From a virus (lineage: Duplodnaviria > Caudoviricetes), in the IMG/VR virus record IMGVR_UViG_3300024521_000001, positions 32,001 through 96,000 of that record: DNA of 64,000 nt. One strand, written 5' to 3'. The notes under the pieces were generated by a model, which ran no database searches, was not told where the DNA came from, and worked only from the letters and a program-made list of their open reading frames with translations. The position numbers and the translations under genes are program-made. Below are positions 1-64,000 of this stretch, in pieces (within the stretch, counting starts at the first letter, position 1; each line of letters opens with the position of its first letter).

Positions 1-546
1 GAAACGATTGAGCTCAACCTCCTGCAGGGCCTCCTGGACGCTCTCGGCGGCTTCCCGATCCAGAACGTGATCGACCCCGAACAGCTTGACAGAGATTTGG
101 TCGCGGTGAGGAAAAAGTGCCAGCAGCCTGTCCCGATTGGCAAGGGCCAGATCGGTATCATCTGTGGTGTCAATGGCAGCTATAGACTCAACCGATTCGA
201 CAACGGCTTCGTCCCGGGCGGTGCGGAGCCGACGGTTCTCTTGCTCAGCCTGGATGCGCCTGGTCCTCTCCTGAGCCCGGAACTGAGCCTCTCGGTCCTT
301 GGCTATGGCAAGGGCTTCGTTCTCGGCCAGAAGGTTGGCATCGTCGCGCTTCTTTTGGTCAATGATCTCCTCGATCTTCTCGGTCCAGAGGTCAATCTCT
401 GCCTGTTTCTCACGGATAGCCCGGCCAGCCCCGGCACTCTGCCAAGCTGTCCAGACCACAAAGATGCCAGCAATGATGATGATCCAGACAAAGATGGGCC
501 ACTCGCGGGGGGATCTGACGATGGGCATCCGGACTTCGTTTGTCAT
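1..546 (-). CDS. Membrane-anchored coiled-coil protein, i-spanin (Rz)-like; runs off window end
   Basis: Read manually, not in ORF track: ATG at 546 overlaps the upstream TGA; MTNEVRMPIVRSPREWPIFVWIIIIAGIFVVWTAWQ (TM) then long E/R/A-rich helix; open to position 1; lies in lysis cassette. Confidence 0.65.
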   Translation of the reverse strand, partial: MTNEVRMPIVRSPREWPIFVWIIIIAGIFVVWTAWQSAGAGRAIREKQAEIDLWTEKIEEIIDQKKRDDANLLAENEALAIAKDREAQFRAQERTRRIQAEQENRRLRTARDEAVVESVESIAAIDTTDDTDLALANRDRLLALFPHRDQISVKLFGVDHVLDREAAESVQEALQEVELNRF

Positions 547-869
547 AGTACAGGCGTCTGTACTCGATCAAGTTGCCATTGCCATTTGGTTTCGTCCAGT
601 TCTTCGTTCCATTGCTTGAGCGTCCACCCTCGCGTGTCTAGAGACTTGGCCGTGGCAAGGCATTTATCAGCCATTGTTTCAACCAAACTACGGTGTGGCG
701 ACCACAAGTTGGGTAATCGCTCTCTGTAGTATTGAGGGTTGGCTGTAAAAACCGTCGATCCATCTGATCCCCCGAGAGGAACGGCGCGAACCAAGTAGAT
801 CTGTTTGAACGAGGCCAACAGAGCCAGAGGGCTGACAGTAAAGAGTTTAAGTAGTGTTCTTCTCAGCAT
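543..869 (-). CDS. Hypothetical protein with twin-arginine-like N-terminus
   Basis: MLRRTLLKLFTVSPLALLA; tightly packed between neighbours. Confidence 0.6.
   Translation of the reverse strand: MLRRTLLKLFTVSPLALLASFKQIYLVRAVPLGGSDGSTVFTANPQYYRERLPNLWSPHRSLVETMADKCLATAKSLDTRGWTLKQWNEELDETKWQWQLDRVQTPVL
548..563. promoter_or_regulatory. 16-bp near-palindrome copy 1 (GTACAGGCGTCTGTAC)
   Basis: One of five copies; abuts the ATG at 546. Confidence 0.6.
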
Positions 870-872
870 TTC

Positions 873-1109
873 CTACGGCACTGGCGGGTCGGGTTCACTG
901 TGGTCAACGGGCCTTCGTCGCCGGGGACCATGCCCGTTGCTGACCCAATCCGCTGCGACCTTGGCTCCAGCATACAAGCCGAGGACCGCGATCACAACCG
1001 TCACCCAGGAGCTTTCCCCGATGTAGTCCATGACCAGGAACACTGAGGCTGTGGCAAAGACCAACAAGCTCAAGGCCAGCTTGGTCCTGCTTCGGGCGAA
1101 CCCTCTCAT
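873..1109 (-). CDS. Holin-like two-TM protein
   Basis: 78 aa, two hydrophobic helices, basic C-tail, next to endolysin. Confidence 0.7.
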   Translation of the reverse strand: MRGFARSRTKLALSLLVFATASVFLVMDYIGESSWVTVVIAVLGLYAGAKVAADWVSNGHGPRRRRPVDHSEPDPPVP

Positions 1110-1732
1110 GGCTCCTTGGTCCCATAGCGTAGGGCTTCCTCGACACTCGGCCGCTGCACCTTGGGGCTGGAGAAGCTGCTGATCAGAAGGATCTCTCGCT
1201 TGCTCTGTCGCTTGGAGGCTGCAACGTGGACCCAGGCCGGCTGACCGAAGTCTGGGCCGAACTCGTGAATGAGCTGGTCGATATCGAATCCTTCCAAGCG
1301 CAGACAGATCACGGCAAAGAGGTAGAAGTTCGCGTTGACTCCGTGACGGACCTCAAAGCCCGTCTTCTCCCGGATCTGCTCCTCGATCCTCCAACGGATC
1401 AGGGCGGTATCTGGATCACTGAGGAAGTTCCGGGACACCCCCAGGTCCCCGGCCTCACCGATAAGGTGCTGCGAAGATGGAGTGCTGCCTACGGCCTCGT
1501 TGACTCCCGGACCTCGGTAGCCACTGGACACCCTGATCGGATAGGAGAGGGCGTTGCGTATAGGCTGGATGGCTGTCTCAACCAGGTACTCCAGGCTCTC
1601 CACGACCTTGTCGGGGGGATTGAACTGCTCCTCCATCCACTCATCGTTACGCTCTGCCGTTTGAGATCGGAGGAACTCATGCAGCGTGAAGTGAGAAGAG
1701 AGGTTGCGGTTACCAATCACTCGAGTTCGCAC
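1106..1732 (-). CDS. Endolysin, peptidase M15A family
   Basis: LSSHFTLHEF, SSGYRG, SSQHLIGEAGD, DQLIHE..WVHV motifs. Confidence 0.85.
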   Translation of the reverse strand: MRTRVIGNRNLSSHFTLHEFLRSQTAERNDEWMEEQFNPPDKVVESLEYLVETAIQPIRNALSYPIRVSSGYRGPGVNEAVGSTPSSQHLIGEAGDLGVSRNFLSDPDTALIRWRIEEQIREKTGFEVRHGVNANFYLFAVICLRLEGFDIDQLIHEFGPDFGQPAWVHVAASKRQSKREILLISSFSSPKVQRPSVEEALRYGTKEP

Positions 1733-1956
1733 TGACTGAGGATATCTTCGCTGTCCTCGTCTACCTCAGCCGTTCCGTTGTAGGTCCAGGTCGTAGGGGC
1801 CGGGTCCAATTCCTCGGGACACCATACTACCGAGCCGCCGTCCTCAGACGTATAGACGTGGACGGTGACCAGTACTGCCGGGGCAGCTGGCCCTCCATTA
1901 CAGCCCGAAAAACCCATTAGGACAGTCACTAAAATTAGCTTGTTGACTAAATTCAT
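1717..1956 (-). CDS. Small lipoprotein (possible o-spanin)
   Basis: Signal peptide ending in lipobox-like FSGC; Pro-rich; in lysis cassette. Confidence 0.55.
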   Translation of the reverse strand: MNLVNKLILVTVLMGFSGCNGGPAAPAVLVTVHVYTSEDGGSVVWCPEELDPAPTTWTYNGTAEVDEDSEDILSQCELE

Positions 1957-1965
1957 GATCCCTCC

Positions 1966-2514
1966 TTAGTCGTCGTCTTTTTTGGTCTCAACATGAACCG
2001 GCTCCAAGGCCACGTCGATCTCGCTGCCTGAAGCCTCCAGTGCCTCGCCAGCCCTTTTACTCAGGCGCATCAAGATATCGGGGTCATCCCGGAAGGAACG
2101 CTCCTCGATCTTGACCTTTACTCGCACGTCACCAGGATCGGTGTAATTGGTGATCCAGACTTCCTGGCCTGGACGGAATCTCAAGGCTTGCGACTTGGTA
2201 TTGATGGCCGCGCTCAGCTCGTCACCTGTGGTCCGGACCTGGGCGATCCCGGTCAGCATCTTGAGGTAGGTCAGGTCTTGCTGGATCTGCTGGAGCTGCC
2301 TCTCCTCCTCGACATTGTGAGCGTTCATGGCTGTCGTCATTGTGGCGATCTGGGCAGCGTTATCCTTTGACCTGCCCACAGCTCCCCAAATGTCACTACC
2401 CCAGGCGAAGGCTGCACCCCCGCTGCCGCTGCCGACAAGCAGCCAAATGATAACTCTCAAGCTCATGTTTTCCACGACCTTGGTTTTGAAGCTTTTGTGG
2501 TTAATGTCATTCAT
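1966..2514 (-). CDS. Membrane protein with coiled coil and RlpA-like DPBB domain (degenerate)
   Basis: N-terminal hydrophobic/Gly segment; ELSAA..FRPGQEVWITN..VRVKVKIEERSF..ILMRLSKRAGEAL aligns by eye with RlpA. Confidence 0.55.
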   Translation of the reverse strand: MNDINHKSFKTKVVENMSLRVIIWLLVGSGSGGAAFAWGSDIWGAVGRSKDNAAQIATMTTAMNAHNVEEERQLQQIQQDLTYLKMLTGIAQVRTTGDELSAAINTKSQALRFRPGQEVWITNYTDPGDVRVKVKIEERSFRDDPDILMRLSKRAGEALEASGSEIDVALEPVHVETKKDDD

Positions 2515-2532
2515 ACAAACCTCCTTCTTCGG

Positions 2533-5500
2533 CTAGGGGGTTGGTGGTAGTTCGGTCGGGACTTCCGGTGTGACCGGAATATTTTCCGGAGTTACCGGAA
2601 TTGGTTCCATCTGCATCCTCGCTCCGGAACGAGTGGCTTTGAATCTGGATTGATTTCTCTCCCAATACAGTTGGTTGAGTTGGGTGTTTATCTCCTCCAG
2701 GTTTTTTACGCCTGGCATAGCTCTTGCAGCTTCGAGAAGACTTATTTTCATCCTTAAACTGTCCAGCCTTTGGGCAATGTTTTTTATGTCCATTGAGGGG
2801 CCAGGCTGCTCTTGAATGACTTTCAATTTGGACCAAAAAGCCGCTGGATCTTCATCTACGAGTTGAGCTTCGATGGCAGCATCCGTCGCTGCTTCGTATT
2901 TGTCGCCCAATTCCATGTTCACTCGACCCGCTGCATACGCCAGCATCTCATCTGGGTTCGGCGCGATACCTTTTTTGTCCACAGCGTCCCGAGCAATGTG
3001 CCTCTTTGCGACATTGAAATCCGAGACTTTCTGTTTCTGTTTCACAGGATCCAAAGCTCGCTGCACATGGTTAATCATGATTATGGTGTCGTGGGCGTCC
3101 TCCAACACTTGTCTGTAGTGCCGCTGATTGGTTGTTTCCGACTCCCCTTTATTCTTTTGGCCGTTGAATCGCCGTTGTTCCCGCGACAAATCCTCGTAGA
3201 AAGTGTCAACAGCCAAAGATCGTCTTCCCTCACGCCCACCTGGACGCACTAGCGAACTGAGTATGGGTACTCCTTCGAGCTCCTTAAGGGAAATCCTTCG
3301 ACTTGGAACACCTAGACCTAGAGTGTCTAAAATGTCAGGACCAAGCCCTCCAAAGAAACCTCTAATCGCATGGTCTATCCTTCTCGGGGAAGCCTGATTG
3401 GGAAACATATCACCAAGCATTCCAGCGAGTTTTGAGGTATAAGGTCCACGTTGGTCGCCGGGGGGATCGTTCAACTCACCGATGGGAACGATTGGGGAGT
3501 TTGTGAAAAACCGCTCGTTCGCAAATTGCTCCAGGACTACGTCCGGAATGACCGGGAGTGCCGCAGGATTTACTTGTTCCGACCATTGACCGAAGACTTC
3601 TATAATAGCTTCAGGATCTTGCCGATACATAGCGTCCCAGATTGCCTCCGGAACCGCAGTAAAGATAGTTCCCCATTCAAAGCCTCGTGGAATTTGCCAG
3701 ATGTGTTTGCCATCGTCGATGTTCCAGTAGGTGAATCGCTCCCAATAGGGCATGTCCGTGTACCACTCTTCGTCCTTGTTCAACCACCAAAGCGCAAGGG
3801 TGAGACTGGTCAAGCCCATCACTCCTCGAATGACCGTCCTTTTCGGCTTGCTCTTGAACGTCCTGAGTGTGAGGCGAGTACCTTGAATCTGTGCATTGAA
3901 GAACGGAACGGCCTGGTTGACTGCCTGGCCGACGCTTCCTCCTGCGGAGAAATCAACGGTGACCCGCTTTGTATCCAAGAGCAGCTGCAAGGATTGGGCG
4001 AAGGACATGGGTTGCCCTGGCTTCCAGCCCATTTCTTTTGCCCGAAGTTTCAGTTCGGCTGTTCTTGTGGCTGACTCTGGGATCTGCATGATCTCTCGTA
4101 AGTGATCAATAGGGTTCGTGACGACCTTCATAACCCGTCCTCGGAATAATCTCTTAGCGGCTCTCCTGGTAAATCGAATGTCTATACCAAGAGGCTGAGA
4201 GACTTCCGCTCCAAGCCGACGCATCAGATCGTAATGTTCTGATTGTTTTCCATGCCTAATAATGTCCTGCATCTGGAAGGTCCAGGCAGCGGCCAGCTCT
4301 GCTGGATTGGCATTACTCGCTGTCTGCATGAAAAAGGTCTGAAGATCTCGGGCGGGATTCCGTACCCAGGCAAAGGAAGCCCGTAATCCAGTCGTTCCAA
4401 GACGGAACAATCTCGCCGGTTTACCGAGGACAATATCCCATCCTTTAGGAAGGCGGTAAACATCCAACCCCGACAAGGACGCGTACAGTTCCGGATCAAT
4501 CTGAAACCATCTTACGACTCCGTTTTCCACAAGCGGAATGATCGGGTCCATCCCTTTCGGGTGTTGAGCGGGGATGAAAAAAGTCAGGATCGAATCCAGG
4601 GTTTCTTCGGGGGATTCTAGTTTCTGGAATCCCTCAGCCTTGAGCAGAACATCTTCTGCTGTTTCACCGATTTCGATTCCCTTTTGTTTCAGAACACCAA
4701 GAACCTGTGCCGTACTTATGGTGACTGGAACAACCCCACGATCGACTTCCTCGATCATATGGCCCATTCCTTCGATGTGTCTCAACTTCAGGATTTGATC
4801 AATGATAATTCGTTGATGGGTTTTAAGGATGATATTTGTAGCATTCTCTATCATCACTTCAAAGGGATCTCTGATTCTGCGCCCGGAACCTCTCATTCTG
4901 TTGGTGATGCTTCCGGTCGACCATCCCCCGCGAAGTCTCCTGACGTAGCCAGAGTCTATATCGTCCAACACGCGGGCCAAGGGGATGTAGTCTTGGCTTC
5001 CCTCTATGATTTTATCGAGGGCTTGCTGTGTGATTAAACCACCTTGAACAGCGTAATTGAGTACCCCCCGATTCCACTCATAGACCTTCTGGGCAGCTCT
5101 CTGAAATTCCGGAGTCTCAAAATGTTCTACAAGAAATTCAGCATCGTTTTTCGAGATTCCAGGGTTCTTATTCTCCTTCCATCTTTCTATGGCACGCCTA
5201 CCCCAGAGATAAAGAGTAAATTCTTCTCTCTGATCTTTCACCAAGGCTCCAGCATCTTCCAGACTCGGCCCAACAGGAACGCCAGCGATATTGATCATAT
5301 GATCTTCAACCATGTAGGCCGCTCTTGCAGTATGGGTGTGGCGAAGGGCATGAAATGTCAACTCTGGATTTTCCTCAATCGCTATCCCTGATCCTTTCAG
5401 GGTTGTAGCAATGCTGGTCAAATGCTCATATGCGGATCCGGCCTCGACCCATTTTTGATAGGAGAACAGATCCAGGATTGAAAGAAGTCTCTGCTTGACG

Positions 5501-8500
5501 GTCGGAGTGATAGCGGCCTTCATTGCTTTGCCCCGCTGCACAGCACCTTGAAGTCGCCATTTGGTAACGGCTGACTTGGCTTCGTTGAAGGCGTCCGCGA
5601 TCTTTGGGTTGTCCTTCAGGAACTCCTTAACAAACCATCTGTGGGTCTGAGGGGCTTTTCGAGCTGCTTCAATATCGGTTGTCAGTTCGAGTCGGATGAA
5701 CTCAGCAAATCCTTCGCGCTTGTATCCACCCTCCGGGTGCTTGCTTTTGTATAAGTCCTTCCCCATTTTCACGAGTTCAGCCCGCACTACCGGAGGACGA
5801 GTTTCCCAATGGCTTTTTGATCCTCTGAGGTATCCGAATACTGCTTTATCAAGTGCATGGCCCATCTCATGGGCAGCAGTTGGAAGGTTGTTCGCAACTC
5901 TCAATCGAATGACTTCTGCTAAAACCTTGAAGATACCTCTGGCCTTCTTCCTAAACCTGTGTAAGCGGAACGGAACTGTTCGATCGGCCGCGGTGAGCAC
6001 ATTCTCGAAAGACTTAATGATCTCAGGTGCACCCATTGGCTTACCCTTATCCGTCAGTTGGTCTAGCATTTCCATTTCCATATCCCGTTCTGCATTGAAT
6101 CCCAGGATTGGATCTTCCACATTCTGCTGAAAATCCGCTGGAAGCTGGTCTAAACCAAACCCTGTTGCAGACTCCGTTTTGAACGGGAACAACACTTGTT
6201 CTGGTGATGCTGGAAGCACAGAAGCAATTCCTGGAGCACCACCACCCTCTGGAGAAGGAGGTAATGTTCCAGGTTCCGCTGTCTCTCCGGGCATGACATC
6301 GGGATCACCGTATGTAGCGGCCTCCGGACGTACATCTGGCTGCATGCCAGTCCTGTCTTTAACCGCTTTGTGGCGTTCGAGGAGTCGCCCGAGAGCGTTT
6401 GGACCTTCGACTGAATCAAGCGGAATGAAAAATCTCCGCTTGTAATCAATCTTTTCTGATTTCAAACCAAAGGTTTCCAGTTCCTCCTTGTTGTAATTTC
6501 TACCAGCATCCAGCTCCATGCGATCTTCTCTTTTAACCTTGGTCATGAGAAGTCGCCAACCGTTGTCCAGCTCGATCATCGACTTGTTGTTCAAGACCAA
6601 GTCGTAGATTTCCTGTGCTGTGGCATTACCTAACGGAGTACCGATGCCAAGTCTCTGCTTAAGCCCTCCTATTTCTCCGGGTTGGACCGCAATACCAATG
6701 TGAGAGCTACCGTCGTCCAGAGTTGCTCGAACCACACCCAAGCGTCTGATCTGCTCGTCTCCCGTGACCTTGTCATAGATCGGGAAAATGGGTGCTGTTA
6801 GAAGGTGAACCGGTTTCTTTACGCTATCGGGGATCTCGGAGTATTCTTTGTTCCATTGTGTTTCAGCGGCTGCTTCCTCCAGTTGGGTGAAGTTCTGATC
6901 TTCCTCAAGTTGGTAAGCCTCGACCTCATGTGCATTTCCTGTAGGACTTGAGAGGAGGACCTGGGCCTGATAACCCTCTTTCCCGGCCTGAAGTGCTTGA
7001 TGGCTCCATTTTGATTTCTCGGTTCTGTGAGCAACGTAGATCTTCTCGCTCCGCTTATTGACGTAATAGCCCATCGGCCTAGTCGTCATAGGACTGTCGC
7101 CAAAAGCCATCTTCGGTACGGGAAAGTCCCCTTCAAGCTCGATGAGAACAGTCTCAGCCTTGGATTCCGGGTGGGTATAAACAACTTCTGGCTTGCTTTT
7201 CAGCACAAGGCTAGTTGGACGACGGTTGCGCTCGTCGGTGACTGGTGTCACTCCAACGTCAAAGGTTCCATCTTGTTTCGCTATTTGAGATATGCGCTGA
7301 TACTCGGCATAGAAATGTTCAAAGACACTGTTTTGAACATCAACGTGAAGGGCCATGATCCGATTGAGAAAGCGATTCACATCCGTTAAGTGCGCCCTTC
7401 TGAGCTTGCCATCGGCCGACGCAATTCCCATCCGCTGTAGGAGCTGCATCCCTGTCTTCACACCGTCAATGGCGTCCCTCTGTATCGCTCTGTAGGTCTC
7501 AGAAAGGGCCGCTTCTCCGTACTGGTCGGTAATGTCTTCGACTTCAAAGAGGCTTCCACCGAGCGTTTCCCGACCGCCCTTAGTTAAAGCACCAAGGCTT
7601 GCCAGTCGTTTAGCTACGGTATTGATCAGGCGTTCTTGGCCGCGTAAGTTGGTCCTAAGTAACTTGATGATCGGAGCCTCAGCCTGAAAAGAACGATGCA
7701 CTCGGCCAAAGGCTTGCATCTGTTGATCCGCGCTCCAACTGAGCTGCATCGCGTAGAAAACACGACGTTGTTGGTTCTTTGCGGTTTTGTCAGAGTGTAG
7801 AGAAATGCCCGTCGAAGCTGCGCCGGTGATGATGGCAATTCTCACGTCCTGATTTTGAAATCTGGCAGTCTCGTGTAAGTTGAGATCTTTGAAAGAGACA
7901 CCCTTTATGCTTCGACGTTCGGGTTTACCGTTTACTATTCTGCGGGGACGACCGGAGATCTCTGCAATGTTGCTCACGCCGAAGTGATCGACGATCTCAT
8001 CCATAGGATTGACAGGAAGTTGGATATCAGAGACCTTGTCAATTAAGTCTTGTTGCTTCGCCAAGTTTTCTCTGTTGATGAGAGGTTCACCGTCCTGAAG
8101 AACCGGAACTGGACTCGTTCTCCCGGTCGCTGGATCGTACTTATCCTCGTATTGTTCGAGCGGGAATTGGCTCTCGATCAGTTGCACGATCATTTCTCTG
8201 GGCGTGAGATCCAGATTCTCTGCATCTTCCCCTGCTGCTGTGGCTTTCGTGATCGCTCGATCCGTTTGAGCTTGATTGGTGTTATAGAGACTGATCACCG
8301 TAGATCTTCCAGCTGCCAGATCCTTATCCGCAGCAGCAAGTAAATCAGGCAACTGATAACTCATCATGAGCTGGAGGAAAAACTGCTGCTGCCTGGCGTA
8401 GAACTGACTAAATGCAGTCCCGCCTTTTTTCTGACCGGCGTTTTCCTGTGCTTCCTCAAACGCTGTTAGGAGATCGTCCCACAGATCAGCCATTTGGTTG

Positions 8501-11500
8501 TATTGTCCGACCTGGAGATCGTTGAGGTCATGGGTGATGGTCTCGTAATCAACGCCCTTATAACTGATTGACCGGCTAATGTAAGCACCGATCGACTTCA
8601 GGTCTCGGGAAAGCATTTCCATGGCCCCGATACCACCCCGCGTCATGGCCCCGAGAAAGTCTATGAAGGTACTGAAAGGACCTCCAGCTCCCCATAGTCC
8701 AAGACGCTGCATGTAACCCATATTGCGCGGGACGGTAGCTCCTGTGGCGCTCACATAGACTATTTTGGCCTTGGGGAACGCTTCTTGTACGCTGAGTCCC
8801 ATAGCCCCACGATCGGTCCCGGCCTTATCACTGACAGTCCCGCCATGCCCCGTACCGATAGCGTTCTTCATGGCATGAGCCTCATCGAAGACAATGACAC
8901 CGTCGAAATCTTTGCCTAGCCAGCTCTCTAGCTGCTTGTAACGGGCTTTTGTGCCTTTCCACCCATGCGCGAGTAGAGAATAAGTTGTGAAAAGCACCCC
9001 GTCTTCATCGGCGATCTGATCTTTTGTCTTAGTGATGCCATGATGGATCAGGTCCATTGGCACACCGACGCCTTTAAGATCTCTTTCGGCATCGGCTCTT
9101 AATTGGTGAGAAACGGAGACCCAAACGGCCCTCTTTCGTCCCCGGTTGAAATTGTCGTAGATGATCCCGCCAACTTCTCTACCTTTCCCGACCCCTGTTC
9201 CATCTCCGATCCAGTACCCAGGTGTTTTGCCATCAGCCATGGTCTGAGAATGCCTTTGCCCTGCGTAGGTGACAGCTTCCATCTGTACGTCGCTCAGTCT
9301 GCCTTCTTGGACTACTTCAGGTGGTAGGTTTGGAGTGTAGGTAACGTCTGGAGCTAGGACACTAGCCATCGTTGAACTCTCAACGATATCGGCAGGATGA
9401 GGTTGGGAACCTTCGAAGAGGGCTTTTTGAACGGTGTAGGCCGAGAAGACTTCTTCTTCTTCTACAGCGGATTGACGAGCTTCTTCAATGCGCGTTAAAC
9501 CGGGAGATACAGGTCCAACTCGTCCAGCACCAGGACCACCAGGCTCGCCGCCCACGTCGCCAGGTCTTCTTCCTTCTCCGGTATCGGGCTGTCTTCCCGT
9601 AACATCAGCTTCTCCAACTCCCGCAACAGGACCTTCGGATTCCGGTTCCACACGGCCAGCCACCGGTCCCACTGTGCCGGTGACGGCTCCCCCGACCCCG
9701 GTGGGAGTTGGAGGGATGCGTTCTCGTCCCCCAGGGCCTCTGCCAGTAGCACCAGGAGAGGGTACTCCTTCGGGAGCGGGACTCGGCCGAACTCCTCCTG
9801 GAGTAGCTGGAATGCCCGCTTGTTCTGCTGGTTTAGAAAGTCGCCCACTTATATCCTCTTTGGCTAAAGGTCCAAGGAGTTTGAGAGCCTCTTTGGGTGA
9901 TAAGTCTTTCCCTAGTATAACATTATTGAGCTGATCTATGCGGGTATCGCCTGGAGTTGGACCCGTCTTGTCAATGACAATGATGTTGTTATCAAAAGTA
10001 GTTCCATACTTCGCATAGTGCTTCCCACTGATCCCGATGTTGGCCCGAACAGTGTACTTACCTTCTATCTTTTTCCACCACTTCTGAAAGTTGGGCCTGT
10101 CGTGGGCCATTCCTTGCCCTACAATGGCCACCAGTCGACCGCCTTCATTTAGCCTAATCAACGCCTGTTCAACGTGCTTTGCGCCATGTAGCGTAGCGTG
10201 GCCCTTGGTTTTACCCCCTGTTGCGGAGAAGGGTGGGTTCATTACGATAACGTCAGGTTGGATTTTCGGGTCAAGAGTGCTGTTCAAAAGCTCTGCATCC
10301 ACTTGTTCTGTTTTGAACCCTTGGTTTCTGAGGATCTGGGCCCGTCGATCGGTGAGTTCATTGACAGAAACATTGGCGCCGGCCAGTCGCATTTGTACGG
10401 CGATATTTCCAGTTCCTGCCGATGGCTCTAACGCAGTCATTCCAGGCGTGATACCGGCTGCATAGGTAGCGGTAAAAGCCTGACCAGGAGGAGTGCTGAA
10501 CTGTTGAAACTCCTCTTTCTCTGTAGTTCTATCTGTTTGCCTGGGTAATCGAGCGGTGATCTCCAGCAATCTGTCGTAGGTCCCCTCCGGATCGTTGAAA
10601 TCTACGATGGCGGGATCCGCTGCCTCGATCATCATATTGACACCGGCTTCGGCGGCATCCTGAGAATCACTTGGAGTGTATTTCCCTTCTCCCTTCTCTC
10701 CTCCAAATGCCTCGTTTGCGATCTCTGTGAGCCTGGGGTTGCCAATGGTTTCGCCAGCTGCCAGTTCGTCCTGGATGGTCTGAGCAATCAGCTGGTGAGG
10801 ATTGAGTCCTTCCCCGGCTTCTAACTCAGCCTCCTCTTTCATGTCTTTTTCCAGTTCCCTAATAGCTCCTAATAACTCGGCTTCTCTTCCAGTAAGCCCC
10901 TTCAATCCGGTTTCCTCTGGCGTGGGAGCTATGGCTGCTGTCGGTTCCTGCCTAGAGACTTCGCTCACAGGGACGCTTGTGGCCCCTACTGCCCCCGTTG
11001 CAAGCGAGACCATCTCTACCCCTTCATCGTTAACGAAGGTATCCATCACATCGACTTCCTTGCCTTTGTAGATGACCGTCTCTCCCGTGGCGATAGGCAA
11101 AGGTGTTACGCCTAGAGGTGTCATACCAGGGATGGCCTCAACTTGAGGGGTTACTGGCTTTTTGGCTGCTGGCTTTTTGGCTGCTGGCTTGTCAGGCGTG
11201 GGAGCTATTGCAGTAGGTAAGACCTCTTCTACTGGCGGTGTCCCTCTCGCGGGGACCCCAAACCGTTCTGCAATTTCATCAACCTGTTTTCGGATAACCT
11301 TGGAGGCAACGATAGTCTTAGGAGGAAAAGGAATTTCAGTTCCAGCTCCATACCTCCAGTTCGTGTATTCCCCCGCCCATCGTTTCTGCTCGGGGGACCT
11401 TAAACCGTCGACGTATTCCGCGCTCGCCTGACGCGCCTGATCCAAGGGAACTGGAGGTGCTACGGCCTCTTCAGCCGGGGTAACCACAGAAGCCACCTCT

Positions 11501-13665
11501 GGGGCTACGGCTTCAGTGGGCGGAGCCTCCTTCTCGCGCTCTCTTTCAATCTGTTTTTCTTCCTCCGCCTTCACCCTCATTGCCCCGGCCGGTGGTTCTT
11601 TCGGTGGGGCAACACCTTCTTCTTCTGCCGGTGTTGGAGGTACGGCAGCGGGGGGAGCGGATGCAGCGGGTGGTATCGCTGGCGGTTGCTGGACTGTCTC
11701 GAAGGGTAAAGGCTTTTGAACCCCTGCGGCTTTTACCATCGCCTCTGTGCGAACTTTCTGTGAGGCTTCCGCGTAAGACTTATCGAAACGCTCCATGTTT
11801 CTATAGAATTTGTCCATCTCATCCTGGGTTTCGAATCCCATTTCCCTCATTCTTCGAATACCCATGGCGGACATCATCATGTTTGCAGCAAACCCTAGTA
11901 TTCCTCCAGCACCAGCTCCTTCTGAAACCCCTTCCCAATAATCTCTTTGCTCGTCAAAGGTCATCTTTGCTGTTATGTTCCCACCTAACTGCTGCACAAG
12001 CTCCTGCACGCCTTCTTCGATTGATCCAGCAAATCCGGATCGCAACATCCTGGTTGCATTTCCTCCGGTAGCCTTGTTGAACCTCGAGAACGCCATGCCA
12101 ATAGGAACCGCTTCAGTTGATCCAGTAAGAAGCCCTCCGACCCAAGCGGCCAGGGCCGCTTCGTCATTAGCTCCGTGCTGTTTAGCTTCCCTGTAAAGGG
12201 CTGCTGATTCTGTTGCACTTCCAGCCAACAAAGGAACGGCCCAAGATGAAAGTCCAGCCTTAGATCCAAGCCCTCCAAGTAGGTAGAATCCCGCCAAACT
12301 GCCAGCTCCCTGAGGGAGAACTGATACTGCGAAAGATTCTGCAAACACTGGATTTTGAGGGAAAGCCTTAACCAGTCCTGCTCTTAGCGATTCTCCAAGT
12401 TGGTACATGTCTTTGTCGGTTGGAGATTCATAGGCTTTCTCTATTTCTTTAGGAGTCCTTACTCCAAATTCTCCAGGTAGCTTGAAGTCGAATTTAATGG
12501 CAAGTTTCTCTAACGCAGATTGGGCAATGGCTGGTGTTTGAATAACACCAGCGAAGATATTCCCAAGACCCATGGCGATTCCACCTATGGACTGTTCCAC
12601 TCTCCCCAATTCCTCGGGGCCAAGGTCTATCTTGGCCATGTCTACTTCTCGTTTACCCCAATCTTTGAAGTCCTTCCATGTGGTCCTCGCAAGTCCTGGA
12701 AGTTTACTCATAAGCACCATTGGGTGAGCGGCATCAATCCAATCTATGGCAAGGGGATCTTTCTCTGGTCGCTGCTCAGGAGTAGAAATTTGACGATGGG
12801 TATTTAACTGCCCTTCCTTCAGAGCGGCTTGTAGTTCCGGAAAGGGTTTCCCCGCTTTTGCAAAGGCATCAATGGTTCGAGAGATATTCAGATCGCCCTG
12901 CCACTTTTCATCCAGCATGGACTGGCGGCTTTTATTATCCATGCCGACATAGTCCTGGTAGTCATCTTCGGCATGGACCGCATCTTCCCACCTACCGCCT
13001 TGAAATTTACTTTCCAGCTGGTACATCCATGTTCCACCATCCTCTGTCTCAAAGGCGTACCGCGCTCCAGGTGTTCCTTCATCTATCACGGGCGGTCTAT
13101 TGAAGTTGAATCGACCGGGCCGACCTCCCATCACTAGAGGTGGACTGTAGCCTGACGGGAGCTTTGGTGTGACCAACTCCGCTAGATCGGGTTCGGGTTT
13201 CACTCCTGAGACCGCTAGATCGGGTTCGACTCCTGGGACCGAAGGTTCCACCAGTTCTGGAACTGGTGGGATGGTTTCCCCAATTTTCTGATGAGCAGAC
13301 AGCAACGCAGCAGGGGGAAGTTCCATCTCCTTTGGCTTTTCCTCTGGCGTAGGAGCTATCGTTGCAGCGGGCGCAGCCTGGATCCGTTGAGCAGCTCCAG
13401 TAGGAGCTAGACTCGGAGTCGGAGTCGGAATTGGAGCGGGTGCAGCTGGCATCCGGCCCCACTTGAGATTCCAGATCGCCGCTTTCGTGGCATCGGGTAT
13501 GTCGAGAGGATCAAGAACTCCCTGTAGGTTTTTGCCAGTGTAGTTGGTCCTAAAGACATGATCGGATATCTGAGTTTTCGACCCTTCTTCGATCGCAAGG
13601 GGGCGCAGGATTCCCTGGAGTGCATCCCGACGTTTTTGCTTGGGTCCCGTCTGTTCTTCAGCCAT
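2533..13665 (-). CDS. Giant virion-ejected polyvalent protein (DarB-like): amino-MTase, Strawberry-notch SF2 helicase, zincin peptidase, LPD38-like C-terminus
   Basis: EPSAGTG and MNPPF; GDGTGVGKGRE, FDEAH, YVSATG, QAFGRVHRS; AHEMGH..EGFAEF; VDFSAGG..PFFNAQIQG..IPRGFEWG; last internal-protein gene. Confidence 0.85.
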   Translation of the reverse strand: MAEEQTGPKQKRRDALQGILRPLAIEEGSKTQISDHVFRTNYTGKNLQGVLDPLDIPDATKAAIWNLKWGRMPAAPAPIPTPTPSLAPTGAAQRIQAAPAATIAPTPEEKPKEMELPPAALLSAHQKIGETIPPVPELVEPSVPGVEPDLAVSGVKPEPDLAELVTPKLPSGYSPPLVMGGRPGRFNFNRPPVIDEGTPGARYAFETEDGGTWMYQLESKFQGGRWEDAVHAEDDYQDYVGMDNKSRQSMLDEKWQGDLNISRTIDAFAKAGKPFPELQAALKEGQLNTHRQISTPEQRPEKDPLAIDWIDAAHPMVLMSKLPGLARTTWKDFKDWGKREVDMAKIDLGPEELGRVEQSIGGIAMGLGNIFAGVIQTPAIAQSALEKLAIKFDFKLPGEFGVRTPKEIEKAYESPTDKDMYQLGESLRAGLVKAFPQNPVFAESFAVSVLPQGAGSLAGFYLLGGLGSKAGLSSWAVPLLAGSATESAALYREAKQHGANDEAALAAWVGGLLTGSTEAVPIGMAFSRFNKATGGNATRMLRSGFAGSIEEGVQELVQQLGGNITAKMTFDEQRDYWEGVSEGAGAGGILGFAANMMMSAMGIRRMREMGFETQDEMDKFYRNMERFDKSYAEASQKVRTEAMVKAAGVQKPLPFETVQQPPAIPPAASAPPAAVPPTPAEEEGVAPPKEPPAGAMRVKAEEEKQIEREREKEAPPTEAVAPEVASVVTPAEEAVAPPVPLDQARQASAEYVDGLRSPEQKRWAGEYTNWRYGAGTEIPFPPKTIVASKVIRKQVDEIAERFGVPARGTPPVEEVLPTAIAPTPDKPAAKKPAAKKPVTPQVEAIPGMTPLGVTPLPIATGETVIYKGKEVDVMDTFVNDEGVEMVSLATGAVGATSVPVSEVSRQEPTAAIAPTPEETGLKGLTGREAELLGAIRELEKDMKEEAELEAGEGLNPHQLIAQTIQDELAAGETIGNPRLTEIANEAFGGEKGEGKYTPSDSQDAAEAGVNMMIEAADPAIVDFNDPEGTYDRLLEITARLPRQTDRTTEKEEFQQFSTPPGQAFTATYAAGITPGMTALEPSAGTGNIAVQMRLAGANVSVNELTDRRAQILRNQGFKTEQVDAELLNSTLDPKIQPDVIVMNPPFSATGGKTKGHATLHGAKHVEQALIRLNEGGRLVAIVGQGMAHDRPNFQKWWKKIEGKYTVRANIGISGKHYAKYGTTFDNNIIVIDKTGPTPGDTRIDQLNNVILGKDLSPKEALKLLGPLAKEDISGRLSKPAEQAGIPATPGGVRPSPAPEGVPSPGATGRGPGGRERIPPTPTGVGGAVTGTVGPVAGRVEPESEGPVAGVGEADVTGRQPDTGEGRRPGDVGGEPGGPGAGRVGPVSPGLTRIEEARQSAVEEEEVFSAYTVQKALFEGSQPHPADIVESSTMASVLAPDVTYTPNLPPEVVQEGRLSDVQMEAVTYAGQRHSQTMADGKTPGYWIGDGTGVGKGREVGGIIYDNFNRGRKRAVWVSVSHQLRADAERDLKGVGVPMDLIHHGITKTKDQIADEDGVLFTTYSLLAHGWKGTKARYKQLESWLGKDFDGVIVFDEAHAMKNAIGTGHGGTVSDKAGTDRGAMGLSVQEAFPKAKIVYVSATGATVPRNMGYMQRLGLWGAGGPFSTFIDFLGAMTRGGIGAMEMLSRDLKSIGAYISRSISYKGVDYETITHDLNDLQVGQYNQMADLWDDLLTAFEEAQENAGQKKGGTAFSQFYARQQQFFLQLMMSYQLPDLLAAADKDLAAGRSTVISLYNTNQAQTDRAITKATAAGEDAENLDLTPREMIVQLIESQFPLEQYEDKYDPATGRTSPVPVLQDGEPLINRENLAKQQDLIDKVSDIQLPVNPMDEIVDHFGVSNIAEISGRPRRIVNGKPERRSIKGVSFKDLNLHETARFQNQDVRIAIITGAASTGISLHSDKTAKNQQRRVFYAMQLSWSADQQMQAFGRVHRSFQAEAPIIKLLRTNLRGQERLINTVAKRLASLGALTKGGRETLGGSLFEVEDITDQYGEAALSETYRAIQRDAIDGVKTGMQLLQRMGIASADGKLRRAHLTDVNRFLNRIMALHVDVQNSVFEHFYAEYQRISQIAKQDGTFDVGVTPVTDERNRRPTSLVLKSKPEVVYTHPESKAETVLIELEGDFPVPKMAFGDSPMTTRPMGYYVNKRSEKIYVAHRTEKSKWSHQALQAGKEGYQAQVLLSSPTGNAHEVEAYQLEEDQNFTQLEEAAAETQWNKEYSEIPDSVKKPVHLLTAPIFPIYDKVTGDEQIRRLGVVRATLDDGSSHIGIAVQPGEIGGLKQRLGIGTPLGNATAQEIYDLVLNNKSMIELDNGWRLLMTKVKREDRMELDAGRNYNKEELETFGLKSEKIDYKRRFFIPLDSVEGPNALGRLLERHKAVKDRTGMQPDVRPEAATYGDPDVMPGETAEPGTLPPSPEGGGAPGIASVLPASPEQVLFPFKTESATGFGLDQLPADFQQNVEDPILGFNAERDMEMEMLDQLTDKGKPMGAPEIIKSFENVLTAADRTVPFRLHRFRKKARGIFKVLAEVIRLRVANNLPTAAHEMGHALDKAVFGYLRGSKSHWETRPPVVRAELVKMGKDLYKSKHPEGGYKREGFAEFIRLELTTDIEAARKAPQTHRWFVKEFLKDNPKIADAFNEAKSAVTKWRLQGAVQRGKAMKAAITPTVKQRLLSILDLFSYQKWVEAGSAYEHLTSIATTLKGSGIAIEENPELTFHALRHTHTARAAYMVEDHMINIAGVPVGPSLEDAGALVKDQREEFTLYLWGRRAIERWKENKNPGISKNDAEFLVEHFETPEFQRAAQKVYEWNRGVLNYAVQGGLITQQALDKIIEGSQDYIPLARVLDDIDSGYVRRLRGGWSTGSITNRMRGSGRRIRDPFEVMIENATNIILKTHQRIIIDQILKLRHIEGMGHMIEEVDRGVVPVTISTAQVLGVLKQKGIEIGETAEDVLLKAEGFQKLESPEETLDSILTFFIPAQHPKGMDPIIPLVENGVVRWFQIDPELYASLSGLDVYRLPKGWDIVLGKPARLFRLGTTGLRASFAWVRNPARDLQTFFMQTASNANPAELAAAWTFQMQDIIRHGKQSEHYDLMRRLGAEVSQPLGIDIRFTRRAAKRLFRGRVMKVVTNPIDHLREIMQIPESATRTAELKLRAKEMGWKPGQPMSFAQSLQLLLDTKRVTVDFSAGGSVGQAVNQAVPFFNAQIQGTRLTLRTFKSKPKRTVIRGVMGLTSLTLALWWLNKDEEWYTDMPYWERFTYWNIDDGKHIWQIPRGFEWGTIFTAVPEAIWDAMYRQDPEAIIEVFGQWSEQVNPAALPVIPDVVLEQFANERFFTNSPIVPIGELNDPPGDQRGPYTSKLAGMLGDMFPNQASPRRIDHAIRGFFGGLGPDILDTLGLGVPSRRISLKELEGVPILSSLVRPGGREGRRSLAVDTFYEDLSREQRRFNGQKNKGESETTNQRHYRQVLEDAHDTIIMINHVQRALDPVKQKQKVSDFNVAKRHIARDAVDKKGIAPNPDEMLAYAAGRVNMELGDKYEAATDAAIEAQLVDEDPAAFWSKLKVIQEQPGPSMDIKNIAQRLDSLRMKISLLEAARAMPGVKNLEEINTQLNQLYWERNQSRFKATRSGARMQMEPIPVTPENIPVTPEVPTELPPTP

Positions 13666-15416
13666 TATTCATAGGGGTTAGGTTCAACATCTTGGAGGTA
13701 ATCTCTGAGCTTCGTAGCCGCGGCCTCATCCATGAAGTCCAGGAATGGAACGACTTGCTCTGGTCTCACAGCGCCCGTAGAAACCGACAGCATGACAAGT
13801 GCGGGATCTATGACCGCAGTTTCAACGAAGCCCATTCCGGTTGGGCTTGGACCCATTTGTTTAACCATCCAACTCTCCCAATCTATATTCTTTGGTATGA
13901 GCACGGGCTTACCATCGACCTTAACCACACCAGCCTTACCCTCAACGTCCCCACGCTGCGGGAATCTACCCATAACTGTCTGGCCGGTAGCGGGGTCTTG
14001 CATAGGCCTGTGGACCCAGACTTGCGTTGCCTGTTGCCCGCCTGGTCTCTTTTCCCAGGCTGTGATAGACAAGTCCTGCTGAGAGGTTCGTTGGTTCACA
14101 GGAGTGCCCTTGGCCTCAAAGTATTTTTGTTCCGCTCGCTGTGATGGAGTGAGACTTCCTTCCTTGGCAGTTTGCAACCACACATCGTAGGCTTGTTTAG
14201 CCTGTCTCAGTGCGGGGGGCCAATCCTTGATAGGTCGCGTCAGATCGAATCCTGTCCGTTGCGACTTATCGAGTTCTGCTGCAAAGGTTCGCTGCAATCC
14301 ATCTCCAGCGTCAGGACGGTGTTGCCTCATTTCAGGGAAAGCAGCCGAGAGAGCATCTTGAAATGCTTGCCTATCCATGAGTCCCATTTCCACAGAACGT
14401 CGGCCAGCATTGTAGTGCAAGCGAAAGTTAGGATCTTGAAGGGCTTCTGTAAAGGTCTCCTGGGCTGGAGTGCTCAGGACGTATTCCAGCATATTGTCGA
14501 CCGCTCCAAATGCCTCTTGAGCCAGACGTTCCTCCTTCTGTTCAGCCGGTTCTTTGAACCGCGCGGATTGCCATGGAGGAATCTCCTCCAGCAAACCAGG
14601 ATAAAGGCTCTTGGTTGTCGGAAGTACGCTCGGCGGTGCTGCTGCTGCTGGAGCTGCTGCCTGCTGGTCACCAAACACGGCCTGTCCCGGGGAAGTGAAG
14701 TCTCCGCGTGTTGGAGCTCCCGCCGGTTGCGTTCCCCCTAAAATGCTTTCCGGAGGTCCCGCTGCTCCACCAGCTGGAGGAGGAGCAGCTGACAATCCCG
14801 CCAGTGTTGACGCGGCCGGGGAGACTCCCGCTTGCATGGCTTCCCCGGTAGCGGATCCGACAGGCGGTAGCTGCGCAAAGGTTTGACCGGCTGTGGGTTC
14901 TGCGGGGGCTGATCCAGTCGGAGTCTGTGTTGCTCTGGCAATTCCCCCTTCAGGACTTCCTCCACCCCCCCCCCCCTTTCCCCCGCCAGTCATAATCGAA
15001 GAGACCATTTCTTGAAATTGCTGCCCCTGCTCTCCCCCTGGTCCCCGCCGTGTGAATGGATTAAGGAAACTCAACATTTGCATGGCAGGGTTCTGTTTCT
15101 TACCGCCTTTGGGTTTTTCGTCGATCATCCCAAAGAGTTCGCTCGCACCGGAGTAGAAACGCTCTCCCTCTTGTTCGAGCCTCTGAGCTTCTGACTCATG
15201 CTGCTCCCTGGCCTGAAGGGTGAGACTTTCATCCAAAGAAAGGGTGCGGGCCGTATCGGACTGCTTCTTTCTGGCTTCGGCAAAGTCAAACATCGTGGAA
15301 ACAGTATCGAGCCGACGGTCTTTCTCGGCCGCATTCGATGTTTCTATTTGCCCTCGCTTTTGCGAAAAGCCTTGGATGAACTCGCCAATATTGCCTAAAG
15401 CACTCATGGCCATCAT
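13665..15416 (-). CDS. Internal virion/ejection protein
   Basis: Between the small ejection protein and the giant protein; helical N-terminus, P/A/G-rich linker. Confidence 0.6.
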   Translation of the reverse strand: MMAMSALGNIGEFIQGFSQKRGQIETSNAAEKDRRLDTVSTMFDFAEARKKQSDTARTLSLDESLTLQAREQHESEAQRLEQEGERFYSGASELFGMIDEKPKGGKKQNPAMQMLSFLNPFTRRGPGGEQGQQFQEMVSSIMTGGGKGGGGGGSPEGGIARATQTPTGSAPAEPTAGQTFAQLPPVGSATGEAMQAGVSPAASTLAGLSAAPPPAGGAAGPPESILGGTQPAGAPTRGDFTSPGQAVFGDQQAAAPAAAAPPSVLPTTKSLYPGLLEEIPPWQSARFKEPAEQKEERLAQEAFGAVDNMLEYVLSTPAQETFTEALQDPNFRLHYNAGRRSVEMGLMDRQAFQDALSAAFPEMRQHRPDAGDGLQRTFAAELDKSQRTGFDLTRPIKDWPPALRQAKQAYDVWLQTAKEGSLTPSQRAEQKYFEAKGTPVNQRTSQQDLSITAWEKRPGGQQATQVWVHRPMQDPATGQTVMGRFPQRGDVEGKAGVVKVDGKPVLIPKNIDWESWMVKQMGPSPTGMGFVETAVIDPALVMLSVSTGAVRPEQVVPFLDFMDEAAATKLRDYLQDVEPNPYE

Positions 15417-15907
15417 TTACCTCCAAACATAGAACCAAGCCCACCGAACAAACCACCTCTCGATTGCGAAGCGGACAGGTTTCCCAATGCTTGACCACCC
15501 TGCATACCCGTACCCAAAGCCGATATCCCCGCCTGCGTTCCACCAACCCCTAGTGAGGCTAGACGTGCCAGGCTTTCCGAAAACATCTGAGGCCCGAGGC
15601 TACCAATCGTGCCAGCTTCAGCCTTGGCAAGATCCCCGCGGGATTGTTCAAGAGTACCGCCACGAGGCAAACTCCTTTCTATGGACGACCTGGCTTGACC
15701 GAACTGGTTTCGTATTCCCTGGATAGAAGGGGCCAGGGCTTGGGTCGTCGTCTCCGGATCCCCACTCACCAGAGCTCTGTATTTCGCAATGGGTATAGTC
15801 CGTGCTGGCTCGGTCTGCTCCTCGAGTTTTTCCGACAGGGCCAAGGCCCTCTCAGTGGACTGAGTCAATGCTGACTGAGCTGCCTTTCCTGCGCTTTTAC
15901 CGCCCAT
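15413..15907 (-). CDS. Small ejection/pilot protein
   Basis: MGGKS start, A/G/Q-rich, GGLFGGLG C-terminus; follows the GNAT gene as in many podoviruses. Confidence 0.65.
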   Translation of the reverse strand: MGGKSAGKAAQSALTQSTERALALSEKLEEQTEPARTIPIAKYRALVSGDPETTTQALAPSIQGIRNQFGQARSSIERSLPRGGTLEQSRGDLAKAEAGTIGSLGPQMFSESLARLASLGVGGTQAGISALGTGMQGGQALGNLSASQSRGGLFGGLGSMFGGK

Positions 15908-16556
15908 TGGTTTCCCCCTTTGCTAAATACTTGGCCTCGGCAATATTAAATTCTTCCTTGGTTTGAACCGCCACGAGTCCATCTACGGTTTCTCCGTGGT
16001 AGGTGGTGAAACCCGGGATCTCGGCTGCATAGTGGAATCCCAGGTTTCTGACATAGCGTTGTGCCAGCTTGTTTGGCTTCGGAGTCAGGCCGAAAACCAG
16101 ATCAAACCCTTGACCTGTCGGCATGTTCTGAGCATCGAACTCCTCACCTTTCAATAGGAGCTTCCAAGGAAACCTAAACCACTGAGAGACACAGATCATT
16201 CCGAATCTTTGGGTGATCTTCGGATTCCAGAACTTACGAAAGAAGACGAAGGAGCCACAGCCTTTGAGCATGGAGTCAGTATGGTTGATATCATTCAGCC
16301 AGCCGATTCCGTGATACTGATTGGTTTTCACATCGGTCAAAATGCTCAGAACCGTGTGAGGGTACATGCCCATGAAGTCGATAAACTCCTCTTTCGGTAG
16401 CTCCCGCTCGTGCATGACCTCACGATAGAGACCATCGGCATGCAGATCGTTGTAGATCCTCTCCAGCATGTCTTCCGGAAAGAGGTTCTTGTTGAAGGCG
16501 TACGGATAGACCCCGTATCGCTCCTCCTCAGCTACTTCTTCTTCAACTGCTAGCAT
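15897..16556 (-). CDS. GNAT-fold protein (T7 gp13-like position)
   Basis: VFGLTPKPNKLAQRYVRNLGF motif; upstream of ejection genes. Confidence 0.7.
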   Translation of the reverse strand: MLAVEEEVAEEERYGVYPYAFNKNLFPEDMLERIYNDLHADGLYREVMHERELPKEEFIDFMGMYPHTVLSILTDVKTNQYHGIGWLNDINHTDSMLKGCGSFVFFRKFWNPKITQRFGMICVSQWFRFPWKLLLKGEEFDAQNMPTGQGFDLVFGLTPKPNKLAQRYVRNLGFHYAAEIPGFTTYHGETVDGLVAVQTKEEFNIAEAKYLAKGETNGR

Positions 16557-16568
16557 GTTGACCTTTCA

Positions 16569-16584
16569 GTACAAACGTCTGTAC
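16569..16584. promoter_or_regulatory. 16-bp near-palindrome copy 2 (GTACAAACGTCTGTAC)
   Basis: Intergenic, 12 nt upstream of GNAT ATG, downstream of A-tracts. Confidence 0.6.
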
Positions 16585-16713
16585 TCATACCCCCCCTACC
16601 CCGAGGCTTGAAAATTTTTAATTTTTTTTTCTAAAGCGACCACAAGGGCCTCCAGGTTTTTGAACACCTTTTTAATAGGAGCTCAAGTCCATTTCAGAAT
16701 ATCCATTTTGTCC

Positions 16714-17145
16714 CTATCTCCATTTTAGTCGGCCCTTCAAGTAAAATGCCCCCAAATCCCACACTCTCCTCGCCAGATCGCTGAGTGATAAGCAGTTGCA
16801 GGGATTCTTTTCATTGTCCGGAGGCCAAGCCTTGGCACGATCGTACAGCGTGAATGTATCGGTCTCGGGATCGTAGGCAAACGCCGTCCACCCTGGCCCA
16901 TCCAAGTCGAGGCCCTCTTGTGTCCTACCTGTCACCTCAACAATATTCGGGGGGATCTCAGGTCCGTAACCTGGAACCCTGCGGGACTCTAGTACGGACA
17001 TAACAAAAAACCCAATAACAGTTCCGTCTATCTCGATAGGTATATCCGGAACATACTGCGCAAACATTCTGTAGGTGCGCGAATACACCCTTGCCCTAGG
17101 GTTTTCTATTTCAATTCCAGTCTCAAAAGGATCCGAAGTGCTCAT
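16714..17145 (-). CDS. Hypothetical protein, tail-associated region
   Basis: ATGA-coupled to upstream gene. Confidence 0.6.
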   Translation of the reverse strand: MSTSDPFETGIEIENPRARVYSRTYRMFAQYVPDIPIEIDGTVIGFFVMSVLESRRVPGYGPEIPPNIVEVTGRTQEGLDLDGPGWTAFAYDPETDTFTLYDRAKAWPPDNEKNPCNCLSLSDLARRVWDLGAFYLKGRLKWR

Positions 17146-17582
17146 AGATACTCCACGAGTTTGGTAAAAAAGCGGTGCTCACAGCCATCCGTGCCATCGG
17201 GTGCCCCCGGGTTCGGGGTAGGTGAGCCACTTCTTTCCACGACAGCAGTAGTCGGACCAGTCAGTTCCAAGCGCCATTGGCTTATTTTTCCATCATTAAT
17301 GACCCCCAGATCTCCTACCAAGCCAATAGGTCCCGGAGCTGGTGGAACCGCGAGACTACTGCAGCTGCTCCCTATCGAACCGTCAAAGGGAAGAACCCCC
17401 TGACACCTGAAAAAGCCGGCATTATACGCAGAGTGTTGGTGGTAGGCTCTTGTGACATCCACGGCTGAGATGACAACACCAGGCAGTATAAGGGTTGTAT
17501 ACGCCGCAGCCGCCGTATTGCCTGGAACAAAGCTGAAAGATATTCGCTGTACGTCTATAGGTAATGTCGTTCCGCCTGCCAT
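17142..17582 (-). CDS. Small tail-associated beta protein (VQR..VDVTRA..VEY module)
   Basis: Start re-called at MAGGTT (AGGA RBS); shares module with neighbours. Confidence 0.6.
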   Translation of the reverse strand: MAGGTTLPIDVQRISFSFVPGNTAAAAYTTLILPGVVISAVDVTRAYHQHSAYNAGFFRCQGVLPFDGSIGSSCSSLAVPPAPGPIGLVGDLGVINDGKISQWRLELTGPTTAVVERSGSPTPNPGAPDGTDGCEHRFFTKLVEYL

Positions 17583-17593
17583 CGTTGTCCTTT

Positions 17594-18496
17594 TTATCCA
17601 GGTGGTGGAAACCAAATCAGGGACGCATAAACACCTAAACATTGAGCACCACAAGCATTTTGAGCAAGGGTGCGAAAGTTACTTCCATGTGCATAGTTAC
17701 TGTATTCAATGACCGTAGCGAAACCACTTGCAGAGTTCGGAGCAGGAATACCTGCGCTCGACCTTACAAGGTTAAGTTGGCCCTGCCACTGTTCCGGATG
17801 GAAGCGAGATGTTGGGGGGGTGCTGAAGGAAGCACCCACCTCTGTGAACTCAAGGCCCCGGAAAATGGGAACGGCGTTAGTAATCCCACTGGCGATTCCA
17901 AGATCTAGGTCCAATCCAGTTGCAGGATCTACAACCCTAGCGCCTGCGGCGGTGTTCCCAAAAATCCCGCTGGTGTTGGGCACTTTTTGACTTGAGGTGA
18001 AATCATAAGGACCGGGATCAGATGGGCTTGGTGAAGCTGAGCAAACAGGAGGACTGGCGGCCGGGCCCACATCTGCGACTTTCACATCTATACTAGAACC
18101 TCCTGTGCCTGTGTAAGAGACCACTGTAAAACTAACATCTAGGCTCACTCCGGCAGTGGTCCTGGTTGCTAGAACCTCATCACTGAAACCGGCAGCAATA
18201 GATGTAAAAGCCAGGTGAACGCGCCAGGTGGCGAGGTTCGTGGTGGAGCTGTTCACGAACAGTCCAGTAAAGAGAATCCAACTTCTGGTAACGTCGACTG
18301 GAGTTGCGAGCACTAAGCTAGCGGTGAGCGAACCAGAGCCTACGACGATCTTACCTCGTTGGACCAAAACTCCAGCTCCGCTAGCAATAGCGACAAAGGG
18401 ATCCGGAAAGGAACGAACCCCTGCTGCGGTTCCAGAGGTGTTGAGACCCTGTGAATTAATATCCGGAAAAGTTTGAGCTATGCGTTCTGTCGTCAT
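17594..18496 (-). CDS. Tail-associated beta protein with the same module
   Basis: VLVQRG..PVDVTRSWIL..TVVSY and ..TVIEY. Confidence 0.6.
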   Translation of the reverse strand: MTTERIAQTFPDINSQGLNTSGTAAGVRSFPDPFVAIASGAGVLVQRGKIVVGSGSLTASLVLATPVDVTRSWILFTGLFVNSSTTNLATWRVHLAFTSIAAGFSDEVLATRTTAGVSLDVSFTVVSYTGTGGSSIDVKVADVGPAASPPVCSASPSPSDPGPYDFTSSQKVPNTSGIFGNTAAGARVVDPATGLDLDLGIASGITNAVPIFRGLEFTEVGASFSTPPTSRFHPEQWQGQLNLVRSSAGIPAPNSASGFATVIEYSNYAHGSNFRTLAQNACGAQCLGVYASLIWFPPPG

Positions 18497-18861
18497 AGAA
18501 ACTCAATCACGGCAATCTTAAGGGTTGCGAAACCCCCGCCGGAAACCTTCACGCTGCTAGTGCTCGCAAACTCCCAACGATTAGTGTGAACCAACCCATT
18601 TTCGTCACCGCCGGCGCTAGGGATTCCATGCGGTGAACCCTGAATCTGTAGGTAGGCTCTCGTCAGGTCAGCCACGGCGGTAATGGCAACCGTCACACTC
18701 CCAGCCACCAAAACAGCGGTGATCTCCTGAACCGCAACATCAATGTCAAATCCACCACCAGCCAGAAGCCCAGGGACGCTAGGGAACTGTTCCAGGTCAC
18801 TCCCCGCCTTCGGGATACCCGGAAGAGTCTCAGCTTCATCTGTCGGGTCGTGCTGTGTCAT
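18493..18861 (-). CDS. Small tail-associated protein, same module
   Basis: VAVQE..TAVADLTRAYL..AVIEFL. Confidence 0.6.
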   Translation of the reverse strand: MTQHDPTDEAETLPGIPKAGSDLEQFPSVPGLLAGGGFDIDVAVQEITAVLVAGSVTVAITAVADLTRAYLQIQGSPHGIPSAGGDENGLVHTNRWEFASTSSVKVSGGGFATLKIAVIEFL

Positions 18862-19223
18862 GCGTTCTCCATCTCGGCACAGCTGACGGTTATGGAAATG
18901 TCACCAAAGCCGCCCGATTGCTTTGCTGCTTCGATGACCCATTCTGATCCTGGCCTGATATGCAATCGCCAGATCTCGGTATTACCCGCTCGCAACTGTC
19001 CAGCTCCTCCTGTGGCCGATCCCCGCCAGAAGTGCTTATTGGCCGTGGCCTCACCTTCTGGCCTGACCTTCAAATCGTATCCAGTGTCAATTAAGGAGAA
19101 ATTACAGACGATGATCGTGATCTGGAGCGCAGTTCTCCCGGCGGTGATCGCGGTGATCTCGGTGAGGACCGTCGTCAATTCCTCTTGCGCTGGTTCTGGA
19201 TAAAAAACGTCGCCTACTGCCAT
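18858..19223 (-). CDS. Small virion-type beta protein (paralog of 19223-19639)
   Basis: LQITIIVCNF..GYDLKVRP..NKH..RGS; start re-called at TAATG overlap. Confidence 0.65.
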   Translation of the reverse strand: MAVGDVFYPEPAQEELTTVLTEITAITAGRTALQITIIVCNFSLIDTGYDLKVRPEGEATANKHFWRGSATGGAGQLRAGNTEIWRLHIRPGSEWVIEAAKQSGGFGDISITVSCAEMENA

Positions 19224-19639
19224 TAGGCACACACCTCCGGGTTTCCTGAATTAAAGAGTTGAGAAGTACCGATAGTGGTTGCTACCGAATCAGCTGCATC
19301 GGCTTCGACTAGCACTTCCCATTCTTCCCTGGGCCTCAGCCCAAACTCCATGAACTCAGTTTGTCCCGCCTGGATCTCCCGAACAAAACCGGCGGTATTT
19401 GAGCCACGCAATAAGTGTTTATCAGCATTTCCAGCCCCGCCTGGTTTCAATCTCAGGTCGTAGCCCACAGGGACGTTAGCGAAATTACAGACGATGATCG
19501 TAAGCTGAAGACCGCTCTCTCCACCGTCAATTACGCAAGCTACGGTCAGTGCGTCTGGAATGACGAGCTGGCAGATATTCGTGAACTCAACAAAGACAGG
19601 ACCTCCTTCTGCTGCCAGGCTCGGTGGACAAATTCCCAC
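19223..19639 (-). CDS. Small virion-type beta protein (paralog of 18858-19223)
   Basis: LQLTIIVCNF..GYDLRLKP..DKH..RGS. Confidence 0.65.
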   Translation of the reverse strand: MGICPPSLAAEGGPVFVEFTNICQLVIPDALTVACVIDGGESGLQLTIIVCNFANVPVGYDLRLKPGGAGNADKHLLRGSNTAGFVREIQAGQTEFMEFGLRPREEWEVLVEADAADSVATTIGTSQLFNSGNPEVCA

Positions 19640-20106
19640 TAGAAAACTCCTGATACCATCGTGTGAATCTCATGAGGGTTGGACCATCTCCAGGCCCCGC
19701 GAGCCTGATTGTTGGTCACCAGCATCCGACTGTTCACGGCCTCTTCCGGTTGTGCAGAGCTTCCGTCGTTGGAAATGTCCATCGTGCGCCGATCAAAGCC
19801 CCGGCCAACATTGAACCGCGCATTGGCTCGGACGTTTAAGGGAGTATTGGGTTGATCTTGCAGCTCCGGAGGCTTAGCCAGGAAGTTGGTTTCAAGGTAG
19901 AGCTTTGTCACTAGATCCTGGTCCTCAGTCGGGTCAGCAGAATTGATGACCTTGTTACCACCAAGGTTGATGCTGTCCTGGTGGACGGTACTCCCTCGAT
20001 TTCCTCCGAGAGCGTCCAGGCGGTCCTGCACATCTCGCAGGACAAAGTTGAGGTATTCCCAATCACCTTCATTGACCTGAAAGTGACCAGCGGTTTCGTT
20101 AGGCAT
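19639..20106 (-). CDS. Tail protein following nozzle
   Basis: INLGGNKVINSADPTEDQDLVTKLY fibre-neck motif; GGAG RBS. Confidence 0.6.
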   Translation of the reverse strand: MPNETAGHFQVNEGDWEYLNFVLRDVQDRLDALGGNRGSTVHQDSINLGGNKVINSADPTEDQDLVTKLYLETNFLAKPPELQDQPNTPLNVRANARFNVGRGFDRRTMDISNDGSSAQPEEAVNSRMLVTNNQARGAWRWSNPHEIHTMVSGVF

Positions 20107-20117
20107 TTGTACTCCTT

Positions 20118-23100
20118 TTAAGCAGCTACGCCTGCCTCACGTCCTGAGACAAGTCTTGCTCGTTCGTAACCCCGTTCTCCTGCAAGTGGATGCCATTCCA
20201 CATCTGATTGCTCGAACCAGACCTTGAACGCACTCGGGGAAGTAAAGATAAAGCGGAACAGCTGACCCTTCAGGCCAGCGGGTAAACGAATAGGTCCTTC
20301 TCTTTCCCATCCTGTCGTGGGATTGGTGAGGAAGGTCAGGGTATGATCAGCGGTTGCCGATTCATCCACGAAGATCTCCAAAGTGATAATGTCGGCTCCC
20401 TGTGAAGAGATCCACAAACGTCGAATGAACTTGAACCGGCTGTAACCAAAGTCCAGCTCGTAGGTGTCCCAACGGGTAACATCGAGGGGATCCCGGAGAA
20501 ATTCAAAGTTGTGGTCGTAATAGGAGAAGGGTCCACCCTCGAATGTCAGGCGAACCAGTTTCCCAATCGTATCTGCATCCAGGGAAATGATTTCTATCTG
20601 TCGATCACTGGTGGTAACGACAGGGGATTGAGTCACGACCCCATCGACCTCCACATTCACAGTCACGGGATTGCCCTGGGTGTCGATATCCAGCATGAGC
20701 TGTCGGAACCGTTTATCTCCGGGCCAGCTCTCTGAGGACCATTCGGTTTGGTTTGATCCAGGCGAAGCTCCTGTTGCTGGCCTGGGCTCAACCAAGGTCT
20801 CAAAGTCATGCTTGTAGTAGATGAACTCCGTCGCTGCAGCGGTAGCCAACTTGAGACGAATCAGCGTTCCCTTGGTGTCCTTCGGGAAGGAAAGGTAAAC
20901 CTTCTGCTGGCTGGTCGTGTTGACCGTGAATGGCGGGGCCAGGTCAACCCCGTCGATCTCTGGTGTCACCGTCACGTCAGCACTGTTGGTGTCGATCTCC
21001 AGCATGAGCTTGGTAAAGAACTTCTCCGTAGGTGCACCGACCTCTTCCCAAGGAGTTTGCATCCTCGTGGTCGATTCCAGGGAGTTGTCGAGCCAGTCGA
21101 AGCTGTGAGCATAGACCTTCACCGGAACGGTTGCAGAGGTTGACTCCACCAAGATCCGGGCGATCTTGCAGTCCGTGTCAAAGGGCAGCGACAGAATCAG
21201 CCTTTCCCGGCCAGTCGACGATACAGCTGGAAACGTCTTTGCGGGTGAGCTGACCTGGGTTGAGCTGCCATCCAGGAACACGCTTACGTCAGCGGTCACT
21301 CCTCGGGTGTCGATCTCCAGGATGAGCTCTCGCAAGAACTTCCGTTTGGGTGATCCGTAATCGTCCCAATCGGTAGCGGTCTTGAGCAGCGTTCGAGGCT
21401 CGACCCAGAAGTTATAGATCACCTTGTAGAACTTCATCCGGGATGCGCCGTTATCGCCTGTCAAAGCGATTGAGCAGTTCCGGGCGTCCGTACCTATCCC
21501 TCCGTTGACAGGGAAGTGGATCTGATCCCTGGTCGCTGTGTTGAGGGTTCCCAGAACTACGCTGGTATCTCCGTTGTCGAAATGGGCGGTCACGGTCACG
21601 TCAGAACCAGCGGTATCTGCGTCCACAATGATCTCGGTAAAAGTCTTCTCCTCCTGCTTGGCCCCGAAGTCATAGAACTTCATGCGGAGGTCAAAGACGA
21701 TATCTGATCCATCGTCTGTGTTTCCGGTCTCTCTCTGGAACACGAATCCAGAACTATCACCAGACTGGAACTCGCCCAGGTCGTCGAGAAGCAGATAGGA
21801 AGTGGCAGGCCTATCTGAAGGCTCCCACCTTTGCGTGACGAAGTCGTAAACGATTTCCCGGCGTACCGCTGAGGTGTCGGTGTAGGCAAAGTAGAGCTTA
21901 TTGTCGAAGAACCCGAGCCGTTCGCTCTCGGCCTCTGCGGGATCAATCGGGGCAAATCCCTCTACGGTGAATCCTTCAAAGAGCGTGTCTATCTTCTCGG
22001 TGAGCTTCTCAGCCCTACCGCTGCCTGTGAACGCATAGATCCCATCGTAGGCTCGGAAGAAGATCACTCCCGCTCCCAGGATCAGGGCGAATCTCGAGAA
22101 CAGACCTCTCTGCGCTCCCGTCTGGAGGGGTTGAAACGTAGTTGGGCCGCTACCCACTATCCGGTAAATGGTCCGATCGGTGAAGCAGTAGAGCTGATCG
22201 TTGTAGGCAAAGGGCCTTCTGACTCGATCACCGCCCTGTGAGGCCACGATAAAGCCACTGGAAGTGATCTCCTCAACCTTGATGCGCCGGGAGAAGATTA
22301 GCCTATCCGGATTGGCACTGTCGTCCATCCAGGACCGATTTTGATGGATAGCGATAACGCCTGACGTAGAAGGAATGTCGATCTGATCCGTATTAATGGA
22401 TTCGCCAAGAGACAGATCTCCCAACCCATCGAAGAAAGTGTCCGTTCCTACTCCATTCGCAATGGAGTCAACGAATAGATACTCCCCGGGCAGCGTACCG
22501 CCCCTACGGTAAATGTCTACAAAGTCCACCTGGGGATCGGTCGAGAAGGTAATCAGAACCTCTGCACGGTTCCGGGTAACTGTGGTCTCAGAGCCAGCCG
22601 TGGGGGAAAGCGGGCTGATCGTTCCCGTCACGCTGTAGCGGTAAACGTATCGCCAGTCATAGTCTCCCTTGAGCCGAAAAGACAAACCACCGACCATCTT
22701 GCCATCGTCGATGTTGACGTTTACAGCTCCACATTCAGTAGCTTCGACGACGACCCTGAAGGACATAACATCGGCCCAGGTGGTCGAAGCACTACCTACT
22801 CTCTGGAAGTCTCTTTTCTTGATGAAGACCTCGGTCCACTGGTTCTCACCACCAACGGCCGAGAGGAAATTGAAAGATTCGAGACTGCGAGATTCGAGAG
22901 TGGTGTCGTCTACCTGCTGAATGTCGTCATCTTCGGTCAGGAAGGACTCATCCAAAGCAAATTCCCGCAGTCCTCCATCCCGACCTTCCTTGGAGGTGGC
23001 ATCAAAATCAAAGACGCGAGTGAAATCGTTGGGAGCAACAGATTTGGTGTAGTAGTTCTGTGTGTAATCGTTTGTGGTCGGATCCACATCAAACATCAAC

Positions 23101-23816
23101 CTGATTTCCTTCAGGTTCTTGGGAACGTCGATTCTGAGGAAGAAGTGAATAAAGTCCTCGTCGTCACTGTCACCTGGAGTAGTGAACTCATCCAGGTCGA
23201 TCACAATCCCTTTGGTCGCCGTACCCCTAACCCGCTCATCGACCGCAATATTCATCGAGAAGGTTCCCTCTTGAGGCTCGAAAGCGTCATCGGATAGGAC
23301 CGCATTGACACCTACATAGGACGCGGCAGACTCAAAGTCGTCGATGGTCTTGAACTGCTGCGTTCCCTCTACGGCCGTAGCCACTGGACCTGGAGCAATG
23401 CCAAAGCGGTGAGTGAGGCTCCCATCGTCCTTGATCCGCTTGGTCGGCTCGAAAGCGATCATTGAGGAAGTGGGCGAGTTATTGATCTTGTAGTCTTCGA
23501 AGACCACCGGAGATCCGGAATGACCCGTTGAAATGGAAACAAAGTCGCGGAAGATCTCCGTGCCGGCGCCCTGGTAGTTGATCCCCACATCTGACACGAT
23601 CTGGCGGGCCAGGGAGTGAACCACATCGGGAGCCGCGGGGATCGCTGTGACGTTCTGCTTCACGCTTCCCGCACGAGTCTCAATGAAGCCTGTGCGCCTG
23701 GAGGTCATGTTGTCCAGACGGACGTAGTGACCTTCCTCTATTACATCTCCCGGCCGGGAGAGCGTGAGGCCCAGGTTCTCCAGATCTATTGGAGCGTTGC
23801 GTTCTTCAGTCGGCAC
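20118..23816 (-). CDS. Tail nozzle/tubular B-like protein with repeated C-terminal domains
   Basis: 1232 aa, beta-propeller-like motifs, VDIYRRGG; 4-5 repeats W..P..K.F..L.L.IDT. Confidence 0.75.
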   Translation of the reverse strand: MPTEERNAPIDLENLGLTLSRPGDVIEEGHYVRLDNMTSRRTGFIETRAGSVKQNVTAIPAAPDVVHSLARQIVSDVGINYQGAGTEIFRDFVSISTGHSGSPVVFEDYKINNSPTSSMIAFEPTKRIKDDGSLTHRFGIAPGPVATAVEGTQQFKTIDDFESAASYVGVNAVLSDDAFEPQEGTFSMNIAVDERVRGTATKGIVIDLDEFTTPGDSDDEDFIHFFLRIDVPKNLKEIRLMFDVDPTTNDYTQNYYTKSVAPNDFTRVFDFDATSKEGRDGGLREFALDESFLTEDDDIQQVDDTTLESRSLESFNFLSAVGGENQWTEVFIKKRDFQRVGSASTTWADVMSFRVVVEATECGAVNVNIDDGKMVGGLSFRLKGDYDWRYVYRYSVTGTISPLSPTAGSETTVTRNRAEVLITFSTDPQVDFVDIYRRGGTLPGEYLFVDSIANGVGTDTFFDGLGDLSLGESINTDQIDIPSTSGVIAIHQNRSWMDDSANPDRLIFSRRIKVEEITSSGFIVASQGGDRVRRPFAYNDQLYCFTDRTIYRIVGSGPTTFQPLQTGAQRGLFSRFALILGAGVIFFRAYDGIYAFTGSGRAEKLTEKIDTLFEGFTVEGFAPIDPAEAESERLGFFDNKLYFAYTDTSAVRREIVYDFVTQRWEPSDRPATSYLLLDDLGEFQSGDSSGFVFQRETGNTDDGSDIVFDLRMKFYDFGAKQEEKTFTEIIVDADTAGSDVTVTAHFDNGDTSVVLGTLNTATRDQIHFPVNGGIGTDARNCSIALTGDNGASRMKFYKVIYNFWVEPRTLLKTATDWDDYGSPKRKFLRELILEIDTRGVTADVSVFLDGSSTQVSSPAKTFPAVSSTGRERLILSLPFDTDCKIARILVESTSATVPVKVYAHSFDWLDNSLESTTRMQTPWEEVGAPTEKFFTKLMLEIDTNSADVTVTPEIDGVDLAPPFTVNTTSQQKVYLSFPKDTKGTLIRLKLATAAATEFIYYKHDFETLVEPRPATGASPGSNQTEWSSESWPGDKRFRQLMLDIDTQGNPVTVNVEVDGVVTQSPVVTTSDRQIEIISLDADTIGKLVRLTFEGGPFSYYDHNFEFLRDPLDVTRWDTYELDFGYSRFKFIRRLWISSQGADIITLEIFVDESATADHTLTFLTNPTTGWEREGPIRLPAGLKGQLFRFIFTSPSAFKVWFEQSDVEWHPLAGERGYERARLVSGREAGVAA

Positions 23817-24138
23817 TAGGCGGTTTGTCTCCGTTGGTTTGCTGTGCTTGCTGTCCAGCAGCCTGTTTCAGTTCTTCGGCGGTGATCTCCCGGACGAACA
23901 TCTTCTCGGGATCCTTCATATCCAGACCCAACTTCATCCCCTTGGGAATCCCCAACTCCACTCTGAGTACGTTGACGGTATCCAGCAATTCGCGGCCGTG
24001 GTGTCTCTTGAGCATCATGACCACTTCTTGGATCTCTTTGTTCTGCTGGCCCACGATCCCCACGACCATCTGGCGTTGAGAGGCCCCCAGGTCCCACCTA
24101 GTTTGCTTTTTTGCGCTTCCTTTGCTTTTTGTTCCCAT
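23806..24138 (-). CDS. Hypothetical protein (possible fibre chaperone)
   Basis: Start re-called at MGTKSK behind GGAG. Confidence 0.55.
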   Translation of the reverse strand: MGTKSKGSAKKQTRWDLGASQRQMVVGIVGQQNKEIQEVVMMLKRHHGRELLDTVNVLRVELGIPKGMKLGLDMKDPEKMFVREITAEELKQAAGQQAQQTNGDKPPSAD

Positions 24139-24355
24139 TTTTCTTGGCTCCTTTCCCAAGTGCTTTTACGGCAGCTTTTTTCTGTTCCAGAGTTGCGTTG
24201 GCCCACTTCTGCTCGGCAAGTGTCGTTTCATAATGAGCAATCCTTCCGGACAGCAAACTCCAGAGACAGTCTTTCACTGTCATGTTTTTGTGGGAGGCCA
24301 TTTCTTCGGCAATCGCCTGTTGTTCATCGTCTAAAGTGAAGGTGAATCGTGCCAT
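24098..24355 (-). CDS. Hypothetical helical protein
   Basis: AGGAG RBS; basic C-tail. Confidence 0.55.
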   Translation of the reverse strand: MARFTFTLDDEQQAIAEEMASHKNMTVKDCLWSLLSGRIAHYETTLAEQKWANATLEQKKAAVKALGKGAKKNGNKKQRKRKKAN

Positions 24356-24366
24356 TATTTCTCCTA

Positions 24367-25137
24367 TTAGTCGTCGATCAATTCTCCTGCGATGATCGCG
24401 GTTACGGCTGTGCTTGCAACCGAGCCGGTTGCCGAGAGTCTCAAGTGTGTGCCAGCCACGAACGTAGGCAAGGCAATAATTTCAGTCGTGAAGTCTCCCG
24501 CTTCCAGCCCAAACGGTCCCTGGATATACCACAGTACGCCATCGCTGCTTGTCTCAATGAATACCTCAACGTCTTTATTCGATGTACCAATGGTCGCAAT
24601 GAACTGTCTTAACACCAGCGTCTTTGCGTTAGGCACGACAAAATATCCCGACAAGGAAATGTTGAATCCAATCCCCATCGACAGCATTCGTACAGCGGGA
24701 ACTCCTGCCGTGAAGACTCCAGTACCGCAATAAATGGTTCCAGTGTTGGCATTGTTGCTGCCAGCAGTAAGCACTGACAGTTGATGTACCGCCGAGAAAG
24801 TTGCTACCGTATTCACGGCGGTCGTTCCGGTCATTGTTACGTCTTCAGTGGCAGGGTCTCCAGAGGCATCCAGCCCGAAAACCCTGACCGTCAGCGCGCC
24901 AGTTCCACCGCCTGTGTCATTGGTGTTATCGGTAGAGGCAACCCCCACAACGGCGGGAGTAGCAGAAATCGCACTTTGGTCAATGGTAAAAGCATTCACC
25001 CCAAACGTCGGTGATAGGGTAAACGGTCCACCATTGGGGACAGTAGGATCATGCCCTCTGACAGATACTCTTGATCGTCCTGCGACATTGCCGAGAATGA
25101 CCTCAGTTGTATAATCTCTGGTAAATTGTCGGCTCAT
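24367..25137 (-). CDS. Tail-associated structural protein
   Basis: STDNTNDTGGGTGALTVRVFGLD motif typical of phage virion proteins. Confidence 0.6.
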   Translation of the reverse strand: MSRQFTRDYTTEVILGNVAGRSRVSVRGHDPTVPNGGPFTLSPTFGVNAFTIDQSAISATPAVVGVASTDNTNDTGGGTGALTVRVFGLDASGDPATEDVTMTGTTAVNTVATFSAVHQLSVLTAGSNNANTGTIYCGTGVFTAGVPAVRMLSMGIGFNISLSGYFVVPNAKTLVLRQFIATIGTSNKDVEVFIETSSDGVLWYIQGPFGLEAGDFTTEIIALPTFVAGTHLRLSATGSVASTAVTAIIAGELIDD

Positions 25138-25140
25138 TTT

Positions 25141-28100
25141 TTAATACCATCCATCTGTTGAATCAAAGGTAATATCCAACGACTCACCATCAAAAAGAGT
25201 AAAGCTGGAGTTCACGCCAAGTAAATCTTCTGCACCGTCTGGGGCCACGGTGAGTTGGTTCCCACTAGATCCCGAGTTGATAATCCTAAGCGTTTGCCCA
25301 CTCACTCCAGCCGGGAGAGTAGCTGTGAAACCCGCGGAGTCCGTATTACCGAAGACCACCGAGTCTGTCACTAGAACCGTATAGGTAGTCGTCTGTCTCG
25401 TAACGGTTTTGATCCGGCCAACCGTAGTCGTTGTGCCAGCTACATCTAGATCACCGCCGAAGAACACACTTCCTGAAATTACGCGGATAGCAAAATTACT
25501 GAGACCTTCTGTGGGGGCATTGACGATCAAAAGGGTCTGCGCGTTGGTAATGTCACCCGTCAGATTGTCGCTTATGAAGGGCTCATTTATCTCGACCTGG
25601 GAAATATTGGCAATGCTCTCGGTCTCCGTTTGTGTGGTGATGGCCGAGATAAAGGTAGTTCCAGTTAAAGACGTAGTATCCCCTGACGCTCCTACCAGGG
25701 TTTGGGTGACGAAAATTCCAGAGGCCAGTGTGCTGGAGCCATCGGAGGTGAATGTTTCGGAAATGATCAGGCCGATGATACCGGACGGTGTACCAGCAAT
25801 CGCATGGGGTCCTGCACCTGAAACAGCTAGATTCCCCCCTAAGATCACATCGCCCGACACGACGCGCAAAGCGTAGTTATTGACACCTTCCGTGGGCGCA
25901 GCGACGATCAAAAGGGTCTGCGCGTTCGTGATACTCGATCCAGCACCAACGGTGATTATGGGCTCCTCAATGCGGACCTGAAAAACATCGGTAACGACCT
26001 CGGCTACCGTCTGAGTGGTAACCCTGGCTGCGAAAAGCGCCCCGCCTAAAAAGACGGTATCACCCGAAACTCCGATTACGCTCTCTTCAATCTCGAACTT
26101 CGCTGCCCGATTGGAAGTCCCGCCTGAAGTGAAATTTCCACGGATCTGAACTTGCCAAACGTCGGTTGGAATATTGGTCCCAATGGTGAAGGGTAGGCCA
26201 ATGAACATCGACCTGGCTGGTCCGGTGGACCGCAGAGCATAGTTATTGACTCCTTCCGTGGGAGAACCCGTGAGAAGCAGAGTGTGAGCATTGGTGATCA
26301 CACCTGTCAGGTTGTCGGTGATGCTAGGATCGAAGATCTTGACCTGGGCGATATCGTTAATAGTCTCGGTGGCGGTCTGGGTGACAATCGAAGCCCCGAA
26401 GAAGGCCCCATTGAGAGTGCTATCCCCTGCAACCCCGGTCAGGCTACTTTCAACTTTGAATTTATCTGCTTCACTAGCAGATCCCCCTGAAGTGAATGCT
26501 CCGCTCACCACGACTTGATGCCAGTCCTCTAGCGTGGTCCGGCCGATGGCAAGCTGGAGACCTTGAAATATAGAAGGAGCGAGTGCAGTAGATCTGATTG
26601 TCCAGTTGGCCTCGCCTGCTGTGGGTGAAGCGGTTATGAACAAGGTTTGCGCGTTTGTTATGTCACCCGTCAAATTATCGGTGATGTTTGCCCCGTCGAA
26701 GCGGCACTGGCTGATATTGGCAATGTTCTCAGTCTCGGTTTGAGTGACAAAGGTTGCGTCGAAATAAGTACCGACCATCCCGGCGGTATCTCCCGATGCT
26801 CCGGTCAATGCCCCTTCTATTCTGAGCTTGGCCGATTCGTTTGAAGATCCCCCAGAGGTGAAATTTCCAGCAAGTAGAAGCTGCCAATTATCATCTACGG
26901 CACTTTGCCCAATCGCATGTGGCCCTGCACCAGATACGACCAAGTTGCTGGCGAGGGTGACAAGGGTGGAGTAGAGATTAATTCTCGCCCAAGGAGTACC
27001 CGATAAACCAATTTCCAAGCGGTTGGTCGGAGCGACTGACAGAGCACTTAAACTACCGCCGCCACCGTCATCAAAAAGGAATGCCGATGAATTGTCTATT
27101 TCAATGTCCCCGGCAAGGATGCGGAAAGCGAAATTACTCTCCCCTTCTGTGGGTGCGCCTGTGATCAGAAGCGTTTGGGCGTGGGTGATATCTCCCGTCA
27201 AGTTGTCCAGAATATTTGGCTCGTCAATGCTTACAGTGGCGATATTCGCCACATTCTCTGTGGCGGTCTGGGTTCTGATGTTGCCGCCAAACCAGGACTG
27301 GAAAATACCTACCGTTTGCCCACTTGCACCAGTGAGCCGGTTCTCAGTCTTGAATCTGGAGGCCGTGGTCCCGCCAGAGAGCAATGAGAAATAGTCTCCG
27401 CTGAGGGTGAGCTGGCTTGATAGGTCGATTGCAGCACCGATGGCGTGTGAGGGCAAAGGAAGAGGAAAGTTGAACCCGCCATCGTCGGTTATCGAAAAGT
27501 TAGTGACGAAGCCGCCCCCGTTTTTGTCGTCCTGGAGGGTCCAGATCGAATCGCCTCCGACGTTTATTACGTCAACAAATGTCCTCCATGTGGCTCTGTT
27601 GGCATTCTCGCCAGCTCCAATGAGGTCGATAGAGTGAGAATCCTCAAAAGCCGCCGCGCCTTGACCGGCAATGTCGATCTTCAGAGCTACACCAGCAGTA
27701 CCCTCCTGGGGTCCAAAAACCGCAAAGCCGCTCAGATTGAGGCTATTAGAACCCATGGAAGTGATGGAGAAAGGAGTATTGAGCGAAGCCGAGCCGGTTG
27801 ACATTTGGAGCAGCGCGGAACCGACCATCAGATTTAACCTACCGTCAGCCGAGGATCCAGACCGCGCCTCAATGTCAATGGAGATGCCCTGGTTGGCAAC
27901 CGTAGACTCGGCAACGAACTCAATCGTTTTGAGCGGAGGACCGCCGCCGATGTAGATTGCCAGCCTGTCGTAGTCCGAGAGGCTGACGAATCGGTCATAC
28001 AACCGCCACTCCTGGGGATTAAGCCCGCGCCGTTGGGCGATAATATCAGCGGCATCCCTGTGCATTTGGGCGTCACTGGCAGCACCGAAGGCCAAAAAGG

Positions 28101-28296
28101 TGTCATCGGAAGCTAGCCTTACCGCTTCGTTGGTCGTATCGACGATGAATATATCCTCGGTATCACCATCTTTGCGGACCAGGAGAGCTTCCGCGTTGTC
28201 CACGTCGATGATCGTTTGACCATCGAAGGTCTGCCCTCCAGTGAAGGTGCTCATGCCGAAAACGATCAGATTGGTTGAAATTACAAAATCAGTCAT
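25141..28296 (-). CDS. Tail fibre 2 with five internal repeats
   Basis: Start re-called at MTDFVIST; five TQT..E...I..V.I.EP.I.DNLTG.ITNAQTL.I..APTEG repeats. Confidence 0.8.
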   Translation of the reverse strand: MTDFVISTNLIVFGMSTFTGGQTFDGQTIIDVDNAEALLVRKDGDTEDIFIVDTTNEAVRLASDDTFLAFGAASDAQMHRDAADIIAQRRGLNPQEWRLYDRFVSLSDYDRLAIYIGGGPPLKTIEFVAESTVANQGISIDIEARSGSSADGRLNLMVGSALLQMSTGSASLNTPFSITSMGSNSLNLSGFAVFGPQEGTAGVALKIDIAGQGAAAFEDSHSIDLIGAGENANRATWRTFVDVINVGGDSIWTLQDDKNGGGFVTNFSITDDGGFNFPLPLPSHAIGAAIDLSSQLTLSGDYFSLLSGGTTASRFKTENRLTGASGQTVGIFQSWFGGNIRTQTATENVANIATVSIDEPNILDNLTGDITHAQTLLITGAPTEGESNFAFRILAGDIEIDNSSAFLFDDGGGGSLSALSVAPTNRLEIGLSGTPWARINLYSTLVTLASNLVVSGAGPHAIGQSAVDDNWQLLLAGNFTSGGSSNESAKLRIEGALTGASGDTAGMVGTYFDATFVTQTETENIANISQCRFDGANITDNLTGDITNAQTLFITASPTAGEANWTIRSTALAPSIFQGLQLAIGRTTLEDWHQVVVSGAFTSGGSASEADKFKVESSLTGVAGDSTLNGAFFGASIVTQTATETINDIAQVKIFDPSITDNLTGVITNAHTLLLTGSPTEGVNNYALRSTGPARSMFIGLPFTIGTNIPTDVWQVQIRGNFTSGGTSNRAAKFEIEESVIGVSGDTVFLGGALFAARVTTQTVAEVVTDVFQVRIEEPIITVGAGSSITNAQTLLIVAAPTEGVNNYALRVVSGDVILGGNLAVSGAGPHAIAGTPSGIIGLIISETFTSDGSSTLASGIFVTQTLVGASGDTTSLTGTTFISAITTQTETESIANISQVEINEPFISDNLTGDITNAQTLLIVNAPTEGLSNFAIRVISGSVFFGGDLDVAGTTTTVGRIKTVTRQTTTYTVLVTDSVVFGNTDSAGFTATLPAGVSGQTLRIINSGSSGNQLTVAPDGAEDLLGVNSSFTLFDGESLDITFDSTDGWY

Positions 28297-28301
28297 AGCC
28301 T

Positions 28302-31300
28302 TTAAGCCGCTGAGGTCTGGAGTGTCGTGTAGTGAACAGTAATTCGAACCGTACCGGCCGTGAAATCCACCCCGGTTGATGTGAGCACCACATCGTTTGC
28401 AGCCGGGAAGGTGGTAACGGCCCCGGAGGTAAAATCTGTAATATCGGTAGTTGTCCCGATCCCAGACGCAATGGAAGCACCCCAACGGTCCACATCAATT
28501 CCGTCACCCACGTCGAAGCTAGCTGGACCGCCGACATTACTGATCACCCGAACAGTGATTCCGATTAAGAAACTTCCAGCCGGGATAAGACTCGCTGCCG
28601 TCACCGAAGATCCAGCCGATGTTGCCACATCAACAAATGTGGTCTGCATTTGAGTTTCTGCGAGGTGGTCGGCCAAGTTTGCAACGCTGACCAGCTGACC
28701 AACCGCTCGCACCTGAGTTCGAGAGACTCTGAAAAGCTCTTCGTTTGGAGTTAAGCTTCGAACCTGAAATGGGTTGGTGGCGTCCGTAAAAACCGTCACG
28801 TCATCGGCGGGCCTTAAATCTATCGAGCCAAGAGAGTAGATATTGACTCTCTCCCACTCTCCCGCGCCTACTCCCCCAATTTCCAAGAAGTCGGTAGGAG
28901 CGTTTGAGAGAGCGGTTAAATCCCCGCTGTTGCCGTTGTTTCGGAAAAGGATTGCCGATGAAGCAGCTACTTGGAAGTCACCGCCGAGGATCCGCTGTGC
29001 ATAATTGCTCTCCCCTTCTGTGGGTGCGCCAGTGATCAGCAGGGATTGGGCGTTGGTGATCTCCCCCGTCCCCGTCAGGTTGTCTTGAATATTGGGTTCA
29101 TCAATTCGGACCTGGGAGATATTGGCAACATTCTCGTCGGCCTCTACCTGGGTTCTGAGTGTGCCCTCGAAAAAGGTCCCCGTAATATGGTCCGTGGTCC
29201 CATCCGTGGCTTGCAATGTTGAATGAACGTGCAGCAACATAGCCTCAGTCTGCAATCCATCGGGTTGGTAAAAATTGGTGAGGCGCATCTGGGCAGTACC
29301 CTCTATATTCTCAGCCCCAACACCGCCACCGACCAGTAACTTCATACCCTGATTAAAAGATTTTCCGATCCGTGTAAGGGCGGTCAGAGTGGTCGCTGAT
29401 GAGGTGCTGTCCACAAGCAACCCATAGTTTTGGGTTGCGTTCGTGGGATGGTTCGTGACTTTCAGGGTGTACCCTATGTTGATCGTGTCCGAGCCTGGAA
29501 CGAGGAATGGAGCGGTCAGGAACATTCCTCCGGCCTCATTAACAACCTCACTGTTACTTTGGGTGAAAATGTTCCCTTCGAGATCAAAGATGGTCTGCCT
29601 ATTAGTCCGTCCTGCATCTCCCGTCTGGGAACCTTGGATCTTGACCTTATGGGTGGTTGTTGGCCCCCCCCCATAGTCGTCAATGAAAGATCCGGTGATG
29701 TTCACCTGGACGTTGTCGATGAAGGACTGAGAGCCAATGGAGACCTGTTCAGGTTGGGCGATAGCAAAGCGCCCCTCGTCGGTGACGAACACTAGATTCA
29801 CATTGCCTCCACCATCAAAGCGAGACCTGAGCGTCCATTGACCGGCCCCGGCATTGGTCTCCATATCGACGAAGGTGATGAACTGTTGCGTGTGGGGTGT
29901 GGAGTCGAAGGATTTTCCCTCGTAGATCACACTCGGGGAATCCTCAAAACCCGCACCAGTGAGATCTGGCTGAGTGAGCACAACCCTGCTAGGTGCAAAA
30001 CTCTGTCCAACGAAAAGATCCCCGGCAGAGGTATCCACGCGGAAGAGAATAAGGTTGCTGTCGTTGTTAACTTCAAAAGCCGCTGCGTTGGTATGGGTAA
30101 TTCGGATTCGATTTGTGATCAAGCGACCCGCGTTGATATCCATCCTCGGTATACCGGCTTCACCGAAGAGCATCTGGTTCGAGTCGTCAAAAGAAATAAT
30201 GCTCAAATCCCCGTCGTCGGCGGTGTTCCTGAAGGTGATTGAGTCAGCGTAGGACAGTCGGATCGAGCCTGCTGCCGCAGGAGTAGCACCTATCTCGAGG
30301 ACCGCACCACCTCTCAGTTGAACCAGGTTGCCGGAGGTATCGACGTTGAACACATCCCCGCCATCAGCATTCTTGCGGACCAGGAAAGCCTCTGTGGAGG
30401 TAACGTCGACGATCAGGCCATCAATGGTGAAGCTGCCTGGAACCGTGAGATCTCCAGTATCAGAAAGGGTGAAGACCGTGGTGGGTCCTCCAGCGTCGAT
30501 TTCAGCGGTGATCTTAAAGACCGATTGCCCATCAAAGCCTGTCCCGGTCAGAGGCTCAACGAACATCCTCCAGTTGGAATCGTGATTCACGCCTCCAGCT
30601 TCTCTGGACTTACCAACGAGCAAAAAGGTATGAGAAAAACCCACGGTGGAGTTCACGGTCAGGTTTGGAGCGTCGATGTTGAGGCGATCCACAGATGAGG
30701 ATGGCGCAAGAGCAACACCCTCTCCGATGGTCACGTCCTGATTAACCCCATCGGCTTTGAATATGATTGGACTTAATCCAGCTCCAAGCATAGAAAGATT
30801 ACCCGTGTCGCTGGTAACGCCGATCGAATCGAAAGCTCTCAATTCTGGAACCACCCCGATAAAAGGACCGCTGGTGCTCTCTCCCAGGAGTAATTGATCC
30901 GATGCCCCAATAGAGAACCAGACGTTGTCGCCGGCGTCGCCACTGTTGCGCCAGCGAATGTCGTCCGTATTTCGAAACCGGACGGTTCCCGATTGGGCTG
31001 GCCCGTTAGCCCCGATTGGACCAAAGGCCAAGGCCCCATCAGTCGAGCCTGGGCCGATATGAGCGAGCGTGGGAGAGGTCGTAGCCGTGATGGTAAATTC
31101 GTCCACAAAGGACGCACCATCAATCCTGGCCTGGATGGTGAAGATCGAGCCTGTGCCATCATTGGCGGTCACGTCTACAAACTGCTTCCAGTCAATGTCG
31201 TGGGGAGACCCATCGTTGGACAAGCCGGTAAGGATAATCGCCCCTGAGTCTTGCTGACCTGGAGCAGCCAGATCCGTCCCATCAATGGTTATCGCATCAT

Positions 31301-32213
31301 AGGCTGCGATCTGATCCTGGCCGAGAAAGACGCGGTTGGTGAAAACGTCCCTTACCGCTAGAAGTGTAGTTCCAATGTCGTATCTGTTGGTGATAATGGG
31401 TCTGATTTCGGCATCAAAGCCTCCACTCAAGGATCCGAAGTTCCAGCGTTGCACCCCATCAGTCCAGATCTCAACATTACCCGAGGAGGTGAAAAGTTCT
31501 AAATCGAAACGACCTCCTCCATCGGCTCGTAGAGCTGAAACCCGAGCTTGACTGGTCCCATTTGCCAATAGCTGTAGGTATCTCTCCACTCCTGGATCGT
31601 CCCTTGCGACAATACGAAGTTCGTTGTCGCTGTCTGCAAGAGGATCGGAGTTCATCTGAAGGACCCGCGCCGAAACTCTCTCCAAGATAACGTCACTGGA
31701 ACCGCCGAAGGTCAGTAAGGTCGTGTCTGAAGCCATCCTCACCGCATCGTTGACCGTATCGACGATAAAAACGTCCCCGGCATCCCCATCCTTCCGGATC
31801 AGCACGGCCTCGGTGTTGTCCGAGTCGATGATGAGCTGGTCCATGGTGAAGGTCGCACCGCTGACCGTCAGCAGCCCGTTGTCGTCGACGGTCAAAATGT
31901 CGGTGTAAGGAGCCCCATCAATGCGAGTCTGGAGGGTCCAGAGCGAACCTGTCCCATCGTCGGCGGTTACATTGACAAAGGCTTTCCAGTCAATCGTGTG
32001 AGGACTTCCGTTGTGGGAGTGGCCCTTCCACAAGAAAGCATGGGAATCGAGCTGCCCTGGCGCACCAAGGGGTAGTGCGTCGAGAATCACCGCGTCAATG
32101 GGCGAGCTTTCCTGAGTCCCCGCTGTGAGCGAGCGTTGAACAACCTTATCCTCTGGAAAGGTTGGAGCCTCGAAATTCCCGCCAAGTATTGCTACGCCGC
32201 CTACTGCACCCAT
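28302..32213 (-). CDS. Tail fibre 1
   Basis: 1303 aa, beta-rich; repeated DW..FV.V..DG.S.....IDG and EA.L.RK.GD.GD.F.VDT modules shared with fibre 2. Confidence 0.8.
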   Translation of the reverse strand: MGAVGGVAILGGNFEAPTFPEDKVVQRSLTAGTQESSPIDAVILDALPLGAPGQLDSHAFLWKGHSHNGSPHTIDWKAFVNVTADDGTGSLWTLQTRIDGAPYTDILTVDDNGLLTVSGATFTMDQLIIDSDNTEAVLIRKDGDAGDVFIVDTVNDAVRMASDTTLLTFGGSSDVILERVSARVLQMNSDPLADSDNELRIVARDDPGVERYLQLLANGTSQARVSALRADGGGRFDLELFTSSGNVEIWTDGVQRWNFGSLSGGFDAEIRPIITNRYDIGTTLLAVRDVFTNRVFLGQDQIAAYDAITIDGTDLAAPGQQDSGAIILTGLSNDGSPHDIDWKQFVDVTANDGTGSIFTIQARIDGASFVDEFTITATTSPTLAHIGPGSTDGALAFGPIGANGPAQSGTVRFRNTDDIRWRNSGDAGDNVWFSIGASDQLLLGESTSGPFIGVVPELRAFDSIGVTSDTGNLSMLGAGLSPIIFKADGVNQDVTIGEGVALAPSSSVDRLNIDAPNLTVNSTVGFSHTFLLVGKSREAGGVNHDSNWRMFVEPLTGTGFDGQSVFKITAEIDAGGPTTVFTLSDTGDLTVPGSFTIDGLIVDVTSTEAFLVRKNADGGDVFNVDTSGNLVQLRGGAVLEIGATPAAAGSIRLSYADSITFRNTADDGDLSIISFDDSNQMLFGEAGIPRMDINAGRLITNRIRITHTNAAAFEVNNDSNLILFRVDTSAGDLFVGQSFAPSRVVLTQPDLTGAGFEDSPSVIYEGKSFDSTPHTQQFITFVDMETNAGAGQWTLRSRFDGGGNVNLVFVTDEGRFAIAQPEQVSIGSQSFIDNVQVNITGSFIDDYGGGPTTTHKVKIQGSQTGDAGRTNRQTIFDLEGNIFTQSNSEVVNEAGGMFLTAPFLVPGSDTINIGYTLKVTNHPTNATQNYGLLVDSTSSATTLTALTRIGKSFNQGMKLLVGGGVGAENIEGTAQMRLTNFYQPDGLQTEAMLLHVHSTLQATDGTTDHITGTFFEGTLRTQVEADENVANISQVRIDEPNIQDNLTGTGEITNAQSLLITGAPTEGESNYAQRILGGDFQVAASSAILFRNNGNSGDLTALSNAPTDFLEIGGVGAGEWERVNIYSLGSIDLRPADDVTVFTDATNPFQVRSLTPNEELFRVSRTQVRAVGQLVSVANLADHLAETQMQTTFVDVATSAGSSVTAASLIPAGSFLIGITVRVISNVGGPASFDVGDGIDVDRWGASIASGIGTTTDITDFTSGAVTTFPAANDVVLTSTGVDFTAGTVRITVHYTTLQTSAA

Positions 32214-32220
32214 AATTATC

Positions 32221-32538
32221 CTAGGTCAATGCCAAATACTGCACGTTCACACCGTCTAATCCGACTTCACCGTGAATGAAGATCTCATTCAGATTGATAC
32301 TCGTATTTCCCGGCCCCGGGAGCGTGGTGAAAGGCAACGTATTGCCAATCACAGGAGTTTGCAGCTCCACGCCGGCCAGTCCATCATTGAGGACCGTGCT
32401 GTCACCCACAAAGATCTTCCCGCCGTTCCCGCGCAAGACCTGGAGCAAGACCCAAACCGCTTCGATCGACAGTCCACTGAGTACCGTGGCCGCTGGAGAA
32501 GCTGGTATGGTGACATTTGAGAGCAAACGAATCGGCAC
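32221..32538 (-). CDS. Small beta-domain virion protein (decoration-like)
   Basis: WV.LQVLR.N.GK.FVGDSTV....LAGVEL, paralogous to N-terminus of 33123-34100. Confidence 0.65.
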   Translation of the reverse strand: MPIRLLSNVTIPASPAATVLSGLSIEAVWVLLQVLRGNGGKIFVGDSTVLNDGLAGVELQTPVIGNTLPFTTLPGPGNTSINLNEIFIHGEVGLDGVNVQYLALT

Positions 32539-32837
32539 TACCTAAGTCCCCCGAGAAGATCAACGGATGGATCATCCGGTTCTTCTGGATTTTTCCCGTC
32601 CGTGTGGGACTTGTAGATAAACCGGCTTCCACAGAAGTAATCCCCCTCATTCGGCTGCCGTACCGGGATTCCTTCTTCCCCATCGGTCTGAGAGTTGATA
32701 TCCAGCGGCTTGGCCGTGGTTAAGATCCCCTCATCGTTGTCGTATTTCTCCTGGGTGGTATCGACTTCGGCGTAGTCGCTATACCTGTCTTCGTTGCCCG
32801 GAGTGACTTTCCCGGGGTTCTTTTGTGCGTGACTCAT
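32538..32837 (-). CDS. Hypothetical acidic protein
   Basis: AAGGAGG RBS. Confidence 0.6.
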   Translation of the reverse strand: MSHAQKNPGKVTPGNEDRYSDYAEVDTTQEKYDNDEGILTTAKPLDINSQTDGEEGIPVRQPNEGDYFCGSRFIYKSHTDGKNPEEPDDPSVDLLGGLR

Positions 32838-32848
32838 GGTTTCCTCCT

Positions 32849-33151
32849 TTAAGGTAAAACTATGGTAACTGGAACTCTTTTCATTCCAAGTTCCCTCGCT
32901 GCTATCAGCCGATGGTTGCCGTCGATCAATAAGGCATCCACGTTCATCCTCTCAAGTCTTGGGCCGCTGCATTCAAGACGGAGTGGCTTTTTGATACCGT
33001 CCTTCTTGATCTGTTCCTTGAGCCAATCGATGGTGGCTCGATCCTTTTCTTCCGATGTGGCCACCGCGAACGGCTCCAGGAACTCAACCGGAAGCTCGTC
33101 GCCGTACAGACGCCTGTACTCATCAACCTGCTTGCGCAAATAGTCTTTCAA
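32849..33151 (-). CDS. Stand-alone ParB/Srx N-terminal domain protein
   Basis: LKEQIKKDGIKKPL..LLIDGNHRLIAARELGMKRVPV motif; no HTH visible. Confidence 0.8.
   Translation of the reverse strand: MKDYLRKQVDEYRRLYGDELPVEFLEPFAVATSEEKDRATIDWLKEQIKKDGIKKPLRLECSGPRLERMNVDALLIDGNHRLIAARELGMKRVPVTIVLP
33104..33119. promoter_or_regulatory. 16-bp near-palindrome copy 3 (GTACAGACGCCTGTAC)
   Basis: Inside the 5' end of the ParB-N gene; inverted relative to copies 1, 4 and 5. Confidence 0.6.
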
Positions 33152-34100
33152 TGGTCCTCTGTTCTGATCTCATGAAAGTAAGCACAATGGCTACTCCTGC
33201 CTCATACCGTGCGTGACAATACTTTTCTTTGCCCAAGTCCTGGCCTTCACCTTGCTTCCCAAGCATCTTCTCGAGTACGCCGTAGAGGATGTAGTGAAAG
33301 AACTCTGGAGTGATGTTCAAGAGGTCCCCAGAGCTCGTCAGCTTGGCGGGCAATATCGTGTAGGTCAGGGTGAAGTCCTGACCGACAGGCCCCACATCTC
33401 GATCCACTTCAAACCGCTTGGTCGTCAGGAGGTCCTGGTGGTACTGCTTGGGCACACCCGATGGCTGGTTCTTCCAGTTCCGGTCCTCCATATCGAGCAT
33501 CCAGCGATCGGTTCGGTGCAAGGGAACCTTGTTGAAGGTAATTCGATCAATACTCATAGAGTCAGTCGGCTCTGCGAACACGCGGTCACCAGCCGTAGCA
33601 CCAACGGTGTCCTGTCTCTTGAAACAGCCTGTTCTGTCGAAAAAGTCCTTCTCAACATCATTGATGTAGCTGATGATCTCTGACTCGGTCCAGAAACCAG
33701 ATGAGAAGGTGTCGTCCTCCTGGGTCATGAAAATGATCTGATCGAGCATGTCTTGAACCGTTTGAGGTCCCAGAGCGGCAGCGACAGATAGGGCATAGAC
33801 GATATTGACCCCTTCCCCGGTTACATCTACATCAATAAAGATCGCGTCCAGGTCAATGAGAACGTCTGACCGCTTGCTTTCGAGGGCCTCAAAGGGCAGG
33901 GACATACCCACAAGCGGTGCTTCAAGGGTCACTCCGGCCAGGTCGGTATTGTCCACAGTGGAATCCCCGACGTAGACCTTTCCGGTGTTGGTCCGAAGCA
34001 CCTGGATAAACACCCAATTCGTCTCAATCGACGTAGCCGAGAGTGGTACGGCTGTCCCGGCCGTGGTCGCAATAAAGTTATTGATCGTCGCCAACGTCAT
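33123..34100 (-). CDS. Head-tail adaptor-like protein with N-terminal decoration-like domain
   Basis: FWTESEIISYIND..LDMEDRNW..G.PK.Y..YILYG resembles 34349-35020. Confidence 0.7.
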   Translation of the reverse strand: MTLATINNFIATTAGTAVPLSATSIETNWVFIQVLRTNTGKVYVGDSTVDNTDLAGVTLEAPLVGMSLPFEALESKRSDVLIDLDAIFIDVDVTGEGVNIVYALSVAAALGPQTVQDMLDQIIFMTQEDDTFSSGFWTESEIISYINDVEKDFFDRTGCFKRQDTVGATAGDRVFAEPTDSMSIDRITFNKVPLHRTDRWMLDMEDRNWKNQPSGVPKQYHQDLLTTKRFEVDRDVGPVGQDFTLTYTILPAKLTSSGDLLNITPEFFHYILYGVLEKMLGKQGEGQDLGKEKYCHARYEAGVAIVLTFMRSEQRTIERLFAQAG

Positions 34101-34348
34101 CTTCTACCGCTCACCCTTCTCGCTTTCCGCTTCATACTTCTTCTTTCCTGCTTCTTCACCCGTCCAGCTTCCTTGTAAAAACTGCGGCTCCTCATACCCC
34201 TTCTTCGCTTCTTGGCAATTTGCCCAACCTGCCTGCCCGCCAAAGTTGTGTCACCCGGGACTCCAGTCATAGCAGTAGACCCCAGAGAGCTTTGTAAACT
34301 CCCCCCCTGTCCGGAGGTCCCAGGAATATCTCCTGTATTCGATACCAT
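34097..34348 (-). CDS. Small protein with R/K-rich C-terminus
   Basis: Ends RRSMKRKARRVSGRR; packed in operon. Confidence 0.6.
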   Translation of the reverse strand: MVSNTGDIPGTSGQGGSLQSSLGSTAMTGVPGDTTLAGRQVGQIAKKRRRGMRSRSFYKEAGRVKKQERRSMKRKARRVSGRR

Positions 34349-35020
34349 CTATCTCCCTCGATTCGGAGTTGAGTATGAAGGCCCCGTATCCAAAGCGGGT
34401 TCTGCTGTCCAAATGACTGGCTGTTGGCTGTAAACCTTGCGGGCCACATCCCCCATTCGGTTTATGGCTGCCTTGAAAGCCGTCATAGCGTGTGCGAACT
34501 CGGGCCCGCCTTCCTTGAAACGGGAAACATGGAAGGTGTAATCCTCGATCGACTCAATGAACTCGTCGTCCATATCAATCGGATCGCCGTTGTCTTCGAT
34601 AGTGGCGGGCAGCTTTAAGACAGCGAAATCCACTGTGATCGAAGCTGCTACGGTAGGCCGGGGAAAAACGGCAAAGAGGTTGCAACCGACCGGAGCCCAA
34701 CGCTTCAGGATGGCCCCTGTTTTTCCTTCCCAAAAACGATCCTCGCGGTCCAGGTCCTCCAGGGTGGCCCGTTCTAGCGACTTGTCTCCAACTGAAGCCG
34801 CCATGACCGCTATTGTGTTGGTGGGTGGTGCGTAGAAGTTGTCGGTAGAGTCGGTAACGACTCCACTCTCCAGGTGCAGTTTAGCTGCTAAGTTGTTCAG
34901 CTCCTTCATGCCCTCGTTGAGATAGAGGAGCATTTCGGGCCGAGTCCAGAAAATAGGGGAAATCGTCTCGTCCAGTCTTTTGAGGACTAGGTCGATAACT
35001 TCCGCACCTGATATCGCCAT
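34349..35020 (-). CDS. Head-tail adaptor-like protein
   Basis: Start re-called at MAISGAEV; FWTRPEMLLYLNEG..LEDLDREDRFW motif. Confidence 0.7.
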   Translation of the reverse strand: MAISGAEVIDLVLKRLDETISPIFWTRPEMLLYLNEGMKELNNLAAKLHLESGVVTDSTDNFYAPPTNTIAVMAASVGDKSLERATLEDLDREDRFWEGKTGAILKRWAPVGCNLFAVFPRPTVAASITVDFAVLKLPATIEDNGDPIDMDDEFIESIEDYTFHVSRFKEGGPEFAHAMTAFKAAINRMGDVARKVYSQQPVIWTAEPALDTGPSYSTPNRGR

Positions 35021-35022
35021 AG

Positions 35023-36189
35023 CTATACATGCCCTGCGTATGAATCCCAATCGTGACTTTGATGCCAATCGGCGCCGAAGCCTCCGAAGGGCCAATCCGC
35101 ATACGACCACTGTTGCCGCATGATCATGGTGTTGTCGTCTTCCATTTCCATTGCTTCTATGTCCATAACGGCCTGGGATTTGAGCCGAGTGGCTTCCGCT
35201 GGATCGTAATAGATCCCCCCCTCAATTATCTTGTGCTTAGGCCAAACCAGAGCGTCCGCTGTGGTCAGTCGCACCAAAACATCGGAGCGGATCCCATTGG
35301 GAAGAATGTCCCCGTCATCCTCCAGTGGTGGAAACTGGAAGTGATAGAAGAACGGGATAGCCTGCTGTGAAATCGGTCGGGGATAAAGCTCATAGAGCTG
35401 AGATCCAGCTGGATCAACCTCATGACTCACTACCATGTAGGTCGTCTGGGTCAGCGTACGGTGCGGATCCGCATAGTCGATCGTATCCTTGGGCATATGG
35501 ATGATGATTCGATACCGCCGTTCCAGATTGACCACGGAGATCAACATCTTCAGGTCGGGTGCAAAGTTGGTGTAAACCAAGCTGAGCGAATAGGTGGCTC
35601 CTATTTCATCAGGCTGCGCAAACACTTTGTCCATTAAGAAACGAGTTGGACTAGAGATTCCGGTTACCGTGTAGAACGGCGAATTGATGCCGACCTTCAA
35701 CTGCAAGTTGCTGAGCGAAGATACCGTGACTGTTTCGGTAGCAAGGTGGGTCTTGGCGAAAGCGGCCTGAAAGGTCGTCGCGGTGGTGGAAATGACGTAA
35801 ACGGCTTCTTCGTTGGCCCCTCCACCGTCGATCAACACATAGGTGTTGGGTTCGATCCCCGCCATCGAAGTGGGAGTGGCATCCAGGACCTCGGCTGAGA
35901 TCACATCGGCCGCAAGGTCTGTGCTAACCAGATCACCCACAGGCCAGGCCGTAGCCGTTCCTGTGACCACATTGGAGCCACTGATAGCGTCAATCGTGCC
36001 TACGGCATAAGCAGCAGGAACGGAGAGAATCTGTACCTTGGTCAGACCACTCCACACCCGCTTGGAAGTTACAAGACGGAGGTTGTCGTTAATCTTCCTG
36101 CGTAACAGCTGTGGGGGATATTTCGGGCAGACCGAGAGAACGTGGTCTTGCATCTCCCGAAAATTCTCTTGAAACCGTCCACCTGGCAT
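35023..36189 (-). CDS. Adaptor/tubular A-like protein with inserted beta domain
   Basis: LRRKIND N-terminus, YELYPRP C-terminal motif, GTI..GSNVVTGTATAW insert. Confidence 0.65.
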   Translation of the reverse strand: MPGGRFQENFREMQDHVLSVCPKYPPQLLRRKINDNLRLVTSKRVWSGLTKVQILSVPAAYAVGTIDAISGSNVVTGTATAWPVGDLVSTDLAADVISAEVLDATPTSMAGIEPNTYVLIDGGGANEEAVYVISTTATTFQAAFAKTHLATETVTVSSLSNLQLKVGINSPFYTVTGISSPTRFLMDKVFAQPDEIGATYSLSLVYTNFAPDLKMLISVVNLERRYRIIIHMPKDTIDYADPHRTLTQTTYMVVSHEVDPAGSQLYELYPRPISQQAIPFFYHFQFPPLEDDGDILPNGIRSDVLVRLTTADALVWPKHKIIEGGIYYDPAEATRLKSQAVMDIEAMEMEDDNTMIMRQQWSYADWPFGGFGADWHQSHDWDSYAGHV

Positions 36190-36206
36190 TCAACACCCCG
36201 CAACCC

Positions 36207-36530
36207 CTATCCGATACCCAAAGCCAAGACGCGCACTGTCAGAGCCGACAGATCCGTGGCGTTGATAACCTCTGCCATAGCCTGGGCAGCACCAGCGGAT
36301 TCAAAGGCCAGTAGCAGATCGTTGTCAGGGTCGTATTGGATTACCCTTCCATCGGCGGCTCCAAGCCCACCTTGATCGGAAATCAGCTGGTTCACGCGAC
36401 CCAAACCCAAATCGGCGGCTGTCAGAGCCTCACCACCGGTGGGATAGGAAGAATCGAAGGTGATATCAACCCTCACACCCCGCTCGTTTCCTACCGACAG
36501 ATCTTCTCGGTTCGCAAAAGTTAAAGGCAT
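36207..36530 (-). CDS. Small head-associated protein
   Basis: ITFDSSYPTGGE motif, commonly seen downstream of capsid genes. Confidence 0.65.
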   Translation of the reverse strand: MPLTFANREDLSVGNERGVRVDITFDSSYPTGGEALTAADLGLGRVNQLISDQGGLGAADGRVIQYDPDNDLLLAFESAGAAQAMAEVINATDLSALTVRVLALGIG

Positions 36531-36557
36531 AGTTACACCTCTCCTTTGTTCAAAGTA

Positions 36558-36580
36558 GGAGGGGCCACAAGGACCCCTCC
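36558..36580 (-). terminator. Hairpin after capsid/decoration genes
   Basis: GGAGGGGTCC-TTGT-GGCCCCCTCC followed by a short, weak T-run. Confidence 0.5.
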
Positions 36581-36610
36581 CGTTGTGCTTGCTTTACCGC
36601 TTCGCGCAGC

Positions 36611-37162
36611 CTACCAGTCGAGATTCGTGAGAATCACGGAGTTCTGGTTGCTTACACGCGCACTGATCACACCACCGTAGACGGTGTCGATGGGTGCAGC
36701 TCCCGCTACACTCCTACCAAACACCAAATCGGTTGTGCTACCAATGACCTTGTCTCCAGCTGCTGTGGAGGCAGCGGTGTTGACCAAAGCCACACCACCC
36801 ACCTGCAAGTAGCAGAAATTGCCGTCAGTGACGACATTTCCATAGACTCCAGCAACGGCGTTGACGCCACCGATACTATCGGTTTGGTCGGAAGTCACCG
36901 TATAGACACCGGTCTCGGGATCTAAAACGGAGAAATACGCGACTCCACCTACAGTAACGGCAACAGCACCGCTGCCTTCATCATGGAGGACATAGCGGAA
37001 AAGGTTGCCCTCATGTCGGACAATCGCCCCTAAGACTCCCGGAGAGATACTTCCCGGCAAACCAGGAGACTCTTGGAATCTCTCTGCCTCGTTGACCGTT
37101 CTAGGGTCCCCGGTACTGATCTGGGTAGTCTGTGGTGAAAGTCCAAAGCGTTCGCCTGCCAT
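36611..37162 (-). CDS. Capsid decoration/cement protein
   Basis: Directly after MCP; FRYV..G.FCYLQVGG motif. Confidence 0.7.
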   Translation of the reverse strand: MAGERFGLSPQTTQISTGDPRTVNEAERFQESPGLPGSISPGVLGAIVRHEGNLFRYVLHDEGSGAVAVTVGGVAYFSVLDPETGVYTVTSDQTDSIGGVNAVAGVYGNVVTDGNFCYLQVGGVALVNTAASTAAGDKVIGSTTDLVFGRSVAGAAPIDTVYGGVISARVSNQNSVILTNLDW

Positions 37163-37183
37163 AATTTATCTCCTTTCTTTCAC

Positions 37184-38152
37184 CTATTGAGCGATATCCG
37201 TCAGAATGAAATTGAGACGAGGAGCGGGGAACAGTAGGTTTCCTGCGAACAGGTACTGGCCGGCCACGTCATCCGTGTTCTGGGCTTCCTTCCAACCGGT
37301 GAACCCAAACTGGTACTTCCGGTTGGTGGTGATCCAAAACTGCGCATGTTTCGTGTTCATGCCAATCAACTGCTGTGCAGGTTGATACTGATCCACGACC
37401 ATCTGAGCTCCATTCCATCGAAGCGACATGAACCCGATCTTTGCCACATCGGAAGATTCCTCGAGGAATCTCTGCTGAGGCTGGATTTTATTCCAGAACA
37501 GGTTCCACACTTCTTGGTCAGAAGTCATCAGATCGACGTGCTCCGCACCGAACCAGGCCGCACCAAACGCGGTTTGCACCCCGCTCAGTGTGAGTGTCGG
37601 GAGACTAGCGAAGTAGCCATTGACCCCGGCATTCTGCGTCCCGTCAGGAACGATATCGCTCCTGTCGATGCCGCCATACGAACCAAAATTCGTCCCGTTG
37701 TCGAAAGCCGCCTCCATACCGTCCAACTGGAGAGTTGAACTGTTGGTTCCCTGGCCATCCAGGTACATATCCGTGGCTAACAACTTCGCCATTTTGCCTG
37801 CGGCATTGACGAGCTTGCTTTCCACATAGGACATGGCTGCTTCCGGACCTCGGTTGAGAACATTGTCCGTACCGAAGAGGGTGACGTTGACGTAGTAGTA
37901 CTTGACGTTGACCTCGACAGCGGTGTCGGTCTCAACATACGACGTATCAAACGTCCCACCTCGGCTAAAGGCATCACCAGTCAGCTCGGCGTAGATAATC
38001 GGATGACGAATCGTCCGACCACCCTCAAAACGCTCAGCGTTTCGAGTACGCAAACGAGTGAAGACCGGGGAAGCCTCGTAGACGTTGTCCACCAACCGTG
38101 GGATGATGAATCGGTTCGTTTTCGAACTAATGTCATCAAAGGTTAGTGCCAT
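37184..38152 (-). CDS. Major capsid protein
   Basis: 322 aa, LVDNV..SPVF..GGRTIRHPI..DGQG..QLDG..YGGIDRS; strong RBS; after scaffold. Confidence 0.9.
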   Translation of the reverse strand: MALTFDDISSKTNRFIIPRLVDNVYEASPVFTRLRTRNAERFEGGRTIRHPIIYAELTGDAFSRGGTFDTSYVETDTAVEVNVKYYYVNVTLFGTDNVLNRGPEAAMSYVESKLVNAAGKMAKLLATDMYLDGQGTNSSTLQLDGMEAAFDNGTNFGSYGGIDRSDIVPDGTQNAGVNGYFASLPTLTLSGVQTAFGAAWFGAEHVDLMTSDQEVWNLFWNKIQPQQRFLEESSDVAKIGFMSLRWNGAQMVVDQYQPAQQLIGMNTKHAQFWITTNRKYQFGFTGWKEAQNTDDVAGQYLFAGNLLFPAPRLNFILTDIAQ

Positions 38153-38336
38153 TACTTCCTCCTTGAATTAACAAATAAAACAACAAGTGGCTTGCTTTGG
38201 CACTTTCGACTTCCCGAACAGCCTTGCACTTGTGGGTTGCGGCTGTGGTTTTCGAGGCCACGGCCTTCCCACTTGGCTTGCGGCGACGGGCTGCGACGGC
38301 TGAGCCTTGCAGACCTGTCCCTTTTCCCTATCCCTT

Positions 38337-39251
38337 CTAGTCGGGGGCCACTTTCCCTTCTTTACGAAGCTCGGCAGCAGCGGCCTGTGCCGCTTGCTTG
38401 GTTGTCAAGGCGCTACCGCCATCTGCTTCCTTGCCGAGCTGCTCTAGTCTCGTTTCAACGGGGCCTTTACCCATGCTTGCCGCCCCATCGTTGTCTAATG
38501 GAAACTGCATCTTGGACTCAATCTTCGTCCGTTCATCCTTGCGGGCAGCTTCGATCTTTGCGTCCACTCGCTTGTCGCTCACATAGAGATCGTAAGCGTT
38601 CTTGAAGTCCTCCTGGGACCCGACCATCTTCCTTTCGGTCGCATACTTGATGAACTCTTCACGGTCCAGGGCCGCACCGAACTCTGTGTTGTGGTTTTGA
38701 TTGAGATCCATCAAAAGGAACACATTGTCGTAGATGTTGCCTGCGAGTCGATTACCACCCTCCATCAACATTTTTTCAGCCTCTTCCTGGGTGAAGGCAT
38801 CTCCATTGGACGCGACATTTTTCAGTTCCTTGACTTCCGCACGAAGGCCTGTGAGTTCCTTCAGCATCTCGCCTTCTTCTCCAGCTTCAAAGTTCCCCGA
38901 GCGAATTTTGTCTTCAAGCTGAGTGATCTTTTCATCCCTTTCGGTCAACTTCGATTCCATGCCCTCTCGGGCAGAGACATTGTCCTTGACGACCTTTTCC
39001 GCATCCTCTTTCCACTTGCTCCACTTTTCAGATCGGTCATTGACCTCGGTCTCTTTCTTTGTGAGTTCGTCTTCTTTGGTCTTCAGCTCCTCCTTACCCT
39101 CATTCATCTTCCGGTCGTAGTCGGACTGACGGAGCCAACCAGCCTGAAGTTCATCCGGAGCGTTCTCCATAGTCTTGAGGAGCTGGCTCCGATAAGCGTC
39201 AGTCATGTCAGTTTTTTCGATAAATTCTTTCAGTTCTGGTCTCAAAGGCAT
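38337..39251 (-). CDS. Scaffolding protein
   Basis: LRQSDYDRKM motif, E/K coiled coil, upstream of MCP. Confidence 0.8.
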   Translation of the reverse strand: MPLRPELKEFIEKTDMTDAYRSQLLKTMENAPDELQAGWLRQSDYDRKMNEGKEELKTKEDELTKKETEVNDRSEKWSKWKEDAEKVVKDNVSAREGMESKLTERDEKITQLEDKIRSGNFEAGEEGEMLKELTGLRAEVKELKNVASNGDAFTQEEAEKMLMEGGNRLAGNIYDNVFLLMDLNQNHNTEFGAALDREEFIKYATERKMVGSQEDFKNAYDLYVSDKRVDAKIEAARKDERTKIESKMQFPLDNDGAASMGKGPVETRLEQLGKEADGGSALTTKQAAQAAAAELRKEGKVAPD

Positions 39252-39438
39252 CGTTTCAACTCCTTCAGCTTCCTTTCGCTTTCCCCGAAGGGATTGCGCG
39301 AGAGGTTGCGCATTAGGGATTAAAAATATTTAATCTGGAGAAGGACTATGCTAGGATGGGTTTTCCTATTACCCCATCTGGAGTCCTTCTCCGGATCAAC
39401 TGCCCTGGGGGAACCATTCCCCCGGGGCTTTTGCGTTT

Positions 39439-39990
39439 TTACACGCTTACAGGAACCTTCGTTCCCATATTTACTGCTGGCATCGCACCCAACGGCGGTT
39501 GTTCGGGTTTAGCTCCACCGACCTGATCTCTAGTGACCTCTTCTCTCATAGTGGCGATAAAATAGCGAATATCAGGGAGAAGTTCTGGAAAGTCCACCTT
39601 CGCCAGTTCCGCTTCCAGGGCAACCGCTGTCTGAATCGCACCACCTGAATCTGGCATAGCATCCAGGGGTGTAGCCGGTACCGCAGTCCCCGATTCCGAT
39701 ATCTTCTTCGTCAGCTTCGTGATCAGCCCATCGGCGACGGGAGCAAGTCCCGGTTTCATTTGGACCAGTTTCGCGGCGAGCGAAGTAATAAGATTCAGAT
39801 TGGGTTCTCCAGGGATTTCCCCCGGAAGTCCTGGGGGTTGCTGCGCTCCTGGCGGTGCTGGAGCTGGACCTGGAGCTGGTTGCGCACCTAACTGCGCTCC
39901 GGGAGTTTGTTGAGCTGGTCCCGGCGGCTGCATTTGCGCTGCCACATCCAGTGACGGTGGGGGCGGGATGCCTAGATCGGTGTAAGCCAT
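39439..39990 (-). CDS. Pro-rich head-module protein
   Basis: Between portal and scaffold. Confidence 0.6.
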   Translation of the reverse strand: MAYTDLGIPPPPSLDVAAQMQPPGPAQQTPGAQLGAQPAPGPAPAPPGAQQPPGLPGEIPGEPNLNLITSLAAKLVQMKPGLAPVADGLITKLTKKISESGTAVPATPLDAMPDSGGAIQTAVALEAELAKVDFPELLPDIRYFIATMREEVTRDQVGGAKPEQPPLGAMPAVNMGTKVPVSV

Positions 39991-40005
39991 GTTAGAAGGT
40001 GCTCC

Positions 40006-40227
40006 CTAGTAGCCCTTCCCCATTCCCTTACCGGAGTCTCCACCTCTCTCACCGCCTGGCCGCTTCTGGTTCACAGAAATCGGCTCAGGAGAGTGCGGGC
40101 AGAACACGGCCGGGGAAGTGAATCCATCGGGAGACGACCCCGGAGGGTAGGTCCCTGGATCGTGACCGGGATAAGCGGCCGGGGTAACGAGATCGTGACC
40201 GCCGCCTTTCTTGTTGCTGTAAGCCAT
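40006..40227 (-). CDS. Small hypothetical protein
   Basis: GGAGG RBS; packed in operon. Confidence 0.55.
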   Translation of the reverse strand: MAYSNKKGGGHDLVTPAAYPGHDPGTYPPGSSPDGFTSPAVFCPHSPEPISVNQKRPGGERGGDSGKGMGKGY

Positions 40228-40233
40228 TGCTTT

Positions 40234-40452
40234 TTACCTCCTGTTGTGTCGCCCTTTTGAGCGACGGGTTTTCCGTCGCGTTTCCCGAGTCGCTTTGCGC
40301 TGCTCGGAAGCTGCTATTGCGGTAGCTACCTTTACGTCCCTGACGATTTCACCACTACCGCCATGGTGAAGTGTTCGGTTGCCATACTCGCCCATGACCC
40401 TCTTGAATTTCGGGCCAACTGGCATTTTCCCTTTGGGCGGTTGTTTAGCCAT
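40234..40452 (-). CDS. Small basic protein, DUF6496-like
   Basis: KFKRVMGEY..TLHHGGSGEIV..AIAASEQRK; R-rich tail. Confidence 0.65.
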   Translation of the reverse strand: MAKQPPKGKMPVGPKFKRVMGEYGNRTLHHGGSGEIVRDVKVATAIAASEQRKATRETRRKTRRSKGRHNRR

Positions 40453-40466
40453 ACACTTCTATTCTC

Positions 40467-40485
40467 AGCATAAATAGCTTGTCAA
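40467..40485 (-). promoter_or_regulatory. Promoter-like motif TTGACA-N7-TATGCT
   Basis: TTGACA agctatt TATGCT gagaatag; one of five. Confidence 0.6.
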
Positions 40486-42380
40486 GCTAGTTGCAGTAAA
40501 TTCCCTATGTTTTGGGAGCCTTTTCCTCCGGGCCCGCCTGCTCCTCCTCCTGCCTGTTGAGCGAGCATTTGACTCAGAGCCATCCTGCGAATCATGGCTA
40601 CTTCTTCTTCGCCCAACTCCTTCATGACTCTCTTGTATTCGTTCTCCATTCCAAGTTTCCGGAACAACGCTTGCGTGCTGTACCTTCCTTCCTTGGCTAA
40701 GGCGAAAGCCACAAGAGCTTCTTTCTCGCGGGTAGCATTGAGTGTGCTTCCTTGCGCCATCAGAAAGACGAACTGCTTTCTGTGATCTCTGGGATGGATG
40801 CCATGGGGAACCATCGTTCCCGGATCCCAATCAAAAACGTCCTCGAAGGTCACTCCGTCAGAACCCAAAAGGAACATTCGCCGCCGCACGTCATAGAACT
40901 GCATGAAATTGGAGATCATCTGTTCGCCCATCTCCCTCAGTGCCACTTCCATGTAACGACCCCGGAGCCTCATGATGGTCTGTTGGTTTTCTCTGAGCTG
41001 CTCCAAGGTGTTTCCAGCTGGCGTGATTTTCTTGCGGGACAATCCTCCAACATCGAGTAGGCCCGAATCGTCATCCATTTCCTGCTGAGCATAGAGAAGT
41101 GTGTTTTGAACAAAACTTGGTAGATCAGGAATCCGACCATACTGTGGCGCAGCGGGGGACTGTGGGCTGTACCCAATCTTGGCGTTGGGCATATTCGGAT
41201 CCATCTGTGCCTTGACCGCGTAGCTGAAAGCGTTGTCCGGGAAGATGAGCGGAGGGTTGACTGCCTTCTTGATCATATCCAAGATCCCGGCCAGGACCGT
41301 GTTGACGATATCCTGCATCGGGATCTTGGTACGCAATTCGCTGACACCATGAAATTGCCAGGGGACCGGCTTGAGTCGAACCGTAATGAAAGGGTAACGA
41401 CCGTGCCAGTAAGGATTAGGACCATCGTACATCAGATCGAACTCGTCCCCACCCGTGATGATGAGTCTGCCACGAGGGTAGAGCTGGTTCCCAGGTTCAA
41501 CTCGATAGGCCCAATTCGTATCAGTCGGACCCATGATCACAGCATTATCGCTGGTATTGAGTTGATAATCTTTAATCCAAAACTCTGTGTATGGTGCTTG
41601 TTGAAGGACACCTGGGAGATACTGAGGGACTCCACCAATAACTCGCTTCATCTGAGGAGACAGAAGCTCAAAGGCATGCTGGCCGACATACTTGGGCCGC
41701 GAGAACGGACGAGCGTAACTGCTGTGCTCAACGCTTGGTTTTACTTTCCATCCGGCGAGGGGAAACCGCCTTTTGAAAAAGGACAGCGATCGGCTCGTTC
41801 TATAAACAACCCCTTCCCAATCCTGTAATTCATAGCTTGGTCCTATTGGCATCACTTCAGCGATACCAAGTGGGACCAGCTGAAAGTCACCTTCTCCACC
41901 CATAAGGCTGGAGTTCCAGACAATTCTCAAGAAGCCGGTACTGAGGTAGGCGTGAATGGTCGCCATGGCTAGCTTCAGGTCATTGTCCTGCATGAGCCAC
42001 CACGCTTTTGTGGTCTTTGAGTAAATTTCAGCTTGTTCGTGGTAGATAGAATTGAGGGCCTGGACTTCGAAGGTGGGTCGAACATCGGTCAGAACGGCTG
42101 TCACTTCCTCAAGCTGTCTCAGTAGACGGTTGTTGATTGGTGCAGCCTTATAAGAGGGTCTCTTGGTAGGCCACTGGTTCCCCATCAAGTAGGAGATGTG
42201 TTGATCTATCTGGCGTACTTCCTCAGAAGCCGACATGTATTGCCAAGCCTGTTCATGGGCGGTGTGGCAATAGTCCTTTAGCCTCTTCTCCTGCTTCACT
42301 GGATCGAGTCCTGGCTGGTACTGGAGAAGCTCCCAGGGCTGTTCTGGAATTGTGTCGTCTAAATTGTCAAATACTGCCAT
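40482..42380 (-). CDS. Portal protein (podovirus type)
   Basis: 632 aa; YLMGNQW..NNRL; YDGPNPYWHGRYPF; downstream of terminase. Confidence 0.9.
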   Translation of the reverse strand: MAVFDNLDDTIPEQPWELLQYQPGLDPVKQEKRLKDYCHTAHEQAWQYMSASEEVRQIDQHISYLMGNQWPTKRPSYKAAPINNRLLRQLEEVTAVLTDVRPTFEVQALNSIYHEQAEIYSKTTKAWWLMQDNDLKLAMATIHAYLSTGFLRIVWNSSLMGGEGDFQLVPLGIAEVMPIGPSYELQDWEGVVYRTSRSLSFFKRRFPLAGWKVKPSVEHSSYARPFSRPKYVGQHAFELLSPQMKRVIGGVPQYLPGVLQQAPYTEFWIKDYQLNTSDNAVIMGPTDTNWAYRVEPGNQLYPRGRLIITGGDEFDLMYDGPNPYWHGRYPFITVRLKPVPWQFHGVSELRTKIPMQDIVNTVLAGILDMIKKAVNPPLIFPDNAFSYAVKAQMDPNMPNAKIGYSPQSPAAPQYGRIPDLPSFVQNTLLYAQQEMDDDSGLLDVGGLSRKKITPAGNTLEQLRENQQTIMRLRGRYMEVALREMGEQMISNFMQFYDVRRRMFLLGSDGVTFEDVFDWDPGTMVPHGIHPRDHRKQFVFLMAQGSTLNATREKEALVAFALAKEGRYSTQALFRKLGMENEYKRVMKELGEEEVAMIRRMALSQMLAQQAGGGAGGPGGKGSQNIGNLLQLA

Positions 42381-42747
42381 GGGATTTCTTTGCTTGTTCC
42401 TGTCGTCGGTATTCGCCTGGGCTCATGATTATTTTTGAGCCAGGGATTTCTTCAACCTTCGGTGGTCTGGACACTTCTATCTCGGCATCACACCCATACT
42501 GATTGCAATAGAACACAACATCTCCGTTTTCTCGGAGGTAGATCACATCGTAGGCGACTCGTTTTTGTCGACGGTCACATTTCGGGCAGATGAAAGTCAT
42601 GTACTCGGAGCCTTCTTCCTTGTACCGCATGATCCGCTTCATCATGCGACCCGTAACGGTGTCCTTATACTTTTCTTTGCGGTCGACCAGGCCCCCGCCA
42701 CTGTTGGTGATTTTCAGGGCTGTCGCATGAAGAACGAGTCGCGTCAT
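42367..42747 (-). CDS. Zn-ribbon protein
   Basis: CPKC..CNQYGC. Confidence 0.6.
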   Translation of the reverse strand: MTRLVLHATALKITNSGGGLVDRKEKYKDTVTGRMMKRIMRYKEEGSEYMTFICPKCDRRQKRVAYDVIYLRENGDVVFYCNQYGCDAEIEVSRPPKVEEIPGSKIIMSPGEYRRQEQAKKSHGSI

Positions 42748-43103
42748 CGGCCCTTTCTCCCCGCATCGAAATAGGTGCGGTTCGCTGTGTCTTTGTGCCT
42801 GAATCGCTGGTTGTGAGGTTTGGTTCCCTCGGAGATTAGGTTGGGATCAGCGATCTGCTGCACTCCAAATCTGTTTTGAAGGTGACTCAGATCTTTTTGA
42901 GTGCGCACTTTCAGCGGTTTTCCTTCAGGATGAATGTGAGTCGTGGTGAAAGGCTCAAAGGGAGCGTTGACCGCTGTACTGAACAGCATTTCCATACGCT
43001 CCCCACAGCAGCTCGGCCAGATTGGTTCTGGGTCGAATTGCACGTTGGGAACGTCGAGTTCCTTACGTCCACATTTTGAGCACTCAAAATCCCAAATGGG
43101 CAT
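42744..43103 (-). CDS. FmdB-like Zn-ribbon protein
   Basis: MPIWDFECSKCG..CCGERM..FS. Confidence 0.75.
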   Translation of the reverse strand: MPIWDFECSKCGRKELDVPNVQFDPEPIWPSCCGERMEMLFSTAVNAPFEPFTTTHIHPEGKPLKVRTQKDLSHLQNRFGVQQIADPNLISEGTKPHNQRFRHKDTANRTYFDAGRKGR

Positions 43104-43105
43104 GA

Positions 43106-43726
43106 TTAAGCGGTCTGTTCCGCTTGCTTGTCCTTTGGCTGCTCGATATAGAGACCCCGGAGGTACTCTTCAAATTGCTGATTGGCAAATTCCTGAAGCG
43201 GAATCCCCATGCCCTGCGCGAAGTCCTTGAAAGACTCGGCGCACCACTCAGGCAACTGGATCACGATCTGATCATCCCGGAGAGCCAATCCATCGACCGC
43301 TGATTTCCCTTGAGCGTCTTTGATAGCACCCTGCGCGATCTTGAGCTCCTCTTTCATGGAGAAGATTGCCCCAAAGAGATCAGATGGCCCTGTCACGTCC
43401 TGTCCCAGAAGTTTCTGGATGCGATCACGGTTCTCCTGATCGACGACGAGGACCTGGCCGGCGTATTCTCGTGCTGGTTCCTTCTCCTCCTCCGGAGCTG
43501 GCTTCACTTCTTCCTGGGCCGGTACAGGCGTCTGTACTCGCTCCGGCTTTCCGAATTTCGCGTCGGCCCGCTTGATCGCGTCCTGCATATCGCCGGTATC
43601 GTTGAACATGTGGCCTGCGTCACAGAAAGTCCCAAACACGCCCTCGCGGTTTTTGAGATAGTTGTCGTTAATGCCCCCGAAGCGGCATGTTGGACAAAGA
43701 ACTTCAGATACGGTTACTCCTGGCAT
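43106..43726 (-). CDS. Hypothetical protein with N-terminal Zn finger and C-terminal RHH-like segment
   Basis: CPTC..CDAGH; IVIQLPEW..FAQGMGIPL. Confidence 0.55.
   Translation of the reverse strand: MPGVTVSEVLCPTCRFGGINDNYLKNREGVFGTFCDAGHMFNDTGDMQDAIKRADAKFGKPERVQTPVPAQEEVKPAPEEEKEPAREYAGQVLVVDQENRDRIQKLLGQDVTGPSDLFGAIFSMKEELKIAQGAIKDAQGKSAVDGLALRDDQIVIQLPEWCAESFKDFAQGMGIPLQEFANQQFEEYLRGLYIEQPKDKQAEQTA
43522..43537. promoter_or_regulatory. 16-bp near-palindrome copy 4
   Basis: GTACAGGCGTCTGTAC inside a CDS (encodes VQTPV). Confidence 0.55.
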
Positions 43727-43741
43727 AGTGCCTCCTTCTTA

Positions 43742-43760
43742 ATTGTGCGTGTCGCGTCAA
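43742..43760 (-). promoter_or_regulatory. Promoter-like motif TTGACG-N7-CACAAT
   Basis: Intergenic, just ahead of an AAGGAGG RBS. Confidence 0.45.
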
Positions 43761-43763
43761 CCC

Positions 43764-44312
43764 CTACTCGACGATTTCCATTCTCGCCGTGGGCGCACGC
43801 AGTTTCTTTCCCTTCAGCTCACATGGAACGCCTAGGGCGATTGACGGGGTAAAAGGGTGAAGGTAATACGCCTGCTTGAAGCCCGTCTTGGAGTTTCCTG
43901 AGAGCTTCTGTCCACACTTGGGACAATAGGCATCCGGGAAAATCGGAGCGTCGATGAATTGCGGAACAGCAAGTTTTGATTCCTGTCCACCGTACATCTT
44001 CTCGGACAACTCCTGGCGTTCCTTCCGGATCTTTTCCTGGATTCCAGTTGTGGGTGCAGCTGCTTCCTCAACGGCGGGAATGACCTCCTCGGTTGTGCTG
44101 GCCGGGGGTTCCAACTGGTCGATCTTTTTTGCCCCGTTGGTCACTGTTTCTGGCTCCGGAGCTGCTTCCGTTTCGGGGGCCGCTGCCGTTTCGACCTTCT
44201 CAGGTTCGGGCTTTGCTGCCTTGGCCTTGGTAGCCTTCTTGGTCTTTTTCTGTGGCTTTTCTCCAGCTTCTTCGGGACTGACCTGGGCCATGTTTCCTGT
44301 CGCTTCTGCCAT
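43764..44312 (-). CDS. Hypothetical protein, disordered N-terminus and Zn finger
   Basis: E/A/P/K-rich; CPKC..H..C. Confidence 0.6.
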   Translation of the reverse strand: MAEATGNMAQVSPEEAGEKPQKKTKKATKAKAAKPEPEKVETAAAPETEAAPEPETVTNGAKKIDQLEPPASTTEEVIPAVEEAAAPTTGIQEKIRKERQELSEKMYGGQESKLAVPQFIDAPIFPDAYCPKCGQKLSGNSKTGFKQAYYLHPFTPSIALGVPCELKGKKLRAPTARMEIVE

Positions 44313-44321
44313 GTTTTCCTC

Positions 44322-46268
44322 CTAAAGTAGATTAAAAGTGGATTCTTTCCCGTATGCGTTGTCTGGATAGCGATCATGAATGGGAGAGTAATCCGTGTTG
44401 TGAAAGTCCTTGCGGGGGTCCCGCATAACTACGCTCTGTTTTTCTTCCAACAGATCCGGATGGACCTGTCCGAGACATTTGGTAGCGATCATTCCTGCAA
44501 AGAGGGCATCATCGAATGTTCCCGCTCGGGCCTCGTAGCGATTATCACCTGAGTCGATGAAGGTCCAGCACTCATTGAGCAGCCGTTGTGAGCGAATGTG
44601 GAGCAAATCTTCATCCATCATCGTCTTGAAATTGTCGATCAAAGCATTGCGGCTGCGCGTCTGAGTCACCCATCCGAAGTAGTTGGTGAGATGCCCTTTC
44701 GTTTTATCTGCCCACCGCCAACGGTAGAGGTTAGGATACTTCAAGTGGTGAAGTAAACTTTCCAGAACCGTTTGAATGTTGTACTCGACGGAGAACTGAC
44801 AGGTGTTGTAGAGAAAGCCCAGGGCTGCGATCCGTCGAGCAAAGGGAGTTCCCCCCTTGTGGCCTCTGTACTCAGCGACCTGGGGAATCGGCAAGTGGGT
44901 TTGTGTGACTCTCCACATCGAAGCAGCTGAGTAATCCTTGCCTGGAACGCCATGGCCCGGGTCAGCTCCCCCGTAATAGACCTTGTTCATCTTTGGAAAT
45001 TCCCAAATCCAAAGAGGAGCATCGTTCATATTCCCGTACTCAATCAACTGAGGCGTTTTCTGCCCATTCTTCTGTGTGACCAGCTCGATATCTCCAAACC
45101 AGACCGGCTTGCGAATGTAACGCTTTTGGATCCTTCGCAGTTTCCTCTGTTCCCAGGGGATCGTCCCTTGGACTCGAAAGGCTGCTTCCGGAAAGGACGG
45201 ATACTCCTGCTCAACCATTTCGGGGTCCTGGTCGACAGCCTCAAAGTCAGCAGCGGTTTCCCTTCTCCAGTTCAACTGCTCCCGGCTCAGCTCGACTCCG
45301 TTATCCTCTCGGATCTTGAGGACCAGGTCCCTCTCGTCCTCGGTAGCTTTGAAATCATCTCGTTCCTCTCTGTTGACAAACGGCTTGCTGTATTCCTTCT
45401 GCTTCCACCAGGGACAGAACTTCGGCCTCCAGCTCAAAGCTCCTTGCTCGGCACGCTGATAGAGACGATGGTAAGGATCTTCTATGCCCTCAGCAGTTCC
45501 TTCCATGACCCAGACAGACAGCCTGTTCGCTTTGGTAGCTGCAGGAAACAGATCTCGAGTGAGGATCTTCAGGTCGCGCCACAAGCTGATCTCTGTCAGG
45601 TGTCCATTTTGCAGGGTGAAGCCACGACTTGATCCAGTCGGTTTATTGGCCGCATCCACGAAGAAGTTAGAACGGAGGCCTGGGCGTTCCAACCGCTGTT
45701 TCTTATCTTTCCGATCGAACCGCATGAACTCACCATGCACTTCGTACTGGATCTCGGGACGCAACCACCAGGGCAAACAATCGTAGGCCAACCGGCTCAT
45801 ATCGAAGATATGAGAGGAGCGAATCCGCTCGTCGGCAATCACTAGACTATTCGTGAGTTCGTTGAAGATAGTCCGGTAGAAAATCATGGCCTGGACCATC
45901 GTAGACCAACCGATTTGACGAGCTTTGAGGAGAATCCATTTGATGGGAATGTTGGCTTCCCAGGATTCCTCAACGTCTTCCCAAAGGATCTCCTGGCTCT
46001 CCCAGAGGGGATAGAGTGTAATCAACTTAGGTGCGCTGTACTCGTCACCCTTCGTGGCGATCACATGATAGTTTTCAAGGTAGTACCGGACGTTCTCCGG
46101 GGCATTTCCGTAGATACGTCCCAATTCCCTGTTTAGCGTTCTGCTTTCGTCTGGAAGGAGGTTCTGCCAACACGAACGAACATCCCCATCGAAGCCTTTG
46201 AGCTTCTCATCGAAATGCTCGATGATCCCTTCAACGTACTTATCTTTCCTTTGAACAACGTGCGGCAT
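44322..46268 (-). CDS. terL: Terminase large subunit
   Basis: LKARQIGWST Walker A, HLTE, EGTAEG, QEYP..PEAAF, GGADPGHG..DYS, FDDALFA. Confidence 0.93.
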   Translation of the reverse strand: MPHVVQRKDKYVEGIIEHFDEKLKGFDGDVRSCWQNLLPDESRTLNRELGRIYGNAPENVRYYLENYHVIATKGDEYSAPKLITLYPLWESQEILWEDVEESWEANIPIKWILLKARQIGWSTMVQAMIFYRTIFNELTNSLVIADERIRSSHIFDMSRLAYDCLPWWLRPEIQYEVHGEFMRFDRKDKKQRLERPGLRSNFFVDAANKPTGSSRGFTLQNGHLTEISLWRDLKILTRDLFPAATKANRLSVWVMEGTAEGIEDPYHRLYQRAEQGALSWRPKFCPWWKQKEYSKPFVNREERDDFKATEDERDLVLKIREDNGVELSREQLNWRRETAADFEAVDQDPEMVEQEYPSFPEAAFRVQGTIPWEQRKLRRIQKRYIRKPVWFGDIELVTQKNGQKTPQLIEYGNMNDAPLWIWEFPKMNKVYYGGADPGHGVPGKDYSAASMWRVTQTHLPIPQVAEYRGHKGGTPFARRIAALGFLYNTCQFSVEYNIQTVLESLLHHLKYPNLYRWRWADKTKGHLTNYFGWVTQTRSRNALIDNFKTMMDEDLLHIRSQRLLNECWTFIDSGDNRYEARAGTFDDALFAGMIATKCLGQVHPDLLEEKQSVVMRDPRKDFHNTDYSPIHDRYPDNAYGKESTFNLL

Positions 46269-46876
46269 TAAGCGTCAGCTCCCACGCCCATCTTTTCGAT
46301 TTTCTCTTTCAGGTCCGTGTACTCATCATCCGACATGCTTGGGCTCTCCGCTTTCAGCTTGTCGAGTTCCTCGTGCATAGCTGCCGTTTCCTCATCAAAC
46401 GGATTGAAACTGCCCTCGCTCTGGACCAGGCGCCCGTGAAACTGATCTATCGCTTTGCGGGTAACTCCAAATTCCCTGGCGAGTTGAGCGTCAAGGGATC
46501 GAGCGATTGTGATGAAATACCAGCTGGTATAGAGAATGGCTGCTATCCCGGCAAAAAAGATTCCAGCTCCTACTCCCGCAACTCCTATAGCCAAGACAAA
46601 CCAACTGGCCGACGCGGGGATCGGCGGTAATTGAGCGAGGTTCATGACTATCGTCGATAAGACCGCCGGCATGACCAGCCAAGCACCATACAGGAGGGTT
46701 CCCCAAAGGAAGCACCAAAAGGCAACTCTAGGTAGGCCCGATCTAGCTACCTCTCTACCGATAGACTTCAACCATTCCCAGGGTGTAAAGGAATACCAAG
46801 CGGTGAGGGCCACACCGAGAAGCACTTGCAATATCTGGTGTCTGGATACGAAAGCTCGTACAGCTAGAAATCCCAT
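46268..46876 (-). CDS. Multi-TM membrane protein
   Basis: About three hydrophobic segments; between TerS candidate and TerL. Confidence 0.6.
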   Translation of the reverse strand: MGFLAVRAFVSRHQILQVLLGVALTAWYSFTPWEWLKSIGREVARSGLPRVAFWCFLWGTLLYGAWLVMPAVLSTIVMNLAQLPPIPASASWFVLAIGVAGVGAGIFFAGIAAILYTSWYFITIARSLDAQLAREFGVTRKAIDQFHGRLVQSEGSFNPFDEETAAMHEELDKLKAESPSMSDDEYTDLKEKIEKMGVGADA

Positions 46877-47514
46877 TCGGGTCCTTTCTCTTCTTCTACT
46901 TCCTCGACTGGATTGGATTCAATATCGACAACCTTGGCCGCGGCAATACTCTCTTCCTGTTCTTTGCGGAGCCTCCGAATCCGTTCCTCGAAGTCCTCGC
47001 CCTGTCCGACTATGGCGTTATTGGTCTGATTCACATTGACGACCGTGCCAACCACAGCCGGTTTCTGCTCCAGTGAGACGAGCTTCTGAAATTCTTTTAC
47101 GGCCTGGAGCATCATATTCCAGTCCTTCGCGGTAGCGGTGATGACCTTCCCTTTTGCTTGGTCAAAGAAAACGAACTTCTTATTGCCCGTCACCATATGA
47201 TCCAGAGCCTTGAGAACCTTGGAGTGAAGTTTGTCGCGGATCAGCTTGCGGATTTTCTCGTTAGCCAACTCCCCGTCGAGCCGGTCCCGCATGACTGCAT
47301 TTTGAACAAGGGTCTCGAACTTCTTTTCGTAGGCAAGAATATCTGCCCTTACCGTGCCTTCCTTGACCTCGTCTGCTACGGCAATTTGCTCGATCGTTTC
47401 CCCGTTCCTGTAGCGTTGATAGCGTTTCCCGGCCATCGTGTTTTCGGCTACGCTCAGTTTTTCCAGTTCTGCGTAATCGGGGGCAAGAGCCAGGGCTTCG
47501 TTGTTTTTAGCCAT
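46864..47514 (-). CDS. Terminase small subunit candidate
   Basis: N-terminal HTH (GETIEQIA..VKEGTVRADI), VVNVNQTNN..FEERIRRL C-terminus, upstream of TerL. Confidence 0.6.
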   Translation of the reverse strand: MAKNNEALALAPDYAELEKLSVAENTMAGKRYQRYRNGETIEQIAVADEVKEGTVRADILAYEKKFETLVQNAVMRDRLDGELANEKIRKLIRDKLHSKVLKALDHMVTGNKKFVFFDQAKGKVITATAKDWNMMLQAVKEFQKLVSLEQKPAVVGTVVNVNQTNNAIVGQGEDFEERIRRLRKEQEESIAAAKVVDIESNPVEEVEEEKGPEWDF

Positions 47515-48046
47515 TCTCTCTCCTGCACTCTTTGAGCTTCCTTTTTGCGTACGTCACTTGCTTTTGCAGCAATAAGATTTTCGATTTGTATTTCAACCGA
47601 ATCTGTGTGATCAGCTCCTTCTTGTGGCGGTGGAGGATATATTCGAGAAGTCCTTCAGGTGATAGAGCCAGAGTTCCTCTCTGGCACGCTTCACTCACAG
47701 CCGTTGCTTTCATTCCCAGGATACGAGCTGCCAGGCAAACCGGAATCTTCCGTACAGTATGGGGATTGATCCAGTCAGAGCGATTCCTACCCACGAGTCC
47801 GTTACTGCAATCGTTCTCAGTCATGAGACGATTCAGTTCTTCAAGACGAACCCGGATGAGTTTCGGTACGATTCTGTGGGGAATATGGAAAGCGCGAACG
47901 AAGCCTTCTTTGATGAGCCTCCTGAGTGTGGCGCGGGTGATTCCCAGGAGTACAGCCGCTTCTCCCTGGCTGACTGACCTATGCCTTTGCGTTACTTCAG
48001 GCGGGATCGGTTCAGGATACTCTACGTTGGTCGCCAATATGTTCAT
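47507..48046 (-). CDS. Excisionase-like HTH DNA-binding protein (two HTHs)
   Basis: VSQGEAAVLLGITRATLRRLIKEG; second VCLAARILGM..VSEACQRG. Confidence 0.7.
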   Translation of the reverse strand: MNILATNVEYPEPIPPEVTQRHRSVSQGEAAVLLGITRATLRRLIKEGFVRAFHIPHRIVPKLIRVRLEELNRLMTENDCSNGLVGRNRSDWINPHTVRKIPVCLAARILGMKATAVSEACQRGTLALSPEGLLEYILHRHKKELITQIRLKYKSKILLLQKQVTYAKRKLKECRRENG

Positions 48047-48061
48047 TCAGCCTCTATTCTG

Positions 48062-48080
48062 AGCATACTGAGGCTGTCAA
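48062..48080 (-). promoter_or_regulatory. Promoter-like motif TTGACA-N7-TATGCT
   Basis: TTGACA gcctcag TATGCT cagaatag; downstream of terminator, heads packaging operon. Confidence 0.6.
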
Positions 48081-48164
48081 GGGTAAACTTGAACTTGGTC
48101 AGGGGGATTGGTTAAGATAGTAATGTAAGTTCCCTAAGATATTCCCTATCCTGGGTGAACCACT

Positions 48165-48192
48165 GAACAGGCTCTCTTCGGAGGGCCTGTTC
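48165..48192. terminator. Strong hairpin after 48203-49801
   Basis: GAACAGGCTCTC-TTCG-GAGGGCCTGTTC. Confidence 0.65.
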
Positions 48193-48202
48193 TAATTTTA
48201 GC

Positions 48203-49801
48203 CTAGCCGTAATCAACTATTGTTCCGGGCGGTGTGTGGTTCCTGGAAATTCCACCAAGCCCTGATCCCCCGATTGACGCGAAAGGATCAAATTCACCTG
48301 GAACTGGAATCCGTTGAACCTGCACAAGGGGTTCAGCGGGAAAGTCTCCACCATCGAAGGGATCGTTCTCGTAGGCTGTGCCAGGAACGGTCACAGTGAT
48401 GGCTTCACCGGCGGTAATATCGTAGGCGGGTGATGCTGTCAGGGTGATTGTCACCACCGTATCGCTGGTGCGCACGACAGCCCCGACCACTTCCTTGTCC
48501 CGAACCTCGTTATTCCAACCCGTCAGCTCCGACTGTGCGGAGTCCATACCGTCGATGATGTTCTGTCGCTGCGCCTCAAACGTGGCCCCGGCCGCAACCC
48601 AGGTCGCGTTGGTCAGGGTGATAGTGAGAACTTTCCCGCCATCGACAATATTCTGCTCCACGGTCAGGTCGGCCAGGGTCCCGCCGAGATCCGCTAACGC
48701 GGCCAGCTCGTTGTACTTGATGACCCCGCCATCGTTGACGAAGTAGGCGAGTGTGGGTCTTCCCTCTCGGGTGAAGAAATTACCCGAAACAAAGGTAACC
48801 GATCCGGCGAACTCCAAGGTATCTACTCCCCAACCTCCGCTGTTGGTGTTCTCGTCACGGTACAGATCACCGTCACTCTGCCTCGCGTAAAGGGCGTAGA
48901 CTCGGTCCACATCGGACTTGACGAAAAGGGAAGCCATCACTTGTTCGTTGTCGACAACGGGAGAGCTGTCGCTGACCTGTTCTTGAGCTCCTGGCACTCC
49001 ATCGGCGTCGATCTCTGCGGAGAACAGTTCCCCACTCGTCATGTGTGCGGTGGTGATCCGCTCCACCCCGGTTGCATCGTAAAAGGCAGGACGAGGAAGT
49101 ATGAAATCTTCGGTGTCCGTTGCCGTATCGTTGGTGTTTTCGGCAGCGGAAAGGGTATTTCCTGAAGTCAGGCTCTTGTGGACCGCATTGGAGTTGGTGT
49201 CGTCGTGATAGACGAAATGCACCTTATCACCGGCCCCTAAGACACAGCCGCAAAAGAAAAAATCGACCTCGCCTCCGTCGTCCAGGGCGATATCCGAAGT
49301 CCACACGGCCCCGTCTTTACGAGCGAAGTTGGCTCTCTGCTTCTGCCCCATGTTTGATACGGTTGGCCCCTGGTAACCGATGACAGGCCCTCCGCTTCTC
49401 ACGGCTATGTCGATGTTCTTATTGGCATCGGTGGGTGTTACGCCTTCTCCTCCAGTGTCTTCATTGCTGGTGGTGAAAGTGTCGCTGGACATTGAAAAGA
49501 CGTGATAAAGGATCGGCTCGGTGGGACCTGTGGCACGAATCGTGGTTGCGATATGAATGTTGTCCCCAAGTTGAGTCGCAGCATAAGAGAAGATTTCAGG
49601 ATTGCCTCCGGACTGAGTAAGGCTGGCTGCCAGAGTGAAGCCATCCTCCGGAGAGGCTAACTTGATGATATCCAGGTCGCCTAAGTTTGTGTCGTTCTGA
49701 AAGACGCCATAGACAGCCCCGCTGCTGGACACAAAGGGACCGCTCTTTCCAGCTGCTCTTGCGAGGGCGGTTACGCCAGTGATCGTGGTCGGAAAAGGCA
49801 T
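48203..49801 (-). CDS. Beta-propeller plus Ig-like domain protein (likely virion-associated)
   Basis: IHIA/VHFVY blade motifs; VVRTSDTVVTITL C-domain. Confidence 0.6.
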   Translation of the reverse strand: MPFPTTITGVTALARAAGKSGPFVSSSGAVYGVFQNDTNLGDLDIIKLASPEDGFTLAASLTQSGGNPEIFSYAATQLGDNIHIATTIRATGPTEPILYHVFSMSSDTFTTSNEDTGGEGVTPTDANKNIDIAVRSGGPVIGYQGPTVSNMGQKQRANFARKDGAVWTSDIALDDGGEVDFFFCGCVLGAGDKVHFVYHDDTNSNAVHKSLTSGNTLSAAENTNDTATDTEDFILPRPAFYDATGVERITTAHMTSGELFSAEIDADGVPGAQEQVSDSSPVVDNEQVMASLFVKSDVDRVYALYARQSDGDLYRDENTNSGGWGVDTLEFAGSVTFVSGNFFTREGRPTLAYFVNDGGVIKYNELAALADLGGTLADLTVEQNIVDGGKVLTITLTNATWVAAGATFEAQRQNIIDGMDSAQSELTGWNNEVRDKEVVGAVVRTSDTVVTITLTASPAYDITAGEAITVTVPGTAYENDPFDGGDFPAEPLVQVQRIPVPGEFDPFASIGGSGLGGISRNHTPPGTIVDYG

Positions 49802-50469
49802 TAGAGGAAGTCCCAGGTCCGATAGTCAATAAAACTTTGGTCAGGTTTAAGAGCCTTCCAATCTGCAAGCGATTGGCGGTTGAAGGCAGGATCAACCTTC
49901 CAGTCATCATCCGTTGGCTCAAAAGTCTTAATCATGTGAATCACATGATCGTTGGGTGTCGGGCCAAACAGCCGAGCTGCTGAGGTATTGAAGAAGGGGA
50001 TCAGCTCAATGTCGTCGTAGCTCTCCAGGACGCTCTCAGTAATCACCCAATCGAACTGAGTGCCTCCGGTCAGGGCGTTGATCTCTGCGGGTGTGATGGA
50101 GTTGATTCCCCGCTCCGCAAAGGAAACGTCAGGTCGTGCTTCAACGGCCCGGACGTTGGCAACGTGGGTACTGCTGTCCTGTCCCCAGATGTTGGTGAAG
50201 CCCAGGTCGATGAAGGCTTCGATCAGGTAGCCCAGGCCGCAGCCCATCACCCAGATCCGGTCTGTCGCTCCAAGCCCGAACGCGCTGATCAGTTCGTTGG
50301 CTCGATCTTCGTACTCGGTGATATCGCTGTTGTAGGGATTGCTGAAGTGCTGAGCGAACAAACGCCCGTAGCCTACCCATTGCCCGAATTGAGGATGATT
50401 GGGATCCCGAATGTTTTGCCGATAGTGATCGTCAAACTCAGCTTCGGTGTCCCACGTTACACGCGGCAT
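49801..50469 (-). CDS. Class I SAM-dependent methyltransferase
   Basis: IWVMGCGLGYL motif I, WGQDSS, FDWVITESVLE. Confidence 0.75.
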   Translation of the reverse strand: MPRVTWDTEAEFDDHYRQNIRDPNHPQFGQWVGYGRLFAQHFSNPYNSDITEYEDRANELISAFGLGATDRIWVMGCGLGYLIEAFIDLGFTNIWGQDSSTHVANVRAVEARPDVSFAERGINSITPAEINALTGGTQFDWVITESVLESYDDIELIPFFNTSAARLFGPTPNDHVIHMIKTFEPTDDDWKVDPAFNRQSLADWKALKPDQSFIDYRTWDFL

Positions 50470-50801
50470 CAGTATTCTTCAAAGAGTACGGTCGCGCCAT
50501 CATCAGCGGTGTCGGCGTTGATGAAATAGTCAGCCAGGTTGTAGGGATTGGGTCCAACTCCCGAAGGAGGGGGAGAATAGGACTGTCCAGTGGCTAGCCT
50601 GGTTCCAAACGCATCTTGAGGGGTCCCTGAGCCATTGCCGACGTTTTCACTACCGACGTAGATATCTCCGGTGTTCGTTCCTGGGGAAGCTCCGGTTTTA
50701 CCTGCCTGGATGGTGAAGTGATTGACCGATTTCGACGTTGCCGAAAGCGGAACAGGTGTTCCCGGAGCGGTGACCACTACTTCTAATTCTCCTACTGCCA
50801 T
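50469..50801 (-). CDS. Small beta-domain decoration-like protein (third paralog)
   Basis: GTPVPLSATS..IQA..NTGDIYVG..LADYFINAD..DDGATV. Confidence 0.65.
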   Translation of the reverse strand: MAVGELEVVVTAPGTPVPLSATSKSVNHFTIQAGKTGASPGTNTGDIYVGSENVGNGSGTPQDAFGTRLATGQSYSPPPSGVGPNPYNLADYFINADTADDGATVLFEEY

Positions 50802-50804
50802 TTG

Positions 50805-50987
50805 TTACCTCCTACTTGACGATCTTCCAGTTGCGGTCCTGGTCGGTTTTCTTTTGGTGAGTCTGCTTTTCACCGGGGACAATAACTCTTTGATTGTCCT
50901 GGCCGCTCCCGTTGGCGGGGGCTTGATCGGGACCTGTTTCTTGGGTGCGCTTTTCTTTTTCCCGCCCAATAAACCAAAAAGTGCCAT
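50805..50987 (-). CDS. Small basic protein 6
   Basis: Ends KRKPTRTATGRSSSRR; TAATG coupling. Confidence 0.65.
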   Translation of the reverse strand: MALFGLLGGKKKSAPKKQVPIKPPPTGAARTIKELLSPVKSRLTKRKPTRTATGRSSSRR

Positions 50988-51445
50988 TACCGTCCTCCGT
51001 ATCGAGTGGACCGCCTGGTGGTCCTGGTCGATTTTCTTTTGAAGGGCCTGTTTAACTCTTGGATTGTTCGTTCTGAGGCTGTAGCCAGAGGTGTTCCTGC
51101 TGTTCCAGCGATCTTAGGGATCACATCTCCTACCATTTCGCGGGTTGTTTCCCTGGTCCTGAGAGCTCCTCCGACTCCCCTTAGAGCTCCCCTGACTGCT
51201 TTCTTTCTCCTGCTGACAGGTTTCGTTCTTGCAGCCTCGATCTTCTCTTTTGTGAGCGTCGGAGTTTGCGTTTTTGCTGGTGGGGCCGGTGTGTCCTTGT
51301 TGAAGACTTCCCGGACACGCTTCACGCGGGGATCAGTTAAGACTGCTTTCTTCGCAGCACCAGCGGTCTTTTTCGCTCCCCGGCCAATGGCACGGCCCAC
51401 TGTGCCGAGGAGAGTGCCCTTTTTCTTTTTTTCTTCGTCGGCCAT
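50987..51445 (-). CDS. Small basic protein 5
   Basis: Ends KRKSTRTTRRSTRYGGR. Confidence 0.7.
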   Translation of the reverse strand: MADEEKKKKGTLLGTVGRAIGRGAKKTAGAAKKAVLTDPRVKRVREVFNKDTPAPPAKTQTPTLTKEKIEAARTKPVSRRKKAVRGALRGVGGALRTRETTREMVGDVIPKIAGTAGTPLATASERTIQELNRPFKRKSTRTTRRSTRYGGR

Positions 51446-51652
51446 TTAATGTCTCCTTGACTCACGACTGGACTTGCGGGCTTTCTCTCGCTTGTGGTCT
51501 TCTCTTTGTTTCTTCGCAGCGCGGCCATAGACTGTAGTCCCGGCTCGCTTCTTGAGCGATTGCACACGCTGATCCCGCGCAATTTGAGCGTCCATTCGTT
51601 TAATCACGCCCTTTTGTTCAGCGGAAAGATGTGGACTGAGCTTCTCGGCCAT
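51446..51652 (-). CDS. Small basic protein 4
   Basis: Ends KARKSSRESRRH. Confidence 0.7.
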   Translation of the reverse strand: MAEKLSPHLSAEQKGVIKRMDAQIARDQRVQSLKKRAGTTVYGRAAKKQREDHKREKARKSSRESRRH

Positions 51653-51655
51653 GGG

Positions 51656-51997
51656 TTATCTCCCTGACTTGCGGGCTGAGTCACGACTGGACTTGCGGGT
51701 TTTCTTTCGTAAGGGCTTAAGACCAATTCTACCCCGCTCAAAAGGAACTTTTGGACTCCTGGGTTTTCTGCCCTCCTTGGTTCGTCCTAAGCCGATATAG
51801 CTGTGCTTCTTGAGCTCTCGCTTCTTGAACTGCTTTGGAATGATCTCTTTTTTGATGAACATTGAGGCCATACTGCCAGACCCCCGAGGAACATCGCCTT
51901 TGGGAGCAGGGCGGCTTATTCTCTCGGACTTCATCTTGAAGCCAGCCTTCTTTTGCCCTTTTTCCCTCAATGCTCTGATTGCGTCTTTCCCAGGCAT
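51656..51997 (-). CDS. Small basic protein 3
   Basis: Ends KTRKSSRDSARKSGR. Confidence 0.7.
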   Translation of the reverse strand: MPGKDAIRALREKGQKKAGFKMKSERISRPAPKGDVPRGSGSMASMFIKKEIIPKQFKKRELKKHSYIGLGRTKEGRKPRSPKVPFERGRIGLKPLRKKTRKSSRDSARKSGR

Positions 51998-52000
51998 AGG

Positions 52001-52354
52001 TTACCTCCCTGAGCTTCGAGTTGACTTGCGGGTGGATTTGCGAGCCTTCTTCCTCATGCCAACAGGAAGCGATTCAGTGGCTCCCCTGGCTGCTCCCCCT
52101 CTCGCTGCCTCTCTAGCTTCCTTGAGCTTCTTCTGCCTTTCTGTTTCGGCTTTGGGAAACACGGCTCCTCGAAGTGTCTGACCAATGCTTCTGCCTGCAC
52201 CGAGGACAATGTCGGAAACGCTGCGCTTGGGTGGGGGATTCTTCCGGACCATTTCGTGACCGGCACGTTCACTTCGACCGGCCTGGATATCGGCGGCTCG
52301 TTGAGCCACGGTCGCTCCTTTTGGGAGCGGTTTCCTTTTTGTTGACTCTGCCAT
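52001..52354 (-). CDS. Small basic protein (first of array)
   Basis: Ends KARKSTRKSTRSSGR; AGGAGG RBS. Confidence 0.7.
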   Translation of the reverse strand: MAESTKRKPLPKGATVAQRAADIQAGRSERAGHEMVRKNPPPKRSVSDIVLGAGRSIGQTLRGAVFPKAETERQKKLKEAREAARGGAARGATESLPVGMRKKARKSTRKSTRSSGR

Positions 52355-52374
52355 GGTGACTTCCTCCTATGTCC

Positions 52375-52393
52375 AGTATCCGCAGCTTGTCAA
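52375..52393 (-). promoter_or_regulatory. Promoter-like motif TTGACA-N7-GATACT
   Basis: Immediately after terminator, before RBS of the basic-protein operon. Confidence 0.6.
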
Positions 52394-52396
52394 CAC

Positions 52397-52431
52397 CAAA
52401 AAGAAAAGGAGCAGCCGAAGCCGCTCCTTTT
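52397..52431 (-). terminator. Intrinsic terminator
   Basis: GGAGCGGC-TTCG-GCTGCTCC-TTTTCTTTTT. Confidence 0.85.
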
Positions 52432-52470
52432 AATGGCGGGAGAAAAGTTCGCCATGGTGTGGGTCACCAC
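52397..52470 (-). ncRNA. Candidate ~75-nt sRNA
   Basis: Bounded by promoter-like motif and terminator; hairpins GTGG/CCAC and ATGGCG/CGCCAT. Confidence 0.4.
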
Positions 52471-52474
52471 TTTC

Positions 52475-52493
52475 AGTATGGCGAAGCTGTCAA
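52475..52493 (-). promoter_or_regulatory. Promoter-like motif TTGACA-N7-CATACT
   Basis: Exactly 100 bp upstream of the previous copy. Confidence 0.55.
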
Positions 52494-52547
52494 GCTGTCA
52501 GGGGAGTTATGCTACACTCTCGGTGTTCGTTTGAGTTTTTCTATCCT

Positions 52548-52583
52548 AGAGGCGGTAGTTGGTTGGTCCTGGCTACCGCCTCT
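52548..52583. terminator. 11-bp stem hairpin after the PLA2-like gene
   Basis: AGAGGCGGTAG-N14-CTACCGCCTCT. Confidence 0.45.
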
Positions 52584-52589
52584 TTTCCT

Positions 52590-52970
52590 TTATGGGCCAG
52601 TCCTGGGCCACTTCCATCCAAAGCCCCATCGAAACGGAGCCGGGATAACACCCATGCCGCCGATCTGCACACCCAGGAACATAAGCGGGGCCATCACCAG
52701 TCGAGGAACGGCCTTCGGGTAGTTTCGCCAGTTGCCTAAATCACGGAGTTTTAGAAGAGGGACCCTCTTCGTTTTGAATGTTCACCAAAATAGAGCAGCG
52801 TCAGCCTTCACGCGCTGCCAGTATGTCCCGCCCATCCAGTAGGCCAGATCGTGCGCGTAACAGCATTGGCGCCAGTTCCCATCAAACCACTTACTACAGC
52901 CATCGAAATGGAAGTCGTAGTCGGTTTTTATCAAAGCAGAATGATCATCGTTGCAATACCCGCACCCCAA
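52590..52970 (-). CDS. PLA2-like protein with in-frame UGA at 52782-52784 (recoded or pseudogene)
   Basis: DGCS..WRQCCYAHDLAYWMGG..RVKADAALFW-UGA then in frame ..APLMFLGVQIGG..PFRWGFGW..TAA. Confidence 0.7.
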
Positions 52971-53299
52971 CCGCCCAGGTCCCAGAGGGACTTCTTCAGG
53001 GTGTAACGCGGGTCCTGCAAGGAGATGATCGCACGTTGCTCTAACTCCTGTTGACTTTCACTATTGTCGATGAGGTCTTGTAAGATCAGCCCTCTGATCT
53101 TAGCCAGCTTATTGGCATCGAAGATCTCCCGGCCGGCAATCACAGCCATCATGAAAGCTGTAGCCATGACTTTACCCAGGATGCCCGGATCCGCATGGGA
53201 CAGCGGCTCGGCCAGGAACCTCCAAACCATCATCCACACTCCGAAAGCTGAGAAGTAGTGGATTACGAATCGCTTGGCGATATGCTTTCTTTCAGACAT
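52931..53299 (-). CDS. Membrane protein
   Basis: Three hydrophobic segments; REIFD..KSLWDL..W.AG. Confidence 0.65.
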   Translation of the reverse strand: MSERKHIAKRFVIHYFSAFGVWMMVWRFLAEPLSHADPGILGKVMATAFMMAVIAGREIFDANKLAKIRGLILQDLIDNSESQQELEQRAIISLQDPRYTLKKSLWDLGGWGAGIATMIILL

Positions 53300-53469
53300 A
53301 TCAGAACCTCGACGGCTTTGTAGTCTTTAAGATTATCCAGGCTTTTGTTTATTGCTCTAAATTCTTGGAGAAGTAGGTGTCTGTGAGGACCGAGATAACG
53401 GTAGCAGATCCGCCCAACAGGATCAACGATAGACCATGCCGTAACAGGAGGCACTTCACGCTCTATCAT
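53263..53469 (-). CDS. Hypothetical protein
   Basis: Start re-called at MIEREV. Confidence 0.45.
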   Translation of the reverse strand: MIEREVPPVTAWSIVDPVGRICYRYLGPHRHLLLQEFRAINKSLDNLKDYKAVEVLICLKESISPSDS

Positions 53470-53761
53470 CTGGAGCCTCACCGTCATGGGCTTTTGCGCT
53501 TCTGAGGAAATAACCGATTTTATCGAGAATCGCGTCACCGCCCGTACAGGTGGGACACTTACACCTTTTCGATCCCGCGTCCGGATGAGACTTCCGAAAG
53601 CGGTCAAAGGCTTCCCGATCCGATTCGCCTTCCCTCATGACGGGGATATGATGCTCGTCTTCGATGTGGTCGTAGAGATCGTTTTCAGTCTTGGGGAGAT
53701 TCTTAATGTCTTCTGCTGTAAGACCCTTCAGGGCAATACAGTATTTGCAGGCAATAGGCAT
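53456..53761 (-). CDS. Cys/His-rich hypothetical protein
   Basis: CKYC..HIEDEH..CKCPTC; start re-called. Confidence 0.55.
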   Translation of the reverse strand: MPIACKYCIALKGLTAEDIKNLPKTENDLYDHIEDEHHIPVMREGESDREAFDRFRKSHPDAGSKRCKCPTCTGGDAILDKIGYFLRSAKAHDGEAPDDRA

Positions 53762-53762
53762 T

Positions 53763-54095
53763 TCATCGGAAAGCGGCTGTGGCGTGATGAAAGGGCTTCG
53801 GAGATTCGATATCGCCATCCAACTGCTTCAAGATCTGTTCTCGTACAGCGTCGGGATTCAATCCCAGGACCGCTGACCAAAAGTTGAAGCCCCACTCTTT
53901 GTCGTCCATCAACCAATGCAGGGCATCGTTTTTATAAAGAGTCGATTCGGTTTGCTTGTTCTTACACTTGTGGTGGTAGGGATTCTCTTTGGCATCCTTG
54001 AAGGCTTGCATCATCACACTGACAGCCAAGTGTCGTTCGCCCTGGCTGATATTGGATTCCTTCTTGACGGTTTTAACGTAGCGTCGTTTCTTCAT
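53763..54095 (-). CDS. Conserved helical phage protein (possible late regulator)
   Basis: LAVSVMMQAFKD..ALHWL..FNFWSAVLGLNPDAVR pattern; start re-called at ATGA overlap. Confidence 0.55.
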   Translation of the reverse strand: MKKRRYVKTVKKESNISQGERHLAVSVMMQAFKDAKENPYHHKCKNKQTESTLYKNDALHWLMDDKEWGFNFWSAVLGLNPDAVREQILKQLDGDIESPKPFHHATAAFR

Positions 54096-54457
54096 TCTTT
54101 TGAAGATTTCATTGCCCACCGCACTATTCTCTGTCTCAAAGGATCTGTTACCCGCCATAGTCTTTCCAGTAGCCCCGGCTTCTTGTAGATGAACGGCACT
54201 CGGATCGGCCATTGCCTACCATCTACCGCTTCCTTGCCGTGGACAATGTCTATTGGCTTAAAGGGTACATTATCGGCATGAAAGATCTGACAGTTGGCGC
54301 AGTAGAGATTCTTCACATCTTCGATATACCAGCTGGTCCGTTCACAGACGAGGCACTTGATTCCGGTGAGTTCCCGGCCGGTGACGCTGTCAAGCTGTCG
54401 GACAATCGCGTAACTAGCTCCCAAGGTAAGCGTCAATCGCCCTCCTGACAATCTCAC
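54092..54457 (-). CDS. Zn-finger hypothetical protein
   Basis: IKCLVCERTSW..DV..LYCANCQIFH; start uncertain. Confidence 0.55.
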   Translation of the reverse strand: MRLSGGRLTLTLGASYAIVRQLDSVTGRELTGIKCLVCERTSWYIEDVKNLYCANCQIFHADNVPFKPIDIVHGKEAVDGRQWPIRVPFIYKKPGLLERLWRVTDPLRQRIVRWAMKSSKE

Positions 54458-54581
54458 CCTGGCTGACGTTTTTCTTTTTCGCTTCCTTCTCGAGTGTGGG
54501 CAACTGTCGAAGTTCTATGAAGTAGTTACGGCGCACCATCGTACGCCCTGGTTTGATCATGTGGACTGAGTCTTTGGTCAT
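54414..54581 (-). CDS. Ribbon-helix-helix (CopG-like) protein, 55 aa
   Basis: Read manually: MVRRNYFIELRQLPTLEKEAKKKNVSQGEIVRRAIDAYLGS; ATGA-coupled. Confidence 0.75.
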   Translation of the reverse strand: MTKDSVHMIKPGRTMVRRNYFIELRQLPTLEKEAKKKNVSQGEIVRRAIDAYLGS

Positions 54582-55618
54582 GCTGCTACCCGATGAACGA
54601 TTGCCTGTTTCCAGAGTTTCGTTTCGTCACACTGACAGAGCATGTAGTGGATACCGACCTGATCTCCCTCGACCCAATAACCGCCAGCTGCATGAATACA
54701 GAGGCTCTCTTTCTGCTCGATCCATTTGCCCTGACGGTCCTGTTTCAGAAGTCCAATTCTCCGGTGCGCTCTGAGCCTAAAGCCTACCCCTGGCTTTTGG
54801 ATGCTCGGCAAGTCCACATAGCCGTTCTTCTCGTAGTGATGGTAGAGGATATCGCCCAGGAGTTTCTTGAGGAGATTATTACCGCGGACTTCGGCAATGG
54901 CGCGGGGAGTCTCAAGGTTGGGTGGTTCGGGATGCCGTGGCTGGCCCTGGAGACCGCCTCCGAAGGGACGGTAGACGTTATCGTAATCGTTGATATTGTA
55001 CCGTTGTGCCTGTAAAGCCCGATTGTCGAGAGCGTTCTGATAGTTGTCAGTATTGTACCGCTGTTGGGGCTGACCCTGAATCCGCGCTGCATACCTCTGA
55101 GCGTCGAGTTGATCGTCGCCAAATAATTGCGCTCGCTGATTGTCGACTTGCTGATTCAGATGGTCGTTGATCCTGCCCTGGATATACTGCCCCGCTCCTC
55201 TCGCGCCTTGCTGAAAGCGGTAGTCCCACTCGGTAATCCGGAGGTTCTGGATCGCTGCGGTGGTGGTTCCATTGTTCCAGGTCGCAACCGAGTTGTCAGC
55301 CGTACCGCCAGCGTTATTGTCGAAGACAATGAGGCGATCCATGTTGTTCTGATCGTAATGAGTGCGGAGTGTTATGTCGCCGCCGAGCGCACCTGACTGA
55401 ATGGTGAGATTCGTTCCCGGCTCCAGGATGAGATTGTTGTTGGTCGCCGTCACCGCGAAATTCATGTGGTCGTCGAAGGAGATATTCGTCGGTGTTGTAT
55501 CTGTAGCCGGGGTCTGAAGGCGGGCCATCCCGCCTACTGGTGGATCACCTGTTGCCACTCGACCTCCTCGACCGATAAAGCCAAAGATATTCTCTAAAAG
55601 ACTCTGCCAGAAACTCAT
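54578..55618 (-). CDS. Hypothetical protein with N/Q/D-rich linker and C-terminal LCIH..GD..DE domain
   Basis: ATGA-coupled to the GG-ending protein. Confidence 0.65.
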   Translation of the reverse strand: MSFWQSLLENIFGFIGRGGRVATGDPPVGGMARLQTPATDTTPTNISFDDHMNFAVTATNNNLILEPGTNLTIQSGALGGDITLRTHYDQNNMDRLIVFDNNAGGTADNSVATWNNGTTTAAIQNLRITEWDYRFQQGARGAGQYIQGRINDHLNQQVDNQRAQLFGDDQLDAQRYAARIQGQPQQRYNTDNYQNALDNRALQAQRYNINDYDNVYRPFGGGLQGQPRHPEPPNLETPRAIAEVRGNNLLKKLLGDILYHHYEKNGYVDLPSIQKPGVGFRLRAHRRIGLLKQDRQGKWIEQKESLCIHAAGGYWVEGDQVGIHYMLCQCDETKLWKQAIVHRVAA

Positions 55619-55872
55619 CCCCCAACGGTCTGAGGGATTCCCAGGATGCTCTCAATCTTCGGGTCGAACTTGCTGATTTTCTCGCCCTTCTTCCCGCCAA
55701 AGTTCATCTTGAAGAAGGCGTAGCCTTTCTTCTTCAGCTTGTCGAAGGTCAGCTGTGTTGCGGCCACTTCGTCTTTGTCGTCCGGATCCCATTGCAGCTT
55801 AACGTCGCCTTCTTTAATGTCCATGAAAGCCAGTGTGTGTTTCGGTTTCTCAAGGGTTGCTGTCGGTGTCAT
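55615..55872 (-). CDS. Small protein ending in di-glycine
   Basis: GDVKLQWDPDD..EV..FD.LKKKGY..FDP..IPQTVGG; AGGAG RBS. Confidence 0.75.
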   Translation of the reverse strand: MTPTATLEKPKHTLAFMDIKEGDVKLQWDPDDKDEVAATQLTFDKLKKKGYAFFKMNFGGKKGEKISKFDPKIESILGIPQTVGG

Positions 55873-55990
55873 TGGTTCTCCTTTTGGGGGTTAAGTGGCC
55901 GCTTCGGGGTGTGTCGATGTAAACACTCGTTGGGCTTTCTGACTGGAGGAGAGAAGGTCACAACGAAATGAAGCGGCCACATTCATAATA

Positions 55991-56464
55991 CTATTTTCCG
56001 GTGAGTAGTTTCGGCATTTGCCCTGTTTCTCTCAGTTGGGTCAGTCCCGGGACCAGCTTTTCGCCCACGGTCACACCATCGGGTAGCATGATGTGGGCCA
56101 TGAACTCCTCTTGAAAGGTGCTGATCCCGGAATCTATTGCCTCCAGCTTTGCCTTGATCACCAGGGACAGGGCGCGCCACCGCTGCCGACAGGCTTGCTC
56201 CCAACGCTTATGGGCGGTATCCGCTGCCAGGGGCTTCCGCTGCCAATCGTTTACATGGCTGCTCATGGTAAATTCTTCGCTCTTTCGATCAGGCATGGGA
56301 AGGTTAAAGGCGATCTTGAGGTTCTCGATGGTGAACTGCACCAGGGCCTTGTCGTCCTCAAGCCAGAACCCGAACCCACTGGCCCCATATCGCTGAAGGG
56401 TCCGTTCGATTTCGTTTCGGGACTTCTCGCTTGAGACTTTGGTGTTGGAAGCATAACGGGCCAT
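55991..56464 (-). CDS. Conserved phage hypothetical protein
   Basis: YASNTKVSSEKSRNEIE..RQRWRAL.LVIKAKLEAI..FQEEFMAHI. Confidence 0.75.
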   Translation of the reverse strand: MARYASNTKVSSEKSRNEIERTLQRYGASGFGFWLEDDKALVQFTIENLKIAFNLPMPDRKSEEFTMSSHVNDWQRKPLAADTAHKRWEQACRQRWRALSLVIKAKLEAIDSGISTFQEEFMAHIMLPDGVTVGEKLVPGLTQLRETGQMPKLLTGK

Positions 56465-56763
56465 TACAGGTCCAGGTGTCTCAATACAGTTTCGTTCTGC
56501 ACAAGGATCACGCGCAGCTTTTGAACGACGGTGACCAACTGAACGGCCAGGGGGCTTTTACCGTGTACTTGTGTCGGCACAGGGGACAGTTCCTCTTTCT
56601 TTTCGATGGTAGGATTTCTCTCTCTGCTCACACCCTGGAGCCTCGTCTTGAAGGACTCAGATTGCTTCTCCAAGAGGTTGGCTGACTCATCGAGTTCCTT
56701 TACGCAAGTCTCGATAGAACTGACTTCTACTGCTCCTGCTATGTCTGATTCACTCAATCCCAT
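56464..56763 (-). CDS. Hypothetical coiled-coil protein
   Basis: Start re-called at MGLSES behind AAGGAG. Confidence 0.6.
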   Translation of the reverse strand: MGLSESDIAGAVEVSSIETCVKELDESANLLEKQSESFKTRLQGVSRERNPTIEKKEELSPVPTQVHGKSPLAVQLVTVVQKLRVILVQNETVLRHLDL

Positions 56764-56940
56764 ATCCACTCCTTTGAACGGTTTTGGCGTTATTCGGGGA
56801 GCCGCCGAACTCTCACCCCCGACGACTCCCCTACCTGTGAAGTCCCGGACACACGGCCTGCGTGAACAAGAACCGTGGACAGACTCCACCAGGGATACTA
56901 GCACAGACGGGTGTGTATGTCGTTAAAAGAATTTAAGAGG

Positions 56941-57012
56941 GGGATCATACGGGAATCGAACCCGTGTCACCTGATTGAGCGTCAGGTATCTTTGCCAGTT
57001 AGACCAGGACCC
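56941..57012 (-). tRNA. Atypical/degenerate tRNA-Glu(CTC)
   Basis: GGGTCCT-G-GTCT..AGAT-A-CCTGA CGCTCAA TCAGG-TGAC-ACGGG TTCGATT CCCGT-ATGATCC; lacks U8, has G33, one acceptor mismatch, no CCA. Confidence 0.65.
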
Positions 57013-57023
57013 CCCATGAAAAT

Positions 57024-57091
57024 AGTTGTCAATAAACCGACTCGAAGTTGTCAATAAACCGACTTCAAGTTGTCAATTATAATTGACAGCT
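57024..57091. repeat. 22-bp tandem repeat ending in a near-palindrome
   Basis: AGTTGTCAAT at 57024, 57046, 57068; AGTTGTCAATTATAATTGACAGCT. Confidence 0.85.
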
Positions 57092-57578
57092 AGGGCGTTG
57101 TTCTCAAACCACTGACAAACTTCCCAACGACCTCATCCACCTGGGGCCCATTCTCTCGAATGATGAAAGTGAGCGTAGTGGTTGTCCTCGGTTTACCCGG
57201 AACATCGGGTAGCGGTTCCAGCCAGATCAGCTCAAGTTCATCCGAGAACGCGCTTTCACCCCCGCTGCCATTCAAAGCTGTGATCCGATAGAAAGTGCTT
57301 TGCTCGAACACGACCGGACCTGGATCAGTCCAGGTGATGCAATCGGGTGTGCAGACGGTGAGCGGAGTATGAGGAACCGTCGCTACCTGGGTGAAGGCCA
57401 CGCAGTTTGCTGGACTCGGATTCGGGTCCGTGCATGAGGTAGAGGAACTGTACGCTCCATACGTTACCGTCACCCCATCTGTATTCGCGTCCCAAAAGAG
57501 CGGTGCGGGGAAAGTGATTTGGTCCGCTTGCCCCAACGCTGGACAGATAAAGAAAAGCAGAAGGAATAGCTTTCTCAT
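57090..57578 (-). CDS. Secreted fibronectin type III-like protein
   Basis: Signal peptide; WDANTD..Y..Y..WTD..YRITALN..GGESAFSDE. Confidence 0.7.
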   Translation of the reverse strand: MRKLFLLLFFICPALGQADQITFPAPLFWDANTDGVTVTYGAYSSSTSCTDPNPSPANCVAFTQVATVPHTPLTVCTPDCITWTDPGPVVFEQSTFYRITALNGSGGESAFSDELELIWLEPLPDVPGKPRTTTTLTFIIRENGPQVDEVVGKFVSGLRTTP

Positions 57579-57817
57579 ACGGTCCCTCCTGGGCCACCTG
57601 GACGAGTCTGCGTACCACCGGTGGTCGGTGTCGTCCGCTTCTCAATTTCCGACTTGATCACTTGAACCAGGCCCACAATGGCAGCACCAGCCGTACCGAT
57701 GCCGAGCCAGAGCTCAGGGGATAGAAAGATCCCCGCAGCCGTGAGTATGGTTGCCAAACCCTGGTAAGTGCTTGGCTCCTTGAGCCTCGCTGCAATCCAT
57801 TTCAGTAATCCTTCCAT
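57575..57817 (-). CDS. Holin-like membrane protein
   Basis: RLKEPSTYQGL and two TM segments. Confidence 0.7.
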   Translation of the reverse strand: MEGLLKWIAARLKEPSTYQGLATILTAAGIFLSPELWLGIGTAGAAIVGLVQVIKSEIEKRTTPTTGGTQTRPGGPGGTV

Positions 57818-57838
57818 GATTTACCTCCTTTTTGGTGG

Positions 57839-58858
57839 TTAATCTTTGTCTTCCTCTATTTTCCCTAGATCGTCAAGGTGTTTCTCGAAATCTGCCGCCG
57901 CTTTCTCGATGTGCTTGTCTATTTTTTCCCTCATTCCTTCAAGGACTCCCAATTTCTCAAGGGGAACTGAGGTCCGCTGCTTCACCCAGAGGTTCGTCGC
58001 AAAAGTTCTGTCCCGGATCCGGACCAGGATCTTTTCGGAGACCTCCGCGATCTGTCCATTTAAATCCCCTCCAAGCAGCGTCAGGCACAACCCCATGTTC
58101 GATGCAGCCCACTGTGCACACTCTGAGGGAAGCACGTCGGCCCTCATCCATTGGTGCAAGACGCAGATGGCCCGATCCTTGGCCTCCAGGTCCTGCGCCA
58201 CGCCATCCAGGACCTTCAGGGATTCTTCCATGTGGGGAGTCTGGTCTTTGATCGCCTTGGCGGTCTTATCGGCCTTCTCTTTACCTCCTCCAGTGGCTCC
58301 GTGCCAGACCTGTTCGGCAATGTTCGTCACGATCTCCACATCTGTTTTATATTTGTCGTTGGCCGTGTAGCAGACCACGCCGGCCAGCAGCCAGGCCAAG
58401 AAATCAGTGGCCGAATCGTAATCTTCCTTGTAGAGCCGGTTGGTGATGAAGAACAGCTGGATTCCGTACCTCTCCGTCTTCCACTCCCGGTGCAGCGTCA
58501 TGAACCTTTCCATGGATTCAATTCCCAACTGAAGCGACTTGGGCTCCGCGCACAGGATCACGCACCGGTCCCCTATCATTCGCTGAAGGAGGTCTTCCGC
58601 AATCGGACCCCCCCCGGCCGTACTCATGATCGAGGCCAGGGCCTTCGTGGATATGTCTTTTTTCGGAAGGGCGATCACTGGCGGTAGGCCTGTTACACGG
58701 TAGGACTTGGGCGGGTGAAGCATCAATTTGGATAATGCGCCTATGATCGCTGTGACAGGTAGGAAATCAATGATCAGAAGGAGCCAATGGTCCTTTGCAT
58801 CCAGGAGCGCGAACATCTCATCCAGGTCGTCGCTTGGAAGGAGGTCTTTCAGGTTCAT
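57839..58858 (-). CDS. Hypothetical protein
   Basis: 339-aa ORF filling the gap. Confidence 0.65.
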   Translation of the reverse strand: MNLKDLLPSDDLDEMFALLDAKDHWLLLIIDFLPVTAIIGALSKLMLHPPKSYRVTGLPPVIALPKKDISTKALASIMSTAGGGPIAEDLLQRMIGDRCVILCAEPKSLQLGIESMERFMTLHREWKTERYGIQLFFITNRLYKEDYDSATDFLAWLLAGVVCYTANDKYKTDVEIVTNIAEQVWHGATGGGKEKADKTAKAIKDQTPHMEESLKVLDGVAQDLEAKDRAICVLHQWMRADVLPSECAQWAASNMGLCLTLLGGDLNGQIAEVSEKILVRIRDRTFATNLWVKQRTSVPLEKLGVLEGMREKIDKHIEKAAADFEKHLDDLGKIEEDKD

Positions 58859-58859
58859 G

Positions 58860-58875
58860 GTACAGGCGTCTGTAC
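58860..58875. promoter_or_regulatory. 16-bp near-palindrome copy 5
   Basis: GTACAGGCGTCTGTAC fills the intergenic gap, abutting ATG 58858. Confidence 0.6.
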
Positions 58876-58879
58876 TGAA

Positions 58880-59158
58880 TTATACCTCGTCCTGACGATC
58901 GTCGAACCGATGGACGAGCGTATCAGACGAGATAGAGTCCTTGAGGTCCTTCGCCATTTCCTCCTCTGTGGTCACATAAAACACCACAATATGCTTCAAA
59001 TCCGTGAGTTCTCCGTGTTTGATGCCCCCCCCTGGCGATATCATTTCGTCCAGGTCGATCTTGATGGGTTTGCCTTCCTTGAGCAGTTCGACATTGCGCT
59101 CTGAGAGACCTATCCCAAGCATGTTACCGCTCTCGCTTTTCGCCAGGAACTTAATCAT
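58880..59158 (-). CDS. Conserved phage hypothetical protein
   Basis: GIGLSERNVELLKEGKPI..YVTTEEEM; start re-called. Confidence 0.65.
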   Translation of the reverse strand: MIKFLAKSESGNMLGIGLSERNVELLKEGKPIKIDLDEMISPGGGIKHGELTDLKHIVVFYVTTEEEMAKDLKDSISSDTLVHRFDDRQDEV

Positions 59159-59502
59159 TTGGCCCTTCCTATCCCAGACTCCTCGGCCCACTTCCTACCC
59201 ATTTCAAAGATCTCCTCATCGGATGGTAAGTCTTCAGCCGATTCCACTTTACCGAATATGTAATGCTCGCAGTCAAACAGTTTGTGGACCCGGATCATGG
59301 CTTCCGTTCCGTAGTAGCCACAGTAGTACCCCAGGTTCCCTTTCTCGATGCGCTCCGCTTCCTCTCGGCTGTTGTCGAAATGCTTCATGCTTCTTTCGAT
59401 GAGAGCTTCCAGATATTCCTTGGCCTTATCAGGATCGGTTATCTCCAGGGCAGGCTTGTAGCACTCTTCGGTTGTCATGTCTTTGGCTAAATTCATTGTC
59501 AA
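59155..59502 (-). CDS. Hypothetical protein
   Basis: NLGYYCGYY motif; coupled to neighbours. Confidence 0.65.
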   Translation of the reverse strand: MTMNLAKDMTTEECYKPALEITDPDKAKEYLEALIERSMKHFDNSREEAERIEKGNLGYYCGYYGTEAMIRVHKLFDCEHYIFGKVESAEDLPSDEEIFEMGRKWAEESGIGRAK

Positions 59503-59726
59503 CCTACCTCTTTCTTCGTCTGTTCAACCTCGATCTTGTCTATCGCGGTCTCGATCCAGCGCAGAGTGAGTTTGTTCGCTCGAGCGACTCTTTTGTTGGC
59601 ATACCGGAAGAGAGTCGTGTGGGATGGGCCTTCCTCGCCGTTGACGCGGTGCATTTCCCGGCACATCCTCTCCCAACTCCATTTGGTCCTTTTCTGTAGT
59701 CTGAGTAGCCTTCTCGTGATTTTCAT
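59499..59726 (-). CDS. Small HTH-like protein
   Basis: WSWERMCRE..PSHTTLFRY. Confidence 0.55.
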   Translation of the reverse strand: MKITRRLLRLQKRTKWSWERMCREMHRVNGEEGPSHTTLFRYANKRVARANKLTLRWIETAIDKIEVEQTKKEVG

Positions 59727-59751
59727 TCCCTATCCCTCTCAGCTAAGCGGT

Positions 59752-60060
59752 CTAACATTCCCCTCTCCCCTTCGACTCAATCTGAATCCGGATCACTTCT
59801 ACAGCGCACTTGGAGCAAGCGACGACAAGATACTCATTGCCGTACTCAAAGCTGACGGATAGCCCTTCGTAGTCGTGGCAGCGGGCATGAAGGAACAGAG
59901 GGCCAGCGTGTTTGTGATCGCAGCCAGGGGATTGACAGCCCTGGGCAGCGGCGTTCTCCAGATCTTCCAAATAAGCGACTTTCACCCGTGTATTCCCATT
60001 TTTACCAACCAGGGAAAGCCAGCTTTTACCCATATTTGCCAGCTTTCCCCGCACAAACAC
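59752..60060 (-). CDS. Cys/His-rich hypothetical protein
   Basis: CQSPGCDH..LFLHARCH..CSKC; start uncertain. Confidence 0.55.
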   Translation of the reverse strand: MFVRGKLANMGKSWLSLVGKNGNTRVKVAYLEDLENAAAQGCQSPGCDHKHAGPLFLHARCHDYEGLSVSFEYGNEYLVVACSKCAVEVIRIQIESKGRGEC

Positions 60061-60118
60061 CCATTTTTACCCATATATGCCAACAATCCGCCGATTATCA
60101 CAATAAAGTGATATTCCC

Positions 60119-60376
60119 CTAGAACGGCGGGTCCGGTTCATCCGGTTCCTCCTCGTCGACAGCTGGCCCCCCCTCGTAAACGACAATCCCTTCATCCAGG
60201 CTGTCGGCTATCCGCTCCAGCTGCAGGATCTGTTCCACCATCAACTGAGTGAAAGAGTCTGGGCCATCCTTGTCTACCAAGAGAGTCAATCGTTCTTTCA
60301 ATTCCATAGCTTCCTCCGGTTTAATTTTTGAACGCCTGACAAACTCATCAACATACCGTTGAATGCCGAGCTTCAT
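60119..60376 (-). CDS. Hypothetical protein
   Basis: Start re-called at ATGA overlap. Confidence 0.55.
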   Translation of the reverse strand: MKLGIQRYVDEFVRRSKIKPEEAMELKERLTLLVDKDGPDSFTQLMVEQILQLERIADSLDEGIVVYEGGPAVDEEEPDEPDPPF

Positions 60377-60591
60377 GGGTCGATCACTTCGAGCTTGTCC
60401 GGATCCCCCGTCATTGGGCGACCCCACCCGTCATAGTAACCTTCCTTGGTGAAAAAATACTCCGTCCCGTTGGCGCATTTGATCTTGTCCAGGTGCTTCC
60501 CCTCCGTCACTTCCACTGGCAACTCCAGCCGAATTTTCTTGCACTTCCCATCCTCATAGACCACCACCAGGAACATTTCAAATATCCCCAA
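60373..60591 (-). CDS. Hypothetical protein
   Basis: YFFTKEGYYDGW; start uncertain. Confidence 0.55.
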   Translation of the reverse strand: MGIFEMFLVVVYEDGKCKKIRLELPVEVTEGKHLDKIKCANGTEYFFTKEGYYDGWGRPMTGDPDKLEVIDP

Positions 60592-60706
60592 TCCGCATTT
60601 TAATATCCGATTTCGGTGTTTTAATATCAGGTGAAGGACACCAAATCCCCGCGCCCGAGAGAACCAGCAGAAGGAACCACAAGAGCAGAGTGATGTTGAT
60701 TCTCAT
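60578..60706 (-). CDS. Small membrane peptide
   Basis: MRINITLLLWFLLLVLSGAG; ATGA overlap. Confidence 0.4.
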   Translation of the reverse strand: MRINITLLLWFLLLVLSGAGIWCPSPDIKTPKSDIKMRIGDI

Positions 60707-60939
60707 TGCTTCTTGACTTTGGTTTCCATCGTGAACACTGGAACTGGCGTCCCATCCCACATCACAAAATACCCGTACCGACAGCCCAGGACCGGATCAT
60801 CCAGCGGTCCCATGCTCCCCACGATCTTTCCTCGCTGGCCATCAGGGTGACCGTCTTTCGGTTGAGAGTTTTGCTTCTCTACCAGCGTCCCGTTCGGCAT
60901 GGCCCCCTCTGCTTCCTCGTTCGAAAATACGAAGCTCAT
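60703..60939 (-). CDS. Hypothetical SH3-like protein
   Basis: PNGTLVEK..DGHPDGQRGKIVGS..YGYFVMWD; start re-called. Confidence 0.6.
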   Translation of the reverse strand: MSFVFSNEEAEGAMPNGTLVEKQNSQPKDGHPDGQRGKIVGSMGPLDDPVLGCRYGYFVMWDGTPVPVFTMETKVKKQ

Positions 60940-61130
60940 TCGTGCGGTCCTGTCGGGTTCTCCCTCTGCTCGTTGGCCCACTTCAGAAATGCGACCATTT
61001 CGCATTCCGAAGGAATCCCCCCGGTGTGTTCGATCCAGTCTGCCAGCAATTCATCCAGCATCCGGTGTAGATACTTGTGTCGCTTTTTGTGGGATTCCAG
61101 ATCTGTGACAGGTAAGTATTCGTGTTCCAT
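60936..61130 (-). CDS. Hypothetical protein
   Basis: HKKRHKYLHRMLDELLADWI. Confidence 0.6.
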   Translation of the reverse strand: MEHEYLPVTDLESHKKRHKYLHRMLDELLADWIEHTGGIPSECEMVAFLKWANEQRENPTGPHE

Positions 61131-61151
61131 CCCTATCCCAATGTTTCCGCT

Positions 61152-61627
61152 CTAACATTCCCTGAGTAGGTCCCTCACTGAATCGCCCCGGCCCCGCCCA
61201 CATTGAGGGGTATGGTTGGGGTTTAACCCGCGCGAGGCCCAGGGCGAACTTAAATCATCTGCGCTGCGTATGCTAACAATCCCCAATCAAGAAACGTACT
61301 TCAGTTCCTCGAACTGCTCGAAGATCGCCCTCGCTATCTTCTCAGGCAGCTTCGATCCGTTGTCCAAAGTGAATTTCTCATCATGCGAGATCGACTGGCC
61401 CTGCACCGCTGCACAGTAAGCCGACCACGCTCCCTCGATCCGCGTCCGCGCTACCACCATCACGTTCGGTCCCAAGCTGTACCTCGCTATCACTGGCTTA
61501 AATTCGGAGCCTGTAACTTCACTCGTTTCAACCATTCTTTCACTCCTTTCAGTTCCTCTCTCGTGCTAACATTTCCCCGGAAGCCTACTGCCTAACATTC
61601 CCCGCATGACAAACAACTAACATTCCC
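61152..61627. repeat. Dispersed CTAACATTCCC motifs
   Basis: Copies at 61152, 61273 (1 mismatch), 61566 (extra T), 61592, 61617; also 59752. Confidence 0.7.
61287..61535 (-). CDS. Hypothetical protein (first leftward gene)
   Basis: WSAYCAAVQG..GSKLPEKIARAIF; AGGAG RBS. Confidence 0.65.
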   Translation of the reverse strand: MVETSEVTGSEFKPVIARYSLGPNVMVVARTRIEGAWSAYCAAVQGQSISHDEKFTLDNGSKLPEKIARAIFEQFEELKYVS

Positions 61628-61926
61628 TTGATTAAATAACCGCCCTGGCCGATCCTTTCGGAACACCCCATTGTCAAAGACCAAGGAGCGATCCACGACC
61701 AGGGCGAAAAAGAGATGTTCTTATGACTCGCGCAGTTTCCCTTTCAGGCTCGGAGTCAAGCACACACCCCAGGAAGCGCAGAAAGAGGATAACACGTCCA
61801 GGTGTGTATGTGTAGGTCAAAGCGGAGAGAAAAAAAATAAAATTACTGATACGCGGTTACAGGGTAAGCATAGAGCATGGAGTTAGGGACTCCTGCTCCG
61901 CTGGAGGATTCCGAGGATTCGGACCC

Positions 61927-62026
61927 CTTCCTTACTCCCTTCCTTCCTTCTTTCTTCGGTCTGGTCTGGTCGGCCTGGTCTGGGTGGTGGTGGTCTGGTC
62001 TGGCTGGTCTGGTCTGGTGGACTGGC
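61927..62026. repeat. Low-complexity tract: pyrimidine run plus (GGTCT)n
   Basis: TTCC/TTTC run followed by about 10 degenerate GGTCT/CTGGT units. Confidence 0.7.
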
Positions 62027-62305
62027 CGATGGTGAGCCGCCGACAAATATGCTCCCCGCGTCACCGGCCAGTCCGTTTCGTTTGAGCGTGAACCATCCTA
62101 TACTATCCCCTTGCCTACTTCGAGTAAACGCTGTCACGGCCATCCTCGTCGCATCTATTCGTGAGATCGGTGTCCCGTAGACTCCTGACTACGGGACAGG
62201 CCAATTCGAGGATTTGACCGCTGGTTCCACTGGCTTGTGGCCTGCACATTCTCAAGGGTTTGCGGGACACCATCGAGCGAAATCGAGCGGCCAGTCATTT
62301 GGACG

Positions 62306-62335
62306 TTGACCATGGTCATACGATCATGGTAATAT
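62306..62335 (+). promoter_or_regulatory. Sigma70-like early promoter with overlapping inverted repeat
   Basis: TTGACC-18-TAATAT with TG extension; TGACCATGGTCA palindrome. Confidence 0.55.
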
Positions 62336-62359
62336 GAATATAAGAAAGGATAGGGAAAT

Positions 62360-62542
62360 ATGAGAACACCAAAAGACCAGCAAGTTTCAACACTCCACAC
62401 CGAGCGAATCACCAAGGCAATCAAAGCCGAGCCAGTCACTGAGGAGGAGATTGATATCTTCGCTCAGTATGCTCCGCACCAAGTCGAGAGCCACTGGGAT
62501 GCTATCGCCAATCACATCTACACCATGGGTTTAGGGGAATAG
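62360..62542 (+). CDS. Early hypothetical protein
   Basis: First gene after promoter; GGATAGGGA upstream. Confidence 0.6.
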   Translation: MRTPKDQQVSTLHTERITKAIKAEPVTEEEIDIFAQYAPHQVESHWDAIANHIYTMGLGE

Positions 62543-62619
62543 TTCCCCCCCCCTGGTTCGTGTTTTCCTCTACCTGGACACGGACCCGGCTGCAAGGTAG
62601 GGAGAAGGATAGGGAATCC

Positions 62620-62883
62620 ATGTTTGACGAAAGCCTAGACAAAGAAATCGCAACCAAGGAAGTCTACTCCGTGGGTGGGGTCAGATTGACGGTCGGGATT
62701 TACCAGTACAACGGAAGCACACCCAAGGTCCAGATCAAAAGAGAACGCAACACCAAGAACGGTTCTTGGAAGTTTGCCAAGCTGGGCAGACTGACAGCCG
62801 ACGAGGTGAGACAGGTCACCACTGGCTTACAGTGGGCAGCCGAAACGCTGGACACAATGGACGGAGAAGGGAGCCAAGTATGA
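62620..62883 (+). CDS. PC4-like ssDNA-binding protein
   Basis: LTVGIYQYNGSTPKVQI.R..WKFAKLGRLT; start re-called. Confidence 0.65.
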   Translation: MFDESLDKEIATKEVYSVGGVRLTVGIYQYNGSTPKVQIKRERNTKNGSWKFAKLGRLTADEVRQVTTGLQWAAETLDTMDGEGSQV

Positions 62884-63173
62884 AAAACCAGTACGCAGTT
62901 ACACCGGCACAAATGAGGGAGAAGTTAGCTCCCATGTATCGGGATGCAATGGCAGTTCAGGACGCGTGTAATCTTTCGGGAGTCGTTTCCTCGTTTGCTC
63001 GTCACATGCACACGCTATGCGAAATGGGATTCGATACGGACCAGAGGAACCGGCATCCGGTTAGCATTCTCTTCTCCAGCAAGATCGCCAGTCTGACAGG
63101 GAGCGAGTCACTGACTGCATTCTCCGAAGCGTACGAACGTGCAACGGAAGTAAATGAAGGGAGCCAAGTATGA
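62880..63173 (+). CDS. Early hypothetical protein
   Basis: ATGA junction; VQDACNLSGVVSSF..NRHP. Confidence 0.7.
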   Translation: MKNQYAVTPAQMREKLAPMYRDAMAVQDACNLSGVVSSFARHMHTLCEMGFDTDQRNRHPVSILFSSKIASLTGSESLTAFSEAYERATEVNEGSQV

Positions 63174-63409
63174 AAGCACCAGCAATCCAGTTTGCCAAGA
63201 TCCCCAACAATATCATCGGTCATTTGTTCCTTTGGGTTTTACGTCGATGGTTAAACAGTGACCGCTACTCACTCGTGACCAGAGGAAGAAAACCCAGACG
63301 TGTTATCCGCTACTCCTATGACGTGCCAAAGGCGAACGCGCAACAGTTGGGAATCTACATCGTTGACCGATGGGAGAACAAGATGAGGATGGAAGGGAGC
63401 CGAGTATGA
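63170..63409 (+). CDS. Early hypothetical protein
   Basis: ATGA junctions at both ends. Confidence 0.65.
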   Translation: MKAPAIQFAKIPNNIIGHLFLWVLRRWLNSDRYSLVTRGRKPRRVIRYSYDVPKANAQQLGIYIVDRWENKMRMEGSRV

Positions 63410-63831
63410 TCCAAGCGAATTTTGTGAACGATCAACACATCACACCAGACGACAGGGACCACGATATTCTGACCGCTCGTGTCTACCAGTGGGACAAAAG
63501 AGAAGGCGCAAGGGTAGGGGATTATATCGAGTTTGCCGATGGTGTCACACACCGATTCTCACACGATTGGGGTAAGGAGGAGGGGATGGGAATCCAGACC
63601 AGTCCCATCGGAGGTAGCTTCTACTTCGGTGACGGTTACCTGAGTTATTCGGGTGGACTGGAGCCTTGCATCCAACACGATCAACTGGAAGACACCGGAG
63701 AGCAGCGGTTAGGATCGGTCTGGTTCTTCCATCGTGATTACCACACGGCCCACAATGGAATCAATGCGGTGATCCCTTGCAGAGTGTTCAAGACTTCGGC
63801 CAATAGCGACCACTGGAAGGGAGGAGAATGA
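63406..63831 (+). CDS. Conserved hypothetical protein of mobile elements
   Basis: RVGDY..QTS..GGSFY..SGGL..WFFH..AHNG..IPCRVF. Confidence 0.7.
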   Translation: MIQANFVNDQHITPDDRDHDILTARVYQWDKREGARVGDYIEFADGVTHRFSHDWGKEEGMGIQTSPIGGSFYFGDGYLSYSGGLEPCIQHDQLEDTGEQRLGSVWFFHRDYHTAHNGINAVIPCRVFKTSANSDHWKGGE

Positions 63832-64000
63832 TGCACGTTATCCACCTACCAGCTAGTACCAAAACGGTGAGTGTCGGTCACTACGTCCAAGCCTGGAAGG
63901 ATTGCAAGGCTGCACCAGTTGGCACGGCCTACAGTCACGGCCTATGTGGATGGTCACCGACAACACGCGAGAGAATACTGCGCGAGTTTGAGGAAGGGAT
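63828..64000 (+). CDS. Hypothetical protein, truncated by window end
   Basis: GGAGG RBS, ATGA overlap, open to the end. Confidence 0.55.
   Translation, partial: MMHVIHLPASTKTVSVGHYVQAWKDCKAAPVGTAYSHGLCGWSPTTRERILREFEEG

What the first reader, a model, noticed from the sequence alone, without database searches (positions are those of the whole stretch)
52590..52970. Phage PLA2-like gene with in-frame UGA and SECIS-geometry hairpin: candidate selenoprotein or recoding site
Seen: the ORF track stops at ADAALFW-TGA (52782-52784). The same frame continues 63 sense codons to APLMFLGVQIGG..PFRWGFGW and TAA at 52590. A perfect 17-nt hairpin, GAAGAGG-GTC-CCTCTTC (52754-52770), starts exactly 11 nt after the UGA and has GGU at its apex. 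Knowledge: the minimal E. coli fdhF SECIS is a 17-nt stem-loop 11 nt after UGA with a GU in its loop, although it also has a bulged U that is absent here. From memory, the DGCS/CCxxHD family reads ADxxLxxC..MYxGVRxGG..RWGYGW, which puts a Cys at the UGA. TGA is an ordinary stop elsewhere in this genome. Inference: site-specific Sec insertion by host machinery. Alternative 1 is T4 gene 60-like bypassing from TGG to the in-frame TGG 57 nt later, which restores roughly family length. Alternative 2 is a recent nonsense mutation.
Basis: partly seen in the sequence, partly recalled or inferred. Interest (0 to 1): 0.85.

Follow-up and report, generated by a model that had tools for sequence, protein, structure and literature searches.

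The report
Selenocysteine codon in phage phospholipase-like gene
A small phospholipase-A2-like gene of an uncultured marine phage has an internal UGA "stop" exactly where all its relatives have an essential cysteine, followed by the kind of RNA hairpin that bacteria use to insert selenocysteine, so it most likely encodes a selenium-containing protein made by a virus of bacteria.

Summary
On the minus strand a 114-codon gene (52934-52590) is interrupted by one TGA (52784-52782). Eleven nt later lies a perfect hairpin with a 7-bp stem and a 3-nt loop (52770-52754).

- **Conservation of the UGA:** all 12 related sequences that cover the codon keep TGG-TGA. Contigs of three further runs do too.
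- **Cysteine in relatives:** a 72%-identical relative has TGC, and 148 of 148 more distant homologues have Cys in that column.
- **Read-through:** codons after the UGA change mostly synonymously (27 vs 14; dN/dS 0.26). This includes the 18 codons that a gene-60-type bypass would skip.
- **Hairpin:** it meets the four published bSECIS criteria and has the spacing and length of E. coli fdhF's. It shows one compensatory pair change.
- **Genetic code:** TGA is otherwise the commonest stop. The phage has no suppressor tRNA, tRNA-Sec or SelB.
- **Second gene:** another gene of the same genome shows the same signature.

Best reading (about 0.75): the unknown host's SelB machinery inserts selenocysteine into a PLA2-like protein, at a probably structural cysteine. 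The host and the incorporation itself are untested. I found no published phage selenoprotein. This scan has noted similar cases in other phage genomes.

The parts
52590..52934 (-). Whole PLA2-like gene: TTG start (52934-52932), 50 codons, UGA, 63 codons, TAA (52592-52590). It encodes a 113-residue protein if the UGA is decoded.
   Evidence: phrog_6098 matches residues 25-106 across the UGA. 870 homologues at E<=1e-3, most of them covering both halves.
52785..52934 (-). Part before the UGA. It carries DGCS, the CCxxHD motif, Y, GG and ADxxL, the PLA2-like catalytic core (helices 22-34 and 38-54 of the model).
   Evidence: Alignments A2 and A4. AF2 model with pLDDT 88. dN/dS 0.17.
52782..52784 (-). 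In-frame UGA, the proposed Sec codon (residue 51), always preceded by UGG.
   Evidence: TGG TGA in 12 of 12 rows covering it; TGC in L013. No differing letter there in contigs of 3 further runs. Cys in 148 of 148 homologues.
52771..52781 (-). 11-nt spacer between the UGA and the hairpin. Its length is fixed but its sequence is variable.
   Evidence: 8 of 11 positions vary among the UGA rows with no length change. The spacing equals that of E. coli fdhF.
52754..52770 (-). SECIS-like hairpin with a 7-bp stem and a GUC loop (GGUC across the closing pair), encoded within codons 56-61.
   Evidence: folds in 13 of 13 UGA-clade rows that cover it. One pair changes A-U to C-G in 3 rows. 96% of cells are paired, against 52-69% in slid controls. 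Energy -7.8 kcal/mol alone, -10.0 for the variant.
52593..52781 (-). Part after the UGA: a long variable loop (low pLDDT), a third helix and the conserved GVxxGG...FRWGFGW end.
   Evidence: 27 synonymous vs 14 non-synonymous minimal codon changes, p=4e-8. dN/dS 0.26. Aligns to full-length homologues.
52931..53299 (-). Upstream 122-aa gene with three hydrophobic stretches. Its TGA overlaps the TTG start of the PLA2-like gene (TTGA), so the two are probably translationally coupled.
   Evidence: No family match in Pfam, PHROGs or NCBIfam. The membrane-protein reading comes from the sequence only.
52548..52583 (-). 15-bp hairpin a few bases after the TAA; it marks the end of the gene unit.
   Evidence: It is conserved in relatives. 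On the gene's own strand it lacks a U-run, so a terminator role is not shown.

Best explanation
The gene encodes one 113-residue phospholipase-A2-like protein whose residue 51 is selenocysteine.

**Proposed mechanism.** During infection the host's SelB, loaded with GTP and Sec-tRNA(Sec), binds the 17-nt hairpin that starts 11 nt after the UGA. It delivers Sec when the ribosome reaches the UGA, so translation continues to the TAA at 52590. Ribosomes that lose this race to release factor 2 make a 50-residue fragment that lacks the third helix and the conserved C-terminal part.

**What the Sec replaces.** It replaces a cysteine that is invariant in the family. That cysteine lies at the end of the second core helix, next to the CC of CCxxHD. 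It probably forms a cross-link there, a selenylsulfide in place of a disulfide.

**Shown:**
- the UGA, its conservation and the Cys in homologues;
- translation of the downstream frame, from the substitution pattern;
- hairpin geometry and one compensatory change;
- the absence of a genome-wide code change and of phage-borne Sec machinery.

**Inferred:**
- use of host SelA/B/C/D;
- the identity of the inserted residue;
- the cross-link partner;
- lipase activity.
For: 1. **UGA conserved.** TGG-TGA is in 8 of 8 and then 12 of 12 rows that cover the codon, at 89% or more amino-acid identity. Contigs of three further runs (X7, X12, X6) cover it without a differing letter at 52782-52784 or 52754-52770, though they differ at 12-24 other places of the 501-nt stretch.
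2. **Sec/Cys pair.** L013, 72% identical and with the same loop length, has TGC. The column is Cys in 33 of 33 and 148 of 148 homologues.
3. **Downstream frame translated.** dN/dS is 0.26 after the UGA against 0.17 before it. Minimal codon changes are 27 synonymous vs 14 non-synonymous after the UGA (p=4e-8), and 13 vs 6 in the first 18 codons (p=8e-5).
4. **Hairpin fits the bSECIS model.** The model is the one quoted in PMC13188914, Fig. 2 legend (passages read). The loop is 3 nt (allowed 3-9) and the stem 7 bp (allowed 4-16). G followed by U opens the loop. There are 18 nt from the UGA to the loop (allowed 16-37). The energy is -7.8 kcal/mol (threshold -7.5).
5. **Same layout as E. coli fdhF**, read from NC_000913.3: UGA, 11 nt, then a 17-nt hairpin with GGUC at the top.
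6. **Compensatory change.** One A-U to C-G change is seen in L006, L011 and L012. 96% of cells are paired, against 52-69% in slid controls.
7. **Chance.** 22 of 4014 TGAs have such a hairpin.
8. **No code change.** TGA ends 85 of 171 ORFs. The genome has only tRNA-Met and tRNA-Glu.
9. **Second gene.** A gene of the same genome (G000:107918-108190) has TGG-TGA in 12 of 12 close relatives and TGT in a distant one. It also has hairpins, most with a GGUC loop.
Against: - **Host unknown.** Two scans of 185,579 species genomes found no prophage relative, so the presence of selA/B/C/D in the host is untested.
- **No phage-borne machinery.** The phage has no tRNA-Sec or SelB match.
- **No direct evidence.** There is no protein or selenium evidence.
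- **Thin covariation.** Only one of 7 pairs covaries, in 3 rows that probably share one event. 268 of 500 shuffles reach the count of covarying pairs.
- **Weak sequence conservation of the hairpin.** Hairpin sites are not significantly more conserved than the rest. Third positions vary at 1 of 6 vs 43 of 106 (p=0.40). Locally, 3 of 17 vs 19 of 41 positions vary (p=0.07).
- **Narrow clade.** The UGA clade is at least 89% identical and forms one 90% cluster of 6 members for the N-terminal piece. Conservation of the UGA is therefore partly shared descent.
- **Borderline energy.** The hairpin's energy is only just under the model's threshold. It lacks the bulged U of fdhF.
- **No Rfam match**.
- **Unusual position for Sec.** As I recall, most known selenoproteins place Sec in a redox-active site. 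A structural position would be unusual.
- **Residual hairpin in the Cys form.** L013 still has a weaker 5-bp hairpin nearby (-6.7 kcal/mol), so part of the palindrome may simply reflect the encoded peptide.
Confidence: 0.75

Rival explanations
1. Programmed or leaky read-through by a standard tRNA, such as near-cognate tRNA-Trp as at the UGA of the phage Qbeta coat gene (recalled). The full-length protein would then carry Trp or another standard residue at position 51, and the hairpin would slow the ribosome or stimulate read-through.
For: The downstream frame is translated. UGG directly precedes the UGA in both UGA genes of this genome. The host's Sec machinery is unverified.
Against: The UGA sits exactly at a column that is Cys in 148 of 148 homologues and TGC in the nearest Cys relative. 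Trp there would remove an invariant residue. The second gene also has its UGA at a Cys column. The hairpin matches SelB-type geometry.
Confidence: 0.08
2. The UGA is a real stop. The 50-residue N-terminal peptide is the product, or the two halves are made separately, with the C-terminal part restarted downstream and the two parts assembling.
For: Gene callers split the gene into the 67-aa piece P0004 and the 63-aa piece P0003. In some relatives GTG directly follows the TGA. An in-frame GTG-ATG lies at 52697.
Against: In the window and in L001-L004 and L007 the codon after the TGA is ACA, which is not a start. The 18 codons right after the UGA are under purifying selection (13 synonymous vs 6 non-synonymous), well upstream of the GTG-ATG. 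A split would cut the second core helix at the invariant Cys.
Confidence: 0.05
3. Ribosome hopping. Either peptidyl-tRNA-Trp slides 3 nt from UGG onto the UGA, giving a protein without residue 51, or it makes the first reader's 57-nt gene-60-like bypass from TGG to the next in-frame TGG.
For: Take-off and landing TGG codons exist 57 nt apart. UGG precedes the UGA in both UGA genes, yet Trp is at that column in 0 of 148 Cys homologues.
Against: The 18 codons of the supposed gap evolve as coding sequence (dN/dS 0.26; 13 vs 6). The Cys relative L013 translates a loop of the same length. Both kinds of hop delete the invariant Cys. As I recall, in gene 60 the take-off codon and stop lie inside the hairpin. 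Here the hairpin begins 11 nt after the stop.
Confidence: 0.03
4. A nonsense mutation fixed in this phage lineage (a decaying gene), or an assembly or base-call error.
For: The UGA clade is narrow, at least 89% identical.
Against: The TGA is in 12 of 12 separately assembled sequences and in contigs of 3 further runs. The downstream dN/dS of 0.26 resembles the upstream 0.17. There are no further stops or frameshifts in any row.
Confidence: 0.02
5. The phage or its host reads TGA as a sense codon throughout (code 4 or 25, or stop-codon recoding as in some large phages).
For: None beyond the in-frame TGAs in two genes.
Against: TGA is the commonest stop, ending 85 of 171 ORFs, including the portal gene. 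There is no suppressor tRNA. Only two convincing in-frame TGA sites were found in 108 kb.
Confidence: 0.01

Closest known systems
Bacterial selenoprotein genes with an in-ORF SECIS read by SelB (prototype E. coli fdhF)
   Same: An in-frame UGA is followed after 11 nt by a 17-nt hairpin with GGUC at its top (fdhF read from NC_000913.3). It meets the four bSECIS criteria quoted in PMC13188914. It also has the Sec/Cys homologue pair that defines predicted selenoproteins.
   Different: It is carried by a phage genome that has no Sec machinery of its own. The hairpin is a perfect stem without the bulged U, and has a 3-nt rather than a 4-nt loop. The protein is PLA2-like, not an oxidoreductase, and the Sec replaces a probably structural Cys.
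Virus-encoded selenoproteins: glutathione peroxidases of molluscum contagiosum virus and fowlpox virus
   Same: A viral gene relies on the host's Sec machinery. In fowlpox the SECIS lies in the coding region (PMC8310308, passages read).
   Different: Those are eukaryotic viruses with eukaryotic SECIS elements, and the gene was captured as a known cellular selenoprotein. Here the virus infects bacteria, the hairpin is of the bacterial type, and the Sec form seems to have arisen from Cys within the phage lineage.
Prokaryotic and fungal secreted phospholipases A2 (Pfam PF09056; PDB 7ygk, 4aup) and PLA2-like domains of phages and parvoviruses
   Same: It shares the DGCS...PD and C-x-x-H-D-x-x-Y motifs and a three-helix core. 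The best PDB fold match is a bacterial sPLA2 (7ygk, TM 0.51). Viral-library matches are mostly named PLA2 or VP1 proteins.
   Different: No Pfam or NCBIfam model reaches threshold. All fold E-values are weak. The family has its own C-terminal GVRxGG...RWGYGW part. The phage form has no signal peptide.
Translational bypassing in phage T4 gene 60
   Same: Matched codons (TGG...TGG) flank a stop, with a hairpin nearby.
   Different: The 'gap' is under coding selection and is translated in the Cys relative. The hairpin does not contain the take-off site.

Membership tests
SelB/bSECIS-dependent selenoprotein gene | In-frame UGA conserved among orthologues | tested here: met
   12 of 12 rows covering the codon, plus contigs of 3 further runs.
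SelB/bSECIS-dependent selenoprotein gene | Homologues with Cys aligned to the UGA | tested here: met
   TGC in L013. Cys in 148 of 148 homologues. These were the best 150 of 870 hits minus the two split pieces; the other 720 hits were not examined.
SelB/bSECIS-dependent selenoprotein gene | Sequence after the UGA is conserved as coding sequence in the same frame | tested here: met
   dN/dS 0.26. 27 synonymous vs 14 non-synonymous changes. Aligns to the C-terminal part of the family.
SelB/bSECIS-dependent selenoprotein gene | bSECIS model: apical loop of 3-9 nt, upper stem of 4-16 bp, G in the first two loop positions, 16-37 nt from the UGA to the loop, energy <= -7.5 kcal/mol (PMC13188914, Fig. 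2 legend) | tested here: met
   Loop GUC, 7 bp, 18 nt from the UGA, -7.8 kcal/mol (-10.0 in the variant). The energy is only just under the threshold. I applied the rules by hand; the bSECISearch program itself was not available.
SelB/bSECIS-dependent selenoprotein gene | Hairpin maintained by compensatory evolution | tested here: inconclusive
   1 of 7 pairs changes on both sides, in 3 rows that probably share one event. 3 pairs never vary. The paired share is 96% against 52-69% in slid controls.
SelB/bSECIS-dependent selenoprotein gene | selA, selB, selC and selD present in the translating cell | not testable with these tools
   The host is unknown. The phage itself has no tRNA-Sec or SelB match.
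SelB/bSECIS-dependent selenoprotein gene | Selenium found in the protein at the UGA position | not testable with these tools
   This needs 75Se labelling or mass spectrometry.
Phospholipase A2 superfamily (prokaryotic/fungal type, PF09056) | His-Asp catalytic pair in a C-x-x-H-D-x-x-Y helix, plus a DGCS-type loop | tested here: met
   D11, C13, C24, C25, H28, D29, Y32 and D45 are invariant or nearly so. The motif aligns to group XIII PLA2 4aup at E=0.17.
Phospholipase A2 superfamily (prokaryotic/fungal type, PF09056) | Match to the family model above its curated threshold | tested here: not met
   No Pfam family for the window's protein at E<=1. PF09056 matches 2 of 34 family members, best E=0.0017.
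Phospholipase A2 superfamily (prokaryotic/fungal type, PF09056) | PLA2 fold | tested here: inconclusive
   The model has pLDDT 88. The best PDB match is 7ygk, a bacterial sPLA2, with TM 0.51 and E=3.3. The best BFVD match has E=2.5e-3, and many weak hits are named PLA2. The VIA-align libraries were not available.
T4 gene 60-type translational bypass | The bypassed gap is not translated, so it is free of coding constraint | tested here: not met
   13 synonymous vs 6 non-synonymous changes in the 18 gap codons; dN/dS 0.26.
Genome-wide TGA reassignment (codes 4 or 25, recoded phages) | TGA rare as a stop and frequent inside genes; a suppressor tRNA present | tested here: not met
   TGA ends 85 of 171 ORFs. 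The only tRNAs are Met and Glu.

The most novel reading that the evidence does not exclude
This marine phage has a small selenoproteome of its own: at least two unrelated genes, each with UGG-UGA and its own SECIS hairpin. It is translated with the host's Sec machinery.

In the PLA2-like enzyme, Sec has replaced a structural disulfide cysteine rather than a catalytic redox residue. The resulting selenylsulfide cross-link could form or persist where a disulfide would not. The protein has no signal peptide and is made in the reducing cytoplasm.

Synthesis of the active, membrane-attacking enzyme would then also depend on the host's selenium status. The UGG before the UGA is found in 0 of 148 Cys homologues, and would be part of the recoding signal.
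Probability: 0.3. Interest if true: 0.9.

Novelty: new variant of a known kind. Interest (0 to 1): 0.8.

Why it matters
Selenocysteine insertion is known in cells and in two poxviruses. My searches found no paper describing a selenoprotein encoded by a virus of bacteria (passages read).

If the reading is right:
- Phages can evolve Sec codons and SECIS elements of their own, and so depend on a non-essential host pathway and on a trace element. This bears on host range and on phage ecology in marine sediments.
- Gene callers systematically split such genes. Here the collection holds 67-aa and 63-aa pieces.
- A PLA2-like fold with Sec at a probably structural cysteine would be a new kind of selenoprotein. 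It would be a natural test case for selenylsulfide cross-links.
- The compact 31-nt UGA-spacer-hairpin module is directly testable in reporter constructs.

Tried and rejected
- **Cultured-phage records.** blastn with 2 kb of DNA and tblastn with the protein found nothing among 50,697 records.
- **Word-based protein search.** The read-through protein gave no hit. The 50-aa N-terminal piece found only its own cluster, P0004.
- **Prophage relatives or host.** Two scans of genome contigs, one with the protein and one with the terminase, found no relative, so there is no host lead.
- **Rfam.** A permissive scan of 52650-52850 gave only a chance-level row (E=6.3).
- **Family names.** No NCBIfam name for five homologues. 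The Atlas features for homologue P0005 gave only unnamed bacterial clusters at 0.9 or more, and PF09056 clusters at about 0.8.
- **Hairpin conservation tests.** Neither was significant (p=0.40 and p=0.07).
- **Genome-wide screens for further in-frame UGAs with hairpins.** They gave the two known sites and otherwise gene junctions or off-frame noise. My codon-usage score separated frames only weakly.
- **Plus-strand terminator reading of the hairpin.** The scan flagged it. I rejected it because the T-rich tail is the variable spacer (8 of 11 positions vary and three rows lose the T run), and no plus-strand gene ends there.
- **Fusion with the upstream membrane protein by a -1 frameshift.** I considered and dropped this. 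The overlap has no slippery site. In L009 and L010 the changes upstream of the TTG are synonymous in the upstream gene's frame, not in the PLA2 frame.
- **RNA evidence.** One contig from a library labelled metatranscriptomic (X17) lies on 52507-52778. DNA can be present in such a library and contigs show no ends, so this is no evidence of expression.
- **Model coordinates.** They were not available to scripts, so the Cys24-Sec51 contact could not be measured.
- **Paper supplements.** They were closed and not consulted. Supplementary lists of predicted selenoprotein families might name this family.
Full report
**What is there.**
The window is bases 32001-96000 of a 108,390-bp virus record that CheckV rates as complete. 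It has terminase, portal and internal-virion-protein matches.

On the minus strand a small gene starts at the TTG at 52934, which overlaps the TGA of the upstream gene. It runs 50 codons to TGG-TGA (52787-52782). It then continues in the same frame for 63 codons to TAA at 52592-52590.

Eleven nt after the UGA lies a perfect hairpin, GAAGAGG-GTC-CCTCTTC (52770-52754). It is the only element in the centroid fold of the surrounding 101 nt.

**One gene, not two.**
- PHROG family phrog_6098 matches residues 25-106 of the read-through protein, across the UGA.
- An exhaustive HMMER search found 870 homologues at E<=1e-3. The two best are split pieces of 63 and 67 aa. The others listed are whole proteins that cover both halves.
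- An AlphaFold model built on 149 sequences is confident (pLDDT 88.2, pTM 0.79). It has three helices (22-34, 38-54, 78-92). Its only weak part is residues 55-75, the loop whose codons form the hairpin.
- This loop is 36 residues here, against a median of 15 and a maximum of 34 in 148 homologues.

**The UGA column.**
- In alignments of 33 and then 148 homologues the column is invariably Cys (ADxxLxxC). I represented the UGA by C in the query. The flanking ungapped match (D45, L48) fixes the column regardless.
- The 148 are the best 150 hits minus the two split pieces. The other 720 hits were not examined.
- Seven viral contigs and seven metagenome contigs are related. Of the rows that cover the codon, 12 of 12 at 89% or more identity have TGG-TGA.
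- L013, at 72% identity, has TGC. It has the same loop length and an ATG start two codons upstream of the TTG position.
- L014 and L015 are truncated and do not reach the codon.
- Contigs of three further runs from three studies (labelled cold seep, marine sediment and unlabelled) cover the codon and the hairpin without a differing letter there. They differ at 12-24 other places. Their independence from the contigs above is unknown.
- This is the classical Sec/Cys pair. It excludes a sequencing error.

**The frame after the UGA is translated.**
- By Nei-Gojobori counts over the 11 full-length UGA rows, dN/dS is 0.17 before the UGA and 0.26 after it. It is also 0.26 in the 18 codons between the UGA and the next in-frame TGG.
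- Minimal codon changes are 27 synonymous vs 14 non-synonymous after the UGA (p=4e-8 against a 25% synonymous expectation). In those 18 codons they are 13 vs 6 (p=8e-5).
- This rejects a decaying gene and the 57-nt bypass.
- It also argues against a restart at the GTG-ATG of 52697. In six rows the codon right after the UGA is ACA, which is not a start.

**The hairpin.**
- It folds in 13 of 13 UGA-clade rows that cover it.
- One pair changes from A-U to C-G in L006, L011 and L012. 96% of cells are paired, against 52-69% in slid controls. 0 of 500 shuffles reach that share.
- Against this, only 1 of 7 pairs covaries, probably through one event. Sites in the hairpin are not significantly more conserved than others (p=0.40 and p=0.07).
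- The hairpin meets the bSECIS model as quoted in a 2026 review (PMC13188914, Fig. 2 legend; passages read). It has a 3-nt loop and a 7-bp stem, and G then U opens the loop. There are 18 nt from the UGA to the loop, and the energy is -7.8 kcal/mol.
- I read E. coli fdhF from NC_000913.3. There the UGA is followed by 11 nt and a 17-nt hairpin with GGUC at its top. The spacing, length and top motif are the same here. The bulged U is absent here.
- By chance, 22 of 4014 TGA trinucleotides of this genome have such a hairpin.
- The hairpin is palindromic, so it was also flagged as a plus-strand terminator. Its T-rich tail is the variable spacer, so I reject that reading.

**No other way to read UGA.**
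- TGA ends 85 of 171 greedily chosen ORFs, including the portal gene.
- ARAGORN finds only tRNA-Met and tRNA-Glu.
- The record has no match to tRNA-Sec (RF01852) or to the SelB winged-helix domain.
- Decoding must therefore rely on the host. I could not identify the host.
- Runs that hold the sequence are labelled seawater, sediment, cold seep and marine sediment. I laid three DNA runs.

**A second case in the same genome.**
I checked it in part.
- It reads ...DGW-UGA-YDS....
- 12 of 12 close viral relatives keep TGG-TGA-TAC. The distant L034 has TGT.
- A hairpin follows. Most relatives have a GGUC loop. G000 itself has a 10-pair stem with G-U pairs.
- Two unrelated genes with the same signature in one phage make a SelB-type mechanism more likely than a gene-specific accident.

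**What the protein is.**
- The invariant set is D11, C13, C24, C25, H28, D29, Y32, G35, G36, D45 and C51. This is the CCxxHD pattern of phospholipases A2.
- A profile of the family hits group XIII PLA2 4aup at E=0.17 over DGCS...HDxxY.
- The best PDB fold match is a bacterial secreted PLA2, 7ygk (TM 0.51, E=3.3), followed by rice PLA2.
- The viral structure library returns mostly PLA2-named phage proteins and parvovirus VP1 proteins, with a best E of 2.5e-3.
- PF09056 matches 2 of 34 members weakly. No curated model reaches threshold.
- I therefore call it PLA2-like, not a member of PF09056.
- H28 faces D45 in the antiparallel helix pair, so residue 51 should lie near C24/C25. I infer a Cys24-Sec51 cross-link by analogy with the disulfide pattern of secreted PLA2s, which I recall from memory.
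- The phage protein has no signal peptide. Its gene is coupled to an upstream 122-aa protein with three hydrophobic stretches. Its role, whether in lysis, entry or something else, is open.

**An unexplained detail.**
The codon before the UGA is TGG in all UGA rows of both genes. Trp occupies that column in 0 of 148 Cys homologues. L013 has ATA there, and L034 has TAC in the second gene. It may be part of the recoding context.

**Literature.**
- Five full-text searches listed no paper reporting a selenoprotein encoded by a phage.
- I read passages of PMC9402790 and PMC5029168 (no phage selenoprotein) and of PMC8310308 (only poxvirus glutathione peroxidases).
- I also read passages of PMC13188914. 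It has no occurrence of phage, virus, viral or phospholipase.
- Supplements were closed.
- Within this scan, 208 notes in at least 156 genomes hold similar words, and several follow-ups reached the same kind of reading on other phage DNA. I did not check those.

**Verdict.**
I put Sec insertion by host machinery at about 0.75. The remaining doubt comes from the unknown host, the thin covariation and the lack of any protein evidence.

Noticed in passing
G000:C1:107918-108190 (+), 11.9 kb beyond the window's end; locus L022:919-1191: A second small gene with an in-frame TGG-TGA (W-UGA-Y). The UGA is kept in 12 of 12 close viral relatives, and a distant relative has TGT. A hairpin follows, most often with a GGUC loop.
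   Followed up: partly
window 52785-52787, and L022 just before its UGA: UGG (Trp) directly precedes the UGA in both UGA genes. Trp is at that column in 0 of 148 Cys homologues of the PLA2-like family. It may be part of the recoding context.
   Followed up: partly
L013:731-1081: The nearest Cys-form relative (72% identity, TGC) has the same unusually long loop. It also has a weaker 5-bp hairpin, shifted by one base, at the matching place (-6.7 kcal/mol). This is either a precursor or a remnant of the SECIS.
   Followed up: partly
window 52931-53299 (-): A 122-aa protein with three hydrophobic stretches and no family match. Its stop overlaps the PLA2-like gene's TTG start (TTGA). It may be a membrane partner or a holin-like protein.
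   Followed up: partly
window 52548-52583: A 15-bp hairpin right after the gene's TAA, conserved in relatives. The T-run lies on the plus strand only, although the genes here are on the minus strand.
   Followed up: no
window 51446-52354 (-): A run of small, very basic K/R-rich ORFs directly downstream of the gene. Earlier notes of this scan also flagged them.
   Followed up: no
window 2533-13665 (-): A single ORF of 3710 codons. I did not annotate it.
   Followed up: no
window 56939-57012 (-) and G000:22620-22696 (-): The phage carries tRNA-Glu(CUC) and tRNA-Met genes and no other tRNA.
   Followed up: no
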